Shown piece after piece: positions 1 through 64,000 of a stretch of DNA of 64,000 nucleotides (position 1 is its first letter; every line of letters starts with the position of its first letter). The DNA comes from Patescibacteria group bacterium (GTDB taxonomy: Bacteria > Patescibacteriota > Minisyncoccia > Phycocordibacterales > BOKC01): contig JBBTWE010000001.1 of assembly GCA_038062955.1 (NCBI GenBank), positions 389,640 to 453,639 of the forward strand, written 5' to 3'. Under the pieces are notes generated by a model. That model was not told where the DNA came from. It saw only the letters and a list, made by a program, of their open reading frames with translations, and searched no databases. Both the position numbers and the translations under genes were made by a program.

Positions 1-53
1 TTTTAGCCTATAGGACGAAATCGGTGTATGTGTAAATATTGAAATTTATATAT

Positions 54-98
54 AAAAAAACTGACCCCAAGCCCGCCGAAGCAGACTAAGGGTCAGAG
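54..98 (-). terminator. Rho-independent terminator of the island-A gene
   Basis: GC hairpin ctgaccc-N22-gggtcag (63-98) followed on the minus strand by a T7 run (plus-strand A-run 54-60), 25 nt 3' of the ORF that ends at 123. Confidence 0.6.
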
Positions 99-122
99 TG
101 TCCAAGAAACAGAGGGTCAGCT

Positions 123-800
123 TCAGCTAACCACAGGTTCCGAGGGAGAAAGAACATTGCGAGAGAACACATAGAAGCCATCACCCCACTCGCACGAATC
201 CTCGACAGAACTCGCACACACGTGCCAACCGATGACGAGCCAGTACACGTCGACCACACGAAGCAGACCAGTTTGGTCACGGATGTAGAAGATGTCCGAT
301 AAGCCGTTCGTGAGAAGGACACCGTCTTCACCATTCCCCTGCATCTCCAACAAGGAGAACAACTCGAAGAGAGTTGTTTCAGCTTCCGCTTTACCACCGA
401 GCTCTTTGATGATCGGACCATCTGGGGAAGCCTGGAGCAACTTGTGGCAGCGGATGCTTTGTTCCATGATCGGATCTTCGATCTCGCCTTCGCCAGAGAG
501 GAAGTAGGACGTGAAGTTGCTTCCGATGTCCGAGATCTTCACCAAGGCGTCTGCCTGGGTGTTGACCACGAACTTGTCGCGAGCAACAAACTTGATAGTG
601 GTTGTGGGGACCTTGGTCGTACCGACGAGGGAAAGGATACTGGCAACAGACACACGCTCACACGAAGTCTTGGTGAGACCGAGCAAAAGAGCCTGGAGCT
701 TCGTCGGAGCGCCAATCCAATACTGCATAACCGCAGTATCCAAATCTGGCAGTTGTCTCGCAATACAAGCGATTAGCTCCGCAGTTTGATGATCCAACAT
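123..800 (-). CDS. Hypothetical protein, 225 aa, GC-rich island family member A (internally repeated RD-x-TG / W-x-IG motif)
   Basis: 225-codon stop-free frame in ~52% GC DNA; AAAGGA about 10 nt upstream of the ATG; own terminator; shares motifs with ORFs at 32935-33426, 43329-43661 and the broken frames at 55105-55807. Confidence 0.6.
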   Translation of the reverse strand: MLDHQTAELIACIARQLPDLDTAVMQYWIGAPTKLQALLLGLTKTSCERVSVASILSLVGTTKVPTTTIKFVARDKFVVNTQADALVKISDIGSNFTSYFLSGEGEIEDPIMEQSIRCHKLLQASPDGPIIKELGGKAEAETTLFELFSLLEMQGNGEDGVLLTNGLSDIFYIRDQTGLLRVVDVYWLVIGWHVCASSVEDSCEWGDGFYVFSRNVLSPSEPVVS

Positions 801-861
801 AGCGTTTTTTCCTTTCGGGTTTCGCTGTTGTTTTGCTTGCCGTACTAATCCAAAATGGACT

Positions 862-1003
862 TCACTACGGCAGAAGAAAGGTCGACGGGTTGGGCGTCGA
901 CACCTGTAGACGGCCCTCCCGATTTCTTAGATTGTACTCAATCTGTAGAAATCGCAGTGCCCTAGATTTATCGTGGCCATTTTATAAGAGACCTGTCTTC
1001 TGC
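862..1003. repeat. Structured 5' region of the island-A gene: 17-bp inverted repeat (ctacggcagaagaaagg / cctgtcttctgccgtag) flanking ~105 bp that contains the GC motif GGTCGACGGGTTGGGCGTCGACACCTGTAGACGG (880-912)
   Basis: Direct reading of inverted repeats; the motif recurs at 32865-32899 (inverted) and, diverged, at 11024-11064. Confidence 0.5.
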
Positions 1004-1043
1004 CGTAGCGAATCTTGTTTTTAATGAACAATTTTCTGCCACA

Positions 1044-1073
1044 ATGGTACCATCATCATGGTATGATTGTCAA
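1044..1073 (-). promoter_or_regulatory. Putative sigma70 promoter of the island-A gene, with a dyad overlapping the -10
   Basis: On the minus strand TTGACA (1068-1073), an 18-nt spacer, then TACCAT (1044-1049). The -10 sits in a 6-bp inverted repeat TACCAT-gatg-ATGGTA. Confidence 0.35.
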
Positions 1074-1099
1074 CCAAAATTTAATGACTTTAAATAAGC

Positions 1100-4084
1100 T
1101 TATTTCATCCCCTTTCTTAAGGTGCAATATCGGCAATCAGATACCCCGCAAGTCTTGTTCCAAAAAGAAAAACTAGCTATTTCTTTGGCTGTTTTTTTGA
1201 TGAGCTCAATCAGATCAACCGTCTCTTCCCCACTAATTATAAATTTCTCTTTTTTGAAATCACCTGTCTTTGATTTTTCCGTAAAATCAATTTCACCTGA
1301 AATCATCTTGAATTTCCCGCTATCAAATCTGTCTAAAAGAATTTTATAAAAAAGAAGTTGGCGATATATTTCTCCTCGAGAACTTTTTGTTTTGCCGAGA
1401 ATTTGATTCCTAGTTTTTGGCTGGCTGGTCTTATAGTCAACAACATTCACTTTATTATCTGGAGTAAACTCAACCTTATCGAGCTTCCCTGTTAGAATTA
1501 GTGGGTATTTTTTCTTTTTTATAGTCAAAGTGTCCAGAACTACCCCACCAATCTTTAATTCAACGATAACATTCTTTGTCCAAGTGTTTTTATAGAAAGA
1601 GTAGTAACCTTCCAAAGATTTTTCACCCTTCCTTAGAGAATCCTCGAAATCATTTTTCTCCAAAGGTTGTTTCTTAATTGAACGTTCGAAAAAATGAAAA
1701 AGTTTTTGTGGCCCCGGGTCTTCCCCTTTTTTATATATTGTAAAAAAATCTTCCAAAGCTTTATGAACAGCGATACCATACATTTGGCTTTTGCCCGGAG
1801 CCTTAGGAATTCGAAGCAAATTTTCGAAGAAGTACTTCCATGGACATTCCAAATAATTGTTTAAAGCGGTAACAGAAAATCCCCTATCAAAAAAGAGTTC
1901 TCTTAAATAATTTTTTTCTTCTAATTTGTGCGGTGTAACTGTGTCTTTTTTCAAAACTGATTTATCAAATTTTTGCTCAAGTAGAAATGTATCATTCTTG
2001 AATATAAATTTTTCATCAATTTCAGATACGAATTGTGAGGGTAATCGAAGTTTTTGGCGATCATTGGCTCTGGCGAAACTTAAAGATACTTCACATTTGG
2101 CCCTAGTTAAGGCAACATAAAAAAGACGTCTTTCATCCTCCAAATCTGGATCAAAAGAATTGCCTGGTAAATGAAAATGTTTGTGATTCCTCGTATTGCC
2201 CCAATGTCCATCATAAAGACCAGTTATATAAACGTAATCGAATTCCAAACCTTTGGCCTTGTGGGCCGTCATTAGTTTTACCGCATCTTTCTTTGGGCCG
2301 TAATCACTAGTAGTCTTCACTAAAATATTATGCTGTTTTAAGATATCCAGATAATTTATAAAATCTTTGAGCCTCGCTTCTTTATGACTTTCTGACAATG
2401 TTTTTGCCTGATCAAAAAAAGATTCGAGTTTATTTAATTCATCCCAAACGCCAACATGACTTAGTAAAAATTTAAGATAGCCTGATTCCCTAACAACAAT
2501 CTCTAAAAAATCCACCAGACTTTTATTTCTAGCGAGAGCGCCCCAACGGCTCATATTTTTATAGAAATCAGAGAGGATAGCCGGATTTTTAACTTTAGTT
2601 TGTTTAAGAAGATATTCTGAACTCAAAATATCAAATAAATTGATTTTCTGTCGTCTTCCGAAATTAAGCAATTTATATATATCCAAATTATCAAAATCAA
2701 AAAAATCGATGAATAATAGCTCCGATAAAAATGACTCATCACCAAATGAATTTACAGCTCGAAGAAAAACGCTTAGTTTTCTTATATTTTCTTGGAGAAA
2801 TAGACTTTGATCAGAATATACTTCAAAAGGCACTCCGGACTGCTCTAGAGCTTTAACAATTGGAAGAGCGTCGCTATTATTTCTATAAAAAACCGCAATC
2901 GTGTGAGGTTCTGCGCCAGCTTTAATGCGTCGTTTTATATCAAAGGCAATAAAAGATTCTTCAAAAACTGGTTTGTTAAATTCATAAAACGATATTTTTA
3001 TTTCTTGAGAAAGTGGCCGTTTTGTTTTGGACTCAAGTCTTTGTCTAAGTTTAGGGTCTTCAACTTGATTTTTCTCGATCAGAGAATGAGAAGCGTCTAA
3101 TATTGTTTGAGTGGAACGATAATTTGTTTTGAGCGATAAAACCAACGCATCGGGATAAAGTTTTTTGAAATGCAAAAAGTTTTGGAGAGATGCCCCTTGA
3201 AATCTAAAAATAGCTTGTTTTTCATCACCCACGATAAAAAGATTGGGATTTTTATGAAAACCAGAAATCAATTCCAAGATTCTATTCTGGGAATTATTGG
3301 CATCCTGATGTTCATCGGCCAAAATATATTGATATTCTTCCTGTAAACTCAAGAGAAGCTCTTCGGAATTTTCAAGCGCTCTTATAACCTCCAAAATCAT
3401 GTCTTCGTAGTCGTAAACTAATCTTGCGGCTAAAGTTTTTTCATATTGCTCAAAAATGGCAAGAAGTTCCTTATTTTTCTCCAACCTCTTTTCCATTCTT
3501 AAACGATCAATTTTCGATAGTTTTTCATCTCCAGAAATCAATCTTTTAAACTCTTTTTCCTCTTTGTTTATAAATTTTTTGAATTCTGTTGGCGAGATAT
3601 TCTCTCTTTTAAGATGCTGAATTGAACTCAAAGTGGGCCTCACATAATAATCTGGAGCGCCAAACGGCTTAAGATGCGAGAGTTTTGTTCTGTTTATAAT
3701 ATCTTCAATGATTTTTATTCTTTCTACATCACTCGCTGTTGTGGAACCAATAATTCTTGGAAAATAATCTGGAAAATTTCTGATTATTTCATTACAAAAA
3801 CCGTGAAAAGTAAAAATCTGAACTCGATAAGATTGACTGCCAATAATTTTATGAAGCCTTTGCCTCATCGAATAAGCGGCTGATTCTGTAAAAGTTAAAG
3901 ACAAAATACTCCCTGGCTCTGTGTCAGTTTTTCTTAAAATATTGGCAATTCTTAGAGTAAGAATCTGTGTCTTGCCAGTTCCGGGACCAGCAATAACCAT
4001 AACCGGCCCTTCAATAGTATCCACGGCCGATTTTTGCTCGGGATTTAATTGGTTATATTGACGTTTAAATTCAGAAGAATCCAT
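1100..4084 (-). CDS. UvrD/PcrA-family ATP-dependent DNA helicase fused to a C-terminal RecB-family (PD-(D/E)XK, Cas4/AddB-like) nuclease domain with a 4-Cys cluster
   Basis: Walker A VIAGPGTGKT, UvrD motifs (LADEHQD, TNYRST), nuclease motif VVDYKTS, Cys set LECPWKY ... CGVSDCRYC. Confidence 0.9.
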   Translation of the reverse strand: MDSSEFKRQYNQLNPEQKSAVDTIEGPVMVIAGPGTGKTQILTLRIANILRKTDTEPGSILSLTFTESAAYSMRQRLHKIIGSQSYRVQIFTFHGFCNEIIRNFPDYFPRIIGSTTASDVERIKIIEDIINRTKLSHLKPFGAPDYYVRPTLSSIQHLKRENISPTEFKKFINKEEKEFKRLISGDEKLSKIDRLRMEKRLEKNKELLAIFEQYEKTLAARLVYDYEDMILEVIRALENSEELLLSLQEEYQYILADEHQDANNSQNRILELISGFHKNPNLFIVGDEKQAIFRFQGASLQNFLHFKKLYPDALVLSLKTNYRSTQTILDASHSLIEKNQVEDPKLRQRLESKTKRPLSQEIKISFYEFNKPVFEESFIAFDIKRRIKAGAEPHTIAVFYRNNSDALPIVKALEQSGVPFEVYSDQSLFLQENIRKLSVFLRAVNSFGDESFLSELLFIDFFDFDNLDIYKLLNFGRRQKINLFDILSSEYLLKQTKVKNPAILSDFYKNMSRWGALARNKSLVDFLEIVVRESGYLKFLLSHVGVWDELNKLESFFDQAKTLSESHKEARLKDFINYLDILKQHNILVKTTSDYGPKKDAVKLMTAHKAKGLEFDYVYITGLYDGHWGNTRNHKHFHLPGNSFDPDLEDERRLFYVALTRAKCEVSLSFARANDRQKLRLPSQFVSEIDEKFIFKNDTFLLEQKFDKSVLKKDTVTPHKLEEKNYLRELFFDRGFSVTALNNYLECPWKYFFENLLRIPKAPGKSQMYGIAVHKALEDFFTIYKKGEDPGPQKLFHFFERSIKKQPLEKNDFEDSLRKGEKSLEGYYSFYKNTWTKNVIVELKIGGVVLDTLTIKKKKYPLILTGKLDKVEFTPDNKVNVVDYKTSQPKTRNQILGKTKSSRGEIYRQLLFYKILLDRFDSGKFKMISGEIDFTEKSKTGDFKKEKFIISGEETVDLIELIKKTAKEIASFSFWNKTCGVSDCRYCTLRKGMK

Positions 4085-4119
4085 TCCATTAGTATATAGA
4101 TAGAAATGGAATTTTCAAT

Positions 4120-5322
4120 TTAATAGTTTTTAAGCCTATCTATTTTTTCGTGGATGCGGAGTTTTTCGAGCGCTTTGGCTTCGATCTGTCTTATACGTTC
4201 ACGAGTCACACCGAATTCCCTTCCCACTTCTTCTAGGGTATGAGTGATGCCATCCACCAAACCATGTCTCATCTCTAGGATTCTGCGTTCTTTTGGAGGT
4301 AAATCATTTAAGATATCTTTGACTTGATCTGCCACAATTCTTCTTGAAGTTTCTTCTGACGGAGAAAGAATTTTATCATCAGCAATAAAATCTCCTAAAG
4401 TGGACTTACCATCATCTTCATCGGGACCAGCCGGACTTTCTAACGACACCGTGCTTTGATCAATTTTTTCGATATTGTATATCTTATCGACATCCAAATT
4501 CATTTCAATCGCAATTTCTTCCTGAAGTGGGTCTCTGCCCAAATCTTGGGCTAATCTCCTCACAACCTGCTTGTATTTGGCAATCGTTTCCACCATATGA
4601 ACTGGTACTCTTATAGTTCTCGATTGATCAGCAAGAGACCTTGTAATGGCTTGTCTGATCCACCAAGTAGCATAAGTTGAGAACTTAAATCCCTTATTCC
4701 AATCAAATTTATCGACGGCTTTAAAGAGACCTAAATTACCCTCTTGAATTAAGTCGAGAAGCGTTAAATCTGGACTTCGGCCAACATATTTCTTGGCAAT
4801 AGAAACCACCAATCGAAGGTTAGAGCGAGCTAGAATATTTTTCGCCTCTTCATCCCCAGTTTGAATTTTCTTAGCTAATTCTTTTTCTTGAGCACCGGAA
4901 ATCAAGGGATATTGGCCAATTTCTTTCAAATACATTTGGATAGAATCGTGTGACAGAGAATCCTTGTAGATATCTTTGCCTTTCCCATTTTCTTCTGGGG
5001 TATCTAAAAGATTACCTCCCTCCAAAAGGTCTATTCCGGCATTGCTCAATTTTTCATAAAGCGAATCCAAAGACAAAATATCATCCTCAATAGTGGGAAA
5101 TTCTCTTAGAATTTCATCATAAGTTATAAAACCTCTTTCTTTTCCTTTCAAAATCAGCTTATCAATAGCCAAATCTATTTTTTTATTTTTGGCTGATTTT
5201 GGAAGATTTTCACTTTCAGGAAGCTCTTTGGTGGCTTTTTTGCGAGTAATTCCCTTAACCTTGGGCTTTTTTGCCTTTTTTATTTTTACTTTTTTTACTG
5301 CTTTTTTCTTTGTTTTTTTCAT
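4120..5322 (-). CDS. rpoD: RNA polymerase sigma-70 factor RpoD
   Basis: Regions 2-4 signatures: [63 protein letters not shown]; lysine-rich N-terminus. Confidence 0.95.
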
Positions 5323-5457
5323 CCCGTTGTGAAATTTCAGGTCGTTCTTCGCAAGCTCGGAACTATCCTGTTATTTTTTGGCTCATTCTTAATAAATAAA
5401 TTTAATTCTTTTATGCATTCCGTAGTAAGTATTTACAACCTGAAATTCTACTACGGG
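5323..5457. repeat. Hairpin repeat family 1 (CCCGTAGT-stem element), copy 1, directly abutting the rpoD ATG
   Basis: Terminal inverted repeats cccgttgtgaaatttcaggt / acctgaaattctactacggg around ~95 bp of AT-rich core; ~85% identical to 25849-26003. Confidence 0.7.
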
Positions 5458-5467
5458 ATTCTCATTT

Positions 5468-7177
5468 TTAAATTTTGACTTTCCTCATATTCATTTCATT
5501 TATATTTTTGCTTATCTTTTTGCAGTTTTCTAAAATTTCCGCCGCTCTTTCTTTATTACCAGATTTTTCAGCCGCAGTTAATTCCTTCATCGCGTTTTGA
5601 AAATCAATTTTTAAAGTCTCCTCTTCTAAATTAAAAAATAAGTCTTCTAAAATATTTTCTATATCCGCCCTCCCATCAAAATAAGTTTCGGCTTCAAAAA
5701 TTAGTTCGCTTTTCCTTTTCTCCAAAATGAGAATGCTCTCTTTATCTTTTAACTTATCCTCTAATCGTTCCCTGAAAGATTTAATTTTTGGAGAATCTTT
5801 ATTTAAACTTTCTTGCCAAAAAATAATACCTATAATTCGACTTATAATATTGAATTGCCTGCTTTCTAAGGTTTTTTTAATATTATCACTGACGGCTATT
5901 GTATCTTCATCACTATTTGGAATTTTTTTCAAATCTTCTCGCAAGGCTTGTTCGTTCACGCCTGTCTTATGAGATATTTCAACCAAAAATCTCGATTGAT
6001 CGATATTTGATGGTAACAGTTTAACGAAAGGTAGAACCCTGTTTTTGATTTCTTGATCCATAAGCCTATCCGACATTTTTGATGAAACGATTTTTCCAAG
6101 ATAAAAATCGATGATATGACTTGAATCTTTCAAAATAGACTCCCAGATTTTTGGATCTTTTGCGATAACACTTGCAGGGTCTTCATCTTCCGGCAATAGA
6201 GCAATTCTTACATTCATTCCCAAAGAAAGACCGAGTTTGGCGCTTCTTTCAATTGCCTTAAAACCAGCTTTGTCGCCATCATAAGCTAAAATAATCCTAG
6301 AAGAAAGATGGTTGAGCTTATTGAGTTGAAGCAACGTGAGCGCGGTGCCTGAAGTCGCAACGGTATTATCAAATCCAGCTTGATGCGAAAGCAGAAGATC
6401 CATTTGCCCTTCTACAAGCACTGAATAATTTTTCTTCTTTATTGATAACTTGGCTCTGTCAAAACCATAAAGCACTTCCGATTTATTGAACAATTCAGTT
6501 TCAGGACTGTTTAAATATTTTGGAATATTCTCTTCTTCTTTCAACACCCTTCCAGAAAAAGCGATTGCGCGTGACGCCGTATCAAAGATTGGAAACATTA
6601 TTCTGCCCCTAAAAACATCGTAAAATTTATTATTTTCTGTTTTTTTGGCCAAACCTGCTTTTAAAAGTTCAGAATCCTTAAAACCTTTAGCACGACAAAA
6701 TTCAATCATTGACTGCCACATTGGCAAAGCGAATCCTAAACGCCACTCTTTTATTATTTCCTGATTCAATCCTCTTTTGATTAAGTAATCGTAAGCGTTT
6801 TTATTCTTCTTAAGATTTTCTTCAAAAAACCCTGTCGCAACCTCAAGCAATCTAAACAATCTGTCTTTCTCAAGTTTGCTTTCACTGGTTTCAAATTCGA
6901 GAGGAATGCCAGCATTCATAGCCAGGACCTTCAAGGCGCCTTTAAAATCCAGTCCTTCGAATTGCTCCACAAAACTAAAAATATCTCCTTTAGCTCCGCA
7001 TCCGAAACAATAAAAAGATCCTCTTGCGGGCGAAACAAAAAAAGATGGAGTCTTTTCATTATGGAAAGGACACTTAGCCTTAAAATTTGATCCGGCTTTT
7101 TCGAGTTTAATGTAATTGCTTAAAACATCAACAATACCAAGTCTTTCTTTTATTCGGTCTACATTTGAAGAAGACAT
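5468..7177 (-). CDS. dnaG: DNA primase DnaG
   Basis: Zinc-binding CPFHNEKTPSF...CFGCGAKGD; TOPRIM VLVEGQMDLL...DGDKAG. Confidence 0.93.
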   Translation of the reverse strand: MSSSNVDRIKERLGIVDVLSNYIKLEKAGSNFKAKCPFHNEKTPSFFVSPARGSFYCFGCGAKGDIFSFVEQFEGLDFKGALKVLAMNAGIPLEFETSESKLEKDRLFRLLEVATGFFEENLKKNKNAYDYLIKRGLNQEIIKEWRLGFALPMWQSMIEFCRAKGFKDSELLKAGLAKKTENNKFYDVFRGRIMFPIFDTASRAIAFSGRVLKEEENIPKYLNSPETELFNKSEVLYGFDRAKLSIKKKNYSVLVEGQMDLLLSHQAGFDNTVATSGTALTLLQLNKLNHLSSRIILAYDGDKAGFKAIERSAKLGLSLGMNVRIALLPEDEDPASVIAKDPKIWESILKDSSHIIDFYLGKIVSSKMSDRLMDQEIKNRVLPFVKLLPSNIDQSRFLVEISHKTGVNEQALREDLKKIPNSDEDTIAVSDNIKKTLESRQFNIISRIIGIIFWQESLNKDSPKIKSFRERLEDKLKDKESILILEKRKSELIFEAETYFDGRADIENILEDLFFNLEEETLKIDFQNAMKELTAAEKSGNKERAAEILENCKKISKNINEMNMRKVKI

Positions 7178-7185
7178 AAATGTAA

Positions 7186-7307
7186 TTCAAAGGTCAAAAA
7201 TCAAAAGTCAAAATTTAAAGTTAAAAGTTATTAATTTAAAATAATTTTATTCTTTTTTACTTTTGAATTTTGAATTTCAATTTTGAGTTTTGCCTTTTGA
7301 ATTTTGA
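7186..7307. repeat. AT-rich long inverted repeat family 6 (aaaagtcaaaat / attttgactttt units), copy 1, in the dnaG-rpoC intergenic region
   Basis: Left arm 7186-7232 and right arm 7258-7307 are complementary; homologous to 27003-27116. Confidence 0.55.
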
Positions 7308-7337
7308 CTTGAGTATTATTTGTAATTCGTGTCGTGT

Positions 7338-10300
7338 TTACTTGAGCTTATCGAAGATTTTAGACTTTCTGCTTCCTGGGAAGCCGGTTCCAGCCGGAAT
7401 AAGACGCCCGATAATAACGTTCTCTTTGAGACCTGAAAGATCATCTGTGTAACCACGAACAGAGGCATTGATGAGAATTTTAGTTGTGTGTTGGAAAGAA
7501 GCGGCGGACAAGAAACTTTTTCTAGTTAGAGACACTTCAGTAATTCCCATCACAACTTTTTCTGCTTTGGCCTCATTTTTTCCAAGAGCTTTTATTTTCT
7601 GATTCTCTTTTTGGAGCTCGCTTTCTTCTACAACATCTCCAGGAGAGAAAGTTGAGTCGCCCGAATCTTTTATCTTCCTTCGAGAAAACATCTGTCTTAC
7701 AATGACTTCAATATGTTTTCTGGAAACCGCTTCCCCTTGTAATTCGTAAAGTCGGCTGATTTCGCGAATAATATAGTTTTCTGTTTTTTCCTTGCCGGCA
7801 TATTTGAAAAGTTCTCCAATATCAGCTGAACCGTCAGTAAGGATTTGTCCTTTCTTAACTTCTTGGCCAGCTTTTACAAGAATTGATCGGTGGAAACTTA
7901 CGGCGTATTCAGAATCTCCTTTTTTAGTTTTCTTTACTCCCTCTCCTGAAATAATAATGTATCGCTCTCCTTTTTCCTCCTTAATTTCAGAAATGATTCC
8001 GTCAACACGACTAATGACCGCGGCATTTTTAGGTTTTCTTTTTTCAAATACTTCCTCTACTCTAGGGAGTCCAGTGGTAATATCTCCACCAACAGACGCT
8101 GTACCTCCTGTATGGAAGGTTCTCATTGTAAGCTGGGTTCCCGGCTCACCGATTGCTTGAGCGGCCACAGTACCGATAGCTTCTCCTATTTCTATCGGAC
8201 GACCATTTCCAAGGTCAGCTCCGTAACAGAGAGCGCAAACGCCCTTTATTGATTTGCAGGAAAGTGGAGACCTTACAACAACTTCCTTCACACCATCGTT
8301 TTCAATCAAGATCGCGTCTTTTTTACTTATAAAACTTCCTTTCTTGAAAACATCTTTTCCATTTTGCAACACAACATCTTCAGCAATAAATCTCCATCTA
8401 ATATTTCGAGAAAGAGGGGTTTCCATTTCATTGCCTGATTTCTTGAAGATTTTAATTCCTTCCTTCGTACCACAATCTTCTTCACTTATAATTGAGTCTT
8501 GAGCCACGTCGAAGAGTCTCCTGGTTAAGTATCCTGCTTTAGCAGTGTTTAAGGCGGTGTCAGTCAAACCTTTTCTCGCTCCGTGAGTGGTAATGAAATA
8601 TTCGATAGGAGTCAATCCTTCCTTGGTAGAAGAAACCACAGGGAATTCAATGGTCTCTCCCGCTGTGTTTTGAATAAGACCTTTTATTCCAGCCATTTGG
8701 GTAATCTGGGAAAGAGAACCTCGAGCTCCGGAATTCACCATGTCATGCACGGAGCCTCTTGGATCAAGACTGCTTGGAATAATTTTCTCTATTTCACTTT
8801 TTGCCCAATGCCATATTTCAATATTTTTTCTTAGTCTTTCGTCAGTCGAGATAAAGCCATCATTGTATTGGCCAACAATTTCCTCCACTTTTCTCTTGGC
8901 TTCTACAATTATCGGACCCTTAGCTTCTGGGATTTTCACTTCATCAATACCCCAAGTAATACCAGCGTATGTGGCATATTGAAAACCAAAGTTTTTTACC
9001 TTATCAACAATATCTGGAATTTTTTCGATACCATATTTTTCAATCAAATCCTCGATGAGAGATGCCATCTTTTTTCGATCAATTTCAGCATTCACGAAAG
9101 GATAATCATTTGGTAAAACACTATTAAAGAGCAGTCTACCTACAGAACTTTCAAAAATACCGCTTTTGAATTCTTTGTATTTGGGGGTATCAGTGGCTAA
9201 AATTTTTATTTTGGCTCTAAAACCAAGTGCGCCGAAATCAAAAGTGGTAATAGCGCTGTTTGGATTAGAAAAATATTTTCCTTCTCCTTTTTCACCAGCC
9301 AACATTTTGGTCATCCAGTAACAACCAAGAATGATATCGAGCATTTTGGCGCTGATTATAGGATCTCCGCTTCCTGGTTTTAAGATGTTTTTATCGGCAG
9401 CCAATATTTCTTTTGCTTCAAGTTGGGCTTCTTCTCCAAGCGGCACGTGAACAGCCATCTGATCTCCGTCGAAATCAGCGTTGAAAGCTGTACAAACCAA
9501 AGGATGAATTTGAATAGCGTTTCCCTCAATTAAAAGTGGTTTGAAAGCCTGAATACCAAGACGATGCAAGGTCGGAGCTCGATTTAAAAGCACATACTTG
9601 TCTTTGATCACATCTTCCAAAATAGCCCAGACTTCTGGCACTCCTTCTTCAATAAGTTTGGAAGCGCCTTTAATATTGTAGGCTAGATCCATCTTTAATA
9701 TCTGACAGATAACAAACGGCCTGAAAAGTTCAAGCGCCATATGCTTTGGAAGTCCGCACTCATTCAGTTTCAGGGTTGGGCCAATAACGATAACTGATCT
9801 TCCAGAATAATCTACACGTTTACCTAAAAGATTCTGTCTGAAAAAACCTCTTTTTCCTTTCAAATTATCTGCAAGTGACTTGAGTGCTCTTTTTTGGGCT
9901 TGGCTTGCAACAATCTGGGTTGTCCCCTGTCTTAAAGTATTATCAATCAAAGCATCCACAGCTTCCTGTAGAATTCTTTTTTCGTTTCTTAAAATCACTT
10001 CTGGAGCGTTTATTTCTTTGAGTTTTTTTAAACGATTATTTCTATTTATTACTCTGCGGTAAAGATCGTTAACATCTGAAGTAGCGTAACGTCCACCATC
10101 AAGCGGAACCATTGGACGAAGTGCTGGAGGAATCACAGGCAGACGTAAAAGGAATGTCCACTCTGGTCGAACACCTGACTCGATCATCGACTTAACAAGA
10201 GAAATTCTCTTGCTTAATTTTTCTTTTTCAGCGGCGCCTGCAACTTCAAGATCTTTTTCTAAATTTACTTTAAGTTTTACAAGATCAACATCTTTCAAAA

Positions 10301-10970
10301 TTTTGTAGATTGCTTCTGCTCCGATTCCAGCTTCAAAGATTGTGCCGTATCTTAGAGAATGATTGTGATATAAAACCTCATCAAGCACTTGGCCTTCTTT
10401 GATGTCCTCAATTTCCCTCTTGGTTTTGAGCCACAATTCTTTTAAAGAATTTTTTTCTTCTTCTTTTCCTACGGCTTTTAACTTCAATTTGAATTCAGCG
10501 TCCAGGTCGCTCAAAACTTTCTTTCTCTCATCCTCCATGACACCAGTCACAATATATCCAGCAAAATAAATCACCTTTTCAAGATCGCTCGCAGAAATCC
10601 CCAAAATCATTCCGATTCTTGACGGTGTGCTCTTTAAAAACCAAACATGAGAAACTGGGGAGGCCAGTTCTATGTGGCCCATTCTTTCTCTTCGAACTAT
10701 AGAACGAGTTATTTCAACCCCGCATTTTTCACAGACAATACCTTTGTATCTAATACCGCGGTATTTTCCACAATAACATTCGTAATCCTTGTCCGGACCG
10801 AATATTTTTTCATCAAAAAGACCACTTCTTTCGCTTCTTTGTGTGCGATAGTTTATTGTTTCAGGCTTTGTCACTTCTCCAAATGACCATTCTTTTATGC
10901 GCTCGGGTGAAGCGAGTTTGAGTATTAAGCCTTCAAAATCATTAATATTGGAATATGTTTTTGATTTCAT
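7338..10970 (-). CDS. rpoC: DNA-directed RNA polymerase subunit beta' RpoC
   Basis: Zn-binding CYCGKYRGIRYKGIVCEKCGVEI, NADFDGDQMAVH catalytic motif; 1210 aa. Confidence 0.97.
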   Translation of the reverse strand: MKSKTYSNINDFEGLILKLASPERIKEWSFGEVTKPETINYRTQRSERSGLFDEKIFGPDKDYECYCGKYRGIRYKGIVCEKCGVEITRSIVRRERMGHIELASPVSHVWFLKSTPSRIGMILGISASDLEKVIYFAGYIVTGVMEDERKKVLSDLDAEFKLKLKAVGKEEEKNSLKELWLKTKREIEDIKEGQVLDEVLYHNHSLRYGTIFEAGIGAEAIYKILKDVDLVKLKVNLEKDLEVAGAAEKEKLSKRISLVKSMIESGVRPEWTFLLRLPVIPPALRPMVPLDGGRYATSDVNDLYRRVINRNNRLKKLKEINAPEVILRNEKRILQEAVDALIDNTLRQGTTQIVASQAQKRALKSLADNLKGKRGFFRQNLLGKRVDYSGRSVIVIGPTLKLNECGLPKHMALELFRPFVICQILKMDLAYNIKGASKLIEEGVPEVWAILEDVIKDKYVLLNRAPTLHRLGIQAFKPLLIEGNAIQIHPLVCTAFNADFDGDQMAVHVPLGEEAQLEAKEILAADKNILKPGSGDPIISAKMLDIILGCYWMTKMLAGEKGEGKYFSNPNSAITTFDFGALGFRAKIKILATDTPKYKEFKSGIFESSVGRLLFNSVLPNDYPFVNAEIDRKKMASLIEDLIEKYGIEKIPDIVDKVKNFGFQYATYAGITWGIDEVKIPEAKGPIIVEAKRKVEEIVGQYNDGFISTDERLRKNIEIWHWAKSEIEKIIPSSLDPRGSVHDMVNSGARGSLSQITQMAGIKGLIQNTAGETIEFPVVSSTKEGLTPIEYFITTHGARKGLTDTALNTAKAGYLTRRLFDVAQDSIISEEDCGTKEGIKIFKKSGNEMETPLSRNIRWRFIAEDVVLQNGKDVFKKGSFISKKDAILIENDGVKEVVVRSPLSCKSIKGVCALCYGADLGNGRPIEIGEAIGTVAAQAIGEPGTQLTMRTFHTGGTASVGGDITTGLPRVEEVFEKRKPKNAAVISRVDGIISEIKEEKGERYIIISGEGVKKTKKGDSEYAVSFHRSILVKAGQEVKKGQILTDGSADIGELFKYAGKEKTENYIIREISRLYELQGEAVSRKHIEVIVRQMFSRRKIKDSGDSTFSPGDVVEESELQKENQKIKALGKNEAKAEKVVMGITEVSLTRKSFLSAASFQHTTKILINASVRGYTDDLSGLKENVIIGRLIPAGTGFPGSRKSKIFDKLK

Positions 10971-11023
10971 ATATCTAAGGTTCTATTTATTTCTTTAATT
11001 TTATTCCGACCTTGTGAGCAGGA

Positions 11024-11064
11024 GGGTCGAACTAATGATCGACACCTGCAGACAGACGGGTACC
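11024..11064. repeat. Diverged copy of GC motif family 5 in the rpoB-rpoC spacer (GGGTCGAACTAATGATCGACACCTGCAGACAGACGGG)
   Basis: Shares GTCGA-loop-TCGAC hairpin plus ACCTGyAGAC..GG with 880-912 and 32865-32899. Confidence 0.4.
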
Positions 11065-11066
11065 TT

Positions 11067-14000
11067 TTATTCTTTTCCTCGAGTAAATTTTTCTCGATCT
11101 TTAAAATTTCTTTTTCCAATATTATGCGAACCTGAAAGCTTAGAAACTTCTCCCGCTTTTAACTCAACATCCAAAGCTAGTCCACGCAGATTACTTAAAA
11201 GAACATTGAAGGAGACTGGGGTGTTAAGTTCTGTGATTTTTTCTCCTCTAACAATAGCGTCGAATGCGGCCGATCTTCCAACTATATCGTCAGATTTTAT
11301 GGTAAGCATTTCACGCAGAATGTGAGCCCCACCGTAACCCAAAAGCGCCCAAACTTCCATCTCTCCGAATCTTTGCCCGCCTCCTTGAGCTTTACCTCCG
11401 AGTGGTTGCTGGGTGATGAGAGAATAAGGACCGATAGAACGCATATGGATTTTATCTTCAACCATATGATGCAACTTCATGATGTACATGTATCCGATTG
11501 CAATAGGTTGTTCAAAAGAAACTCCCGTCCTACCGTCAAAAAGCTTGACTTTACCGCTCTCTGGAATTCCTGCGGCGACAAGTTCAGTTTTAATTTCTTT
11601 TTCAGTTGCTCCCAAGAAAGGAGGCACGATTGCCTGGTAATTTAAAGTGTGAGCGGCTAGTCCCAAATGCATTTCCAAAATCTGTCCGAGATTCATACGG
11701 CTTGGCACTCCAAGCGGGGTCAAAATTATATCAACAGGCGTACCATCTTCTCTAAACGGCATATCTTCTTCCGGCAAAATTCTTGAAATTACTCCTTTGT
11801 TTCCATGACGACCCGCTAGCTTATCTCCTACCGAAACGTTTCGGAGTTGAGCAATTTCTATATGAATTCTCTTGATAATTCCTGATTCCAATTTGTCACC
11901 CTTCTCTCTGGAAAATACCTGAACTTTGACAACTCTTCCTCTCTTTCCGACTTCCATTCTCTTCGAAGTATCCTTAACATCGCGGGCTTTTTCTCCGAAA
12001 AGTGAGCGAAGCAATCTTTCTTCGGGAGTAAGTTGTGTTTCTCCTTTTGGTGTAATCTTTCCAACCAAAATATCTCCTGGATCAACTTCGGCTCCCACTC
12101 TTACAATTCCATCTTCAGCCAAATTTTTGAGTTTGGTTTCTCCAACGTTTGGAATATCGCAGGTTGTAACTTCAGGTCCAAGTTTGGTATCACGCACATT
12201 TACCACGAATTCCTCGATATGGATGCTGGTAAATTTACTGTTTTTTACCAATCTTTCTGAAAGAATAATGGCGTCTTCATAATTAGCTCCTGACCAAGAA
12301 ATGAAAGCGACCAAAACATTTTGTCCAAGCGCCATCTCTCCTCGATCACTCGAAGAAACATCAGCTAAAACATGACCTCTTTTTACTTTTTGACCGACAT
12401 CAACGCTAGGACGTTGATGAAAATCTGTAAAACCATTGGTTCTGGAAAAATTAACGAGCTTATACTCTGTTTCTTCTCCTTTTTTATTTTCGACAGTAAC
12501 ACTTCGGCCGTCAACATATTTAACCTCGCCGTCTTCTTTTGAAAGAATAAGTCTTCCTGTATCTAAAGCTGATTCATGTTCAATGCCGGTTGCAACAAGA
12601 GGGGCCTCATGAATAATGCATGGAGTAGCTTGTTTCTGCATGTTGGAACCCATAAGCGCTCTGTTAGCATCATCGTGATTTAAAAACGGAATCATTGAGG
12701 TCGCAATAGAAAAAGCTTGCGCTGGCGACACATCAATGTAGTCAACTTTTTCTTTTACTACTAGGCCGGGATTTCCTTTGATTCTAACTTCCACATTTTC
12801 TATAGTGATTTCTCCATCATTATTATATGGGGTTGCGGCATGAGCGATTGTATACTTTTCTTCTTCAAAAGCATCCATGTAATCAATTTGTTTTTGAATC
12901 TTGCCGTTCTTTACTTTAGCGTAAGGAGTTTCAATAATTCCAAATTCATTGATTCTGGCGTAAAGAGACAAACGTAAAATGAGTCCTATGTTCTGGCCTT
13001 CTGGTGTATGAATTGGGCAAAGTCTTCCATAGTGAGAAGGATGCACGTCTCGCACTTCAAAACCCGCTCTAGCCCTGTTGAGACCTCCGGGACCCAATGC
13101 TGAAAGGGTTCTTAGATGTTCGATTTCTGAAAGAATATTTTCCTGTTGCATGAATTGTGACAACTGGTTGGTGGCAAAAAATTCTTTAATTCTGGCCTGA
13201 AGTGGTTTCGGTGAAATAAAATTTATAGGCAAAGTCGTCTCGGTGTCCACAATAGACATTCGATTCTGTATATTTCTTTTTATTTGAGCCATTCCAACTC
13301 TTATTTTTTGCTGGAATAATTCGCCAACATGCCTGACTCTACGAGAACCAAGATGGTCGATATCATCTTCTTTCGCGTCTGGAGTTGTGTTGAGCTTGGC
13401 AACATTTGTAATGATAATCTCAAGATCTTTTAGATCTATCACTCTTTTGTTTACATCCGCGCCATCAAGTTTTAGTCCAAATCTCTTATTGAACATATAA
13501 CGACCCACTCGAGATAAATCGTATCTTTCCTCGGAAAACATTCCGGTAAAAAATGATTTGGCGTTTTGTACAGTTGCCAAATCACCATCCCTTAGTCTTC
13601 GATGGATTTCAATTACCGCTTGGTCAACATTTTTAGCTGGATCCTTGTCCAGTGTTTTTTGGATAAAGTCTTTCGTCTCTTGATCTTTAAATAAAGCTAG
13701 GATTTCCTTGTTTGTTTCAGCCCCAAAAGCACGCAAAAGCGAGGTTATTGGGAATTTTCTTTTTCGATCAATTCTCACATAAATGACTCCATCAGCTTCA
13801 GTCTCGATTTCAATCCATGCACCTCTTCCTGGAATAATTTTGGCTCCAAAATAATTTTGACCTCTAATAACTTGGGAAGTAAACAAAACACCAAAAGATC
13901 TAGCGAGTTGAGGTACGATTACTCTTTCAATACCGTTTATAATGAAAGTTCCGTGACTGGTCATGAGAGGCAGATCAGCCATGAATATTTCTTGCTCCTT

Positions 14001-14315
14001 CTCTGTTCCTATAATTAGATTCTTTAACTTTACTTTGACCTTAAGCGGAGCATCAAAAGTTAATTTATTGTCTTTGGCAAAATATTCATCATGTTTTGGA
14101 GAACCCAATTCAAATTCGGTAAAATCAAGCTGAAATTTTTTCTCTGAAAAATCTTTGATCTTCGAAAATTCCTTAAATATTTCTTTTAAACCAACTTTAA
14201 CAAGCCAATCAAAAGAATTGATCTGGGATTCAACCAAATTAGGTGTGATTGTGAGAGATGGTTTGTACCTGTTGAAATATTTTTTTTCTCTTGGTTTGAT
14301 TTGAGATTTTGGCAT
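11067..14315 (-). CDS. rpoB: DNA-directed RNA polymerase subunit beta RpoB
   Basis: GKAQGGGQRFGEMEVWAL, NMQRQAVP-like region, 1082 aa. Confidence 0.97.
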   Translation of the reverse strand: MPKSQIKPREKKYFNRYKPSLTITPNLVESQINSFDWLVKVGLKEIFKEFSKIKDFSEKKFQLDFTEFELGSPKHDEYFAKDNKLTFDAPLKVKVKLKNLIIGTEKEQEIFMADLPLMTSHGTFIINGIERVIVPQLARSFGVLFTSQVIRGQNYFGAKIIPGRGAWIEIETEADGVIYVRIDRKRKFPITSLLRAFGAETNKEILALFKDQETKDFIQKTLDKDPAKNVDQAVIEIHRRLRDGDLATVQNAKSFFTGMFSEERYDLSRVGRYMFNKRFGLKLDGADVNKRVIDLKDLEIIITNVAKLNTTPDAKEDDIDHLGSRRVRHVGELFQQKIRVGMAQIKRNIQNRMSIVDTETTLPINFISPKPLQARIKEFFATNQLSQFMQQENILSEIEHLRTLSALGPGGLNRARAGFEVRDVHPSHYGRLCPIHTPEGQNIGLILRLSLYARINEFGIIETPYAKVKNGKIQKQIDYMDAFEEEKYTIAHAATPYNNDGEITIENVEVRIKGNPGLVVKEKVDYIDVSPAQAFSIATSMIPFLNHDDANRALMGSNMQKQATPCIIHEAPLVATGIEHESALDTGRLILSKEDGEVKYVDGRSVTVENKKGEETEYKLVNFSRTNGFTDFHQRPSVDVGQKVKRGHVLADVSSSDRGEMALGQNVLVAFISWSGANYEDAIILSERLVKNSKFTSIHIEEFVVNVRDTKLGPEVTTCDIPNVGETKLKNLAEDGIVRVGAEVDPGDILVGKITPKGETQLTPEERLLRSLFGEKARDVKDTSKRMEVGKRGRVVKVQVFSREKGDKLESGIIKRIHIEIAQLRNVSVGDKLAGRHGNKGVISRILPEEDMPFREDGTPVDIILTPLGVPSRMNLGQILEMHLGLAAHTLNYQAIVPPFLGATEKEIKTELVAAGIPESGKVKLFDGRTGVSFEQPIAIGYMYIMKLHHMVEDKIHMRSIGPYSLITQQPLGGKAQGGGQRFGEMEVWALLGYGGAHILREMLTIKSDDIVGRSAAFDAIVRGEKITELNTPVSFNVLLSNLRGLALDVELKAGEVSKLSGSHNIGKRNFKDREKFTRGKE

Positions 14316-14458
14316 GCAATTTAAATAGGTAAAAAGTTGGGTCTTTAAACCTTTTCGACAAAATTATTAAATTTTTTATTTTTCCCCGAACACTAAGATT
14401 TTAAAAAGAAAGAAGTGAGAGAACTTTCAGATTCGGATGCAGACCGAGGCACAAGCGA

Positions 14459-14524
14459 GTCGGAAATTTTATATCACTTCGTGATAAAAAATCTCCCGAC
14501 ATGATTTCTATGGTGTAGAAATCA
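14459..14524. repeat. Twin-hairpin repeat family 3, copy 1 (GTCGG...CCGAC and GATTTCT...AGAAATC), in the rpoB leader region
   Basis: 62 of 66 nt identical to 33899-33964, with compensatory stem changes between the copies. Confidence 0.6.
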
Positions 14525-14870
14525 GAACCGTACCGAGCCGTATTTAATAATACGGTGAGGAAGGCTCGGAGCGAAGTAACGACGGTATGTGCCGAATGTG
14601 AAAGCTCTCTCTAAATGTGGGGATTTGCAACCTTAACTCAATCTTCTACTAGATTCTGGATAGTATAGTCAGATTCCTTTTCCTGTCAAGGGAATATTGT
14701 GGATAACTCCAACACTTATCGAGACATGGATTTTTCTGCGAGGTCGCAATTCATGAACATATTCAAAAACTGGTCTTAAATTTAACTTAATATCCTAATA
14801 TATTAAAGAATCATATCGCAATGTCTCGATAGGTGTGGGAGATAAGTTTTAATACAGTAAAATCGATAAC

Positions 14871-17800
14871 TTACGGTTGGCTGATTATCTTATTTCTTGT
14901 TATAGGGCCGAAATATCCTACTGCTGGACTAAGACCATTTAAGCGTTGAAATTTTATCAGCGCCACTTGGGTAAGATTTCCAAAATAAGTCCCCTCATTA
15001 CCTGGTGAACCAATGCCTGAAGAAGCAATAACGAATCCATGAGTATTCAAGAAGACTTGCAATGCTCGAACATCTGGCCCAACCGAACCAACGGTAAGGT
15101 CTCGAGAGAAGGTAGAACTAATGACGGGTGTCTGCAATCCCTGATTTGCTCGTTGTTCTAGCAGAGCCAAGAGAGTGGCTCGCAAACTTGTGAGAAGGTT
15201 CTGAAGTTCAGCAATGGTCATCTGACTTGTTGGTCTGTTAGGTTGATTGTTTCCTTGATTGTTGTTAGAAGCTCCACCGCCAGATGAACCACCTCCGCCG
15301 CCTCCCCCTCCTCCACCACCACCGCCACCAGTATTTGTATTTTCAGTCCTTCCTTCATCTTCATTAGACCAAGCCGAAGCTCCGATAGTATTCACTGCTC
15401 GGACACGATATTCATATGTTGTGTTCACTGATAGACCGGTATCGGTAAATGTTTGTGTATTGATTGGCAGATTTGATGCAGAAGAAAGAGAAGTAAATGA
15501 GTCTGGAGATATTCTTCTTTCAACTTCAAATCTGGTTTCATTGTTGCTGTTGTCGTTCCATGATAGGCGAAGTTCGGATGGACCAAGTACTGTAACCAAG
15601 AGAGAAGATGGTGCAGATGGAGCTGTTAGTTGTTCAACAACCAAAGGTAGTCTGTTACTAAACTGTCCATCAGCGTTTCGTACTCTGAAATCATGAGTGC
15701 CGACAGATAGCGAACCAGCTAGGAATTCGAATCTGATAACAGAAGTGCTTAGGACACTGGAAGTCTGGTTAGAACAATTTTGACCAGAACATCTTTGAAG
15801 AGTGGCGCCTGGGAAATCAAAACCTGAACCATAGAAATCGATTTGTCTGTTTTGATTGGATGATACGGTCGAAGGAGAGATACTTGCGAGAACTGGGGTT
15901 TGGGCAACAACTGTTCCTGCGGTTCCGCTTCCAACAACAGATATCCCTGCTCCACTTGTTGTGCCTTGAGCAACAGAAGACCATGCTGAAGATCCGACTA
16001 CATTGTATGCTCGGACACGATAGCTGTAGCTTGTGTTTGGGGTTAGATTCGTGTGAGTGAATGTGGTGACGCCTGCCGCGACTGTTCCTGCCGGTAACCA
16101 AGTACTTGCTGAAGTTAGTCGGTATTCAATATTGAATCCTTGTTCATTAGAGCTTGTGTCAGACCAATTTAGACGAAGTTGGGTAGAGTTAAGTGCTGTT
16201 ACTCCCAGATTAGATGGAGTAGATGGAGCTCCGGATTGCACAGTGAGAGTGTATGGAGTTGTCCTGACCAAAGAACCTGCGGTTGCAGTCAGAGTGAGAG
16301 GATATACAGCGACAGGTGTGGTTGTTAGGGTGGTGATGGAGAGAGTAGAAGTACAAGTTGGATTTGGTGTGCAAGAAGTTGGAACAAAAGAGAACGAGCC
16401 TTGGGCAGAAGTAAGACCGTTTGCTTGAAAACTGACAACTTCAGAAGCACCGGCTGTCTTTGTGACAGTGAGAGTTGTTTGGGTAGATTGTCCTTGTTGA
16501 ATAGAGCCTGATATTGGGTTTGTGGTGAGGTTGAAGTTGAAAGCAGTAACAGTTGTGCCCTGGGCTACGTTAGACCACGCGGAAGATCCAGCTGTGCCCA
16601 CGGCTCTTACATGATATTCGTAAGAAGTTCCAGCAGAGAGTCCTATGTCGGTGTAAGTGGTTGTGTTAGGGGGTAAATTTGATGCCGCTCCAATAATTGC
16701 AAATGTTCCGCTAGGCAATAATCTTCTTTCTATTTCGAAACGGGTTTCGTTACCACTATTATCAGACCAATTCAGACGAAGTTGTGAAGTACTCAAAGAT
16801 GTAATTATTAGATTTGATGGAGGGATTGGAGTGCTTTGTAAGGTAGTGCCAGTCGCAATACTAGACCATGCAGAGGCCCCAGCAGTGTTGTAAGCTCGCA
16901 CACGGTAGTCGTAAGAAGTATTGGAGAGAAGACCAGGATGAGTGAAGGAAGTGATACCTGCAGCCAGGGTGCTAGCACCCGGAACAGTTAGCCAAACAGA
17001 AGCGGTGGATGGTTTGTATTCTAGTGTAAATCCTTGTTCGTTGGTACTACTGTCAAACCATGTAAGAAGTATGCTCGTACTTGTTTGGCCAACAGCCACT
17101 AAATTAGTTGGCGCGTTTGGCGATACTTGCGCAGTAGAACCAGAAGCAACTGGTGTCCACGCCGAACTGCCAACAGTATTATAAGAACGCACCCTATAAT
17201 CATAAGAAGAATTTGGCACAAGACTTGAATGAGTAAACGTATTAACGCTTGCCACTACTGTGCCTGCGGGGAGCCAGGTGCTTGCCGAAGATAATTTGTA
17301 CTCTATATTAAACCCTTGTTCGTTGGTGCTGTTGTCATTCCAAGTCAAACGTAACTCCGACGAACTCATTGTTGTAATTATTAGATTTGATGGCGGGTTG
17401 GGTATTGTTTGTGAAGTTGTACCAGAGACAGTGGAAGACCACGCTGAATTGCCAGCTGTATTATGAGCGCGTACTCTGTAATTATAAGTGGCATTTGCGG
17501 TCAAATTAGAATGTGTGAATGTGGTCACACCTGCCCCAACCGTACCCGCCGACAACCATGTGCCAGAAGAAGCTAATTTGTAATCTATATTGAATTCTTG
17601 TTCGTTGTTACTGTTATCGTTCCAATTTAGACGAAGTTCTGATGAACTCACTGTTGTTACCGTAAGACCAGATGGAGCACTTGGTGGGTTAGACGGAGTC
17701 CCTGCTTCAAAATAAAGTCCCCACATAGCATCAGCGAATTGACTACTATACCCGCCCCCATGACCCACCATGTGGAGATTTGGAAATCTACCTATACCAT

Positions 17801-19466
17801 TTGCGGGATTAGTATCTAGAACACAATTACCAGGACTGCCGCTAAGTGGTCCGTAAGTAACTCCGTACGCGGAATTTGAAGGGGCTCCTCCTGAAGTTGG
17901 ACTCGTAAGAGAACATGTACCATTTCCTGGACACGGAAAAGAGACAGTTCCTGAACCTGAACTATAAGTTGCAACCGCCGAACTGCATGCGGCTCCTGGA
18001 GTGCTTCCTCCAACACAGACTCCAGGCGCTGGAGCACAAACATCTGGTTGTGTTACTGCACCAGAAGGAACCCATCTTGCTAAGTAATCAATTGATAACT
18101 GGTTATTCCAAACATTAATTCCTCCGGGCAAAAGAATGGTCGCCAAAGTTCCACCTACGGCATCATTTGAGAATGTTTGCTGATAACCGTTAAGAGGATA
18201 AAGACCCCCATCAATATACCGATATGGATCAATACAAGTTTTTGACCCAGGATCAGTATTATGAAGAACCGTCCAATAAACTCCATCATTACAGTACTGT
18301 ATTTCTTGTGAAGCTACAGGAACACCTGTCCTGTTTAAGGTGGCAATACTGTTCTCTCCGAAAACAGCTAAACCGCTACCACTTACAAAATTTTTCATTG
18401 CTTGATTATTTAAAAGTATTCCCGCGAAAGCGATTGGCGCTTTTCTTCCATTTTCATGACCTCCTCCACCAGCAGTGCTGTAGTCTCCTCCATTTAAAAC
18501 GACACCGTAATAATCAATTCCTGCCTGAACATAGTTAATGATTGCATCCATCTTTAGGGACAAAGAGTCATTTAAAATAATACGCAAAGCTGCATTCCCA
18601 GTATTCAAAGCAATATCCCCTCCGTACGCCTGCATATTTTTATCAGGACGGATTCTGCCAAATTGCCATCCAGGGTAATCCAACTGAACTCTTCGAAAAT
18701 TGCTTTCGACGGTGGCAAGGGATGGAATAGTAACTCCGCTTGGTGGAGTCAAAGAAGGGAGCAACCCCACCTCAAGATTGAGAGTGCTATAAAGTGTTTT
18801 TTGAGTCCCAGCAAACCCTGGTCTGAATGAATTTGTTCCACTACTTGTGGGAATACTTGTGAGTACAGTAAGAACAGCGGCGGTATCAACATAGCAAGTT
18901 TGACCAGGATTATTTTCACAAACGGGAGATACGTCTGAATTAGAAATTGTTTTAATGATAGACGATGGTGTAGTGATAGTAATAGGAAGTGATGGAACTA
19001 GAGCAGCATTATAGGCATCACCACGAGAATCATAACCTTGTGATGTAAATTGTGCTGGATTAATTTGAAAGCCATTTCTTCCACCAGAAAAATTTGGTGT
19101 GATGCTGGTAATTGTGACCGGCGAAACAACCCACCAGTCCCCATTCACAAATTGTCCGCATTCCACAGATTGAGAAAAAGTCCAAGTAATTCCATATTGA
19201 GTGACAAAATCGCAAGTTGGAAGATCTGGACCATTTTCTTCTGGAACTGGTTGAGAAGGAAGTATTGGTATGTTTGTTGAAATGGGCGCACTTCCTTGAT
19301 TTCCATCTTCATCAACAACGAGGACACTTAAGAAAGACAGGCTTAAGTTTTTAAGGTCTATCTGTTTTACCCCAATGCCATTTATTAAAACAAATGAAAA
19401 TGTAAAAACGATAACAATCAAGAGAACTGTGATGCTAAATAATTTTTTCATCTTTTTTCCTGACAT
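14871..19466 (-). CDS. Giant secreted or cell-surface protein (1531 aa): N-terminal signal/TM, large beta-rich domain, about 8 fibronectin type III repeats, poly-Gly linker, C-terminal peptidoglycan-binding (PG_binding_1-like) domain
   Basis: Hydrophobic N-terminus LFSITVLLIVIVFTF; repeated ~90-aa units LRLNWSD.S.NE.GF.IE...Y.YRVRA.N..G.S.WS; GGGGGGGGGGGGGG linker; C-terminus FGPITR / LQ..LN..GF motif. Confidence 0.85.
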   Translation of the reverse strand: MSGKKMKKLFSITVLLIVIVFTFSFVLINGIGVKQIDLKNLSLSFLSVLVVDEDGNQGSAPISTNIPILPSQPVPEENGPDLPTCDFVTQYGITWTFSQSVECGQFVNGDWWVVSPVTITSITPNFSGGRNGFQINPAQFTSQGYDSRGDAYNAALVPSLPITITTPSSIIKTISNSDVSPVCENNPGQTCYVDTAAVLTVLTSIPTSSGTNSFRPGFAGTQKTLYSTLNLEVGLLPSLTPPSGVTIPSLATVESNFRRVQLDYPGWQFGRIRPDKNMQAYGGDIALNTGNAALRIILNDSLSLKMDAIINYVQAGIDYYGVVLNGGDYSTAGGGGHENGRKAPIAFAGILLNNQAMKNFVSGSGLAVFGENSIATLNRTGVPVASQEIQYCNDGVYWTVLHNTDPGSKTCIDPYRYIDGGLYPLNGYQQTFSNDAVGGTLATILLPGGINVWNNQLSIDYLARWVPSGAVTQPDVCAPAPGVCVGGSTPGAACSSAVATYSSGSGTVSFPCPGNGTCSLTSPTSGGAPSNSAYGVTYGPLSGSPGNCVLDTNPANGIGRFPNLHMVGHGGGYSSQFADAMWGLYFEAGTPSNPPSAPSGLTVTTVSSSELRLNWNDNSNNEQEFNIDYKLASSGTWLSAGTVGAGVTTFTHSNLTANATYNYRVRAHNTAGNSAWSSTVSGTTSQTIPNPPSNLIITTMSSSELRLTWNDNSTNEQGFNIEYKLSSASTWLPAGTVVASVNTFTHSSLVPNSSYDYRVRSYNTVGSSAWTPVASGSTAQVSPNAPTNLVAVGQTSTSILLTWFDSSTNEQGFTLEYKPSTASVWLTVPGASTLAAGITSFTHPGLLSNTSYDYRVRAYNTAGASAWSSIATGTTLQSTPIPPSNLIITSLSTSQLRLNWSDNSGNETRFEIERRLLPSGTFAIIGAASNLPPNTTTYTDIGLSAGTSYEYHVRAVGTAGSSAWSNVAQGTTVTAFNFNLTTNPISGSIQQGQSTQTTLTVTKTAGASEVVSFQANGLTSAQGSFSFVPTSCTPNPTCTSTLSITTLTTTPVAVYPLTLTATAGSLVRTTPYTLTVQSGAPSTPSNLGVTALNSTQLRLNWSDTSSNEQGFNIEYRLTSASTWLPAGTVAAGVTTFTHTNLTPNTSYSYRVRAYNVVGSSAWSSVAQGTTSGAGISVVGSGTAGTVVAQTPVLASISPSTVSSNQNRQIDFYGSGFDFPGATLQRCSGQNCSNQTSSVLSTSVIRFEFLAGSLSVGTHDFRVRNADGQFSNRLPLVVEQLTAPSAPSSLLVTVLGPSELRLSWNDNSNNETRFEVERRISPDSFTSLSSASNLPINTQTFTDTGLSVNTTYEYRVRAVNTIGASAWSNEDEGRTENTNTGGGGGGGGGGGGGGSSGGGASNNNQGNNQPNRPTSQMTIAELQNLLTSLRATLLALLEQRANQGLQTPVISSTFSRDLTVGSVGPDVRALQVFLNTHGFVIASSGIGSPGNEGTYFGNLTQVALIKFQRLNGLSPAVGYFGPITRNKIISQP

Positions 19467-19500
19467 AATATTAAGTATTTTTTAATACCCTTTATTTTTT

Positions 19501-22500
19501 TCACTGTCCTATCAATGCTCTCGTTTTTGGTCCAAAATATCCGAGCGCAGGAACAACACCTTTTGATCTTTGTAGTCTTGCTAAAGCCGCTCTCGTCAAA
19601 TCTCCAAAATAGGTACCTTCATTTCCTGGTGAACCGACACCGACAGATGTGATGACGAATCCGTGAGTATTCAAGTATATCTGCAAAGACCTGACATCAG
19701 GACCTTCCGAACCAACTGTGAGATCTCTGGTGAATGCCGCACTCACGATTGGAGATTGTCCTGCTTGGAGAAGAGCTCTCTGTTCAAGTAGAGCAAGAAG
19801 AGTTGCGCGTAAAGATGTCAGAAGATTCTGAAGTTCTGCTATAGTCATTTGGCTTCCAGGTCTTGAAGGGTTGTTTCCTTGATTGTTGTTGTTGTTTGAA
19901 GCTCCGCCGCCAGATGAACCTCCACCGCCACCACTAGAACTACCACCTCCTCCCCCTCCGCCACCGCCGGTTCCGCCTGAATTTCCTCCACCACTAACTT
20001 CCCCAGTCGTACCTTGCGCAGTAGGTGACCATGCAGAACTACCAATAGAGTTGTATGAGCGGACACGGTAATCATAAGCTGTGCTTGCCGATAAGCTTGA
20101 ATGAGTGAAACTGGTTGTGCCGGCTGAAAGCGCGCTTGCCCCTTGAACTCCCGACCATGAACTTGATGAAGATTGTTTATATTCTAATGTGAATCCTTGT
20201 TCATTAGTACTTGTGTCAACCCAATTTAATAGAAGACTTGTAGAAGATTGCGCAGTGGCAACCAAATTAGAAGGAGCGTTAGGTATCGCATTCAAAGTCG
20301 TTCCAGAAGCAAAAGTGAGAGGGTGCCAAGGAGAGGCTCCTCCGGTGTTCACTGCTCGTATTTGGTATTCGTAGTAAGTGTTGGGAGTTAGATTGATGTT
20401 TGTGAATGTACCTTGAGCTGAACTGCTACCAGGAACAGTAGCTACCAAAACCCAAGTCCAGTTGGTAAGTTGTTGTCTTCTCTGAACTTCGAAACTGACT
20501 TCGTTGTTACTGTTGTCGTTCCAATTTAGACGGAGTTGGGACGAACTTAGAGGAGTGATTGTGAGAGAGGATGGTGTGGAAGGGGCTTGAACTCCTCCGC
20601 CAATTATAACTCCTGTGGAAGGGGCTTGCGCCCAACTAGTGCCAGCTCCCCCCGTCGTGCCGGAAGCCAAGTTAGACCATGCTGAAGCTCCAATAGCATT
20701 AACCGCTCTTACACGATATTCATAAGAAGTACTTGCTGACAATCCACTATTAGCAAAGGTTTGGGTATTAGGTGCTAAGTTTGAAGCCGCTGGAATGATT
20801 GCAAATGTTCCGTTAGGCAACAATCTTCTTTCTATCTCGAAACGAGTTTCATTAGTACTTGTGTCAACCCAATTTAATAGAAGACTTGTAGAAGATTGTG
20901 CGGTGGCAACCAAATTAGAAGGAGCGTTAGGTATCGCATTCAAAGTCGTTCCAGAAGCAAAAGTGAGAGGGTGCCAAGGAGAGGCTCCTCCGGTGTTCAC
21001 TGCTCGTATTTGGTATTCGTAGTAAGTGTTGGGAGTTAGATTGATGTTTGTGAATGTACCTTGAGCTGAACTGCTACCAGGAACAGTAGCTACCAAAACC
21101 CAAGTCCAGTTGGTAAGTTGTTGTCTTCTCTGAACTTCGAAACTGACTTCGTTGTTACTGTTGTCGTTCCAATTTAGACGGAGTTGGGACGAACTTAGAG
21201 GAGTGATTGTGAGAGAGGATGGTGTGGAAGGGACAGGTGGCTGAACTGTGACTGGTCGTCTAACGCTAACTTGATTATCAAGATTCTTGACTCGAAATTC
21301 ATAAGTCCCGGGAGTAGCTCCTACTCCAAAATCAAGTCTTATGAGTTGAGAACTCATTTGTGTAAATCCGGGGACAGCTCCGCACACGGTAACACAAATC
21401 TCCAAAACTGCTCCGGGATTATCAAAATTATTACCATTGAAACTAAGGGTATTGTTCTGTGCGTTAGTAATCGTCGAAGGAGTAATGCTAACTAAGTTAG
21501 GCGCTGATGATGTGCTTCCACCTCGAGGTAGAAACGCCCATTGAGGATTCTCCTGTCGTTTCTGAATATAATTTGAATTTGGATTTGTGTTTGCAACATT
21601 AAAAATCCAATTCCAAGCCTGGTTTCCAAGGGGGACGTCAGTAAGATGGGAAACTGCTCCCATAATCATAGTGGAATAACCATGATTAGGGTCCCTAAAA
21701 CCATCTATAAAATAATCAAAAACTGTTGCTAAATGGGCTGGGAGAAATTGCTCCGTAATGCTTTCGTATGTATTGTAATAAGAATTATTCGCTACATTAA
21801 ATATTGGTGTCCGATATTCAGAAACAAGAGCCTTAATAGTATTATTGGAGTGATTAAGAAAGCCGGTAAGATATTCACCGAGATAATTCTTAAGCGGCCC
21901 GGAGGCGTATCCTAAATCTTCCAAGTGTCCGAGTGTATAAACCAAAAGCCCTTGTTGCCATGTCCCATCAACAGCATAACCTAAAGGATTTACGGCTGGA
22001 ATCGGATAATTTATCTCACCAACACCAATATGGTGTAATGAGGGGGGTGTAGTGATTCCTCCCATCCAGCGAAGGGAACCTAGGACGTTCCTTCCCCAAT
22101 TCCACATAGTACTATTTGTATAGGCTGTACCAGTAATTCTAAAGAGACCTTCTTTTGAAGCAATATATTCTTGAGTAAGCAAATCAAAGTGGCTCTTTTC
22201 TTCACTTCCTTGAGGAGAAAGAAAAGCTGTTCGCCCTCTTATCTGCATACAGCGCGCTTCTCCTCTTGTCTGGATTCCATTCAAATCTCCCTCTTTTCCT
22301 GTCGGGCCCCTGCTATAAGCTAAATTGCCATATGAGCTGGATAGAGAACCGTAAGATGACCAAAACCAAAGTTCTTCGAGATACCAATAGTCTCCTGAAA
22401 GCGCGTACTGTATTGAATAAGGATCTGGAATATGTGCACAATCAGGATTCCAAGAATTTGAAGCGTGAGGTCCAACAATATTAACCATGTCAGAAGGAAG

Positions 22501-23877
22501 ACTATAAGCATTTATAAATCTAAACCCTGGGCGCGCGTTAGGAGACAAAACCTTCCCAGTAGCATTAACCGTATTTGAACGGTCAAAAAATCTTCCGGTA
22601 GAACCCTCCCTTAAATGAACGGGCCAAGCGGCAGCCAAATCCGCCATTCCAGAATTCATTTTTGCAAAGCGAGAATCACCTGTAAAAAGCCAGTAAACAG
22701 TCCACTGCGGCCAAGGGCCGAGTTCAGGCCTACCTCCGGTAGACCCCATATCAAGCATGTAACTTCCAGAATCGTACAAATCTTTCGGTCTTGAAAGCCA
22801 AGCCGACGAATAATAATTAGTTAAAATATTTGATGGAATAACTATACTGGTGTCATAATTTGAAATAAATCCAGTCTCTTTGAGATATTCAAGATTATGA
22901 TCAATGGCGATCTCTCCCGGTTCCCCACCAATCCAGAATTCTTTAGTCCACCTAGTAGCAAGATAATGGTTCACATTATTTTTTGTGTAGACAGTCAGAG
23001 GATTAGAATTACCTAAAGTAAGGGAAAGGTTGTACTGCATATCTTGCAATACCTGGGAGTTTGCCACTTCACCAATATATCTAACCCGAACCTTGCCAGC
23101 CCTAGGAAAAAAAGTTGCGATAAATATAGGCCTGAAAGATTTATAAGTGTCGAAACCAATGTCATATCTTCTTGCGGTAGAATGATCCGCAAGAATTATT
23201 GAGGTAGACTCTGAACCTTTTAGCCAGTATTCAAATTCATTATCGGAGAGCATAGTGCGTGCAGAAGCAGACACAGTGCTTGGACCAGTAAGTCCTATTG
23301 TTGCTCCAAAGTTATATGGAGCGCCAAGCATATTATTCTGTGTTAAGAATGCTTGATTGTTTCCAGTCTGTTGGTTTTGAAATGTTGCAACAATTTGTTG
23401 ATTTGGATTTAATTGCGGAATATAAAACGACATTATTACATGCTTCGCGCTTCCGTCTCCCCATCTAGTTTTTACATCTGATTGAGTAATTACTGGAGTT
23501 CCGTTAAGTAAAACTTGCGGATAGTTGTTTATTTCCCCTTGAGCGAATATCCTTCCAGTCTGAACGGGATAATTTGTGGTACTTTGTCCAGCCTTTTCAG
23601 TAATTGTTATAAAATTGTTTGGATTATCGGTGCCAATTTCTCCACCTTCTTCTGGGGTTGGCGGCACTGGAGGTAAAGGCAACGGTAGGGGTTGCGGTTC
23701 TAAAGGTCCTTCTGCACCAGTCTGATCTCCAGTATCATCAACAGTAGAAATACCCAAAAAAGACACAGCTAAATTTTTGAGATTGATGTCACTTATTCCT
23801 GTTCCATTGATCAGAGCGAAAGAAAAAGTTATAACAATGATAATGAGGAGACCAATTATGAGGAGTGTTTTTTTCAT
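19501..23877 (-). CDS. Paralogous giant surface protein (1458 aa): signal/TM, Pro-rich segment, ~800-aa domain of unknown fold, FN3 repeats, Gly/Ser linker, C-terminal peptidoglycan-binding domain
   Basis: Same architecture; C-terminal ~120 aa nearly identical to the neighbour (SQMTIAELQNLLTSLRATLLALLEQRA...). Confidence 0.85.
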   Translation of the reverse strand: MKKTLLIIGLLIIIVITFSFALINGTGISDINLKNLAVSFLGISTVDDTGDQTGAEGPLEPQPLPLPLPPVPPTPEEGGEIGTDNPNNFITITEKAGQSTTNYPVQTGRIFAQGEINNYPQVLLNGTPVITQSDVKTRWGDGSAKHVIMSFYIPQLNPNQQIVATFQNQQTGNNQAFLTQNNMLGAPYNFGATIGLTGPSTVSASARTMLSDNEFEYWLKGSESTSIILADHSTARRYDIGFDTYKSFRPIFIATFFPRAGKVRVRYIGEVANSQVLQDMQYNLSLTLGNSNPLTVYTKNNVNHYLATRWTKEFWIGGEPGEIAIDHNLEYLKETGFISNYDTSIVIPSNILTNYYSSAWLSRPKDLYDSGSYMLDMGSTGGRPELGPWPQWTVYWLFTGDSRFAKMNSGMADLAAAWPVHLREGSTGRFFDRSNTVNATGKVLSPNARPGFRFINAYSLPSDMVNIVGPHASNSWNPDCAHIPDPYSIQYALSGDYWYLEELWFWSSYGSLSSSYGNLAYSRGPTGKEGDLNGIQTRGEARCMQIRGRTAFLSPQGSEEKSHFDLLTQEYIASKEGLFRITGTAYTNSTMWNWGRNVLGSLRWMGGITTPPSLHHIGVGEINYPIPAVNPLGYAVDGTWQQGLLVYTLGHLEDLGYASGPLKNYLGEYLTGFLNHSNNTIKALVSEYRTPIFNVANNSYYNTYESITEQFLPAHLATVFDYFIDGFRDPNHGYSTMIMGAVSHLTDVPLGNQAWNWIFNVANTNPNSNYIQKRQENPQWAFLPRGGSTSSAPNLVSITPSTITNAQNNTLSFNGNNFDNPGAVLEICVTVCGAVPGFTQMSSQLIRLDFGVGATPGTYEFRVKNLDNQVSVRRPVTVQPPVPSTPSSLTITPLSSSQLRLNWNDNSNNEVSFEVQRRQQLTNWTWVLVATVPGSSSAQGTFTNINLTPNTYYEYQIRAVNTGGASPWHPLTFASGTTLNAIPNAPSNLVATAQSSTSLLLNWVDTSTNETRFEIERRLLPNGTFAIIPAASNLAPNTQTFANSGLSASTSYEYRVRAVNAIGASAWSNLASGTTGGAGTSWAQAPSTGVIIGGGVQAPSTPSSLTITPLSSSQLRLNWNDNSNNEVSFEVQRRQQLTNWTWVLVATVPGSSSAQGTFTNINLTPNTYYEYQIRAVNTGGASPWHPLTFASGTTLNAIPNAPSNLVATAQSSTSLLLNWVDTSTNEQGFTLEYKQSSSSSWSGVQGASALSAGTTSFTHSSLSASTAYDYRVRSYNSIGSSAWSPTAQGTTGEVSGGGNSGGTGGGGGGGGGSSSGGGGGSSGGGASNNNNNQGNNPSRPGSQMTIAELQNLLTSLRATLLALLEQRALLQAGQSPIVSAAFTRDLTVGSEGPDVRSLQIYLNTHGFVITSVGVGSPGNEGTYFGDLTRAALARLQRSKGVVPALGYFGPKTRALIGQ
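20186..21235. repeat. Near-identical internal tandem duplication (about 400 bp repeated with a 650-bp period) inside the FN3 region of the second giant gene
   Basis: 20186-20585 and 20836-21235 are almost base-identical; the identical 75-aa antisense ORFs in the track are a symptom of this. Confidence 0.7.
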
Positions 23878-23956
23878 AATGTTGGTTGAATTTTAACACA
23901 AAAATCGAATTACTACCCTCACAGTAAGTGGATATATAAATAATTTCTTAAAATAA

Positions 23957-24967
23957 TTAGAAAATAGACAAAGCTATGAAAGCCACTCCGAGATAAATAA
24001 GCACACTTAAAACATCACTGATAACTGTTGAAAAAGGACCCGATGAAATAGCTGGGTCAAATTTAAGTTTATAAAAAATCCACGGTAGAAGCAGGCCAAA
24101 ACAAGTAGAGATGAGGATGGTTAAGAAAAATGAAATTCCAATAATAAGAGTGATTAAAAGTTCATTCCATAAAAAATAGGTCAAAAGGGTGGCGGCAATA
24201 CTTAAGGACAGGGCTAATAGCAATCCTACAGAAATCTCCCTTCTGATATAACTTTTTAGGGCCATTTTTTTATCAATAAAAAAACTTCTGATAAAAATGG
24301 TTTGTGTTTGTGACCCAACAGCATCAGCTATGTATACAACCGATGGAATAAAAGATGCCAAAATAATCATTTTAGACAATGTATCTTCAAAAAAACCTAT
24401 AACGATAGCGGCTAAAAAACTGCCCAAGAGACCGAAGACAAGCCATGGCAATCTTTTCTTGAAATGTTCTGAAGCGGACGCAGTAATAAAATCTTTTGCG
24501 GAATCATGTTTTAAAATACCGCTTCCACGAAGTGCGTCTTCAATTCCCTCCTGATGTAATACGTTTAAGATAACGTCGGATGGCACGACCCCCAAAAACA
24601 AACCTGATTTGTCGACTACGGGAATATTTTTTAAATTATGCTGGATAGCAAGGAGAGCAACTTTTTCTCTGTGAGTATTGGGCGAAACAGTAATAAGATT
24701 TGTTTTCATAACACGAAATATCGGCATGTTCTTCCCAATTCTGAAAAGCTCTTTAATGGACAAAACTCCTTTGAGAATCCCTTTTTCATCCACAACATAA
24801 ATATAGTTAATGTTTTCAAGCTTCTGTATATCCTTGAGCAGAAGACTTTCTATTGCTCCGATATTCAAACCTTGAAGCACAATTGGAATTTTCTTTGTAA
24901 GAATATGTATTGCCGATTCTCGAGGAAAGCTCGATTGGGAATTATTTTTTGTTTCTTCTTGAACCAT
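23957..24967 (-). CDS. mgtE: Magnesium transporter MgtE (CBS pair + MgtE transmembrane domain)
   Basis: CBS-like IYVVDEKGILKGVLSIKEL...IPVVDKSGLFLGVV; C-terminal polytopic TM region; start placed at internal Met (MVQEE) 11 nt after the upstream stop. Confidence 0.85.
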   Translation of the reverse strand: MVQEETKNNSQSSFPRESAIHILTKKIPIVLQGLNIGAIESLLLKDIQKLENINYIYVVDEKGILKGVLSIKELFRIGKNMPIFRVMKTNLITVSPNTHREKVALLAIQHNLKNIPVVDKSGLFLGVVPSDVILNVLHQEGIEDALRGSGILKHDSAKDFITASASEHFKKRLPWLVFGLLGSFLAAIVIGFFEDTLSKMIILASFIPSVVYIADAVGSQTQTIFIRSFFIDKKMALKSYIRREISVGLLLALSLSIAATLLTYFLWNELLITLIIGISFFLTILISTCFGLLLPWIFYKLKFDPAISSGPFSTVISDVLSVLIYLGVAFIALSIF

Positions 24968-24978
24968 GAATTTTGAGC

Positions 24979-25848
24979 TTACTTTAAGTATACAACTGGA
25001 TTTGTTTTGCTTATCGCGGCTACTATTGCACCAATAAGCAACACTTGGGTGGAATAATACACCCAAAGCAGAACCGCGATGAAAGATCCGGAAGCGCCGT
25101 ACACAGCGTCATTGGTATAGAAAAGGTTGAAATATAGTATAAGAGCGGCATTGAGAAAACCAAAGAGTATAGTGCAAATGATTGCTCCTGTGAGTGAGCT
25201 TTTCCATGTCGTCTTCTTACTTCCTACAGTTTTGTACATAAGGGTCAAAAGCAAAATCGTTGAAACGAAAACTAGGAAAAAATTAAGCAATTGTGATTTT
25301 GCAAAAAATTCCAAGCCGAAAAAGTTCGCGGAAAAACTTAAAATTAAGGGCGCAATGACACTTATAAAAACAATCATTAAAATTAAAAAAACTAGATACA
25401 CACTAAAACCTAAAGATTTTAGATAATTCAGAAATGTTTTCTTTAAGTTTTCATCCAAGCCTAACTTCACTCCAAAAATCGCAAAAAAAGATCCTTTTAA
25501 AGTATTGAAAAAGTGCGACAAACCATAGAAGGTTATGAAAAAACCAATAAAAGAAAAAGTTAGGTGTGATTTTGACTGTTTTAGACTTTCAATTAAATCA
25601 TTAATAAAAGATGTGGATTGTTCACCAACTCTATTTTGAAAAAAAGTTAAAAGACGCGTTTCGGCTATGCTTTGATCAATTATTAAACCGCTAAGTGAGA
25701 CAAAAATAATAATGAGTGGCGCCATAGCAGAGATAGCGTAAAAAGCCAAAGCAGCAGCATGCTTTGGGATTTCCACTGATTTTATCTTCGGTATAATTTC
25801 TCCAAAAAAACTTAGTTTAGTTTTTCGGTGATGGAGGGTGACATTCAT
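24979..25848 (-). CDS. YihY/BrkB-family inner membrane protein
   Basis: AAALAFYAISAMAPLIIIFVS signature and about 6 TM helices. Confidence 0.8.
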   Translation of the reverse strand: MNVTLHHRKTKLSFFGEIIPKIKSVEIPKHAAALAFYAISAMAPLIIIFVSLSGLIIDQSIAETRLLTFFQNRVGEQSTSFINDLIESLKQSKSHLTFSFIGFFITFYGLSHFFNTLKGSFFAIFGVKLGLDENLKKTFLNYLKSLGFSVYLVFLILMIVFISVIAPLILSFSANFFGLEFFAKSQLLNFFLVFVSTILLLTLMYKTVGSKKTTWKSSLTGAIICTILFGFLNAALILYFNLFYTNDAVYGASGSFIAVLLWVYYSTQVLLIGAIVAAISKTNPVVYLK

Positions 25849-26003
25849 CCCGTAGTGAAATTTCAGGTCGTTCTTCGTAAGGCTGCGAACTATCCTGATA
25901 TTTTTTGGTAATTTTTAATAAATAAACTTAATTCTCTTATGTGTTCCGTGGTAAGTGTTTGCAACCTGAAATTCCCTGTCTGCCGACAGGCAGGTACTAC
26001 GGG
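25849..26003. repeat. Hairpin repeat family 1, copy 2, abutting the yihY ATG, carrying a nested copy of GC palindrome family 2 (25975-25994) in its distal arm
   Basis: cccgtagtgaaatttcaggt ... acctgaaattc[cctgtctgccgacaggcagg]tactacggg. Confidence 0.7.
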
Positions 26004-26012
26004 ATTCATATA

Positions 26013-26213
26013 TTATGTCTGTTTTTTATACAGTCGGAAAATATAGTAAGCTCCTGCAAGAAAAATTATGAGAAACAAAAGAACTCCTTTCCAAAAAAAC
26101 TCGTAGAAACGAGCCCCGATAAGAATTCCCAAAGAAAGCAAAGAGATTTGATAAATCCCCCACTGCCTTAAGGATAGTTTTAGATTACGAATCCTATTCA
26201 AAACCTCTAGCAT
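26013..26213 (-). CDS. Possible small two-TM membrane protein (about 66 aa)
   Basis: Hydrophobic ORF downstream of trmD; the longer track ORF overlaps trmD out of frame, so only the internal-Met version is plausible. Confidence 0.25.
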   Translation of the reverse strand: MLEVLNRIRNLKLSLRQWGIYQISLLSLGILIGARFYEFFWKGVLLFLIIFLAGAYYIFRLYKKQT

Positions 26214-26232
26214 GATTAAATTATACCACAGA

Positions 26233-26973
26233 CTAAATGCTCTTTTTCTTTTCCCTCCATTCTTTAATTTTCTTGTGATTTCCAGAAAGAAGGATTTTTG
26301 GGACTCGATAATTTTTACCTCCAAAAGTTACAACTTCAGGTCTCGTATAGTGAGGATACTCCAAATTTCCATTTTCCTCATTTTTTATCATCGAGCTTAA
26401 GAAAGATTCCTCTTCTAGAGATTCAAGTTTTATAACGCCAGGAATAAGTCTCGCGATACTCGAAATCATCACAGCCGCCGCAACTTCCCCATCAGTTAAA
26501 ACGTATGGACCAATTGAAACTTCTTCTGCACGAAGAGCGAGCCTCACTCTTTCATCGATTCCTTCGTAACGGCCGGTAATTAGAATTATATGTTTATAAT
26601 TTTTTGCGTATTTTAAAGAAGTTACTTGATCAAATTGCTTGCCTTTGGCCGACAAAATGAGAATTTTCAATTTACTTTTTCCAATCGCTTTCTTTATTGA
26701 TTCGACAACTTTCAAAATTGGTTCAGCCTTAAGAACCATACCAGCCCCACCACCGTATGGCTTATCATCCACTTGAGAAAGCGACCGAGGAGAAATCTTT
26801 CCCTCCTGCCTGCCTGCAGGCAGGTCCAGTTTCAACTTCCCGCCCTCCGTGAAATCCCGAGGATTGTAAAAGTTGATTTTAATTTGCTTGTCTCTCTGTG
26901 CTTTACCCAAAATAGACGTCTCAAAATATGAGCTCATGCTTTCGGGAAAAATTGTAATAATGTGAAACTGCAT
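26233..26973 (-). CDS. trmD: tRNA (guanine37-N1)-methyltransferase TrmD, with an ~18-aa insertion that encodes a GC palindrome
   Basis: DDKPYGGGAGMV, GRYEGIDERV, VLTDGEV motifs; extra segment EGGKLKLDLPAGRQEGKISPRSLSQ between DFT and VDDKPYGGG. Confidence 0.92.
   Translation of the reverse strand: MQFHIITIFPESMSSYFETSILGKAQRDKQIKINFYNPRDFTEGGKLKLDLPAGRQEGKISPRSLSQVDDKPYGGGAGMVLKAEPILKVVESIKKAIGKSKLKILILSAKGKQFDQVTSLKYAKNYKHIILITGRYEGIDERVRLALRAEEVSIGPYVLTDGEVAAAVMISSIARLIPGVIKLESLEEESFLSSMIKNEENGNLEYPHYTRPEVVTFGGKNYRVPKILLSGNHKKIKEWREKKKSI
26814..26833. repeat. GC palindrome family 2, copy inside the trmD coding sequence (cctgCCTGCCTGCAGGCAGG)
   Basis: 16-bp perfect palindrome read in frame as PAGRQEG. 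Confidence 0.6.
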
Positions 26974-27002
26974 ATAACTTAAAATTCAAAAGGCAAAAAT
27001 CA

Positions 27003-27116
27003 AAATTGAAAGTAAAAAGTCAAAATTAGCTTTATGTGCATTCACTTTTGAATTTTGAATTTAAATTTTGACCTTTGATTTTTGCCTTTTGACTTTATCA
27101 TAAAGGATAAAGCTCT
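27003..27116. repeat. AT-rich long inverted repeat family 6, copy 2, in the trmD / KH-protein spacer
   Basis: Arms 27003-27048 and 27064-27116; homologous to 7186-7307. Confidence 0.55.
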
Positions 27117-27179
27117 TCAAAAAAAACAAAACCTCCCAATTTCTCGAGAGGTCTTGTCTTTCTAACATATAGTGCCTAG

Positions 27180-27530
27180 TTATATTTTTAGATCATCCAC
27201 AGCTTGATCCAAACTTTTTGATTTAGGTTCTTTTTCTCGTCTGTCTCTCATTCCTACTGCCTCTCCTCTCTCTGGTCTAACACTTCCTTCTGGTTCGTTA
27301 ATTTTTAAATTAACTCGAGCATTGTTTTTCATCCCAACAACTCGCAAAAGTGTTCTGATAGCCTTTGCTGTATTGCCTTCGCGGCCGATGATCTTACCCA
27401 TATCCCCTGAATTAACATCAAGAGTGATTAGGACTCCCATTTCATCAACTACTCTCTTTATTTTTACATCGCTCGGATTATCAACAAGAGCCTTAACAAC
27501 ATACTCTAAAAATTCAACATCTCTTTCCAT
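27180..27530 (-). CDS. KH-domain RNA-binding protein (YlqC/KhpA-like)
   Basis: GKIIGREGNTAKAIRTLL KH motif; lies between rpsP and trmD as in many bacteria. Confidence 0.8.
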   Translation of the reverse strand: MERDVEFLEYVVKALVDNPSDVKIKRVVDEMGVLITLDVNSGDMGKIIGREGNTAKAIRTLLRVVGMKNNARVNLKINEPEGSVRPERGEAVGMRDRREKEPKSKSLDQAVDDLKI

Positions 27531-27595
27531 AGTAGTACTATATCTTTAATTATTAATGATTTCGGACAGTTTAAATTCTACCCCCACGACATAAA

Positions 27596-27985
27596 TTACG
27601 CAACAGGGATTTTCTTTGTTTCTTCTGGAACAACTTTTGCTTCTCCTTGTGGTTTTGTTTCTTTTGGAGTTTCAGTTCCTTCCTTCTTCTCCTCTCCCTC
27701 TTTCTTAATCGGTTTTTTCTTTGGTAAAGCGTTTACTTTTTTGCCAGCAATAACTTTACGGGCGACCAAGAGATTATGGATTGTGTCTGATACTTTGGCT
27801 CCTTGTTTCATCCAATATCCTATTCTCTCAACATTAAATTCGGCCTTCTCTGCGCGTCTTGAATCAAAGGATCCCAATACCTCAAGAGAATTACCGCTTT
27901 TAGGGCCGTTTTGTGATTCAGTAACAACAAGCCTAAAAACCGGCTCATGTTTTCTTCCTATTCTTTGTAATCTAATTTTTAACAT
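27596..27985 (-). CDS. rpsP: 30S ribosomal protein S16 with a Lys/Glu-rich C-terminal extension
   Basis: MLKIRLQRIGRKHEPVFRLVVTESQ...ERIGYW; start set at MLKIRL. Confidence 0.9.
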   Translation of the reverse strand: MLKIRLQRIGRKHEPVFRLVVTESQNGPKSGNSLEVLGSFDSRRAEKAEFNVERIGYWMKQGAKVSDTIHNLLVARKVIAGKKVNALPKKKPIKKEGEEKKEGTETPKETKPQGEAKVVPEETKKIPVA

Positions 27986-28049
27986 TTGTAAGTCAAGGAA
28001 TCTTAGCAGAACTACCATATTCAGTCAATATTTGCTATATTCTAGTTCT

Positions 28050-29990
28050 ATGAAGAAAAACTCTAACCCCAAAACTATTCCCCAAACCATTAAAGGAACT
28101 ATCAAAATAAACTTCCGAGGTATTGGTTATTTAAAAGTTTTAGACCTAAAAGAAGATATTGAAATTGAGAACTTCAACCTCAAAACAGCTCTCAACAACG
28201 ACGAAGTCGAAGTGAGGTTGCTTTCCAAAACAAAAGAAAAAAGACAACAGGGCGAAGTAGTGAATATCCTAAAGCGTTCGAAAGATCAATTTGTGGGTAT
28301 CGTAGAAAAAAAAGGCGTCACTTTCTTTCTTAAAGCAGACGACAGAAAGCTTTACAGGGACATTATTATTGAAGCGGGGGCAAACGACTCTCAAATTATT
28401 GGCAAGAAAGTCTTAGTCAAAATTACTTCGTGGGGAGACGCGAAGAAAAATCCTGAAGGTAAACTTGTTGAAGTTTTGGGAGATAAAGGCTCTCATGAAG
28501 TTGAGATTCGATCGATCGTCCTTGAGCGAGGATTAGATATGGAATTTCCGAAGGATGTGGAAGACGAGGCAAAGAAAGTCGCGGAAGAATCTGTGAGAAA
28601 AATGCGTGAGGGAGGAATTGAAGGCCGTCGAGATTTTCGCAGTACACCAACATGCACTATTGACCCAGTAGACGCGAAAGATTTTGACGATGCTCTTTCT
28701 CTCGTCATAAACAAAGATGGAACTTTGGAAGTGGGTGTTCATATCGCAGACGTTTCCCATTATGTGAGAGAAGGGAGCCATCTCGACCAAGAAGCGATAA
28801 AAAGAGGGTTTTCAATTTATCTGGTTGATCGCACCATTCCCATGCTCCCGGAAATTCTTTCAAACGAACTTTGCAGTTTAAACCCAGATGAAGACAGATT
28901 AGCTTTTTCTGCTGTCTTTAAAATGGATCGCAAAGGAAAAGTGTTAAGTCGTTGGTTTGGTAAAAGCATTATTCGATCACAAAAGAGATTTTCATACGAA
29001 GAAGCCCAAAAGACCTTAAACGAAAAGACAGGAAAGTTTTTTGAAGAATTGGATATTTTAAACAATATCTCCAAGAACTTAAGACAAGAAAGATTCCGTT
29101 CTGGCGCAATTGATTTCGATACTGATGAAGTTCGTTTTGAGCTTGATCCTATGGGTAAGCCGATAAGAGTTTTTAGAAAAGCCAGACTCGAGACGCACAA
29201 ATTAGTTGAAGAACTCATGTTGCTTGCCAATAAAGAAGTGGCGAAATTCGTTTTTGAGAAAAATAAAAAAGGCTCCGGTTTTATTTTCAGGACCCACGAT
29301 ATGCCGGACAAAGAAAAGATAAAAAGTCTCTCTGTTTTTTTGAGAGCTCTTGGTTACACATTAAAACTCGATAATATAGGATCGGTTTCTTCCAAAGACT
29401 TGAATGCTCTCTTTACCCAAATAGAGGGCAAAGCCGAAGAGTCGCTTATAAAAACAGCAGCGGTGCGTTCAATGGCCAAAGCGATTTATTCCACAAGAAA
29501 TAGCGGGCATTTTGGCTTGGCTTTCGATTATTACACTCACTTCACTTCCCCGATTAGAAGATATCCCGATTTGCTAGTTCATCGTTTTTTGGAGAAATCA
29601 TTGCAAGGGAAAAAACTCACAGAAGATCTACAAAAATTTCAAAAGTTGGCCGCAGAAATGTCGGAAAAAGAAATAAAAGTCAGTGAAGCCGAAAGAGCGT
29701 CGATTAAATACAAACAGGTTGAATTTATGCTTCCAAATATTGGGAAGACTTTCAGTGGTGTGATTTCCGGCATTACCGAATGGGGTATTTATGTTGAAGA
29801 AATTGAAACTCGGGCAGAAGGCATGATTAAACTTCGAGATATAGGCGATGATTTCTACGAATTGAATGAAAAACAATATTCTTTGATCGGTAAAAAAACT
29901 AAAAGAAAATTCCAACTTGGAGATAAAGTGCAAATTAAAGTTAAAAGAGTGGACTTAGATCAAAAGCAAATCGATTACGCTCTAGTGTAG
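28050..29990 (+). CDS. rnr: RNase R / RNase II-family 3'-5' exoribonuclease
   Basis: RNB catalytic motif IDPVDAKDFDDALSL, C-terminal S1 domain; start at MKKNSNPK, because the longer track ORF would overlap rpsP. Confidence 0.9.
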   Translation: MKKNSNPKTIPQTIKGTIKINFRGIGYLKVLDLKEDIEIENFNLKTALNNDEVEVRLLSKTKEKRQQGEVVNILKRSKDQFVGIVEKKGVTFFLKADDRKLYRDIIIEAGANDSQIIGKKVLVKITSWGDAKKNPEGKLVEVLGDKGSHEVEIRSIVLERGLDMEFPKDVEDEAKKVAEESVRKMREGGIEGRRDFRSTPTCTIDPVDAKDFDDALSLVINKDGTLEVGVHIADVSHYVREGSHLDQEAIKRGFSIYLVDRTIPMLPEILSNELCSLNPDEDRLAFSAVFKMDRKGKVLSRWFGKSIIRSQKRFSYEEAQKTLNEKTGKFFEELDILNNISKNLRQERFRSGAIDFDTDEVRFELDPMGKPIRVFRKARLETHKLVEELMLLANKEVAKFVFEKNKKGSGFIFRTHDMPDKEKIKSLSVFLRALGYTLKLDNIGSVSSKDLNALFTQIEGKAEESLIKTAAVRSMAKAIYSTRNSGHFGLAFDYYTHFTSPIRRYPDLLVHRFLEKSLQGKKLTEDLQKFQKLAAEMSEKEIKVSEAERASIKYKQVEFMLPNIGKTFSGVISGITEWGIYVEEIETRAEGMIKLRDIGDDFYELNEKQYSLIGKKTKRKFQLGDKVQIKVKRVDLDQKQIDYALV

Positions 29991-30053
29991 TGCTGTGAAT
30001 CACAAAACTCCTTTCTCGGCACATGTTGTATTTTTAATTGGGTGGATGATAAT

Positions 30054-30104
30054 AAAAAAAACCCTGGTCCTCCCACCCACCGTCGCTTGAAGGGGAAGGA
30101 CCAG
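30054..30104 (-). terminator. Rho-independent terminator of the island-E fragment
   Basis: Hairpin ctggtccttcccc-N17-gggaggaccag followed on the minus strand by T9. Confidence 0.55.
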
Positions 30105-30232
30105 AGTCGAGAATCAATATCATTGTCTGCGTGCCAGCTTTCAAGACACTGACTCTCTATCTAACCACACGAAGCACATCTTCCTGATGGTTCAGCCTGG
30201 AGCAATCCAGACCACCAGAAAGCATCTATCTT
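30105..30232 (-). other. GC-rich remnant (island E): probable 3' fragment of a family-A/B-type gene, or alternatively a ~175-nt sRNA
   Basis: ~50% GC; residual frame MLSGGLDCSRLNHQEDVLRVVR resembles the C-terminus of the 32935-33426 product (SCGGLDHFRYARQV); extended -10 TGaTATAAA upstream. Confidence 0.35.
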
Positions 30233-30308
30233 ATTTATATCACAAACAAAAAAGAATACAATCTCCTTTATTCGAACTTGAACAGGTATCGTAGAAAGTT
30301 TCTTTATA

Positions 30309-30347
30309 CTAAAAAACAGGCCCAGGAACTACGAGTTCCGGGGCCTG
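30309..30347 (-). terminator. Rho-independent terminator of the SMC-like gene
   Basis: ggccccggaact-cgt-agttcctgggcc hairpin followed on the minus strand by TGTTTTTTAG, 85 nt after the stop. Confidence 0.6.
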
Positions 30348-30430
30348 AGTTCTATGCATGCCATGATAGCCTCTGACAGGTGTTTTACCACGGCATTTGT
30401 TTATGCTAATTAATAAAGAGAAAAAGTCAA

Positions 30431-32665
30431 CTACTTGGCGACAGCCAACGCCTCCTCAAACGCCACCGATAGGATTTTAGAATATCCATCTTTGCCCATA
30501 GTTACCCCATAGAGCACTCCAGCGCGTGACATCGTTTCTCGATTGTGAGTAATTAAAATAAGCTGTGAACTTTTGGCGAGGGACTCGAGCATGTCTCCAT
30601 AACGCTTTGAATTAGCTTCATCGAGAGCCGCATCTGTTTCGTCCAAGATAAGAAATGGTGGAGGGTTTACTTGAGAGACAGCAAAAATTAAAGCAATTGA
30701 AATAAGTGACCTCTCGCCACCAGAGAGCATCTCAAGTCCCCTTACTTTTTTCCGAGGCATGGATACTTTTATATCTAATCCTTCTCGCTCTTCCTCATCT
30801 CCAATAAAATCTGGATTATTTTCATCCAAAATCTCACCAGCCTCATCTTCGTCATTTTTCTTTTTTCTCATTCTTTCTTTTACCACAGTTAAGCTGGCCG
30901 ATCCCCCGTCGAACATGAGAGCAAATAGAGTATTAAATCTGTCGTTTATTTTTAGAACTCCACTTTTAAAACTTTCATTAAGCTCAACTTCCAAATCTTT
31001 TATAAGTTTCTTTAAAGAGTCTGATGAGGTTTGGAGATCTGCAAGTTCCTTTTCTAAGAAGATATCTCGCGCAGTAATATCATTAAATTCTTTCTCGACA
31101 TCAGGGCCAATTCCCCCAGCTTCCTCAAGTCTGATTTTTATTTTTTCGATCTCGCGTTTAAGAGCAATACGATCAGCATTCGGGGCAACTTTCGCCTCTT
31201 TTTTTAGAAAATCCAAGACAGCCTCACCGGAAACGACTTTCGCCTCTTTAAGATCATTTTGAAAATTTTGTTCTTCAAAAGAAAGTCTTTTTTCTGATTC
31301 TTCCAAATGATAAATTGCCGCCCGCAAGGAACTTTCCTCGGCTTTCATCCGAAAAACACTTCTTTCTAGGTCTCGACTAACATCCTTTTCCTTCTCTATT
31401 TCATCCTGCAAAATCTTAAAAGAATTCTGAATATCTTCCTCTCTCTTTCTCGTGCCGACTATCTTTAATTCTAGTGTCGATTTCTCTCCCTCCAAACGCG
31501 CTAGTTCAACCTCATAATTATTATCTTTTTCTACAACCTTTTCGCTACGCAATAAACTGGAAATTCCTTGAAGAAATTTTTTGAAAATGCTCTTTAAAAA
31601 AGAAATATCAGTACTATTTTCAATTTTTGCAGAAAAATCTTTTAATTCTTTTTCCAGTTTTTCTACTTCTTCTCGCGAGATATTAAGCTTTTCTATACTA
31701 GTATTTTTATTTAGTTCGATTACTCTTTTTAAAGAGGCAATCTGTCCTTCAAACCGGCCCAAATTGCGAGTCAACGAATCTTTCTCAACTCTTAATTCAC
31801 CTAAACTTTTCTCCAAATCAAAAAGCCTTGTTTTTTTCTCATCCGGTGCGCCGGTTTTGAGCATTTTGGTCTTAACCTGTAATTCTTTTTCGAGCCTCAC
31901 CAAAGAAGCTTGAGGAACGTTTTTTTCTCCAACCAATCTTTCTTTTTCGCGGTCGAGGTAAGCGCGCTCCAAGGTCAAATATCCGCCAAAAATTTTTCGG
32001 AGTTCGAGACGGAGTTCTTTATTCTTCTGCAGCTTTTCAAACTGTCGCTTTAAAAATTTAATGTGAGGCGAAAGCTCGCGGCGGAGAGAGCCGACTTGTT
32101 TTATATTTTCTTCAGTCTTAAGTAGTTTCTTCTCGCTTTCTTGTTTTTTATAGTGATAGATTCGGAGCCCCAAAGCGTCCTCAATCATTGCCTTCCTCTC
32201 AGGCATTTTGGCATTTAAAATTTTATCTGCCTCTCCTTGAGAGATGATGTGATGTCCTGATGGTCCAATATGAGTTGGCGCAAGCATCTCAACAATATCC
32301 CGAAGGCGTACTTGAGTGCCATTTAAAAAATATTCATTTACTCCGTCTCGATAAACAGCTCTTTCCACCGTCACCTCCTCAAAATCAAGATTTAAAAATT
32401 TCTTGCGATTATCAAAAGTTATTTTAACTGAAGCTCGTGAGCTTTTTGGCATTTCAGTTGTGCCGTTCCAAATCAAATCTTCACCCTTCCTACCACGCAT
32501 GGATTTAATCGATTGCTCGCCTAAGGCAAAACGAAAAGCTTCCGCCACATTAGACTTACCTGAACCGTTTGGTCCCACAATCGAAGTAATTGGGCTACCA
32601 AATTCCAAAACCGATTTTTTGGCAAATGATTTGAAACCCTGAAGTTCTAATCTTTTTAACATCAT
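30431..32665 (-). CDS. smc: Short SMC-like ABC-type ATPase (744 aa)
   Basis: N-terminal Walker A GPNGSGKSN, extensive coiled coil, C-terminal signature LSGGERSLISIAL and Walker B ILDETDAALD. Confidence 0.85.
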   Translation of the reverse strand: MMLKRLELQGFKSFAKKSVLEFGSPITSIVGPNGSGKSNVAEAFRFALGEQSIKSMRGRKGEDLIWNGTTEMPKSSRASVKITFDNRKKFLNLDFEEVTVERAVYRDGVNEYFLNGTQVRLRDIVEMLAPTHIGPSGHHIISQGEADKILNAKMPERKAMIEDALGLRIYHYKKQESEKKLLKTEENIKQVGSLRRELSPHIKFLKRQFEKLQKNKELRLELRKIFGGYLTLERAYLDREKERLVGEKNVPQASLVRLEKELQVKTKMLKTGAPDEKKTRLFDLEKSLGELRVEKDSLTRNLGRFEGQIASLKRVIELNKNTSIEKLNISREEVEKLEKELKDFSAKIENSTDISFLKSIFKKFLQGISSLLRSEKVVEKDNNYEVELARLEGEKSTLELKIVGTRKREEDIQNSFKILQDEIEKEKDVSRDLERSVFRMKAEESSLRAAIYHLEESEKRLSFEEQNFQNDLKEAKVVSGEAVLDFLKKEAKVAPNADRIALKREIEKIKIRLEEAGGIGPDVEKEFNDITARDIFLEKELADLQTSSDSLKKLIKDLEVELNESFKSGVLKINDRFNTLFALMFDGGSASLTVVKERMRKKKNDEDEAGEILDENNPDFIGDEEEREGLDIKVSMPRKKVRGLEMLSGGERSLISIALIFAVSQVNPPPFLILDETDAALDEANSKRYGDMLESLAKSSQLILITHNRETMSRAGVLYGVTMGKDGYSKILSVAFEEALAVAK

Positions 32666-32828
32666 TAAATTACAGATTCACGATTCATGATTCAAGAATT
32701 TAAGATTTCCCATTCATGAATCGTGGTTCTTGAATCTTGAATCTATTTTATAACGAAATGGAAAAACAGGCACTATCCAAAAAGATTTAAGATTTACGAT
32801 ATATGATTTACGATTTGAAATTCAAGAC

Positions 32829-32867
32829 AAAAAGAAAGGGCGACCATGGTTTTAGCCTTGGTCGCCC
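32829..32867 (-). terminator. Rho-independent terminator of the island-B gene
   Basis: gggcgacca-N12-tggtcgccc hairpin followed on the minus strand by TTTCTTTTTG. Confidence 0.6.
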
Positions 32868-32899
32868 GTCTACAGGTGTCGACGCCTAACCCGTCGACC
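32865..32899. repeat. GC motif family 5 copy (reverse orientation) in the 3' UTR of the island-B gene
   Basis: Reverse complement GGTCGACGGGTTAGGCGTCGACACCTGTAGACGG differs at 1 position from 880-912. Confidence 0.55.
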
Positions 32900-32934
32900 C
32901 TCGTTGTTGTTCTCACTGACTGGTTGTATATTGA

Positions 32935-33426
32935 TCACACGATCGGCAGCACAGCCGACACTTGCCTGGCATACCGGAAGTGGTCGAGCCCACCGCAGGA
33001 CCACCCCCACTGCCCGCTCGAATCGCGACGCAGAATGAGCACGCAACGACTGCCGCTCGGGTCGAGGAGAACATCACCGAAGAAGTCGAGGTAAGTGATG
33101 TTCTGTGTTCGGAACAATGTTTCGAGCACACTATTCTCCTTGAGGGCTTCCCAATCTCTCCAGAGACCGAGGAAGACATCGGCACCCAGACGGATCTTGT
33201 TGCCAGCCTTGAGACGTTCGAACTTCTCTTCGCAGGTGATTCGTATCTCTCCCTGCTTGAGGCAAGAGACGAGTTTCACCTTGGAGAAATCGACAGATTT
33301 CAAACCGTCCTTCAGTGAATCGTGATCCTCAAAGACGAGTTTCCACTCTTCACTCAAAAAATCCTTCACGTCGAATGGAACGGCGGTGACGATGAGATTG
33401 CTGGATGGAGTTGCTGACTGACACAT
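32935..33426 (-). CDS. Hypothetical protein, 163 aa, GC-rich island family member B
   Basis: AAGGAGG 5 nt upstream of the ATG; ~54% GC; FGDVLLDPSGSRCVLILRRDSSGQWGW matches the family motif; TGA stop. Confidence 0.6.
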   Translation of the reverse strand: MCQSATPSSNLIVTAVPFDVKDFLSEEWKLVFEDHDSLKDGLKSVDFSKVKLVSCLKQGEIRITCEEKFERLKAGNKIRLGADVFLGLWRDWEALKENSVLETLFRTQNITYLDFFGDVLLDPSGSRCVLILRRDSSGQWGWSCGGLDHFRYARQVSAVLPIV

Positions 33427-33620
33427 AACACACCTCCTTGATGTGTTTGGTAGTTGATTTGTGGCTTAGCGAAATTGTCTGCCTCATCGGCAGATAAACT
33501 TTGCCACAGCAGGAGATAGCTCTCATTTAAGAGAGCGAGCATCTGCTGTGGCAAAACCCGCCTTTGTTCAACTACGGCGTGGCAAGTCAGTGAGTTTTGA
33601 ATGAACAATTTTCTGTTTTT

Positions 33621-33649
33621 AGAGTACACCCATTCGTCTATTTTGTCAA
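33621..33649 (-). promoter_or_regulatory. Putative promoter of the island-B gene
   Basis: Minus strand TTGACA-aaatagacgaatgggtg-TACTCT; the -35 plus AAATAGAC is shared with the island-D promoter. Confidence 0.4.
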
Positions 33650-33688
33650 CCCCGTAGTGAAATTTGCCCAGCAAATTCTACTACGGGG
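33650..33688. repeat. Hairpin repeat family 1, short form, immediately flanking the island-B -35 box
   Basis: ccccgtagtgaaatttg-cccagc-aaattctactacgggg. Confidence 0.55.
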
Positions 33689-33792
33689 TCAAGCAAAAAC
33701 AGATACACAAAAAACCTAGTATTTTAGGCATATTTTAGATTTTCCTAGCCCCTACCGCGAATGACAAAACTCGTCGAAATCATAGTTTTTGA

Positions 33793-33854
33793 GAGACATT
33801 GCGCAGGCTGTCGAGCCGAGCATAGCAAAAATCTAGCAAGATTTTATGCGCGTC
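33793..33854. repeat. Repeat family 4 copy (ACATTGCG...GAGCATAG.AAAAAT.TAGCAA.ATTTTAT.CGCG)
   Basis: Homologous to the core of 61234-61326. Confidence 0.45.
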
Positions 33855-33898
33855 TATCAAAAACTTATGATGAGAAAGAGGTTTGTAATTCACAACTA

Positions 33899-33964
33899 GT
33901 CAGAAATTTTATATCACTTCGTGATAAAAAATCTTCTGACATGATTTCTGTAGTGCAGAAATCA
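33899..33964. repeat. Twin-hairpin repeat family 3, copy 2, ending at the rnc stop codon
   Basis: GTCAG...CTGAC versus GTCGG...CCGAC in copy 1: a compensatory pair change. Confidence 0.6.
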
Positions 33965-34648
33965 CCATCCCTTCTCCTTCAGAGCGTTTTTTGCCGCGAT
34001 TTGTTCAGCATCTTGTTTTGACTCTCCTTCCCCTTCAGCAATTTTTTCTTCCCCTAAAAATACTCCGGAAGTAAAGCGTTTGTCGTGATCTGGTCCAATT
34101 TCTTTTAAAACTTTGTAGGCTGGAGTGAAGCCTGTGATCTCCTGGGCCTTTTCTTGAAAAAGACTTTTAGCGTCAAGCCAGGTCTTTGTCCTTATAATAT
34201 CGTCAGTTCCCGGAGTAACAAATCTTAAAATAAACTTTTTAGCCTCCTCGTAGCCGCGATCAAGATAAATTGCGCCAATAATCGATTCAAGAGTGTTTGC
34301 CAGAATAATGTTCCTTGCCCGACCTGTGTCTTTTGCTTCTCCTTTAGAAAGAAGTAGAAAATCATTCACGTTAAGTTCACCTGCTACTTTGGCGCAATTT
34401 ACAGCATTCACTAAAGCCGCTCGGTAGCTTGTTAAATCACCTTCTGTTTTATTTGGAAAACGTTCAAAAAGAAATTCTGTTACCACAAGCTCAAGCACTG
34501 CATCACCCAAAAATTCTAGCCTTTCATTGTGTGCAAGACCTAAATTTTTTTGTTCATTTAGATATGAACGGTGAATAAACGCTTGCTCGAGCAAGTTCTT
34601 ATCTTTAAAATTTAATCCTGCTATTTCTTCAAATTTAGAGAAATCCAT
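33962..34648 (-). CDS. rnc: Ribonuclease III
   Basis: NERLEFLGDAVLELVV signature, catalytic E/D residues, C-terminal dsRBD. Confidence 0.92.
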   Translation of the reverse strand: MDFSKFEEIAGLNFKDKNLLEQAFIHRSYLNEQKNLGLAHNERLEFLGDAVLELVVTEFLFERFPNKTEGDLTSYRAALVNAVNCAKVAGELNVNDFLLLSKGEAKDTGRARNIILANTLESIIGAIYLDRGYEEAKKFILRFVTPGTDDIIRTKTWLDAKSLFQEKAQEITGFTPAYKVLKEIGPDHDKRFTSGVFLGEEKIAEGEGESKQDAEQIAAKNALKEKGW

Positions 34649-34785
34649 CCCGTAGTAGAAAATGGCATCATTTGCTCGCCATTCTTAATTTAACTTGTAA
34701 TATCTTAATATTGTAATACAAACTCTATCTTATATCTTAAGTATTATCTCTCGCAAATAAGAGCTATGCCATTTTTCACTACGGG
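34649..34785. repeat. Hairpin repeat family 1, copy 3, abutting the rnc ATG
   Basis: cccgtagtagaaaatggcat ... atgccatttttcactacggg around a ~100-bp AT-rich core. Confidence 0.65.
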
Positions 34786-34803
34786 ATCCATTTATTTTAC
34801 TGC

Positions 34804-35703
34804 CTATCCTTTGGTCGCCAAAATCTTTATCGCTTCGGTTACAACCGGCATAATATCATCATAGAAATTGAGGTCCAAAATATCTTTGAGTTTAAACCAT
34901 CTTGCATCATCCAACCCGCCAGACTCACCTAATTTTAATTCAACAAAAGGAGCTTCGGCTAGAAAATATTTTACAATTTTTCTGATCTTGCCCTTTTCTG
35001 GATCATAGGCAATGTACTGGTTCATACCAATCCCAGTTTGAGGCACAGCTTCAATTCCCAATTCTTTTTTGATGACTCTAGAAACACCCACATGTTCATC
35101 TTCACCGCTTTCTAATTTGCCTTTGGATAATGTCCAATGTCCAAACACATCGTGGACAAGCGGAAGAAAAATATCATTCTTTTCTTTGGCATAAACCAGC
35201 GCGCCAACAAGCATTTCAGTAGGCAAATTTTTATCCGATCCGTGATTTTTTGAATTTTTCTTGGGAGCCTCATTTTTCCCCGGTTCCCCCATTTCTTTAT
35301 AAACAGAGCCTAAAACTCCGTTTATAAACCGACTACTATTTTCTCCACCAAAAGCTTTAGCAAGTTCAATTGCTTCATTTATCGCAACTTTAGCCGGAAC
35401 TTCCTTTCTATCAGAAAATAGAAGTTCATAGAGACCAATTCTTAAAATATTGCGATCAATAATTGAAATTTTTTCCAAAGGCCAGTCTGGAGCGGCTTTC
35501 GTAATGATCGTGTCTAAGTCATTTCTTCGAGATAGAACATTCTCAAACAAAGACTTCATAAAATCCATATCTCCATGATTAGGAGCAAATTCTTTGGCAT
35601 TTCGAGAAAAAATATCTAGAGATTCTGACTCTGGAGACTTTTTAAAATCCCATTCAAAAAGAGATTGAAGAACTATGGATCTCGAAAGGTGTCTGTTAGA
35701 CAT
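34804..35703 (-). CDS. nusB: NusB antitermination factor fused to a C-terminal Nudix hydrolase domain
   Basis: NusB core VPAKVAINEAIELAKAFGGENSSRFINGVLG; Nudix box GKLESGEDEHVGVSRVIKKELGI (G-x5-E-x7-R-x3-EL-G). Confidence 0.85.
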   Translation of the reverse strand: MSNRHLSRSIVLQSLFEWDFKKSPESESLDIFSRNAKEFAPNHGDMDFMKSLFENVLSRRNDLDTIITKAAPDWPLEKISIIDRNILRIGLYELLFSDRKEVPAKVAINEAIELAKAFGGENSSRFINGVLGSVYKEMGEPGKNEAPKKNSKNHGSDKNLPTEMLVGALVYAKEKNDIFLPLVHDVFGHWTLSKGKLESGEDEHVGVSRVIKKELGIEAVPQTGIGMNQYIAYDPEKGKIRKIVKYFLAEAPFVELKLGESGGLDDARWFKLKDILDLNFYDDIMPVVTEAIKILATKG

Positions 35704-35743
35704 TGAGTTTTAAAAGAAACTCTAAAGAACAACTTATAGGCGT

Positions 35744-35980
35744 TTATTTTGTAGCGGAATTTTCTTTCTCCTGTTTCAGTCTTTTCTTTTCTTTCTTTTC
35801 TACCTTTGAAAGTATACCTAAAACATCCCTGCCTTTGTATTTACCGCAAATCTGGCAAACCTGATGGTTGTTTTTCAACGAACCACAATCAGCGCATTTA
35901 ACAAAATCGCGCGTTTTAAGCTTATGATGAGCCCTGCGATTAGCAGTGTGAGCTCTTGTACTGCGCATTCTTACAACCAT
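35744..35980 (-). CDS. rpmF: 50S ribosomal protein L32
   Basis: N-terminal RRAHHKL and Zn-ribbon CADCGSLKNNHQVCQICGKYKGR. Confidence 0.85.
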   Translation of the reverse strand: MVVRMRSTRAHTANRRAHHKLKTRDFVKCADCGSLKNNHQVCQICGKYKGRDVLGILSKVEKKEKKRLKQEKENSATK

Positions 35981-36021
35981 AATAGGGAGAAGTATAGATT
36001 AAATAGGAAAAAATTGCAAAA

Positions 36022-36621
36022 TTAAAGAACATTCTTTAGAAAGGTAAGGCGGTGTATTTTTGATGGGCCATATTTTTTAATCATCGAAATATGTTCCTCT
36101 GTACCATAGCCCTTGTGATTTTTAAAGCCATAATTCGAATATTTTTTATCCATTTTCACCATAAAAGCGTCCCTATATACTTTGGCCACGACCGAAGCGC
36201 AACTTATCACTTTTATTTTTTGGTCCCCTCTTATAACTGTCTTTTGAAAAGCGTATTCTTTCGGCGCATGGAGCAAACCATCAAGCATCACCTGACATTC
36301 TTTTGGTGCAAGGTTAAGTTTTTTTAAACATTTAGAAATAGCCACTCTAACCGCTTTTGAAATTCCATGCGTATCAATATAATCGGCCGACATTGAAGAA
36401 ATAGAAAAATTTATAAATCCTTTCAGCGCCGCATCATGGGCAATTTTTGACAATTTCTCGCGTTTCGAAGAAGAAAGTTTTTTGGAATCTCTAAAATCTT
36501 TAAGTAAATTTTTGCTATACTTTAACCTAAGGCTGATCGGCAAACAAAAAGCACAGACAGTAACAGGACCAGCAAGCGGCCCTCGCCCAACCTCATCAAT
36601 TCCTATAAGATATTTAACCAT
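36022..36621 (-). CDS. rnhB: Ribonuclease HII
   Basis: IGIDEVGRGPLAGPVTVCA catalytic N-terminus. Confidence 0.92.
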   Translation of the reverse strand: MVKYLIGIDEVGRGPLAGPVTVCAFCLPISLRLKYSKNLLKDFRDSKKLSSSKREKLSKIAHDAALKGFINFSISSMSADYIDTHGISKAVRVAISKCLKKLNLAPKECQVMLDGLLHAPKEYAFQKTVIRGDQKIKVISCASVVAKVYRDAFMVKMDKKYSNYGFKNHKGYGTEEHISMIKKYGPSKIHRLTFLKNVL

Positions 36622-36641
36622 ACAAGTATTCTACCAACATT

Positions 36642-39600
36642 ATGTCCGATTTTATCCATCTCCATACCCACAGTCATTATTCCCTATTAAACGCATTACC
36701 GAAAATTCCGGAACTCATAGATGCAGCTAAGGAAAATGGCATGAACGCTATCGCTCTCACTGACAGCGGTAACATGTACGGCGCTATCGAATTCTATAAA
36801 GAATGCAACAAAGCTGGAATTAAACCCATCTTAGGACTAGACGCTTATTTAGCTCAAAGAAGTTTGAAAGATAAACAGCACGGGATAGATAACAAACGCA
36901 CCCGACTTGTGCTTCTGGCAAAAAATTTAGAAGGTTACAGGAACTTGATTAAATTGGTTACCGTTTCTCATTTTGATGGTTTTTACTACAAGCCACGAAT
37001 AGATAAAGAACTTCTAGAAAAACATAAAGAAGGATTGATCTGCATCTCTCCGTTTTTGTCGAGTGAAATTGGAAATTCAGCCGGATTTAATGACTATGAG
37101 AAAGCCCTCGAAGTTGCTTTGTGGTACAAAGGAATTTTCGGCGAAGATTTTTATCAAGAAATAACTCATCACCCAGAACTTAATAAACAAAAAGAAAAAA
37201 TAGAATTTCTGCAAAAATTAGGGAAAGAAACTGGAATTCCGCTTGTAGCTTCGCAAGAAGTTTATTATTTGAAGCCTGAAGACAAGGCGGCGCGAGACAC
37301 TTTACTCGCCGTTCAGAATAATGGAGAAAGATTCAGTAAAAGTGCGGATGACGATTTAGATTTTTCTTTTATAAACGGAAAACAAGCCGAAAAATATTTT
37401 AAAAATATCCCTGACGCAATAGAAAATTCAAAAAAAATTGCAAACAAATGCAATGTCGCGCTCGAGCTTGGAAAATGGGTTTTCCCTGATTACAAATTAG
37501 ATGCTGGCAAAAACCACAATCAAGAATTACGAGAACTGGTTTATACCGGACTTAAAAAAAGAGGTTTGGAACTCACTGAAGAAGTAAATACGAGAATAGA
37601 TTACGAACTTGAAATCATAAAAAACAAGGGCTACTCTCCTTACTTTTTAGTGGTTGCCGACCTACTCAAATTTGCCAGAGAAAATAAAATCTTCAGCACA
37701 ACTAGAGGATCAGCCGCGGGCTCTATGGTTTCATATCTGACATTCATTACCACAGTAAACCCTCTTGAATATCAACTGCCATTCGAAAGATTTTTAAATC
37801 CAGAAAGACCTTCACCGCCAGATATCGATATGGATTTTGCTGATAGTCGCAGAGACGAGGTTATTAGTTATGCCAAGAAAAAATACGGTGAAGACAAAGT
37901 GGCACAAATCGGTACTTTCGGAACCATGATGGCTAGAGGAAGCGTGCGCGACGTTGCTCGGGCGCTCAATTTCCCATACACGACAGGAGACAGAATTTCT
38001 AAACTCATTCCGCTAGGTGCTCAAGGTTTCCCTATGACAATCGACAAAGCACTTTCTGAAGTTCCGGAACTTAAAAAAATCTACAAAGAAGAAAAGGATG
38101 TGAAAGAGATAATCAACATGGCGAAAAAGATCGAGGGCTGCGCGAGACACATTAGCGTGCATGCGGCTGGAGTGGTTATTTCCCCAACCCCGATTACCGA
38201 TTTTACCCCGGTCCAATTTGACCCCAAGGGCGAAGGGAAAATTATTACCCAATTTGATATGCACTCGGTTGAAGATGCCGGACTTTTAAAGTTCGACTTC
38301 CTTGGAATTAAAAATCTCTCAATCCTCGCAGACGCTGTCACAATTACGAGGAAAATGGAGAAAAAAGAAATCGACATCGAAAATATCCCGCTTGATGATA
38401 AAAAAACTTTTGAAATGCTCTCGCGAGGAGAAACAGGGGGACTTTTTCAATTAAACGGTTCTGGCCTAACTCGCTATTTAAAAGAACTCAAACCTGAAAG
38501 AATTCACGACATTAACGCTATGGTGGCACTTTACCGCCCGGGTCCGCTCGAGTCTATTCCAACATACATAGAACGAAAAAATAAATCACAACTCATCACA
38601 TACCTCGATCCCCGAATGGAAGAAATATTATCCCAGTCTTATGGGGTTATTACTTATCAAGATGACGTTATGATGATTGCCATAAAACTTGCCGGATACT
38701 CTTGGATGGAAGCCGACAAACTACGAAAAGCTATGGGTAAAAAAATTCCAGCCGAAATGGAAGCACAGAAAGAAAAGCTTTTGACCGGTCTTGTAAAAAA
38801 TGGAATGAAAAAAGAAAAGGCGGAAAAGCTCTGGGCGCTTATCGAGCCATTTGCCGCCTACGGGTTCAACAAGGCGCATGCTGCAAGTTACGGAAAAGTG
38901 GCTTATCAAACGGCTTATATGAAAGCCAATTTCCCTACCATATACATGTCAGCAGTACTTTCGGCAGATTCCGGAGACATCGAAAAAATTGCCGAAATTG
39001 TTGCGGAATGCAAACGAATGAATATTGCGGTATTACCTCCAAATGTAAACGAAAGTTTTGGCGGGTTTACTGCTCTTCCTCCTGAGGCTGGAGCTCAAAA
39101 AATAAGATTCGGTCTAAACACTATCAAAAATTTTGGAGAAGGTATCGCGCAAATAATAATTGAAGAAAGAAAAAAGAACGGCAAGTATAAAACTCTCACT
39201 GATTTTTTGTCGAGGCTCAAAGGTCAAAATTTAAATAAAAAATCGATGGAAGCACTCATAAAGTCTGGGGCACTCAACGATTTGGGAGAACGCGGCGTTA
39301 TGCTTCAAAATTTAGATAACATACTGGCTTATCTGAAAGAAAAAAATAAAGAGAGCCAGAATAACCAAAGTTCGATATTCGGAATCATGGAAAACGTGAC
39401 TGGCAGTGAAGAACTAAGTTTAACGCCTGGGAAACCGGCCGGGAAATTTGAAAAACTGGTTTGGGAAAAAGAACTTTTGGGTTTGTATATTTCGGGACAT
39501 CCTTTAGATCAATTTGATAAAACTATCAGAGAGAAATTCTTTAAAATTAAAGGCATAAAATCCAGTCTGGGAACTCCAGTAAACTCACCACAAGAAAATG

Positions 39601-39905
39601 GGGAGCAAAATCCCCAAGGAAGCACTGAAGGAATCATTCCCACAAAAACAAATGTGGTTTTGGGTGGCATTATTGAAGATATTAAAAAAATAAATACAAA
39701 AAAAGGAGATGAGATGGTTTTTTTGAAAGTTTCCGATTATACCGACAACATAGAATGTGTTATTTTCCCTCGAGTGCTTGTAGAAGCTAAAGATATTATC
39801 AAACTCGAAAACTGTATCGTCATTAAAGGCAGTTTTTCAGAAAGAAACGGCCGACCGAGCGTTGTTATCGAGAAAATTAAGTTGCTTTCTCCTGTCAAAA
39901 CTTAA
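36642..39905 (+). CDS. dnaE: DNA polymerase III alpha subunit (short form, 1087 aa)
   Basis: PHP domain FIHLHTHSHYSLL, palm and fingers motifs, C-terminal OB fold. Confidence 0.95.
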   Translation: MSDFIHLHTHSHYSLLNALPKIPELIDAAKENGMNAIALTDSGNMYGAIEFYKECNKAGIKPILGLDAYLAQRSLKDKQHGIDNKRTRLVLLAKNLEGYRNLIKLVTVSHFDGFYYKPRIDKELLEKHKEGLICISPFLSSEIGNSAGFNDYEKALEVALWYKGIFGEDFYQEITHHPELNKQKEKIEFLQKLGKETGIPLVASQEVYYLKPEDKAARDTLLAVQNNGERFSKSADDDLDFSFINGKQAEKYFKNIPDAIENSKKIANKCNVALELGKWVFPDYKLDAGKNHNQELRELVYTGLKKRGLELTEEVNTRIDYELEIIKNKGYSPYFLVVADLLKFARENKIFSTTRGSAAGSMVSYLTFITTVNPLEYQLPFERFLNPERPSPPDIDMDFADSRRDEVISYAKKKYGEDKVAQIGTFGTMMARGSVRDVARALNFPYTTGDRISKLIPLGAQGFPMTIDKALSEVPELKKIYKEEKDVKEIINMAKKIEGCARHISVHAAGVVISPTPITDFTPVQFDPKGEGKIITQFDMHSVEDAGLLKFDFLGIKNLSILADAVTITRKMEKKEIDIENIPLDDKKTFEMLSRGETGGLFQLNGSGLTRYLKELKPERIHDINAMVALYRPGPLESIPTYIERKNKSQLITYLDPRMEEILSQSYGVITYQDDVMMIAIKLAGYSWMEADKLRKAMGKKIPAEMEAQKEKLLTGLVKNGMKKEKAEKLWALIEPFAAYGFNKAHAASYGKVAYQTAYMKANFPTIYMSAVLSADSGDIEKIAEIVAECKRMNIAVLPPNVNESFGGFTALPPEAGAQKIRFGLNTIKNFGEGIAQIIIEERKKNGKYKTLTDFLSRLKGQNLNKKSMEALIKSGALNDLGERGVMLQNLDNILAYLKEKNKESQNNQSSIFGIMENVTGSEELSLTPGKPAGKFEKLVWEKELLGLYISGHPLDQFDKTIREKFFKIKGIKSSLGTPVNSPQENGEQNPQGSTEGIIPTKTNVVLGGIIEDIKKINTKKGDEMVFLKVSDYTDNIECVIFPRVLVEAKDIIKLENCIVIKGSFSERNGRPSVVIEKIKLLSPVKT

Positions 39906-39960
39906 ACAGAAATACTTTCCACTATCTTAATAAAAGTGTTAATATTCTTCTAATATTGTT

Positions 39961-41706
39961 ATGTCAAAAGAAAATAAAGAAGATAATCTTAATAATTTAA
40001 GGCATTCGCTCGCTCACCTGCTCGCGGCGGCGGTTTTGGATATTTACCCCAAAGCTTTGCCAACAATCGGTCCAGCTATCGAAAATGGTTTTTACTATGA
40101 TTTTGATAATCTCGAAATCTCTGATAAAGATTTGCCAAAAATCGAGCAAAAGATGAGAGAGATTTTAAAATCCTGGAAAGAATTCAGTCACAAGGAAGTT
40201 TCTGCCGCAGAAGCTAATAAAATATACAAAGGAAACCCATACAAACTTGAACTCATTTCTGAAATAGATTCAAAAGGAGAAAAAATCACATTGTACACAG
40301 CAGGAGATTTTACCGATCTATGCCGAGGTGGACATTTAGAAAATCCATCGAAGGAAATTAAATCTGACGCTTTTAAATTAGACAGGATTGCCGGTGCTTA
40401 TTGGCGTGGAAACGAAAAAAATAAAATGCTTAATCGCATTTACGGTTTGGCATTCAAAACTAAAGACGAATTAAAAAGTTACGAAACCGGACAAGAAGAA
40501 GCTAAAAAAAGAGATCATAGAAAATTGGGAAAAGACCTTGATCTTTTTACCATTTCTGAACTTGTAGGCGGCGGTCTTCCCCTTTTCACTCCAAAAGGAA
40601 CGGTCTTGAGAGAAATGCTTGCGTCATATTCTCAAGAACTTCAAGCAATGTATGGTTTTGAACGAGTCTGGACCCCTCATATGGCTCGAACAGAGTTATA
40701 CAAACATTCCGGCCATTTCGATAAATATCCAGAACGATTTGAAGTGACGAGTGCTGAAAGTACGGATGTGTTCATGTTGAAACCCATGAACTGCCCTCAT
40801 CATGCCCAACTCTTTGCTCGCAAGCCATGGAGCTACCGAGAACTGCCGGTGCGCTACATGGAGAACACTACAAACTATCGTGACGAGAAACACGGCGAGC
40901 TTCACGGACTCTCACGGGTGCGTTCTCTGTCGCAAGACGATGGTCATATATTCTGCCAAGAAACACATATTGAAGAAGAATTTAGAAACATCATTCGGAT
41001 GGTCAAAAAGCTGTACAAAGCTTTGGGCCTTCAATTTTACGTTCGCCTTTCTTTTAGAGATGACTCAGACAAATTCCTGGGAGATGCAAACATCTGGAAA
41101 CGAGCGGAAAGCATGATTGCAAAAGTGGCGGCAGATGAAAAACTTGAGACAGTCATTGGTCTCGGAGAAGCTGCATTTTACGGCCCCAAACTTGATTTCC
41201 TGGTTAAAGATGCTCTCGGACGTGAATGGCAATGCGCTACAATACAACTCGATTTCGTTCAACCAGAACGTTTTGGTTTGTCATACACCGATTCTGACGG
41301 AAAAGAGAAGCGGCCAGTGATGATCCACAAAGCACTTCTTGGCTCTATTGAAAGATTCATTTCTGTATACATTGAGCATACAAATGGAAATTTCCCTCTC
41401 TGGCTTTCCCCTGTTCAAATAAAAGTTATTCCAATCCGAGAAAATCATAATGCCTTTGCAAAAGAAATATCGGATGCCCTCAAAAATAATGGCGTTCGAG
41501 TAAAATTAGACGATTCCGATGAAGGTTTGGGCAAAAAAGTTCGGGCAGCAAAAGTAGATAAAATTCCATATTGGCTTGTAATTGGAGATAAAGAAATGGC
41601 TGAAGGAAAAGTCACTTTAGAAAGCCGTGACAAAGGAAAGATTGGAGAATTCACTCTTGAATCTCTAAAACAACTCCTCAAAAAAGAAATCGACGAAAAA
41701 ATCTAA
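39961..41706 (+). CDS. thrS: Threonyl-tRNA synthetase (no TGS domain)
   Basis: LRHSLAHLLAAAV editing-domain motif, HRKLGKDLDLF, class II core PMNCPHH, C-terminal anticodon-binding domain. Confidence 0.95.
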   Translation: MSKENKEDNLNNLRHSLAHLLAAAVLDIYPKALPTIGPAIENGFYYDFDNLEISDKDLPKIEQKMREILKSWKEFSHKEVSAAEANKIYKGNPYKLELISEIDSKGEKITLYTAGDFTDLCRGGHLENPSKEIKSDAFKLDRIAGAYWRGNEKNKMLNRIYGLAFKTKDELKSYETGQEEAKKRDHRKLGKDLDLFTISELVGGGLPLFTPKGTVLREMLASYSQELQAMYGFERVWTPHMARTELYKHSGHFDKYPERFEVTSAESTDVFMLKPMNCPHHAQLFARKPWSYRELPVRYMENTTNYRDEKHGELHGLSRVRSLSQDDGHIFCQETHIEEEFRNIIRMVKKLYKALGLQFYVRLSFRDDSDKFLGDANIWKRAESMIAKVAADEKLETVIGLGEAAFYGPKLDFLVKDALGREWQCATIQLDFVQPERFGLSYTDSDGKEKRPVMIHKALLGSIERFISVYIEHTNGNFPLWLSPVQIKVIPIRENHNAFAKEISDALKNNGVRVKLDDSDEGLGKKVRAAKVDKIPYWLVIGDKEMAEGKVTLESRDKGKIGEFTLESLKQLLKKEIDEKI

Positions 41707-43091
41707 CCTTTGTGGCCCGAAAAGTGCTTTTCTACCATATCCTCATCAATCACGAGCCATCTGGATTCATCTGCAGGGACAGCCATCGAGGCTGGATTTG
41801 ATAATCCATCAACCACTATTGTCTCTGTGGTCTTTTTTAATTCATCAATAATATTATGAAGTTGAATCACACCCTCTGTAATACTGTTATGAGTTTTTTC
41901 CATTAAAAGTAAAATGGCCTCGGCAGAAATTACTACTTCTCTTTTTTGAGCCTCAGATTGAATGATGTCGGCAATATCTTTTTCTGGACCCTTTTCAAAT
42001 ACCCCTTCTTTTTCTTCTTCGGCGCGAGCTTGTTTCTTGAAATAAACAATCATGCCCGAAAGAATAGCCGCGCCGATAAGCACAACAAGAGTTGAGAGAA
42101 TTTTCCAACCAATAAAACTAAATTCAGCATCATTCTTGGGAGTCTCTTCTTCCACCACCACGCTCGGAGAAACTGACGGAATTTGGTCCTCGGAAAAAGC
42201 ACCCAAAACTTCGCCTCCAGATTTCACCCCCACAGAGCAGATTCTTAAAATACTTTGCGAACCAGAAGTGATTTCCACATTGGCAGTTCTCTCCCCGGTC
42301 CTATCGTAAATTTCTGAAACCGCTTGAGAATTCCCGCGCAAATTATCGCCAAACCAAGAATATCTGTATTCTCCGGTACCGCCGGACGCAAGTGCCGTCC
42401 AAGTAACCGCTTCTCCCGAATTGATAGAATCTGAATCGGCATAGCACTCGCCTTCTAATTCTGGATCAGGTTCAATCGTTACCGAACATTCACGCACCGT
42501 ACTGTGTCCATCAGAAGTAATTACCACTGTTGCATCTTTGTGTCCCGGAAAATTATAAACTCGAGAAATACCACTTCCAGAACCACGCAAATCATCGGTA
42601 CCGCTCCAAGCGAAGTCATACCTGCCGTCTCCGCCCGCAGCTTCTACCCGCCAGTCGACCCTATCGCTTTCTCTTAAAATTGAAGATTGGGCAAAACAAC
42701 TTCCCGTCAAAGTTTGGAAAGTTTCGAGAACTATCAGATTACAAGACGGAGTGACACTCTGCTCTGCTGAATAAACAGTTACTGTTGCTTCAACCGTTCC
42801 TGGTCGACTATAAATTTTTGCAACTCTACGATTGTTGCCGATAAGATTATCTGTGCCTGTCCAAAAATATGAATAATTTCCACTTCCGCCCTCGGCCTCA
42901 ACTGTCCAGACAGCCGTCTCGCCAACTTTTATAGCTATTGGATTTACAAAACAGCTGGCCGTTAGATTTTGAGCGCTTGCAACTTGTGGAAAAACTATCA
43001 CAAAAAGCATCGTGACAATTGTGGCCACTTGGATAATCAAATCATTCAAATTTTGCGTAGTTTTAGTCCCCATACAATTTAAATCGTCCAT
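41703..43091 (-). CDS. Membrane-anchored protein with four tandem ~70-aa extracytoplasmic repeats, one TM helix and a cytoplasmic tail
   Basis: Repeats of SC..W.VEA.GG.G.Y.Y.W.GTD.L.G, then TM LSTLVVLIGAAILSGMIVYF. Confidence 0.7.
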   Translation of the reverse strand: MDDLNCMGTKTTQNLNDLIIQVATIVTMLFVIVFPQVASAQNLTASCFVNPIAIKVGETAVWTVEAEGGSGNYSYFWTGTDNLIGNNRRVAKIYSRPGTVEATVTVYSAEQSVTPSCNLIVLETFQTLTGSCFAQSSILRESDRVDWRVEAAGGDGRYDFAWSGTDDLRGSGSGISRVYNFPGHKDATVVITSDGHSTVRECSVTIEPDPELEGECYADSDSINSGEAVTWTALASGGTGEYRYSWFGDNLRGNSQAVSEIYDRTGERTANVEITSGSQSILRICSVGVKSGGEVLGAFSEDQIPSVSPSVVVEEETPKNDAEFSFIGWKILSTLVVLIGAAILSGMIVYFKKQARAEEEKEGVFEKGPEKDIADIIQSEAQKREVVISAEAILLLMEKTHNSITEGVIQLHNIIDELKKTTETIVVDGLSNPASMAVPADESRWLVIDEDMVEKHFSGHKG

Positions 43092-43155
43092 TCATAGAAG
43101 ACGTTCCATTTGGTATTTATATACCAATATATTCTTCATAACAACCATTTTTACC

Positions 43156-43184
43156 TTGACTTTAGTGACATACCATGATACATT
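43156..43184 (+). promoter_or_regulatory. Putative promoter of the island-C gene
   Basis: TTGACT, 17 nt, TACATT; the spacer shares ATACCATGA with the island-A promoter. Confidence 0.4.
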
Positions 43185-43328
43185 ATAAAAAGCTGGCTTT
43201 CGAGCCATTTTACGAAATTGATAGTTCTTTAAACAAAGTTGGTGCGGGATTTTAGAGTAGAAACAATTCTAAGCTGAAATCCCCCACCAACTCTATTTCA
43301 GAGAAGGTTTTTCGGGATAAGAGGAAAA

Positions 43329-43661
43329 ATGTACAAATACGATCTGAAAGATTGGGTGATCACCTTGGTGATGTGTGTTGTGGTGGTGATTGTTTTGCGT
43401 CTTTCTGCCGATTACTTCTTTCCATCAACGAGAAGTTTGGAATATGTGGTCGGTAGTGATACAGAGAAGGCCATCAACCAAGTTCTTGGTTCATCTAGAG
43501 AATACCGACTGGTCACCGAAGACGGGATGGTGGCGAAGGATCTCATCCCTAGCCACACGCTACCCGATCTTGGAAGTCAGAAGTTCGTGATCATCGTGGT
43601 GAACGATCCAGACACAGGTACGCTGAAGCGATTCACCTACCTTCCGTCGCAATCTCGTTGA
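43329..43661 (+). CDS. Hypothetical small membrane protein, 110 aa, GC-rich island family member C
   Basis: N-terminal TM VITLVMCVVVVIVL; TEDGMVAKDLIP...VIIVVNDPDTGTLKRF matches the family motif; followed by its own terminator. Confidence 0.6.
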   Translation: MYKYDLKDWVITLVMCVVVVIVLRLSADYFFPSTRSLEYVVGSDTEKAINQVLGSSREYRLVTEDGMVAKDLIPSHTLPDLGSQKFVIIVVNDPDTGTLKRFTYLPSQSR

Positions 43662-43683
43662 CCCCTTCTCACCCCGCTCAATC

Positions 43684-43727
43684 GCCCGCGCAACTTCGCA
43701 AGAAGCATGCCGGGCGGTTTTTTTATT
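43684..43727 (+). terminator. Rho-independent terminator of the island-C gene
   Basis: cgcccg-N21-cgggcg hairpin plus T7. Confidence 0.65.
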
Positions 43728-43773
43728 TCAAATTTAACTTTATAACTTTACACTTTATAACTTTCAACTATCT

Positions 43774-45921
43774 TTAAATATCTATATTCGCTTTGTTTGC
43801 GTTAAATTGAATAAACGACTTTCTAGAAGGAACATCAGTTCCCATTAAAACATCAAATATTTTATCTGCCTCAACCGCATCATCTACCGTTACTTGTTTG
43901 AGCACCCTTTTCGATGGATCCATTGTCGTCTCCCAGAGTTCTTCAGCATTCATTTCTCCAAGACCTTTGTAACGCTGGATCAAAACTTTTCTGCCGGCCT
44001 TTTCTGTTTGTTCTCCCTCTTCCCCCTCTTCAACTTCCCCTTCCACTTCAGCAACTTCTTCTTTCTTACTTACTTTCCATCCTGCCAAAACATTTTCTTT
44101 TTCCAAGTCAGAATAAGCGTAAGCCATCTCTTTTCCTCTTTTTATTTTATAGAGAGGTGGTTGGGCAATATAAACAAAACCTTTTTCCACCAAAACTTTA
44201 AAGTGTCGATAAAAGAGAGTTAGAAGCAAAGTGCGAATATGCGCTCCGTCCACGTCAGCATCGGTTGCGATGATAAGTTTGTGATATCGGAGTTTGGTCA
44301 AATCAAAAGTCTCGCCAATTGCCGTGCCGATTGCAATAACAATGGCTTTGATTTCCGCGTGCCCCAAGATTTTATCAATTCTGGCTCTTTCTACGTTAAG
44401 CGGTTTACCTTTAAGAGGCAATATAGCTTGAGTGCGTCTGTCGCGGCCTTGCTTGGCTGTGCCACCTGCCGAATCTCCCTCCACAATAAAGAGTTCGGCT
44501 TCTTCCGCTGGAGTACCGCTTTGGCAATCAGAAAGCTTTCCAGGCAGAGTCATGCCTTCGAGCGCACCTTTTCGGAGCACTGAATCCTTAGCCGCCTTAG
44601 CCGCTTTTCGAGCTCGGAGAGCCAAGATTGCCTTACTTATGATCGAACGGGCATCGTCTGGATGTTCTTCTAGAAAATAAGCAAAAGCTTCACTAAAAAC
44701 AGTTTCCACCATACTTCGTGCCTCTACTGTACCAAGCTTAGATTTGGTCTGACCTTCAAATTGAATTTCTCGAAGTTTAACCGAAAGCACAACGGTAAGT
44801 CCTTCTAAAACATCATCACCGGTAAAGTTATCCTCATCGCCTTTTTGAAGATTATTATTTTTCGCGTAAGTATTCAGCGTTCGAGTGAGAGCTGTTTTAA
44901 AACCAGTCAAATGAGTACCTCCTTCTGAATTAAAAATATTGTTAGCAAACGGAAGAATCCTTGAGGAAATATCGTCAGTATATTGAAGAGCAATCTCCAC
45001 CGACTCGTGTTCATTAGAAAATTTTTCAACGTAAAAAATATTCTTGTGAATTATTTTAAATTGATGATTAAGAAAAGTCACCATCGAGCGGAGTCCTCCT
45101 TCAAAATAAAAGCTGTGGGATTTAAGTTCAAGCTCAAGTTCTCGGAGATAAAACGCTTCCAAGTCCTCAATTTTGCCCTCGTAATCCCGAGCATCAATTA
45201 CGGTAACTCGCGTACTTTTCACCAAATAAGCTTGTTGCCTTAAATGACTAACTACCTTATCAAAATCAAATCGAACATCAGGAAAAATTTCCTTGTCTGG
45301 TTCAAATGTAGTTATCGTGCCTCGCCTATCTGACTTGCCGATTTTTTTGACGTTCTCTTGTTTTTTTCCTTGTTTATATTCCTGAATAAATTTTCCGCCA
45401 TCTCTGTGTACAACAACTCTGGTAAAAATGGAGAGCGCATTTACAACCGAAGCTCCCACGCCGTGAAGTCCTCCAGAAACTTTGTATCCTTCACCACCGA
45501 ATTTTCCTCCGGCATGGAGAGTTGTCATAATTGTTTCAAGAGCGGAAACTTTTGTTTCTTTGTGGACATCGACTGGAATACCTCGACCATTGTCCGTCAC
45601 ACGCACCCTATTTCCTGGAAGAAGAGCTACCTCAATATCATTAGCAAAACCACCCATCGCTTCATCACGAGAGTTGTCCCAAATTTCGGTAATCAAATGA
45701 TGCAGACCGTCGGGTCCTGTAGTGCCGATATACATTCCCGGCCTTTTTCTAACTGGGTCGAGACCTTTGAGAACGGTTATATCTTGAGCGCTATAACTGC
45801 TTTTATCTTTTTTTTCTGGCTGTTTTTTGATCATGAATTCTTTGGGATTTATCAATATTTGACCCTCCCAAAAAGGAGGGCTGTTACTCCTTATTTTAGC
45901 AGAAATTGCCAGATTATTCAA
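43774..45921 (-). CDS. gyrB: DNA gyrase subunit B (type IIA topoisomerase ATPase subunit)
   Basis: GHKL ATPase LHHLITEIWDNSRDEA, TOPRIM EGDSAGG; the true start may be internal (TTG with GGAGGG SD or ATG at ~45834). Confidence 0.92.
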   Translation of the reverse strand: MNNLAISAKIRSNSPPFWEGQILINPKEFMIKKQPEKKDKSSYSAQDITVLKGLDPVRKRPGMYIGTTGPDGLHHLITEIWDNSRDEAMGGFANDIEVALLPGNRVRVTDNGRGIPVDVHKETKVSALETIMTTLHAGGKFGGEGYKVSGGLHGVGASVVNALSIFTRVVVHRDGGKFIQEYKQGKKQENVKKIGKSDRRGTITTFEPDKEIFPDVRFDFDKVVSHLRQQAYLVKSTRVTVIDARDYEGKIEDLEAFYLRELELELKSHSFYFEGGLRSMVTFLNHQFKIIHKNIFYVEKFSNEHESVEIALQYTDDISSRILPFANNIFNSEGGTHLTGFKTALTRTLNTYAKNNNLQKGDEDNFTGDDVLEGLTVVLSVKLREIQFEGQTKSKLGTVEARSMVETVFSEAFAYFLEEHPDDARSIISKAILALRARKAAKAAKDSVLRKGALEGMTLPGKLSDCQSGTPAEEAELFIVEGDSAGGTAKQGRDRRTQAILPLKGKPLNVERARIDKILGHAEIKAIVIAIGTAIGETFDLTKLRYHKLIIATDADVDGAHIRTLLLTLFYRHFKVLVEKGFVYIAQPPLYKIKRGKEMAYAYSDLEKENVLAGWKVSKKEEVAEVEGEVEEGEEGEQTEKAGRKVLIQRYKGLGEMNAEELWETTMDPSKRVLKQVTVDDAVEADKIFDVLMGTDVPSRKSFIQFNANKANIDI

Positions 45922-45938
45922 AAGAAAAAAACATTAAA

Positions 45939-47081
45939 TTATCTCATAGTGGCCTTAAATTGAGCCACAGTTTTTTCCTCTAATTTTTTATGGAGCTTAT
46001 CCACTTCTTCGTTAGTTAAAGTTCTTCCAAGAGAGCGGTAAATAACTCTGAAAGTATAACTTATTTTATCTTTGCCAAATTTTTTTTCGTCTTCGTAGGT
46101 GTCTATCGTCTGCACTTCTTCAACAAGATCTTCGGCGACATCACGAACAACTTCATAATAAGAATTTAGCTTGACTTCCTTGTCAATAATAAAAGAAATG
46201 TCTCTTACAATCGGCGGATATTTGCTTACTTCTTTGAACTTACTATCTATATTCTTAAACTGTTTCGTAATTCTCTCGTCGTTAGACCAAAGAATCCTGA
46301 TGTCTGGAATACCCATTTTTATCATAGCCAGCCTTTCCCCAAAACCAAAAGCTAGACCGTTGTATTTTTCTGGATCCAAATTAAAATTTTTAAGAACTTG
46401 TGGATGGACCAGTCCCGCACCATTTACTTCAAGCCATTTACCGTTAAATTTTATATCCATTTCAAGAGAAGGGTTCGTGAAAGGAAAAGTATCAACTAAA
46501 AATTTATACTCAATTTGAGAGCCCAATACGCTCTTGGCCATATCAATTTGGACTTCTTCAAGGTCTTTAAGGGTAAGAACTTTTTTTGATTTTTTACAAA
46601 TATATAGTCCATCAATCTGGTGAAAGGCTGGATAATGATTTCTATCAATCTCATCTTTTCTAAAAACAATACCGGTAGAAAGAGCGGCGATTTCTCCAGT
46701 ACTTTCCAATCTTTCCAAAACCTCCTTATCTGTGAGGTAAAATGACCACATAACTGTCATTTGGGTCCGGAGAAGATTATTTTGGTCAAGGTAATAAGTG
46801 TCCGTTTCACCGCGGCTTGGATGATTTTGAGGGGTATTTAACAAATCGAAGTTTTCTTTCACTGTAACCACACGTGGAAATTCAACCAAATCAAAATCTT
46901 TGAAACGCTGGAGGGCTAATATTTGATCGAATAAAATTTTTACTGGGGAATTTTTCTTTTTGGTCAAATCCGGCAGAGCCAGAAGATTTTGAATACGCAA
47001 ACTTTTGAAATCAGTCTGTTTTTTTATCTCTTCTATAAGATCTTTTTCTCTCTGGGTGTCAATGATGATATTTCTTCTCAT
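45939..47081 (-). CDS. pheS: Phenylalanyl-tRNA synthetase alpha subunit
   Basis: HPSRGETDTYYL, FRKDEIDRNHYPAFHQIDG, FGFGERLAMIK class II motifs. Confidence 0.93.
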   Translation of the reverse strand: MRRNIIIDTQREKDLIEEIKKQTDFKSLRIQNLLALPDLTKKKNSPVKILFDQILALQRFKDFDLVEFPRVVTVKENFDLLNTPQNHPSRGETDTYYLDQNNLLRTQMTVMWSFYLTDKEVLERLESTGEIAALSTGIVFRKDEIDRNHYPAFHQIDGLYICKKSKKVLTLKDLEEVQIDMAKSVLGSQIEYKFLVDTFPFTNPSLEMDIKFNGKWLEVNGAGLVHPQVLKNFNLDPEKYNGLAFGFGERLAMIKMGIPDIRILWSNDERITKQFKNIDSKFKEVSKYPPIVRDISFIIDKEVKLNSYYEVVRDVAEDLVEEVQTIDTYEDEKKFGKDKISYTFRVIYRSLGRTLTNEEVDKLHKKLEEKTVAQFKATMR

Positions 47082-47096
47082 TTTTGTTTTCTAGGG

Positions 47097-47169
47097 AGCC
47101 GCCTCCCAGACTTGAACTGGGGACCTTTGCTTTACAAAAGCATTGCTCTACCAACTGAGCTAAGGCGGC
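47097..47169 (-). tRNA. tRNA-Thr (anticodon UGU); no encoded CCA
   Basis: Reverse complement GCCGCCT-TA-GCTC-AGTTGGTA-GAGC-A-ATGCT-TTTGTAA-AGCAA-AGGTC-CCCAG-TTCAAGT-CTGGG-AGGCGGC-T cloverleaf. Confidence 0.85.
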
Positions 47170-47171
47170 GT

Positions 47172-47321
47172 ATAAAACTAATAACTTGATAATCTGAATG
47201 TGCTATTTTGATTGATTCCTACCAAGACAGCTAAGTCCTGGCGTACATAAATTAATAACTCACTAATATGAATGCATCATTTCTGGTCGATTTCTACCAA
47301 GACAGCTAAGGCGGCAAAATC
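47172..47321 (-). pseudogene. Two decayed tandem copies (~75-bp period) of the tRNA-Thr gene upstream of the intact copy
   Basis: ttcctaccaagacagctaagtcctggcgta and tttctaccaagacagctaaggcggcaaa retain the acceptor and D-arm half of ctctaccaactgagctaaggcggcgta. Confidence 0.5.
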
Positions 47322-47400
47322 AATGCGATACCAATTTACGAATTCAGCACACGACTAGTCTACAACATTTCACAATTCTGCACAAAAAAATCTGTCATTA

Positions 47401-48477
47401 TTACAAAGCGGAAGCTAGTTTTCTTAATCTGTCAGTCGCCACTTTGCGAGATATTGTTTCGGCTTCCCTAACCGTCAAATCACCCGCCACTATCTCTTTA
47501 AATAAAGATTCTTGGGCGGCAGGACGACTTTGAAGCATGAGTAACGGCCTTGTATGACCTTCGGTGATTTTTCCTTTCTTCAACGCTTCAAGCATCGTGT
47601 CTGGAAGAGATAGGATACGAAGCGTGTTCGAAACATGTTCTCGGCTTTTGCCAATTTTTTCAGCAATTTGAGTATGTTTTAAATTAAAATTACTCGATAG
47701 TTTTGTAAACGCTTTAGCCCTAGCAACTGGATCCAAATAGCCGCGTCTTAGATTTTCGATTATGACGAGTTCCCCATTCATCACATCCCCCTCTGGACCA
47801 GTTCGTACAAGAACTGAAGATTGGACGGCACTATGACCCCGAACCCTCTTTCTAGGTTTTCTTTTTATTTTCGGTAAACTTGCCGGAACCTCTTGGTTTA
47901 TATGACTTTTGCCACGAGCATGTTTTGGCGCTTTTAAAGCTGAAGCGGATGAAATCTTTTTAATAGCGATAAGTTCTTTAACGGAAATATCCGAGGATTT
48001 AGGATTGGCGGGTTTTAATATAGCGCTTATAGGCGGAGTTGGCGTTTCAACCCGAACCGATCCTGAATTCAAATGTTCTTTAATAACCGCAGGTGGTTTA
48101 TTTTGAAGCACAACGGACGGATTTTTTTCCTCCGAAATTTCTTTCAAATACTTGCTTGTAGTTCGGCTTTTCTCTCCTTGAAGATACTTGCCGCGGATAT
48201 CATCTTTAATTTTTTTGAATCTTTTTTGAATTCGACTTCCATTTTTATTGATCACCCTTCGAATAAAAAAGGGGGCCTCCACCAAAAAAAATAATCTTAG
48301 CGAACGTTTGATGGAACGCCAAGATACTAAAAATCGCTGAAGTGAACGCCTCACCTGATAATCCTTGATAGAAAAAAAACGTGAAATCCCTGTGATTTTT
48401 TGTCTTTTATCTTCCCAGAATTTGAAAGTAGCAAAGGAGAATATAAAAATACCTGATGCAAGAAAAATAAAAAACAT
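47401..48477 (-). CDS. ParB/Spo0J-like HTH-domain protein with an atypical N-terminus (hydrophobic leader plus basic low-complexity region, no recognisable GERR ParB N-domain)
   Basis: C-terminus LVIIENLRRGYLDPVARAKAF...IAEKIGKSREHVSNTLRILSLP matches the ParB HTH region; the real start may be internal. Confidence 0.55.
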   Translation of the reverse strand: MFFIFLASGIFIFSFATFKFWEDKRQKITGISRFFSIKDYQVRRSLQRFLVSWRSIKRSLRLFFLVEAPFFIRRVINKNGSRIQKRFKKIKDDIRGKYLQGEKSRTTSKYLKEISEEKNPSVVLQNKPPAVIKEHLNSGSVRVETPTPPISAILKPANPKSSDISVKELIAIKKISSASALKAPKHARGKSHINQEVPASLPKIKRKPRKRVRGHSAVQSSVLVRTGPEGDVMNGELVIIENLRRGYLDPVARAKAFTKLSSNFNLKHTQIAEKIGKSREHVSNTLRILSLPDTMLEALKKGKITEGHTRPLLMLQSRPAAQESLFKEIVAGDLTVREAETISRKVATDRLRKLASAL

Positions 48478-48491
48478 GTTAATTGAGAACT

Positions 48492-49073
48492 CTATATCGC
48501 GAAGCGCACAAATCTTCTCACTTCAATCTTTTCACCAAATTTTTGGACAGCTCCCTCTATAAGCTGACTTACCTTTAAATCCTGATCTTTTATAAACGAC
48601 TGTTCCAAAAGAATTTTATCGGCAAAATAAGCATCGAGTTTTCCTTCAAGAATTTTCGCTTTTATATTCTCTGGTTTGCCTAGAACTTCTTTTACAAAAA
48701 CTTCGGCCGCTTTTTCTCTAACCTCCTTTGGTACATCTTCTTTTTTCAAATATTCAGGTCCTGATGCAGTTACCTGCATTGCAATGTTATAAGCCAACTT
48801 TTTAAATTCTTCGTTCTTGGCAACGAAATCTGTTTCACAGGAGAGCTCAAGGAGAGCTCCTACTGCTCCAGTTTGATGAACATAAGAGGCTATGAAGCCG
48901 GCTTTTAATTCCCGGTCTGATTTTTTCTCTGCTACTGCTTTGCTTTTCTTTTGTAAAATAATAAGAGCTTTATCCATGTCTCCTCCGGCTTCTTCCAAGG
49001 CTTTTTTGCATTGCATAACAGAGATGCCTGTGCGATCTCTTAAATCCTTAACTTGCTTTGTATCTATCGTCAT
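48492..49073 (-). CDS. tsf: Elongation factor Ts (short form)
   Basis: VKDLRDRTGISVMQCKKALEEAGGDMDKA UBA-like N-terminus. Confidence 0.92.
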   Translation of the reverse strand: MTIDTKQVKDLRDRTGISVMQCKKALEEAGGDMDKALIILQKKSKAVAEKKSDRELKAGFIASYVHQTGAVGALLELSCETDFVAKNEEFKKLAYNIAMQVTASGPEYLKKEDVPKEVREKAAEVFVKEVLGKPENIKAKILEGKLDAYFADKILLEQSFIKDQDLKVSQLIEGAVQKFGEKIEVRRFVRFAI

Positions 49074-49203
49074 CTTGGTTTCAACTTAATTTAATTTGCT
49101 AAGTATATCAAATATTAAAAAACATACGAACAATATGTGTGAATAACACTCAAAAATTAAAGGGATTTTGAAGAGTCCCTAGTTAATTATAGCAATGGAG
49201 GTT

Positions 49204-49992
49204 CTATTTTACAGCTTTCTTTGGAGCGACTTCTCTCTTTGTCCTAACTTCAACCTTCGGGGTAATGTGGGTCTTTGGAGCAATTATTGGCTTTGAAATT
49301 TCTGGACGAGTTTTTCTTCCTTCTTTGAAACTTTCGATTATTTGTTTAACAAAAAATTCAATGCTTGATACAGAAGTGTCGTTACCTGGAATCGGAAAAT
49401 CTACTAGGTTCAAATCACAGTCCGAACCAGAAAGGCTCAAAACTTTAACTCCTTTTTGTTTTGCTTCGCTCACGGTAATAGCTTCCTTTTTAGAATCAAC
49501 AACAAATATTGCTTGTGGCAATGATTTTAAGAATACCAAACCTGAAAACATTTTTTCCAATTTTTCTATTTCTCTATCGATAAGAAGACGTTCTTTCTTG
49601 GTGTATTTTGCCAACTCCCCCTTTTCTCTTTGTGCAGTGAGATTTTCCATTTTTTCAACTCTTTTTCTGATCTCTGGAAAATTAGTGAGAGTGCCACCGA
49701 TCCAGCGTCCAGCAACATAAGGCATATCAATGCTTGATGCTTCTCTTTTTATGATTTCTTGAGATTCGCTTTTACTTCCAACAAAAAGAATTGAACCGCC
49801 TTCAGAGGCTACTTTTTTTGCAAATTCTTTAGCTTCTGCCAAGCAGACCGATGTTTTTTCTAAATCAAATATTTCTATTTCGTTTTTAGCACCAAAAATA
49901 AAAGGCTTTGCTGAAGGATGCCTTCTAGATTTAGAAAAGGCAAAGTGAGCGCCCACTTTGAATAACTCTTTGATCTCGTTTTCGGTCGTCAT
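49204..49992 (-). CDS. rpsB: 30S ribosomal protein S2
   Basis: FKVGAHFAFSKSRRHPSAKPFIFG. Confidence 0.95.
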   Translation of the reverse strand: MTTENEIKELFKVGAHFAFSKSRRHPSAKPFIFGAKNEIEIFDLEKTSVCLAEAKEFAKKVASEGGSILFVGSKSESQEIIKREASSIDMPYVAGRWIGGTLTNFPEIRKRVEKMENLTAQREKGELAKYTKKERLLIDREIEKLEKMFSGLVFLKSLPQAIFVVDSKKEAITVSEAKQKGVKVLSLSGSDCDLNLVDFPIPGNDTSVSSIEFFVKQIIESFKEGRKTRPEISKPIIAPKTHITPKVEVRTKREVAPKKAVK

Positions 49993-50068
49993 ATATATGT
50001 TTGTTTTGATTTATACAGTACAAAAAATGTTATCAAATAAAGCTAAATTATGCAAATTAGTTAATATT

Positions 50069-51049
50069 TTAATCTTTCTTCTCTTTTGCCTCCTTTTCCG
50101 CTTGCACAAGACTCTCGAGGATATCATCGAGTTTACCAGCCAAGATGACATCGACATTGTGCCAATTTTGCTTTATCCGATGATCAGTGATTCTGTCTTG
50201 AAGAATGTTATAAGTTCTGATTTTTTCTGATCTATCACCACTACCAATCTGCCCCGCGCGATTGGATGCATACTTTTTCTCTTCTTCTTCTCTTTGCAAC
50301 TGTTCGATTTTGGCAGTCAAGATTATCATCGCTTTCTCTCGATTTTTTAGCTGACTGCGTTCCGCTGTAGACCTAACGTCGAGCCCCGTCGGCTTATGAA
50401 TCAGCCGAACAGCTGTTTCCACCTTATTAACGTTTTGCCCACCAGCTCCACCTGAACGTGAAAATTCAATTTCAATATCTGTGGGTGCAATTACAATTTT
50501 CGAATGAACTTTGATAGGTAAAATAGCAACGGAAGCCGTCGAAGTATGAATTCGTCCAGATTTTTCCGTTGGCGGCACTCTCTGAATACGATGGACTCCG
50601 GTTTCAAATTTGAGTTTTTGGAATGCATCCTTACCATCTATTTCAAAAACTCCTTCCTTAAAACCGCCAAGCGAACTTCTTGATTCACTTATAATCTTAA
50701 CGCTCCACCCCTGCGACAAACAGAAGTTTTTGTACATTTCCGAAAGTTTGGCGGCAAAAAGCGCGGCTTCTTCCCCACCAGCGCCTGCCCTGATTTCCAT
50801 AATCATTTTAGAAGGACTTTCATCTTCTTCTGATGAATCAACTTCGTCTTTATTTAAAATCCCTTCCATTTGCTCTATTAAAAGTTTTTTTTCTAATACT
50901 ATTTGAGCAATTTCAGAATCAGCCATTTCCTTCAAAGTTTGATCCTTTGCCGCCATCTCTCTTAATTCCTTTTCTTTTTTTTCTAGTTCAACAAAAAGAC
51001 CCGCGAGATATGCGGTTTTTGAATTTTGACTGAAACGAGTTATGTCCAT
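50069..51049 (-). CDS. prfA: Peptide chain release factor 1
   Basis: [15 protein letters not shown] (RF1-type PxT loop), GGQ motif [24 protein letters not shown]; start at MDITRF. Confidence 0.9.
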
Positions 51050-51065
51050 AAAAAAATAGGCACTA

Positions 51066-51085
51066 CCTGCCTGCCGGCAGGCAGG
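51066..51085. repeat. GC palindrome family 2, CCTGCCTGCCGGCAGGCAGG, in the rpmE-prfA spacer
   Basis: Perfect 20-bp palindrome, identical to 54085-54104. Confidence 0.6.
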
Positions 51086-51112
51086 GGCCTTTGAAAAAAC
51101 CAAAAAGAGAAT

Positions 51113-51466
51113 CTACTTTGCAGCAGTTTTTTTATCTTTAATCTTTGTGGCGGCTGTTCTTTTAGCTTTGAATTTTTCTACTCTTCCAGCAGAATCGAGA
51201 ATTTTTTCTTGTCCTGTATAAAAAGGATGGCATTTACTACAAATTTCCACGTTGATTTCTTTTTTTACTGAACCAACTTTAAACTTGTTTCCGCAAGCGC
51301 AAGTAACAATTGCATCAGGAAAATATTCTGGATGAATACTTCCATTGTTTTCTTCTGCAACAGCCTTTGTTTCTTTTGACTCTTTTGTTTTAGCTGTTTT
51401 TACTTGGGGAACTTTCTTTGGAGCTCCTTCGGTTGGTTTTTTCTCTATTTTTGTATCTTTTGTCAT
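51113..51466 (-). CDS. rpmE: 50S ribosomal protein L31 with a Lys-rich N-terminal extension
   Basis: [19 protein letters not shown]...[11 protein letters not shown]. Confidence 0.88.
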
Positions 51467-51693
51467 GGTTATAATTTAATTAGAGCCTGCTCTTAACGGC
51501 ATTTAAAATACCATAAAACCAATAAATTGCAAAATATTAGTTAGTAAGTTGAATTAAGAAAAAATTCTAACCTAACAGACTTCATTTCTGGCCAAGTTTT
51601 CTTTGGTAGCAAATTTCTACAAAAATTACATCTTAGAAATTAAAGACGGCATTCTTCAATCTAAGTTGAAAGGATTAATGGTCTCAAAATCTA

Positions 51694-52590
51694 TTAATCA
51701 AACCGCAGTTCTTTTATGTATAGCAATCGAGGTGCCTCTACATCATACGCATATGGGATCGGAGAAACCCATTCGTAAGCGCCGTATCGTAATATATTTC
51801 TGCCCTCCCAATGGACATCAGCGACAACATCGCTACCAAAATCACCACCTCCTCGCACAAAAGTCTGGCCAGATGACAAGGTTACTGACGAAGAATAAAG
51901 ACCGGTTTTCAAATCAAACACATGCAGGCTTTCCGGAACAATCGACTGCTTGCGAGCAATAGTGACAAGATTAGCCTCAAGATAGAAAGTTTCACTTACA
52001 TGAGCGAGCATGGCTATCCGATCATCAGAGATAAGATAATATTGTGCTATATCGTTGCTTGGTAGCTCGATCTCTCGAAGCTGTCCAGAAGCAATATCAT
52101 ACTCAAATATTGCTAATGGGGTGTATACCTCTGTTTCCCAATAAAGTCTTGGGCGAAGATAAATCTTGCCGTTAGGTATGCCTTCAAAAGAAAGCAAATC
52201 AAGATAGTAATAATGATTTGTCTTGGGGGCAAATTCTGGCTTAGGATCGAGCAGTTTTTTTGCAAGTCCCTCAATCAGCACACGTTCTGTGCCATCAATT
52301 CCTACTTCGATTAATCGAGCATCTGTTTTTGGATACAGATTGGGCACATCACTATTATCAAAAGGGGCAATACTGCGATCACTGTTATATGATTCAAATA
52401 CATAAACATTGCCGTAACCCTTAGGTCCTGACCACTTCCTGGAGAGATCTGAATCCACAGAAACTTCACTAGCTGGTTCTATAGAGGGCTGGTTTGCTTC
52501 TTGTTCAGAACTTTGCTGGCTTATCTTGATTAACCAATATGCTCCGCTTAAAACAAGCACGACAATTAGAATTGTGATTAGGATTTTCAT
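51694..52590 (-). CDS. Hypothetical N-terminally anchored extracytoplasmic protein
   Basis: Single N-terminal TM ILITILIVVLVLSGAYWLI; no recognisable motif. Confidence 0.55.
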   Translation of the reverse strand: MKILITILIVVLVLSGAYWLIKISQQSSEQEANQPSIEPASEVSVDSDLSRKWSGPKGYGNVYVFESYNSDRSIAPFDNSDVPNLYPKTDARLIEVGIDGTERVLIEGLAKKLLDPKPEFAPKTNHYYYLDLLSFEGIPNGKIYLRPRLYWETEVYTPLAIFEYDIASGQLREIELPSNDIAQYYLISDDRIAMLAHVSETFYLEANLVTIARKQSIVPESLHVFDLKTGLYSSSVTLSSGQTFVRGGGDFGSDVVADVHWEGRNILRYGAYEWVSPIPYAYDVEAPRLLYIKELRFD

Positions 52591-52631
52591 GTCTAGATAC
52601 TAGTACAAAACGACTAAAACACAAAATTGGA

Positions 52632-53975
52632 TCAAAAATTAAGAGGATCGATCATTGTCTCTTGAATTCTGGTTGCGTGAGCCAAAACACTATCCGCATA
52701 TCCCAATCCCCTCGTGGCCCATCCTCCTCCAGCATAATATCTCGCCGCCGCTTCCCGCTCGGCACTATATCCTCCGCCTCCTGCGCCCAAGTCCGCCAAG
52801 AATAAACCGGAAGCAAAGAACGCATGTCTTGGTTCCCACGGATTAGGAACACCGCCACCCACTAAAGATGCTAAGCGTGATTCATACATCACCCAAGTTG
52901 AAGGAATAAATTGAGATGGACCCATGGCGCCGCCATAGCCACCAGGTTGCGGGCAAGAAACCGGTTGAGTTGTAGCATCGAAGCCAAGCCGCCCAGCGAG
53001 TGCAAGAAACACTGGTACATCGCGAGTGGGATGCATCACCCCAGAGAAAAATCTGCCTGTATTTTTACCAACGCCGTCTCCGTTTGTCGTATTCTTCACA
53101 AAGCACTGCCCAATATTTTGACCCAAATTTGATTCTTGAGTCAGGATTCCAAGCAAGAATGCGGCCCTTACACCTGTTTTACTCTCCACAAGTCTCGCGT
53201 ATTCGAGTGCAGTACCGAAAGGAATAGCCGCGGTATCTCGCAAAGCAAAGAGAGCTGCCCTTATGCCAGCCGCTTTTTTCTCACGATCGATAATTACTTG
53301 CTCATATGATCTTTCATCCCTACGGCTTAAAGCGAGAAGTCTTTTTTGTTCGGCTTCGTTTGCTTCCACCCTTCTTCTTTCGGCTTCGGTCGCAACTTTA
53401 ATATCAGTTTCTTTATTTCTTTTAATACCCAATTCTTGTTTCTCAATTTCAAGCTGTTGTTTTGCTTCTCTGATTTCCACAAATGATAAGTGAAGAGCCT
53501 TATTGACCGAATCAAAGGTATCGAGATCAACCAGAAAATCCGAAAGTTCTTCTTGACTAAGAATAGTCTCCACTAAAGAAAATGATTCTGTTTCATTTAT
53601 TTTTCGAACAATTTGAGATAAAGATTCCTTACCTCGTCCAATTTTTGCATCAAGCGCTCCGATACTATTTAGTTTCAAATCTATTTCCTTAGAAAGTTGT
53701 TCGATCTTCAACTGCCCAGCTTTGATTGTGGCTTGAGCTTCTTTTATTTTGGCATTCAAAATCGCCACGTCTCTTGCAAAAGAAGCGGACTGACCCTGTT
53801 TGGTTCGGAGTTCCGCTTGCCAAATCAATATCTCTTTTTCAGTTTGCGCCAACTCCGAACGAAGCCTTGCTTCCCTCTCATCAATAGTTTCTGCCAAAAC
53901 AGTGTTAGAGTGTATTAAAAATGATGCAAAAAGTAGGAAAATTCCAGCAATTAAAATTTTTTTGCGTCTAAACAT
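52632..53975 (-). CDS. Secreted coiled-coil protein with a C-terminal lytic transglycosylase (SLT)-like domain
   Basis: Signal peptide KKILIAGIFLLFASFLIHS; long coiled coil; AFLLGILTQESNLGQN and GAMGPSQFIPSTW resemble SLT catalytic E-S and GLMQ motifs. Confidence 0.7.
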   Translation of the reverse strand: MFRRKKILIAGIFLLFASFLIHSNTVLAETIDEREARLRSELAQTEKEILIWQAELRTKQGQSASFARDVAILNAKIKEAQATIKAGQLKIEQLSKEIDLKLNSIGALDAKIGRGKESLSQIVRKINETESFSLVETILSQEELSDFLVDLDTFDSVNKALHLSFVEIREAKQQLEIEKQELGIKRNKETDIKVATEAERRRVEANEAEQKRLLALSRRDERSYEQVIIDREKKAAGIRAALFALRDTAAIPFGTALEYARLVESKTGVRAAFLLGILTQESNLGQNIGQCFVKNTTNGDGVGKNTGRFFSGVMHPTRDVPVFLALAGRLGFDATTQPVSCPQPGGYGGAMGPSQFIPSTWVMYESRLASLVGGGVPNPWEPRHAFFASGLFLADLGAGGGGYSAEREAAARYYAGGGWATRGLGYADSVLAHATRIQETMIDPLNF

Positions 53976-54084
53976 CACGTAATTATAACGTATCAAAGTA
54001 GATTCAAGAAGCATGATTCATGATTTCATAGCTTCGCCAGATCCTGCGTAGCATGGACAAGAATAGGAAATAAACAAAAAAACA

Positions 54085-54104
54085 CCTGCCTGCCGGCAGG
54101 CAGG
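54085..54104. repeat. GC palindrome family 2, CCTGCCTGCCGGCAGGCAGG, in the rplY-downstream spacer
   Basis: Perfect 20-bp palindrome. Confidence 0.6.
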
Positions 54105-54192
54105 CAAACGAGACTACAGACTCAGACAACAAAAAACACAAACAAATGATTTGTTTGTGTTTTTTGTAGATGGATCAAATATGAAAGTTATA

Positions 54193-54891
54193 TTACTTGG
54201 TAGGATTTCCTGGAGCTTTTTTCTTAGGTTCCGCTTTTTCCTCTGCAGGTGCAGCGGCACCGGCTTCGCCTTCAACTTCCTTCTTACCCTTCTTTTCTAC
54301 CTCAATAGCTGACAAATCAACAGGGACTGCGACTTCTTCAACTACTTCTTTGATCTCTTCAACCAAAACAACTGCTTCGTCCGGCTTCTCAATCAACTTT
54401 ACTCCGTGTGGTAATTTTATATCTTTAGCTAAAATCTGGCTTTTAAAATCGAGGAGTGTGCTGATATCAACTTCTATCTCTTTCGGTAAGTCTTTTGGCA
54501 TAGCGGAAATGCTAAGTTCGTACAAAACTTTCACTAAAGTTCCACCCAAGTCTTTTACCGCAGGGGAAACACCTACGAATTTTATCGGAATATTAACTTC
54601 GAGAACGTGGCCTGCTTCGAAAACATAGAAATCAGCGTGTCTTGGAACATCAGTAATTGGATCCAAATCAACGTCGTAAACCAAGGCATCCTTTTCACCC
54701 ATGTCACCTTTCAAGGTTATAACTGATGATTCTCCCGCTTGTTTCCAAACTTTTAAAAAGTCACCCAAACTTACTGAAATAGGAGTGGATTTATCTTTCT
54801 TTCCATAGAAAACAGCTGGCATTTTGCCGCTTTTTCGGAGTTTCGCCATGTTTTCTTTCTTGTCACGAGTTTTTACATTCAAAGTAATCAT
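54193..54891 (-). CDS. rplY: 50S ribosomal protein L25 / general stress protein Ctc
   Basis: N-terminal L25 fold LNVKTRDKKENMAKLRKSGKMPAVFYGK with an acidic/Ala-rich C-terminal tail. Confidence 0.88.
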   Translation of the reverse strand: MITLNVKTRDKKENMAKLRKSGKMPAVFYGKKDKSTPISVSLGDFLKVWKQAGESSVITLKGDMGEKDALVYDVDLDPITDVPRHADFYVFEAGHVLEVNIPIKFVGVSPAVKDLGGTLVKVLYELSISAMPKDLPKEIEVDISTLLDFKSQILAKDIKLPHGVKLIEKPDEAVVLVEEIKEVVEEVAVPVDLSAIEVEKKGKKEVEGEAGAAAPAEEKAEPKKKAPGNPTK

Positions 54892-54925
54892 CGGGGTATT
54901 ATATTAAAAGTGGAGAAAAAGTAAA

Positions 54926-54973
54926 CCCCCACACCTTTAATTACAAATTTATTGTAATTAAAGGTGTGGGGGT
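54926..54973. repeat. Perfect 21-bp-stem palindrome upstream of rplY (cccccacacctttaattacaa-attt-attgtaattaaaggtgtggggg)
   Basis: Direct reading; may be an operator or a bidirectional terminator. Confidence 0.5.
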
Positions 54974-54992
54974 AAACCCTTTATTGTAGAAT

Positions 54993-55029
54993 AAAAAATC
55001 CTCGCGACAGTTGAACTGCGCGAGGATCT
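54993..55029 (-). terminator. Rho-independent terminator of the island-D transcript
   Basis: atcctcgcg-N12-cgcgaggat hairpin followed on the minus strand by TTTTTTATT. Confidence 0.55.
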
Positions 55030-55104
55030 GGGGTCTGCGGATTATGCAAGAGTCTAATCCGTCAGCGAACAAAGCGAGAAACGACAAACGCTACAGCACA
55101 GGGA

Positions 55105-55807
55105 TCAAGAGAACTCAACCGGACAGTCCTGATGTTCCCAGTATGGAATGCCGGCCAAGAAGCGCAAACTGTACATGCCGTTCGGAAGAAGAGCACCCTT
55201 CGGAAGATTCATGATTCCAGCCTGCTGTTGCGGAGCAGGCGGAGACGAGGGGACAACGGATGAACCCTCCACATTTCCATCATTGCTTTCGTGCACGCCA
55301 ACACCTCCCACCGAAAGAACATTCTGCCCATTTTACGTGGGCACTTTCCGGAACCTGCCGGAAACAGTTTGTCTCAACGCTGAGACGCAGCATCTATTCC
55401 GCTAGTATGCTACCAAACCCCCCTCTATTTGTCAAAGGATATCTTTTGTGTCATAGATTTGATTTAAAATGAAAACGCCACGATTATCCAGTTGGATTTT
55501 CGTGGCGTTCTTCCCGGGAGTGGAGTTGAAGCTCACCTCACAGGTTCGCAAATCACCGCGTGGGTGTATTACGGACAGGGGTGTTGAAAAACCCCTTATT
55601 GGTCTTCGTACAAGTGCCATCACATCTCCCTTGTTCCAAGGTGGCCAAAATGCGCGCAAATTTCACCTCGCCTTCTTCGTAGAAGATCTCTTGGAGCAAA
55701 TGAGCGTGGCTTTCACCATCGCATCCGTAATACCACTCGAGACGTCCACCATCCGTCGTAATGCCAGGAAGTTGGCTGTTTGCGTAGATGCGGTAACTGG
55801 TGTTCAC
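55105..55807 (-). pseudogene. Frameshifted member of the GC-rich island protein family (island D)
   Basis: Three overlapping minus-strand frames. Frame 1 IYANSQLPGITTDGGRLEWYYG matches the member-A N-terminus IACIARQLPDLDTAVMQYWIGA. Frame 2 DVMALVRRPIRGFS matches A ADALVKISDIGSNF. Total span of 233 codons is close to A's 225. Confidence 0.45.
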
Positions 55808-55934
55808 TTCTGTTTCCTTTGCACTTAAGTGCGGCTGGAATTGATGTCAGTGTTTCCTGCGACGCAATATACAAGAAAAATCCGGTCTATTGCGTCGCAA
55901 GAAAGCTAAGCAGTATCAAAGAACTACTATTTAC

Positions 55935-55963
55935 AGTATATACTTTTACAGTCTATTTGTCAA
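55935..55963 (-). promoter_or_regulatory. Near-consensus sigma70 promoter of the island-D transcript, with a dyad over the -35
   Basis: Minus strand TTGACA, 17 nt, TATACT; the -35 lies in the loop of the dyad AGTCTAT-tgacaa-ATAGACT. Confidence 0.45.
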
Positions 55964-56064
55964 TAGACTTATATGTTCAAGAATAAGGCTTTTTTAGGAG
56001 ATTAGATGGATTAGATGAACTAGAGGAGATAGGAAACCTAGTACCTCTACTCCCTCTAACTTTT

Positions 56065-57036
56065 CTAGACTATATTCGGTGGAGTCTTTCCGTCAAAATA
56101 AGCAATCAAATTTAATGCTGCGATTTCTGACATTTTGGCACGAGTCTCAATTGTGGCCGAAGCAATGTGTGGAGTAAGAATTACGTTTGGAAGTTTTGCG
56201 AGATCCTTGTAAACCTTTGGCTCATTCTCAAATACATCAAGTGCCGCTCCCCTAATCACTCCGTCTCGGAGAGCCTCAAAAAGAGCTTTTTCATCAATGA
56301 CTGGTCCGCGTGAAGTGTTAACAAGATATGCCGTCCTTTTCATCTTTGACAAACGTTCTTTATTTATCAAATGTTTTGTCGAATCTAAGAGAGGAACATG
56401 TACCGAAACAAAATCAGAAACAGAGAGAAGCTCTTCTGGAGAAGAATAATATTTAGCGCCACATTCTTTTTCAAAGTCCGCATTGGGAGCAATATCGTAA
56501 TAGACAATTTTCATATCAAATCCTTGACTTGCATGATGAGCAACTCGACTACCAATCCTTCCCGCCCCCAAGATTCCCAAAGTTTTGCCTTTTAAATCAT
56601 TACCAAGCATGAGTTCTGGTGCCCAGCCAACATATTTTCCATCTCGCACAAAATTATCAGCTTCAACTAAGCGGGTTGCGATTGCTATGAGCAGAGCAAA
56701 AGTATGTTCAGCAACGGTGTCAGTCAAAACCCCCGGAGTATTAGTGACGGTTATTCCCCTCTTTTTTGCTTCGGTTACATCAATGTTATTGAAACCCACA
56801 GCATAATTGGCAAAAATTTTAGCAGACGGAACCGCATCGTATGTTTCAGAATTTATATTGTCTGTAAGTAAGCACAAAACACCATCATATGGTTTGCGTT
56901 TAAGTTCTTTTATTAACTCCTTGGAGGACAAAACTTTATCTTTTGAACTAATATCCACTTCATAACCCTTATTCTTTAAAAGAGTAATTCCCGCTTCTGG
57001 AATCTTTCTAGTTACATATATTTTTTTACCTGCCAT
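56065..57036 (-). CDS. D-isomer-specific 2-hydroxyacid dehydrogenase (glyoxylate/hydroxypyruvate reductase-like)
   Basis: NAD-binding GILGAGRIGSRVA; catalytic R/E/H region. Confidence 0.88.
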   Translation of the reverse strand: MAGKKIYVTRKIPEAGITLLKNKGYEVDISSKDKVLSSKELIKELKRKPYDGVLCLLTDNINSETYDAVPSAKIFANYAVGFNNIDVTEAKKRGITVTNTPGVLTDTVAEHTFALLIAIATRLVEADNFVRDGKYVGWAPELMLGNDLKGKTLGILGAGRIGSRVAHHASQGFDMKIVYYDIAPNADFEKECGAKYYSSPEELLSVSDFVSVHVPLLDSTKHLINKERLSKMKRTAYLVNTSRGPVIDEKALFEALRDGVIRGAALDVFENEPKVYKDLAKLPNVILTPHIASATIETRAKMSEIAALNLIAYFDGKTPPNIV

Positions 57037-57042
57037 AGTTTT

Positions 57043-57930
57043 TTAAAGATTATTAAATAATTTAAGCCGATCAGAGACGACTTTTTCCATAGCAATAAGA
57101 GATGGTTTTAAGAACTTGTAAGGAGCGATTTCATCAGGATTTTCTCCAAGTGTAATCTTGAGAGACTGTCTGTAAGCCAAGCGAACTTCTGTATTTATAT
57201 GAACAATAGATATTCCTGATTTTATTGCTTCCACGAAATCTTCGTCAGATGTTCCAGACCCACCGTGCAAAACTAAAGGCACTCCTGCGGCTTTTCTGAT
57301 GAGATTTATTCTTTCCGTATCAATTTTTGGATCATGCCCTCCGCGCAACATCCCATGAATATTACCAACTGCCGGTGCCAAAAGATCTATTCCGGTACTT
57401 TTCACAAATTCCGCAGCAACTTCGGGTTTGGTCAGAAATTCCGCGTCGAGTCGCACCCCTTCTGGAATGCCGTCTAAAATTTTGGATGATTGTCCGATAT
57501 TGCCCAGTTCGGCTTCTACGATAATTTCGAGATCCACTGATCTAGCATATTCAACGCACGCCTTGGTGATTTTAGTATTTTCTTCTAGTGTAATTTGCGC
57601 GCCGTCAAAAATAACAGCATCAAAACCGGCATCTACTGCTTCTTTCACCCCTTCAAACGAATAAGTGTGATCCGCATTCAAAAAAATCGGGTAAGGTTCA
57701 TTGGAATTATTTGGATCCTTGTATTCTTTTCTTAAACTTTTTACTATCGCGGCAATCTGCCTTACACCAATAAATTTTCTCTCTCCTTCCGAAACACCGA
57801 TAATGATGGGTAATTTTAACTTATAAGCAGCATTAAAAACCGCCCACAAAGCTGTTGAGTCCGAAACATTGAAATGACCGATTGCCACTTTCTTCTCCTC
57901 CGCAATCTTTATATAATCTCGAAGATTCAT
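57043..57930 (-). CDS. fba: Class II fructose-bisphosphate aldolase
   Basis: IGHFNVSD, LNADHTYSFEG, VLHGGSGTSDEDF zinc-aldolase motifs. Confidence 0.9.
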   Translation of the reverse strand: MNLRDYIKIAEEKKVAIGHFNVSDSTALWAVFNAAYKLKLPIIIGVSEGERKFIGVRQIAAIVKSLRKEYKDPNNSNEPYPIFLNADHTYSFEGVKEAVDAGFDAVIFDGAQITLEENTKITKACVEYARSVDLEIIVEAELGNIGQSSKILDGIPEGVRLDAEFLTKPEVAAEFVKSTGIDLLAPAVGNIHGMLRGGHDPKIDTERINLIRKAAGVPLVLHGGSGTSDEDFVEAIKSGISIVHINTEVRLAYRQSLKITLGENPDEIAPYKFLKPSLIAMEKVVSDRLKLFNNL

Positions 57931-58027
57931 CTGACTATTTTAACACAAATTCAGATGGAACTAGTAAAATATGATAAAATACTGGGAACAGTTTCAAAAT
58001 ATTGGATTTAACTTTAAATTGACTCAA

Positions 58028-59029
58028 ATGGCAAAACAAATTGATTTCTTAGCAATTGGAGACATCACGACCGACGCATTCATTAGAATTAAAGACGCAT
58101 CGGTTAGTTGCGATGAAAATAAAGAGAATTGCAAACTCTGCGTTTCGTTCGGCGAAAAGATTCCTTATGAATTTGTAAAAGTGGTAAAAGCGGTTGGCAA
58201 CAGTTCAAATGCCGCGGTTTGCGCAAGCCGACTCGGGCTCTCCTCTGGTTTAGTGACTGATATTGGTGGTGATCTAAATGGAAAAGAGTGTTTGGGAGTT
58301 TTAAAAAAAGAGGGGGTAGTTACAAAATATGTTAGAGTCCACAAAGAAATGGAGACAAATTACCATTATGTTTTATGGTACGAAGCAGAGAGAACTATCC
58401 TGATTAAACATCAAGAATATCCATATTCTTTACCAAAGATTAAACAGGCTCCAAAATGGATTTACTTCAGTTCTGTCGCACCAAACTCCATCGACTATCA
58501 TCATGAGATAGCCGACTACGTAAGAAATAATAAAGAAACAACAAAACTGGTGTTTCAGCCAGGAACTTTTCAAATAAAATTAGGTGCTGAAAAATTAAAA
58601 GATCTTTATGAGTTAACAGAAATCTTTTTCTGTAATGTTGAGGAGGCTAAGAAAATTACAGGTCAAGAAAATTCAGAGATAAAGGCTCTCCTTGATGGTA
58701 TCCGCAAGCTCGGACCAAAAATCGTAGTGATTACCGACGGGCCAAAAGGAGCTTATTCCTATGATGGTAAAGAAATTTGGTTTATGCCAATGTATCCAGA
58801 TCCAAAAGCGCCAGTATCGAGAACCGGCGCAGGTGACGCTTTTTCTTCAACATTCACTATTGCACTCGCACTTGGTAAATCTATACCTGAAGCTCTAAGT
58901 TGGGGACCAATTAACTCAATGTCAGTAGTGCAATATGTCGGCGCCCAAGAAGGATTACTAAAAAGAGAAAAATTGGAAGAATTTCTAAAAAACGCTCCAG
59001 AAAATTATAAGCCTCAAAAAATCAGCTAA
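58028..59029 (+). CDS. PfkB-family carbohydrate kinase
   Basis: N-terminal IDFLAIGDITTD and C-terminal TGAGDAFSS motifs; start at MAKQID. Confidence 0.85.
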   Translation: MAKQIDFLAIGDITTDAFIRIKDASVSCDENKENCKLCVSFGEKIPYEFVKVVKAVGNSSNAAVCASRLGLSSGLVTDIGGDLNGKECLGVLKKEGVVTKYVRVHKEMETNYHYVLWYEAERTILIKHQEYPYSLPKIKQAPKWIYFSSVAPNSIDYHHEIADYVRNNKETTKLVFQPGTFQIKLGAEKLKDLYELTEIFFCNVEEAKKITGQENSEIKALLDGIRKLGPKIVVITDGPKGAYSYDGKEIWFMPMYPDPKAPVSRTGAGDAFSSTFTIALALGKSIPEALSWGPINSMSVVQYVGAQEGLLKREKLEEFLKNAPENYKPQKIS

Positions 59030-59056
59030 TTACCTCCTTCTCCTCGCGTTCACTTA

Positions 59057-60166
59057 TCACTTAATTTCTAATTCGAGTGCCGGTTTTTCGCTAACTTCTA
59101 AAACACTGAAAGAAACACGCCCTATTGTTTGACCTTTGGGAGTTTTTACATTAACCCTCCATTCTCCGGGAGTAATATTTGTTTTTACAGAATATCCGCG
59201 ATAACCTTCGGGCCGGCCACCCATGACTGGAAAATAAACCGAGTTTAAAGTTTTCCATTTTTTTGTCTCACCGTCTTTATATTGCCACTCGTGGACAATA
59301 TCCATATTAAGTTCGGCTGGGGCAAAGACCGAACTAAACAAATAGACCGACTCTTGTGAAGAAGTAACGTGATACTCTACTTTTGGAAAGAAAAAATCAT
59401 GCCACAATTTTTTCTCAACCAAAGCATTATAATCTCCTGAATTTGTTCTCTCTATGAAATGATAAACCCCCGCATCTTTGAGAGAGAGAGGAAAAGGTGG
59501 AATTACATTGGTGAAATAAAAAACATTAATAAGGACAAACACCGAGGCTATACTGACTGATATAGATTTTATTTTCTCTCTAATCTGTGGAAATTTTATT
59601 TGAACCAAATAGATAAAAATGGCAATGATTATCAAACTTATTATTCCACTTGAGAAAAAAACGAGTGAACCTAGACGATGTGTTACATATGGAGCCGCAA
59701 GTAAAATGAAGGAAAAAATCGCAAAAAAATAAACACTCAAAACAAATATTGGCCTGCTATAATATTTTTTAAAAATCTCATTGGATATCATGAGCAAAAC
59801 CAGAACAAGAATAAATGGCCAGCTTGCACGAAGCGAACCACTATAAGAATAGAAGATCACCGAGGCACTAAAAACTGAACCCAAGGCATACTGCAAAATA
59901 AGCGGCGAAAAAACTCGCAAGAAAGAAAGAAAACGATTCCGAATGAGTCCAAGCTCAAAAAAAATCAAAAAAATGCTCCCACCAGCCAAAAATAACTGAA
60001 TTAAAAGTATAAAGAGAGCGGTCTCAAATTTAACCAGACGAAATGTTGCGATATCAGAAATAAAACCCAAAACCAAAGCCGCGGGCATCAAATATCTCTC
60101 GTACCGGGCATACAAATATTTGATCTTGGTAATTCCCAGATAATTAGAAATATGTTCTATAGACAT
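59057..60166 (-). CDS. Hypothetical polytopic membrane protein with a C-terminal extracytoplasmic domain
   Basis: About 7 predicted TM helices, then a ~150-aa soluble C-terminus. Confidence 0.6.
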   Translation of the reverse strand: MSIEHISNYLGITKIKYLYARYERYLMPAALVLGFISDIATFRLVKFETALFILLIQLFLAGGSIFLIFFELGLIRNRFLSFLRVFSPLILQYALGSVFSASVIFYSYSGSLRASWPFILVLVLLMISNEIFKKYYSRPIFVLSVYFFAIFSFILLAAPYVTHRLGSLVFFSSGIISLIIIAIFIYLVQIKFPQIREKIKSISVSIASVFVLINVFYFTNVIPPFPLSLKDAGVYHFIERTNSGDYNALVEKKLWHDFFFPKVEYHVTSSQESVYLFSSVFAPAELNMDIVHEWQYKDGETKKWKTLNSVYFPVMGGRPEGYRGYSVKTNITPGEWRVNVKTPKGQTIGRVSFSVLEVSEKPALELEIK

Positions 60167-60187
60167 GATTTAGTAGACGCTAGACTT

Positions 60188-61186
60188 CTACTTATCCTTC
60201 CGTCTCGCACTCACTTTCTTAACCGCTTTCACAATATCCACAACTTCCATTCCGTAATAAGCAAGAAGTTCTTCTGGAGTTCCAGACTGACCAAATTTAT
60301 CATCAACACCAACAAATTCCATCGGTACAGGCTGATTTTTTGCCAAACATTCCGCAACAGCGCTTCCCATTCCACCCCTTATTTGATGTTCTTCAACGGT
60401 GACAATTACCCCAGTTTCTTTTGCAAGCTCCACTACCGCTTCTTCATCAAGCGGTTTAATGGTTGCTAGGTTTAAAACTTTTACACTTATCCCTTCATCT
60501 CCCAACTGTTTGGCCGCAACAATTGCTTTATGAACCAAAGCGCCAGTTGCAATAATGCCGACTTCTGGATTTTTCCCGGCGAAAAATATTTGTGCTTTGC
60601 CGATTTGGAAAGGAGTTTCCTCGGTCGTCATAACTGGAGTTTTTTCCCTGGCAAGTCTTATATAAACTGGTGTGCTTGTTTTAGCCGCCTCGAGTGTAGC
60701 TTTTTTAGCTTCAATAGAGTCGCATGGCGAAATCACGACCATTTTAGGAATGACTCTCATAATAGCGATATCTTCTATAGCTTGGTGAGTGCCACCGTCA
60801 GGGCCAACTGAAATACCGGCATGAGAACCAGCAATTTTTACTGGTCTGTCGTTATAACAAATCGTCGTTCTAATTTGTTCCCAGTTTCTTCCTGGAGAAA
60901 ACATCGCGTAGGAAGTGATGAAAGGAATTTTTCCCATAGCAGCCATACCACTTGCAACTGTCGCCAAATTTTGTTCAGCCACTCCAATTTCTACGAATCT
61001 CTCTGGAAACTTTTTTTTGAAAAGATGCATTTGGGTTGATTCGGTAAGGTCAGCACAAAGACCAACAACCCGCGAATCTGCTTCCCCAGCAGCTAGAAGT
61101 CCTTCTCCAAATCCTTTGCGGATTGGAACTTGCTCGACATCCTTATCAAAAATTTTAGGATTTAGTTTTGCTTCTTTTTTTATCAT
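60188..61186 (-). CDS. tkt: Transketolase, C-terminal subunit (pyrimidine-binding plus C-terminal domains) of a split enzyme
   Basis: FVEIGVAEQNLATVASGMA, GSHAGISVGPDGGTHQAIEDIAIMR. Confidence 0.9.
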   Translation of the reverse strand: MIKKEAKLNPKIFDKDVEQVPIRKGFGEGLLAAGEADSRVVGLCADLTESTQMHLFKKKFPERFVEIGVAEQNLATVASGMAAMGKIPFITSYAMFSPGRNWEQIRTTICYNDRPVKIAGSHAGISVGPDGGTHQAIEDIAIMRVIPKMVVISPCDSIEAKKATLEAAKTSTPVYIRLAREKTPVMTTEETPFQIGKAQIFFAGKNPEVGIIATGALVHKAIVAAKQLGDEGISVKVLNLATIKPLDEEAVVELAKETGVIVTVEEHQIRGGMGSAVAECLAKNQPVPMEFVGVDDKFGQSGTPEELLAYYGMEVVDIVKAVKKVSARRKDK

Positions 61187-61233
61187 ATTTCTATTTATTT
61201 TATATCAGAGCGAACTTTTTTTAATTAGAGCGA

Positions 61234-61326
61234 AATGTCTGCCTTTAAAAACATTGCGGAGAAGCTTGGCTTCGAGCATAGTAAAAATTTAGCAAAATTT
61301 TATACGCGTTTTTAAAGGCAGACATT
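61234..61326. repeat. Repeat family 4 copy between the two transketolase subunit genes, with a 19-bp perfect outer inverted repeat (aatgtctgcctttaaaaac / gtttttaaaggcagacatt)
   Basis: Core is homologous to 33793-33854. Confidence 0.5.
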
Positions 61327-61336
61327 GAGCGACCCC

Positions 61337-62239
61337 TCATTGATGCTCTGACTTAATCTTCCCTTGAAGTGTTCGCAATTCTTCAAGAGCAATTCTTACC
61401 TGATCCTCTTTTGGCGGATCTCCCGGTACATCTTTCTTCCCAAGTGGATCACCATGCCAACGATAATCACGCTCTGCAAATGACACTCCTTTTCCGGCAA
61501 TTGTATGAGCAATAATAACTGTCGGTTTATTGAAAATTGTCTTCGCTTCCTCTACTGCGTTTACAATTTCTTCAAAGTTATGACCGTCAATTTCAAGTAC
61601 GTGCCAATTCCAAGCTTCCCATTTCGCCCTTAGGGGCTCAAGCGGCATGATGTCTTCTGTTACACCATCTATCTGAATATTATTTCGATCAATTATTCCA
61701 ATTAAATTATAAAGTTTTTCTTTACCAGCAAGCATCGCTCCTTCCCAAATATTTCCAGTGTCCAATTCACCATCACTCATGAGGCAATAAAAAAACTTTC
61801 CTGAAGAATTTCCATTATCTATTCTGTCAGCTAAGGCCATACCAACAGTTTGGGAAAGTCCCGAACCAAGGGGGCCAGAACTTGTCTCAAGAGATTTCAG
61901 ATACTCTCTATGAGGATGTCCTTGAAGTCGGCTACCAAATTTTCGAAGGGTTGCAAGTTCTTTTAGTGGAAAATACCCCGCATGCCCCATGGCCGCGTAA
62001 AGTACTGGACAAATGTGGCCATTCGAGAGTACTACTCGATCCCTTCCATCCCAGTCTGGTTTTTTCGGATCGTGTCTAAGTAAATGAAAATAAAGAGCAG
62101 TAAAAATGTCAGCCATACCAAGAGGACCGGCTGTGTGTCCAGACCCAGCCTCAAGCAACATTTCAATTATTGACTGTCTTATTTGATTGGCCACAAGAGC
62201 CAATTCATTCTTTTTTTCGTCTGTAAGTTTTCGAGACAT
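61337..62239 (-). CDS. tkt: Transketolase, N-terminal (thiamine-diphosphate-binding) subunit
   Basis: GSGHTAGPLGMADIFTALYF, GHICPVLYAAMGHAGY, TPP-binding GDG...N motif. Confidence 0.9.
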   Translation of the reverse strand: MSRKLTDEKKNELALVANQIRQSIIEMLLEAGSGHTAGPLGMADIFTALYFHLLRHDPKKPDWDGRDRVVLSNGHICPVLYAAMGHAGYFPLKELATLRKFGSRLQGHPHREYLKSLETSSGPLGSGLSQTVGMALADRIDNGNSSGKFFYCLMSDGELDTGNIWEGAMLAGKEKLYNLIGIIDRNNIQIDGVTEDIMPLEPLRAKWEAWNWHVLEIDGHNFEEIVNAVEEAKTIFNKPTVIIAHTIAGKGVSFAERDYRWHGDPLGKKDVPGDPPKEDQVRIALEELRTLQGKIKSEHQ

Positions 62240-62243
62240 TTTA

Positions 62244-62564
62244 TTATTTATTTTTTATACCCACCTTATGTTCAATATTTTCAACACGGATTGACAGGAT
62301 TTTAATCTCTTCTCTTGTCGCGCGATTCAAAGCAAGATCATCTATTCTGTTGCTTAAGCCATTTATTTTTCCAGAAATTTTTTCGTCTAGATCGTTTATC
62401 TTTCCAGAAAGTTTCTCGTCTAAGTCTATGATCTGATTGGAAAGTTTCGTGTCCAAATCCGTGATCATCCCTTCAAACTTTTTATCTGAATTGCCAAAAC
62501 CTCTCGCAATCATTTGGGCAAGATCTTCGGTAGAAACTTTCTTTTTTATCTTTTTCTGAATCAT
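62244..62564 (-). CDS. Small coiled-coil protein with internal repeats (DLD.KLS..I.DLDEK.SGKIN)
   Basis: 106-aa frame, 4 bp from the rpe stop; repeats seen by eye; no known motif. Confidence 0.5.
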   Translation of the reverse strand: MIQKKIKKKVSTEDLAQMIARGFGNSDKKFEGMITDLDTKLSNQIIDLDEKLSGKINDLDEKISGKINGLSNRIDDLALNRATREEIKILSIRVENIEHKVGIKNK

Positions 62565-62567
62565 GAT

Positions 62568-63290
62568 CTACAGATTTTTAAATTGTTCTATCGTAGACAT
62601 TATATCATTGCTCTTAAATATTGCTGATCCTGACACGAGCCTATTAGCTCCCGCTTTCACTAGTAGGGGCGCAGTATCTAAATTAACTCCACCATCCACA
62701 CTTATCTGCACCTTGGTATATTGATTTTTAAAATCTTTTATTTTTTGTAAAACTCTTTCGTCGAAAGGTTGTCCTTGAAAACCGATTTTTTCAATTCCCA
62801 TGAACTGAACAAAATCAATATTTTCCAAGTGCGGGTAAATTCTGTCATTAGGAGTATTTATATCGATAGCCAAACCAACCTCAACATACAAAACCGATTC
62901 TTTGGAAACCAACTTCTGTTTGCAGTCTTGTAGGAGTTCTTTAAGCTTTTCTGTAGATTCATAATGGAAAATTATCCTCTTCGCGCCTGCAATAATCCAG
63001 TCAAACCAAATATTCTCCGGATTCTTAACCATCAAATCGACTTCAAAATCAATTTCTTCTAGAGACGGAAATTCTTTTTCTTCTTTCTTGATTGAAATAA
63101 AATCTGGATCCTCTTGTTGATTTAAATACGGCCAAGAAGCTTCGGGAGTAAATTTCCCATCCATAATATCAATTTGAGCCAGAGGAACGAGACCTGTGAC
63201 AGACTGAAGACCCCTTTCCAAATCTTTGAATGTTTTTGGGATAATTGCCGGAATGATTTCAATCATATTAGTAGAAAAAACTTGTAACAA
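62568..63290 (-). CDS. rpe: Ribulose-phosphate 3-epimerase family protein
   Basis: IIPAIIPKTF...QIDIMDGKF...VDLMV...ISVDGGVN...VSGSAIF TIM-barrel Rpe pattern. Confidence 0.85.
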   Translation of the reverse strand: MLQVFSTNMIEIIPAIIPKTFKDLERGLQSVTGLVPLAQIDIMDGKFTPEASWPYLNQQEDPDFISIKKEEKEFPSLEEIDFEVDLMVKNPENIWFDWIIAGAKRIIFHYESTEKLKELLQDCKQKLVSKESVLYVEVGLAIDINTPNDRIYPHLENIDFVQFMGIEKIGFQGQPFDERVLQKIKDFKNQYTKVQISVDGGVNLDTAPLLVKAGANRLVSGSAIFKSNDIMSTIEQFKNL

Positions 63291-63345
63291 ACGGTTATCA
63301 GCTACAACTATAACAAATCATATATCTAAAATCTTAAATTATTTT

Positions 63346-63870
63346 TTATGGATTCCAATAGCAACCGAGAGCGTCATCCTCGTGACCGAACGGAAAATCG
63401 CCGTTACTAGATTCATATTTCCCACTAATTCCGGCGCAGTAATAATCTGGTATGGATGAAGTTGTCCAAAGGGTTGCCATGATGGAATATTTGTACGGAT
63501 CATTTTCTTCATTTGCCATAAGAAATTGGGCTTCGTTAAAAGAGAGTTCTGGAGCGATACTGACTATTTTTTCACATAAAGCAATTACTTGACTGCGATA
63601 AACGCCGCCAAATCCCCCCGACAATTCTGGCAAATCACAATCACCTTCAGAGGGAATTATAAAATCTTTTTGTAAATTTGCGTAGCTTCCACTCTCTACA
63701 TATTCCAACTCTACTAATTTAGCTAATTCATCAACCTCTTGCTTGATAACGGCATTTTTTGCCTTATATCTTATATTGGTCAAGACCAACAAAACTATCG
63801 AGGCTAAAATACCAATAATGGCAATTACCACAAGAAGTTCGATTAAGCTAAATCCTCGTTTCAATTTCAT
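63346..63870 (-). CDS. Type IV pilin / pseudopilin-like protein
   Basis: Prepilin leader and N-methylation motif MKLKRG-FSLIELLVVIAIIGILA. Confidence 0.8.
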   Translation of the reverse strand: MKLKRGFSLIELLVVIAIIGILASIVLLVLTNIRYKAKNAVIKQEVDELAKLVELEYVESGSYANLQKDFIIPSEGDCDLPELSGGFGGVYRSQVIALCEKIVSIAPELSFNEAQFLMANEENDPYKYSIMATLWTTSSIPDYYCAGISGKYESSNGDFPFGHEDDALGCYWNP

Positions 63871-63900
63871 ATAAAATTCCTTATTTTCCCCCAGGGCCTA

Positions 63901-63965
63901 CCCGTAGTGAATTTTGGCATTGTTGCATTCGCAACGGGAGTTGCTATGCCAAAATCTACTACGGG
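63901..63965. repeat. Hairpin repeat family 1, copy 4, upstream of the pilin gene
   Basis: cccgtagtgaattttggcat ... atgccaaaatctactacgggg; arms carry compensatory AAAA/TTTT swaps relative to copy 3. Confidence 0.6.
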
Positions 63966-64000
63966 GCTAGCTCTATTCTACCTCATCTAGCATTTTATTT

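Follow-up and report, generated by a model that had tools for sequence, protein, structure and literature searches.

The window analysed here, a 64,000-nt stretch of DNA from a Patescibacteria metagenome-assembled genome (MAG), carries trmD on the minus strand (26233-26973) as an intact open reading frame (ORF) of 246 aa, which encodes the tRNA (m1G37) methyltransferase TrmD. The gene lies in an rpsP-KH-trmD operon. Affiliation of the protein with the TrmD family was evident from the SPOUT fold (PF01746) together with the conserved motifs. An NCBI TrmD entry (PF01746) from "MAG: Patescibacteria group bacterium" is 100% identical to the window protein, comparison with the TrmDs of the PDB by phmmer gave about 3e-42, and the structure model matched solved TrmD structures in Foldseek with an E-value of about 1e-19. 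The invariant residues of the family are kept, including D69, G74-G76 and R135-E137. D69 is the equivalent of Asp50 of H. influenzae TrmD, the residue that reads G36 (PMC5372744).

Within trmD, at 26805-26824, a 20-mer was found (CCTGCCTGCCTGCAGGCAGG) that differs by one base from a perfect 20-bp palindrome, CCTGCCTGCCGGCAGGCAGG, hereafter PAL, which consists of two 10-nt arms only. The first-pass annotation had correctly recognised that a palindrome of this family lies in frame inside trmD, the trmD copy agreeing in 19/20 positions with the copies at 51066 and 54085. The position it gave, 26814-26833, is shifted by 5-9 nt; the actual 16-bp perfect palindrome, CCTGCCTGCAGGCAGG, spans 26809-26824 as part of the 20-mer. 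On the coding strand, where the copy is preceded by GGA, it extends from the third base of codon 50 to the first base of codon 57, completing a GAC codon and opening a GAG codon, with CTG, CCT, GCA, GGC, AGG and CAG in between; it is thus read as D-L-P-A-G-R-Q in the context (D)LPAGRQ(E). The orthologue P0002 also matches PAL in 19/20 positions, with a different substitution and an intact CCGG centre. Because the two copies carry different single substitutions and the P0002 centre is intact, the ancestral trmD copy was probably a perfect PAL.

The palindrome lies in the loop between the PRDFT and VDDKPYGGG blocks (E43-Q67, 26773-26847, minus strand), which was delimited by homologue and codon alignments, the structure model and solved structures. 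In an alignment of 120 homologues, this loop was found to comprise 25 residues in the window protein vs 6 in canonical TrmDs, and segments 3-42 and 48-211 of the H. influenzae TrmD chains align to query residues 3-42 and 67-243. The window and P0002 (89% aa identity) have the palindrome, which was absent from P0003 (85%), P0004 (74%) and the remaining 116 homologues of the alignment; this bears out the earlier expectation of a lineage-specific insertion. In the codon alignment, P0003 and P0004 lack exactly 18 nt and have the rest of the loop in common with the window. The share of the loop linked to the palindrome is therefore 18 nt net, or only six codons (part of DLPAGRQ).

The same comparison tells against reading the whole 19-residue surplus of the loop as one palindromic element of the kind known from Rickettsia (Rickettsia palindromic element, RPE). 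The difference of 25 vs 6 residues, with the palindrome inside, would agree with such an origin, but the palindrome-less loops of P0003 and P0004 are already 19 and 18 residues long, many Paceibacteria have loops of 9 or 15 residues, and every comparison with an empty site gives a family unit of exactly 20 nt. This origin, which the codon alignment also contradicts, is highly improbable. Expansions of 3-16 residues at this place are common in Patescibacteria TrmDs. To judge from the alignments, the remaining roughly 13 extra residues are an older lineage feature, since P0003 and P0004 have them without PAL. The first-pass annotation had taken some 18-24 extra residues as the insertion and had named an old lineage feature as the outcome that would speak against this; the extra length of the loop was confirmed, and it is indeed shared by palindrome-less relatives for the most part, the six codons of the palindrome being the exception.

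Purine-rich flanks of low complexity make the indel history at trmD ambiguous, and a gain of 18 nt, a gain of 20 nt followed by loss of 2, or a gain of 21 nt followed by loss of 3 would each be compatible with the sequences. The second of these readings of the flanks aligns well with P0003, and for the window and P0002 a simple in-frame alignment needs substitutions alone. The nucleotide sequences of the window, P0002 and P0003 give a trichotomy (informative sites 19:21:14), with which a single insertion in an ancestor, two insertions in parallel and an exact loss in P0003 would all be compatible. Most simply, PAL would have been inserted in the common ancestor of the window MAG and P0002.

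Structure modelling indicated that residues 47-62 form a coil with pLDDT below 50. The insert is thus modelled in a disordered loop beside the Asp that recognises G36, in keeping with the surface location suggested earlier, and the palindrome-coded segment lies 13 residues before D69. This proximity could suggest that the segment is selected, either in the protein, as an Arg-containing loop by the anticodon-binding residues, or in the mRNA, as a hairpin modulating translation or decay in the rpsP-KH-trmD operon. The segment has been kept in two species whose trmD genes share about 82-83% nucleotide identity, the single change in the window copy (GCC to GCA) is synonymous, and the RNA hairpin is stable at about -15 kcal/mol. 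Yet the closest relatives lack the segment, and the window and P0002 differ at two of its 20 positions, so that its conservation does not exceed the gene average. In-frame coding copies of PAL occur in FtsK, RfbB, GatB and others, almost all of them reading LPAGRQ, and the appearance of the same heptapeptide in loops of these unrelated proteins is what would be expected of a passenger. The hairpin has no U-tract, no terminator-like site was found in 25800-27200, and the model gives the segment no structure. A selected function is therefore very unlikely.

Allowing up to 3 mismatches, 8 matches to PAL were observed in the window vs 0.04 expected from shuffles. A perfect copy at 51066-51085 lies between two minus-strand genes, rpmE (L31) and prfA (RF1), and scored loosely as terminator-like on that strand, with a displaced T-run. 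Another perfect copy is found downstream of the L25/Ctc gene (54085-54104); in the minus-strand direction TGTTTTTTTG comes after it, and with its 12-pair stem and T-tract it looks like an intrinsic terminator. Intergenic solo PALs in this AT-rich genome may thus be co-opted as terminator hairpins. As a general account of PAL, terminator function was rejected, given the lack of A/T-tract enrichment in the flanks and the trmD copy, which is not terminator-like; it was kept for the copy at 54085.

A degenerate copy (CCTGTCTGCCGACAGGCAGG, 18/20, 25975-25994) is located inside one terminal inverted repeat of an element resembling a miniature inverted-repeat transposable element (MITE), which comprises 135 bp plus the 20-nt PAL (25849-26003) and is absent from the orthologous site of a relative (L001). 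The second copy of this element (5323-5457) is without PAL and serves as an empty-site control, in which exactly 20 nt are missing, with no target duplication. The MITE-like element of the window is thus itself a PAL target.

Beyond the window, exact PAL was present in at least 120 species genomes from many phyla, its holders including Patescibacteria, Bacteroidota, Planctomycetota, Omnitrophota, Nitrospirota-like organisms, proteobacterial MAGs and phages; cultured isolates carry it too, among them Winogradskyella echinorum KCTC 22026, Flagellimonas yonaguniensis 334s03 and Longitalea luteola SYSU D00799. In IMG/VR, PAL occurred in 35 viral contig stretches, and the counts for two control palindromes of the same composition were 0 and 0. 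In about 35 pairs of filled and empty sites (34 cassette loci, see below, and one in the window), the insertion measured precisely 20 nt and had caused no target duplication. At the 34 loci, deletion of exactly 20 nt restores an uninterrupted tRNA sequence that is found nearby, with no indel. The arrangement (CCTG)2CCGG(CAGG)2 accounted for 166 occurrences vs 10 for all other repeat numbers, and the CG centre was kept in 123 of 125 copies among the matches listed. None of the six frames of PAL contains a stop codon. Telomerase-like or slippage addition of variable CCTG repeats was considered as a source of the family and rejected, PAL being of fixed length.

These properties also bear on a local origin of the trmD palindrome, by slippage or template switching on CCTG repeats, or on its being an assembly artefact, the resemblance to the family then being due to chance. 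The window copy can indeed be parsed as (CCTG)3(CAGG)2. Against this stand its 19/20 agreement with a family of otherwise exact members, the canonical CCGG centre in P0002, the fixed length of the family, the absence of the control palindromes from IMG/VR and the occurrence of PAL in cultured isolates. Moreover, the identical TrmD protein was recovered on 6 contigs (NCBI, ENA and Logan assemblies), and a different sample yielded an orthologue with substitutions. Such an origin is hardly credible, and of the explanations weighed here it is the least probable.

Flanking repeats of at least 6 nt were more frequent at PAL copies than at controls, both as inverted repeats (7.4% vs 1.8%) and as direct repeats (25% vs 8.7%); because the control positions were mostly coding, this enrichment is only suggestive of insertion into hairpin loops or between direct repeats. 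PAL was also found in the loops of longer hairpins. The possibility that PAL is the end of a larger conserved element was rejected after an all-against-all BLASTP of 3394 ORFs from the 120 PAL loci listed, in which no family occurred in more than 6 loci.

The setting characteristic of PAL is a small selfish cassette, in which the 5' fragment of a tRNA, split by PAL, is followed by an ORF for a GIY-YIG nuclease of 80-95 aa and then by an intact tRNA. One such ORF, at L161:1201-1437 (the same as L044:2166-2402), encodes 79 aa. Four cassette ORFs matched the GIY-YIG family (Pfam PF01541) with E-values of 1e-14 to 1e-17; the proteins are bare catalytic domains without a recognisable DNA-binding domain. 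In non-redundant metagenomic loci fetched solely by GIY-YIG protein similarity, PAL adjoined the nuclease ORF in 58 of 76, a figure (76%) that holds for this subfamily rather than for all GIY-YIG proteins, the queries themselves being PAL-adjacent genes. PAL lies at most 120 nt upstream of the ORF in 52 of the 58 (in 4 of these also downstream) and only downstream, within 200 nt, in the other 6, with a median gap of 27 nt. At least 40 of 52 loci have an intact tRNA behind the ORF, and by manual count the base 5' of PAL, in tRNA orientation, is A in about 50 of 58 distinct cassette flanks. The Rfam search of the cassette loci returned tRNA and rRNA only, and that of the window one tRNA only. 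On this evidence, PAL is the signature of a widespread tRNA-associated GIY-YIG cassette, its link with the nuclease being correlative.

With a dedicated HMM, a GIY-YIG ORF was detected within 8 kb in 9 of roughly 120 PAL genome loci listed, and none was found in the 64-kb window; most PAL copies are thus solo. The small GIY-YIG ORFs surfaced only with this HMM and were not seen in the all-against-all BLASTP. Cultured phage and plasmid collections contained almost no relatives of the cassette subfamily.

The prevalence of solo copies is one point in favour of a PAL that is mobile without involvement of the GIY-YIG nuclease, being inserted by an HUH/Y1-type single-strand transposase, a RAYT-like enzyme or general repair and replication acting on hairpins, with the tRNA fragments as neutral, hairpin-forming targets. 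Lack of target duplication combined with hairpin formation is typical of single-strand HUH systems, PAL also occupies the loops of longer hairpins and a MITE inverted repeat, and in several tRNA fragments (L172, L175, L176, L184, L185, L195, L196 and L203) at least two PALs or other GC hairpins have gathered at identical hot spots of the D-loop. On the other hand, no transposase-like ORF recurred near PAL in the 120 loci listed, the largest shared ORF cluster comprising 6 loci; PAL is perfectly symmetric, with neither a GTAG/CGTC tag nor asymmetric HUH ends; and its association with one GIY-YIG subfamily is very tight. We therefore regard a mover other than the GIY-YIG nuclease as rather unlikely. 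That PAL is spread in trans by the cassette nuclease, or is a repair product of the breaks it makes, has close to an even chance on the strength of the loci compared.

Among known systems, RPEs were the parallel drawn in the first-pass annotation, and it holds as an analogy rather than as membership. RPEs are about 100-150 bp long and are known from Rickettsia (PMC10969869). Like PAL, they are palindromic repeats that occur between genes and in frame in housekeeping genes, with the peptide at a fold-compatible place (PMC10969869; for TrmD, from the model). In-frame insertion at a tolerated surface site is thus common to both, but RPEs form ten families, each encoding a conserved peptide of tens of residues, whereas PAL is exactly 20 bp (6-7 residues), has one invariant sequence and occurs in many phyla and phages. 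PAL further differs in requiring a compensating indel to keep the frame, in being tied to the GIY-YIG/tRNA cassette and in lacking a target-site duplication. Neither the length and peptide of RPEs nor their Rickettsia sequence family was found here, the host being a Patescibacteria MAG.

REPs are described in PMC3733652 as short (20-40 bp), GC-rich, hairpin-forming and mostly extragenic sequences, sometimes proposed to be terminators or mRNA stabilisers. As a 20-bp palindrome, PAL falls within the size range of REP/REPIN sequences. REPs, however, are imperfect palindromes that carry a GTAG or CGTC tag on one side, are confined to single species or genera and evolve together with a RAYT gene, whereas PAL is a perfect palindrome that is identical across phyla. 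In its flanks no GTAG/CGTC tag was found, the sole trend being that A is preferred at -1, and the neighbours of PAL in the 120 loci listed included nothing RAYT-like. PAL resembles IS200/IS605-type elements in its hairpin DNA and the lack of target duplication but is perfectly symmetric, in contrast to their asymmetric ends, and its target is only 'after A' instead of a specific 4-5-nt sequence; no TnpA(Y1)-like neighbour was found in the 120 loci listed. MITEs are non-autonomous and can land in genes, giving in-frame fusions (PMC10969869). PAL is likewise a short non-autonomous repeat; conventional MITEs, however, are 50-500 bp long, with terminal inverted repeats round a core and target-site duplications, whereas PAL has 20 bp, no core and no duplication.

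GC-rich palindromic mini-elements in AT-rich genomes are represented by the GC clusters, PstI palindromes and double-hairpin elements of fungal mitochondria. These are intergenic, occasionally in frame in genes (yeast var1), and coexist with mobile GIY-YIG/LAGLIDADG ORFs; they are lineage-specific, usually 30-60 bp long, variable and without a tRNA-fragment cassette. PAL differs from them in its compartment and in having a single, fixed sequence in bacteria and phages. Examples of free-standing GIY-YIG homing endonuclease genes are those of the phage T4 Seg proteins and the mobile ORF of Allomyces atp6, which brings along a duplicated portion of its target gene. The PAL cassette is similar in that a small ORF lies in or next to a highly conserved gene, whose function is kept by a partial duplicate. 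In related loci, though not in the window, the GIY-YIG catalytic domain was found, and a partial duplicate of the host gene accompanies an intact copy. Unlike those genes, the cassette has a bare domain and targets tRNA genes of diverse specificity, and in nearly every case one and the same palindrome splits the fragment. Its homing-endonuclease-like character is read from the gene layout. Mobile palindromic repeats have been reported in Fusarium mitogenomes (PMC7218506). In the searchable literature, queried with the DNA string, the peptide LPAGRQ and the concept, no description of PAL was found.

Taken together, the trmD palindrome is probably a solo copy of PAL, a discrete 20-bp insertion unit that is translated as a neutral passenger. 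One copy would have landed in an already expanded, disordered loop just N-terminal of the Asp that recognises G36. Because 20 is not a multiple of 3, a small compensating change would have been needed along with PAL for the frame to survive, giving the net gain of 18 nt. PAL, now translated as DLPAGRQ, would most likely be a neutral passenger and not a functional module. As a more tentative extension, we propose that PAL may be the smallest mobile DNA recognised, a 20-bp perfect palindrome that lacks coding capacity and causes no target duplication. A GIY-YIG nuclease of 80-95 aa, bare and parasitic on tRNA genes, would spread it in trans, tRNA sequence would serve PAL as portable homology across phyla and phages, and the six stop-free frames would allow it to settle even in essential genes such as trmD, ftsK and gatB; this proposal is possible but falls clearly short of an even chance.

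At the trmD locus, an essential enzyme has taken up a repeat element in frame near its substrate-recognition residues, which makes it a clean and datable example from outside Rickettsia. If the link with the nuclease is causal, PAL would define a new selfish system of minimal size and might offer a route by which DNA is exchanged across phyla; the spurious 'LPAGRQ/PACRQA' peptides and the broken tRNA calls seen when MAGs are annotated would be explained, and a compact site-specific nuclease with a 20-bp tag would become available to study. Among the 10 ORFs scanned of a PAL-rich viral contig (at least 6 copies), there was no recognisable mobilising enzyme; the contig gave a sub-threshold match to the phage adaptor-protein family SU10 (25.3 bits vs a cutoff of 27). 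The carriers of PAL include cultured Bacteroidota.

The trmD gene was located on the minus strand at 26233-26973 as an ORF of 246 aa, with rpsP (27596-28018) upstream and a KH-domain gene (27180-27530) in between. Its product was identical to a TrmD annotated on a 703,865-bp contig of a Patescibacteria MAG at NCBI; across NCBI, ENA and Logan assemblies, six contigs encode this protein. The palindrome reported inside trmD by the first-pass annotation was found to be real, its place being corrected from 26814-26833 to 26809-26824 (16 bp; CCTGCCTGCAGGCAGG), within the 20-mer CCTGCCTGCCTGCAGGCAGG at 26805-26824. The 20-mer is one base off the perfect palindrome CCTGCCTGCCGGCAGGCAGG (PAL), present at 51066-51085 and 54085-54104, and thus belongs to the 20-bp family of these two copies, as had been proposed. 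A fourth copy with two mismatches lies at 25975-25994; in total, eight overlapping PAL-like matches were found in the window versus 0.04 expected from shuffles.

On the coding strand, the trmD copy reads GA/C CTG CCT GCA GGC AGG CAG G/AG (slashes marking its ends), translated as D50-L-P-A-G-R-Q56. In mRNA, its fold energy is approximately -15 kcal/mol; no U-tract follows 3' of this copy, and scoring across 25800-27200 revealed no terminator-like site. The intergenic copy at 54085 did obtain a terminator score, with TGTTTTTTTG following on the transcribed strand, and may have been co-opted as a terminator.

An alignment of 120 TrmD homologues revealed the loop between PRDFT and VDD to comprise 6 residues in canonical TrmDs, 9 or 15 in many Patescibacteria, 18 and 19 in the relatives' homologues P0004 and P0003 (74% and 85% identical to the window TrmD; both devoid of the palindrome), and 25 in the window TrmD and the homologue P0002 (89%), both with (L/M)PAGRQ. 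A codon alignment of these four genes gave a net surplus of 18 nt for the window and P0002. Judged from these alignments, the loop surplus is an older, lineage-wide expansion of ~13 residues plus a palindrome-linked gain of 6 codons. The 18-24 extra residues originally ascribed to the insert are, thus, its product only in the latter part, while the palindrome insertion itself is in frame and lineage-specific, as suggested. Because of the purine-rich flanks, indel paths of +18, +20 then -2, and +21 then -3 cannot be told apart.

The P0002 copy (CATGCCTGCCGGCAGGCAGG) matches PAL at 19/20 positions, with a substitution unlike that of the window; since the two copies differ at separate bases and the CCGG centre is canonical in P0002, a perfect PAL was most likely what had been inserted. 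At the nucleotide level, the trmD genes of the window, P0002 and P0003 form a trichotomy (pairwise identity 83-84%; informative sites 19:21:14), and a single insertion in the ancestor of the window and P0002 would be the simplest reading. We infer a solo PAL insertion, carried as a translated passenger.

In an AlphaFold2 model from 44 input sequences, the protein has the TrmD fold (Foldseek E ~1e-19 versus solved TrmD structures, among them 4YVI, a complex with tRNA), and the anticipated surface-loop position was borne out, with residues 42-68 lacking secondary structure and residues 47-62 having pLDDT <50. H. influenzae TrmD 3-42 and 48-211 align to query 3-42 and 67-243, so that query 43-66 stands in for five residues of the solved enzyme. 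In H. influenzae TrmD, Asp50 reads G36, and Arg52 and Tyr54 hold the anticodon stem (PMC5372744); the block just after query 43-66 contains all three, the Asp being D69 here, and all invariant family residues are kept. By the predicted coil and the adjoining G36-reading block, the insertion sits in a tolerant, flexible loop by the tRNA-binding surface. It would have survived because it hit a disordered loop and a compensating change brought the gene back into frame.

That PAL is a discrete unit was evident from a filled and an empty site within the window. A MITE-like element at 25849-26003 has precisely the 20-nt PAL variant between CCTGAAATTC and TACTACGGG, which is missing from the 135-bp copy at 5323-5457; comparing the two revealed no duplication at the PAL insertion. 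The copies are ~88% alike, have 19-nt terminal inverted repeats (CCCGTAGTGAAATTTCAGG), and each directly adjoins a minus-strand gene at its start codon (ORFs 4120-5322 and 24979-25848). At the orthologous site of the relative L001, the MITE-like element is absent and TATATGAA/CGTC is uninterrupted, so that ATGAA resembles a target duplication of 5 bp made by that element. Likewise, in 34 loci with the tRNA cassette described below, removing exactly 20 nt from the tRNA fragment leaves a 26-nt stretch that matches the neighbouring tRNA without indels and with 0-3 mismatches. The length is constant, with 166 cases of (CCTG)2CCGG(CAGG)2 versus 10 with other repeat numbers, and stop codons are absent in all frames (PACRQA, LPAGRQ, CLPAGR). 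We conclude that PAL is a fixed block of 20 nt whose many insertions were precise and left no target duplication.

PAL occurs in phages as well as in many phyla. With one genome scanned per GTDB species, CCTGCCTGCNNGCAGGCAGG matched at least 120 stretches; those listed include Parcubacteria/Paceibacteria, Saccharibacteria, WWE3, Uhr-, Davies-, Doudna- and Peribacteria, Bacteroidota including cultured Winogradskyella, Flagellimonas, Longitalea and Flavivirga, as well as Omnitrophota, Planctomycetota, Bdellovibrionales, Thermodesulfovibrio, Chloroflexi and gamma- and deltaproteobacterial MAGs. Among the matches listed, 123 of 125 copies have a CG centre, the flanks are unrelated, and ~9 of 125 fall within long ORFs judged credible, nearly always read as LPAGRQ: FtsK (L020), dTDP-glucose dehydratase (L028), GatB (L111), membrane proteins (L050, L078, L081) and an HsdS-like ORF (L067). 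No gene family recurs beside PAL in general at the loci listed. In IMG/VR, PAL matched 35 stretches and two control palindromes of the same composition none. The 29.5-kb viral contig IMGVR_UViG_3300037242_000417 (L146, L153, L154) has at least six exact intergenic copies and a sub-threshold phage adaptor match (SU10 family, 25.3 bits versus a cutoff of 27); some of its PALs are centred in longer inverted repeats. Solo copies occupy intergenic DNA, another mobile element and, rarely, in-frame coding loops. In the RfbB-like gene of L028 (2790-2860), a perfect PAL is nested in an older, decayed one (GACCTGCCTGC, PAL, CGGTAAGGCAAGGTC), wholly translated in frame as DLPALPAGRQAVRQG.

Several copies break up tRNA-like sequence in a recurrent layout (L044, L113, L125, L157), where a PAL-split tRNA 5' fragment is followed by a small ORF and the intact same tRNA. 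The cassette ORFs, 78-88 aa long, consist of a bare GIY-YIG catalytic domain (PF01541, E 1e-14 to 1e-17), and 6 of the 9 GIY-YIG ORFs at PAL loci are separated from PAL by no more than 150 nt. Fetching metagenomic loci solely by alignment of cassette GIY-YIG proteins yielded 80, of which 76 were non-redundant. Counted at ≤2 changes and ≤120 nt upstream or ≤200 nt downstream of the ORF, PAL was found in 58 of the 76 (52 upstream, 4 of these also downstream; 6 downstream only), a share of 76% that applies to the subfamily of the PAL-adjacent genes used as query; the median gap to the ORF start was 27 nt. Most remaining loci have nested or interrupted PALs or another GC hairpin in the same place (L184, L185, L192, L205, L221, L223, L230, L240). 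In no fewer than 40 of 52 loci, ARAGORN placed an intact tRNA (Leu, Arg, Lys, Phe, Asn) immediately 3' of the ORF; Rfam returned nothing beyond tRNA and one rRNA at the cassette loci. PAL is, thus, tightly linked to the GIY-YIG/tRNA cassette.

Insertion points are clustered, falling in the D-loop and D-stem junction (GGTA/GAGC, GGTAGA/CGCG, GGCGAA/TTGG), where the anticodon stem meets its loop, and at position 9/10. An A precedes PAL in most cassette copies (~50/58 by our count), a rule that the trmD copy fits, its coding strand reading GGA/PAL/AG. Tandem arrays of tRNA fragment, PAL and GIY-YIG ORF precede one intact tRNA in L163 (760-1500), L183 (1080-1480) and L231 (1080-1533), as if a regenerated tRNA had been invaded again; in the variants L173, L174 and L191, the PAL-split copy lies downstream.

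In L172, L175, L176, L184, L185, L195, L196 and L203, tRNA fragments contain at least two PAL-like hairpins at two D-loop hot spots, some nested and some decayed, suggesting that one and the same dead fragment was invaded more than once. Another GC hairpin of ~33 nt (CCCGCCCG..TACCG..CGGGCGGG) occurs in L046 (860-905) and ~60-20 nt ahead of where the GIY-YIG ORF starts in L205, L230 and L234; it takes PAL's D-loop position in some cassettes, and several hairpins may be interchangeable here, PAL being the most common. In L067 (2751-4892), a GIY-YIG domain lies in frame amid the HsdS-like (type I restriction specificity) ORF, with PAL ~45 nt upstream, read PACRQAG; the PAL-plus-nuclease unit can, hence, also occupy a protein-coding gene. 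In L022 (4017-4225), a complete tRNA-Met gene separates the 5' part of a tRNA, with PAL in the D-arm, from its 3' part (…GGTTCGATTCCCACCCCTGACACCA), which looks like a nested or split arrangement.

The tight physical link suggests nuclease involvement in PAL spread, the mechanism being the weak step of this account. The cassette nuclease might cut DNA, with PAL being copied or ligated into the breaks, or might recognise the palindrome as a dimer. An unrelated hairpin-inserting activity is a possible alternative to the nuclease suggested by that link, given that the majority of PALs are solo and that a search of the 64-kb window for a GIY-YIG gene returned none.

Among known systems, MITEs generate target duplications, whereas PAL insertions do not, and IS200/IS605 elements are set apart by their asymmetric ends and TnpA. 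Fungal mitochondria harbour GC clusters and double-hairpin elements, and some free-standing GIY-YIG homing genes carry a partial copy of the gene they target; these are the nearest conceptual relatives of PAL and the cassette. The Rickettsia palindromic elements (RPEs) invoked as a parallel resemble PAL in colonising genes in frame, but are ~150 bp long and known from Rickettsia (PMC10969869), whereas PAL has 20 nt and crosses phyla. REPs are like PAL in size and hairpin, but differ, according to PMC3733652, by GTAG/CGTC tags, accompanying RAYT genes and lineage restriction. A literature search by sequence, peptide and concept, with most subscription journals outside its scope, returned no account of PAL or the cassette. 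Taken alone, the trmD event is a modest curiosity. Its family, on whose nature the first-pass annotation was incomplete, merits follow-up as an apparently undescribed selfish element that is minimal and crosses phyla.

Further features were observed in the window. An AT-rich inverted repeat (26976-27096; arms of ~46-50 nt, 76-83% complementary) separates the KH-domain gene from trmD, filling the spacer directly 5' of the trmD start. Directly 3' of trmD, a small minus-strand ORF (26013-26215) encodes a membrane protein with two helices (MLEVLNRIRNLKLSLRQWGIYQISLL...); the ORF is also conserved in L001, L003 and L004. A ~34-nt GC-rich stretch without a match to an Rfam family occurs in opposite orientation, 32 kb apart, at 880-913 and 32866-32899, and holds a 7-bp-stem hairpin (GTCGACG...CGTCGAC); the copy at 880-913 sits in the first kilobase of the window, which is unusually GC-rich (0.50 versus ~0.38).
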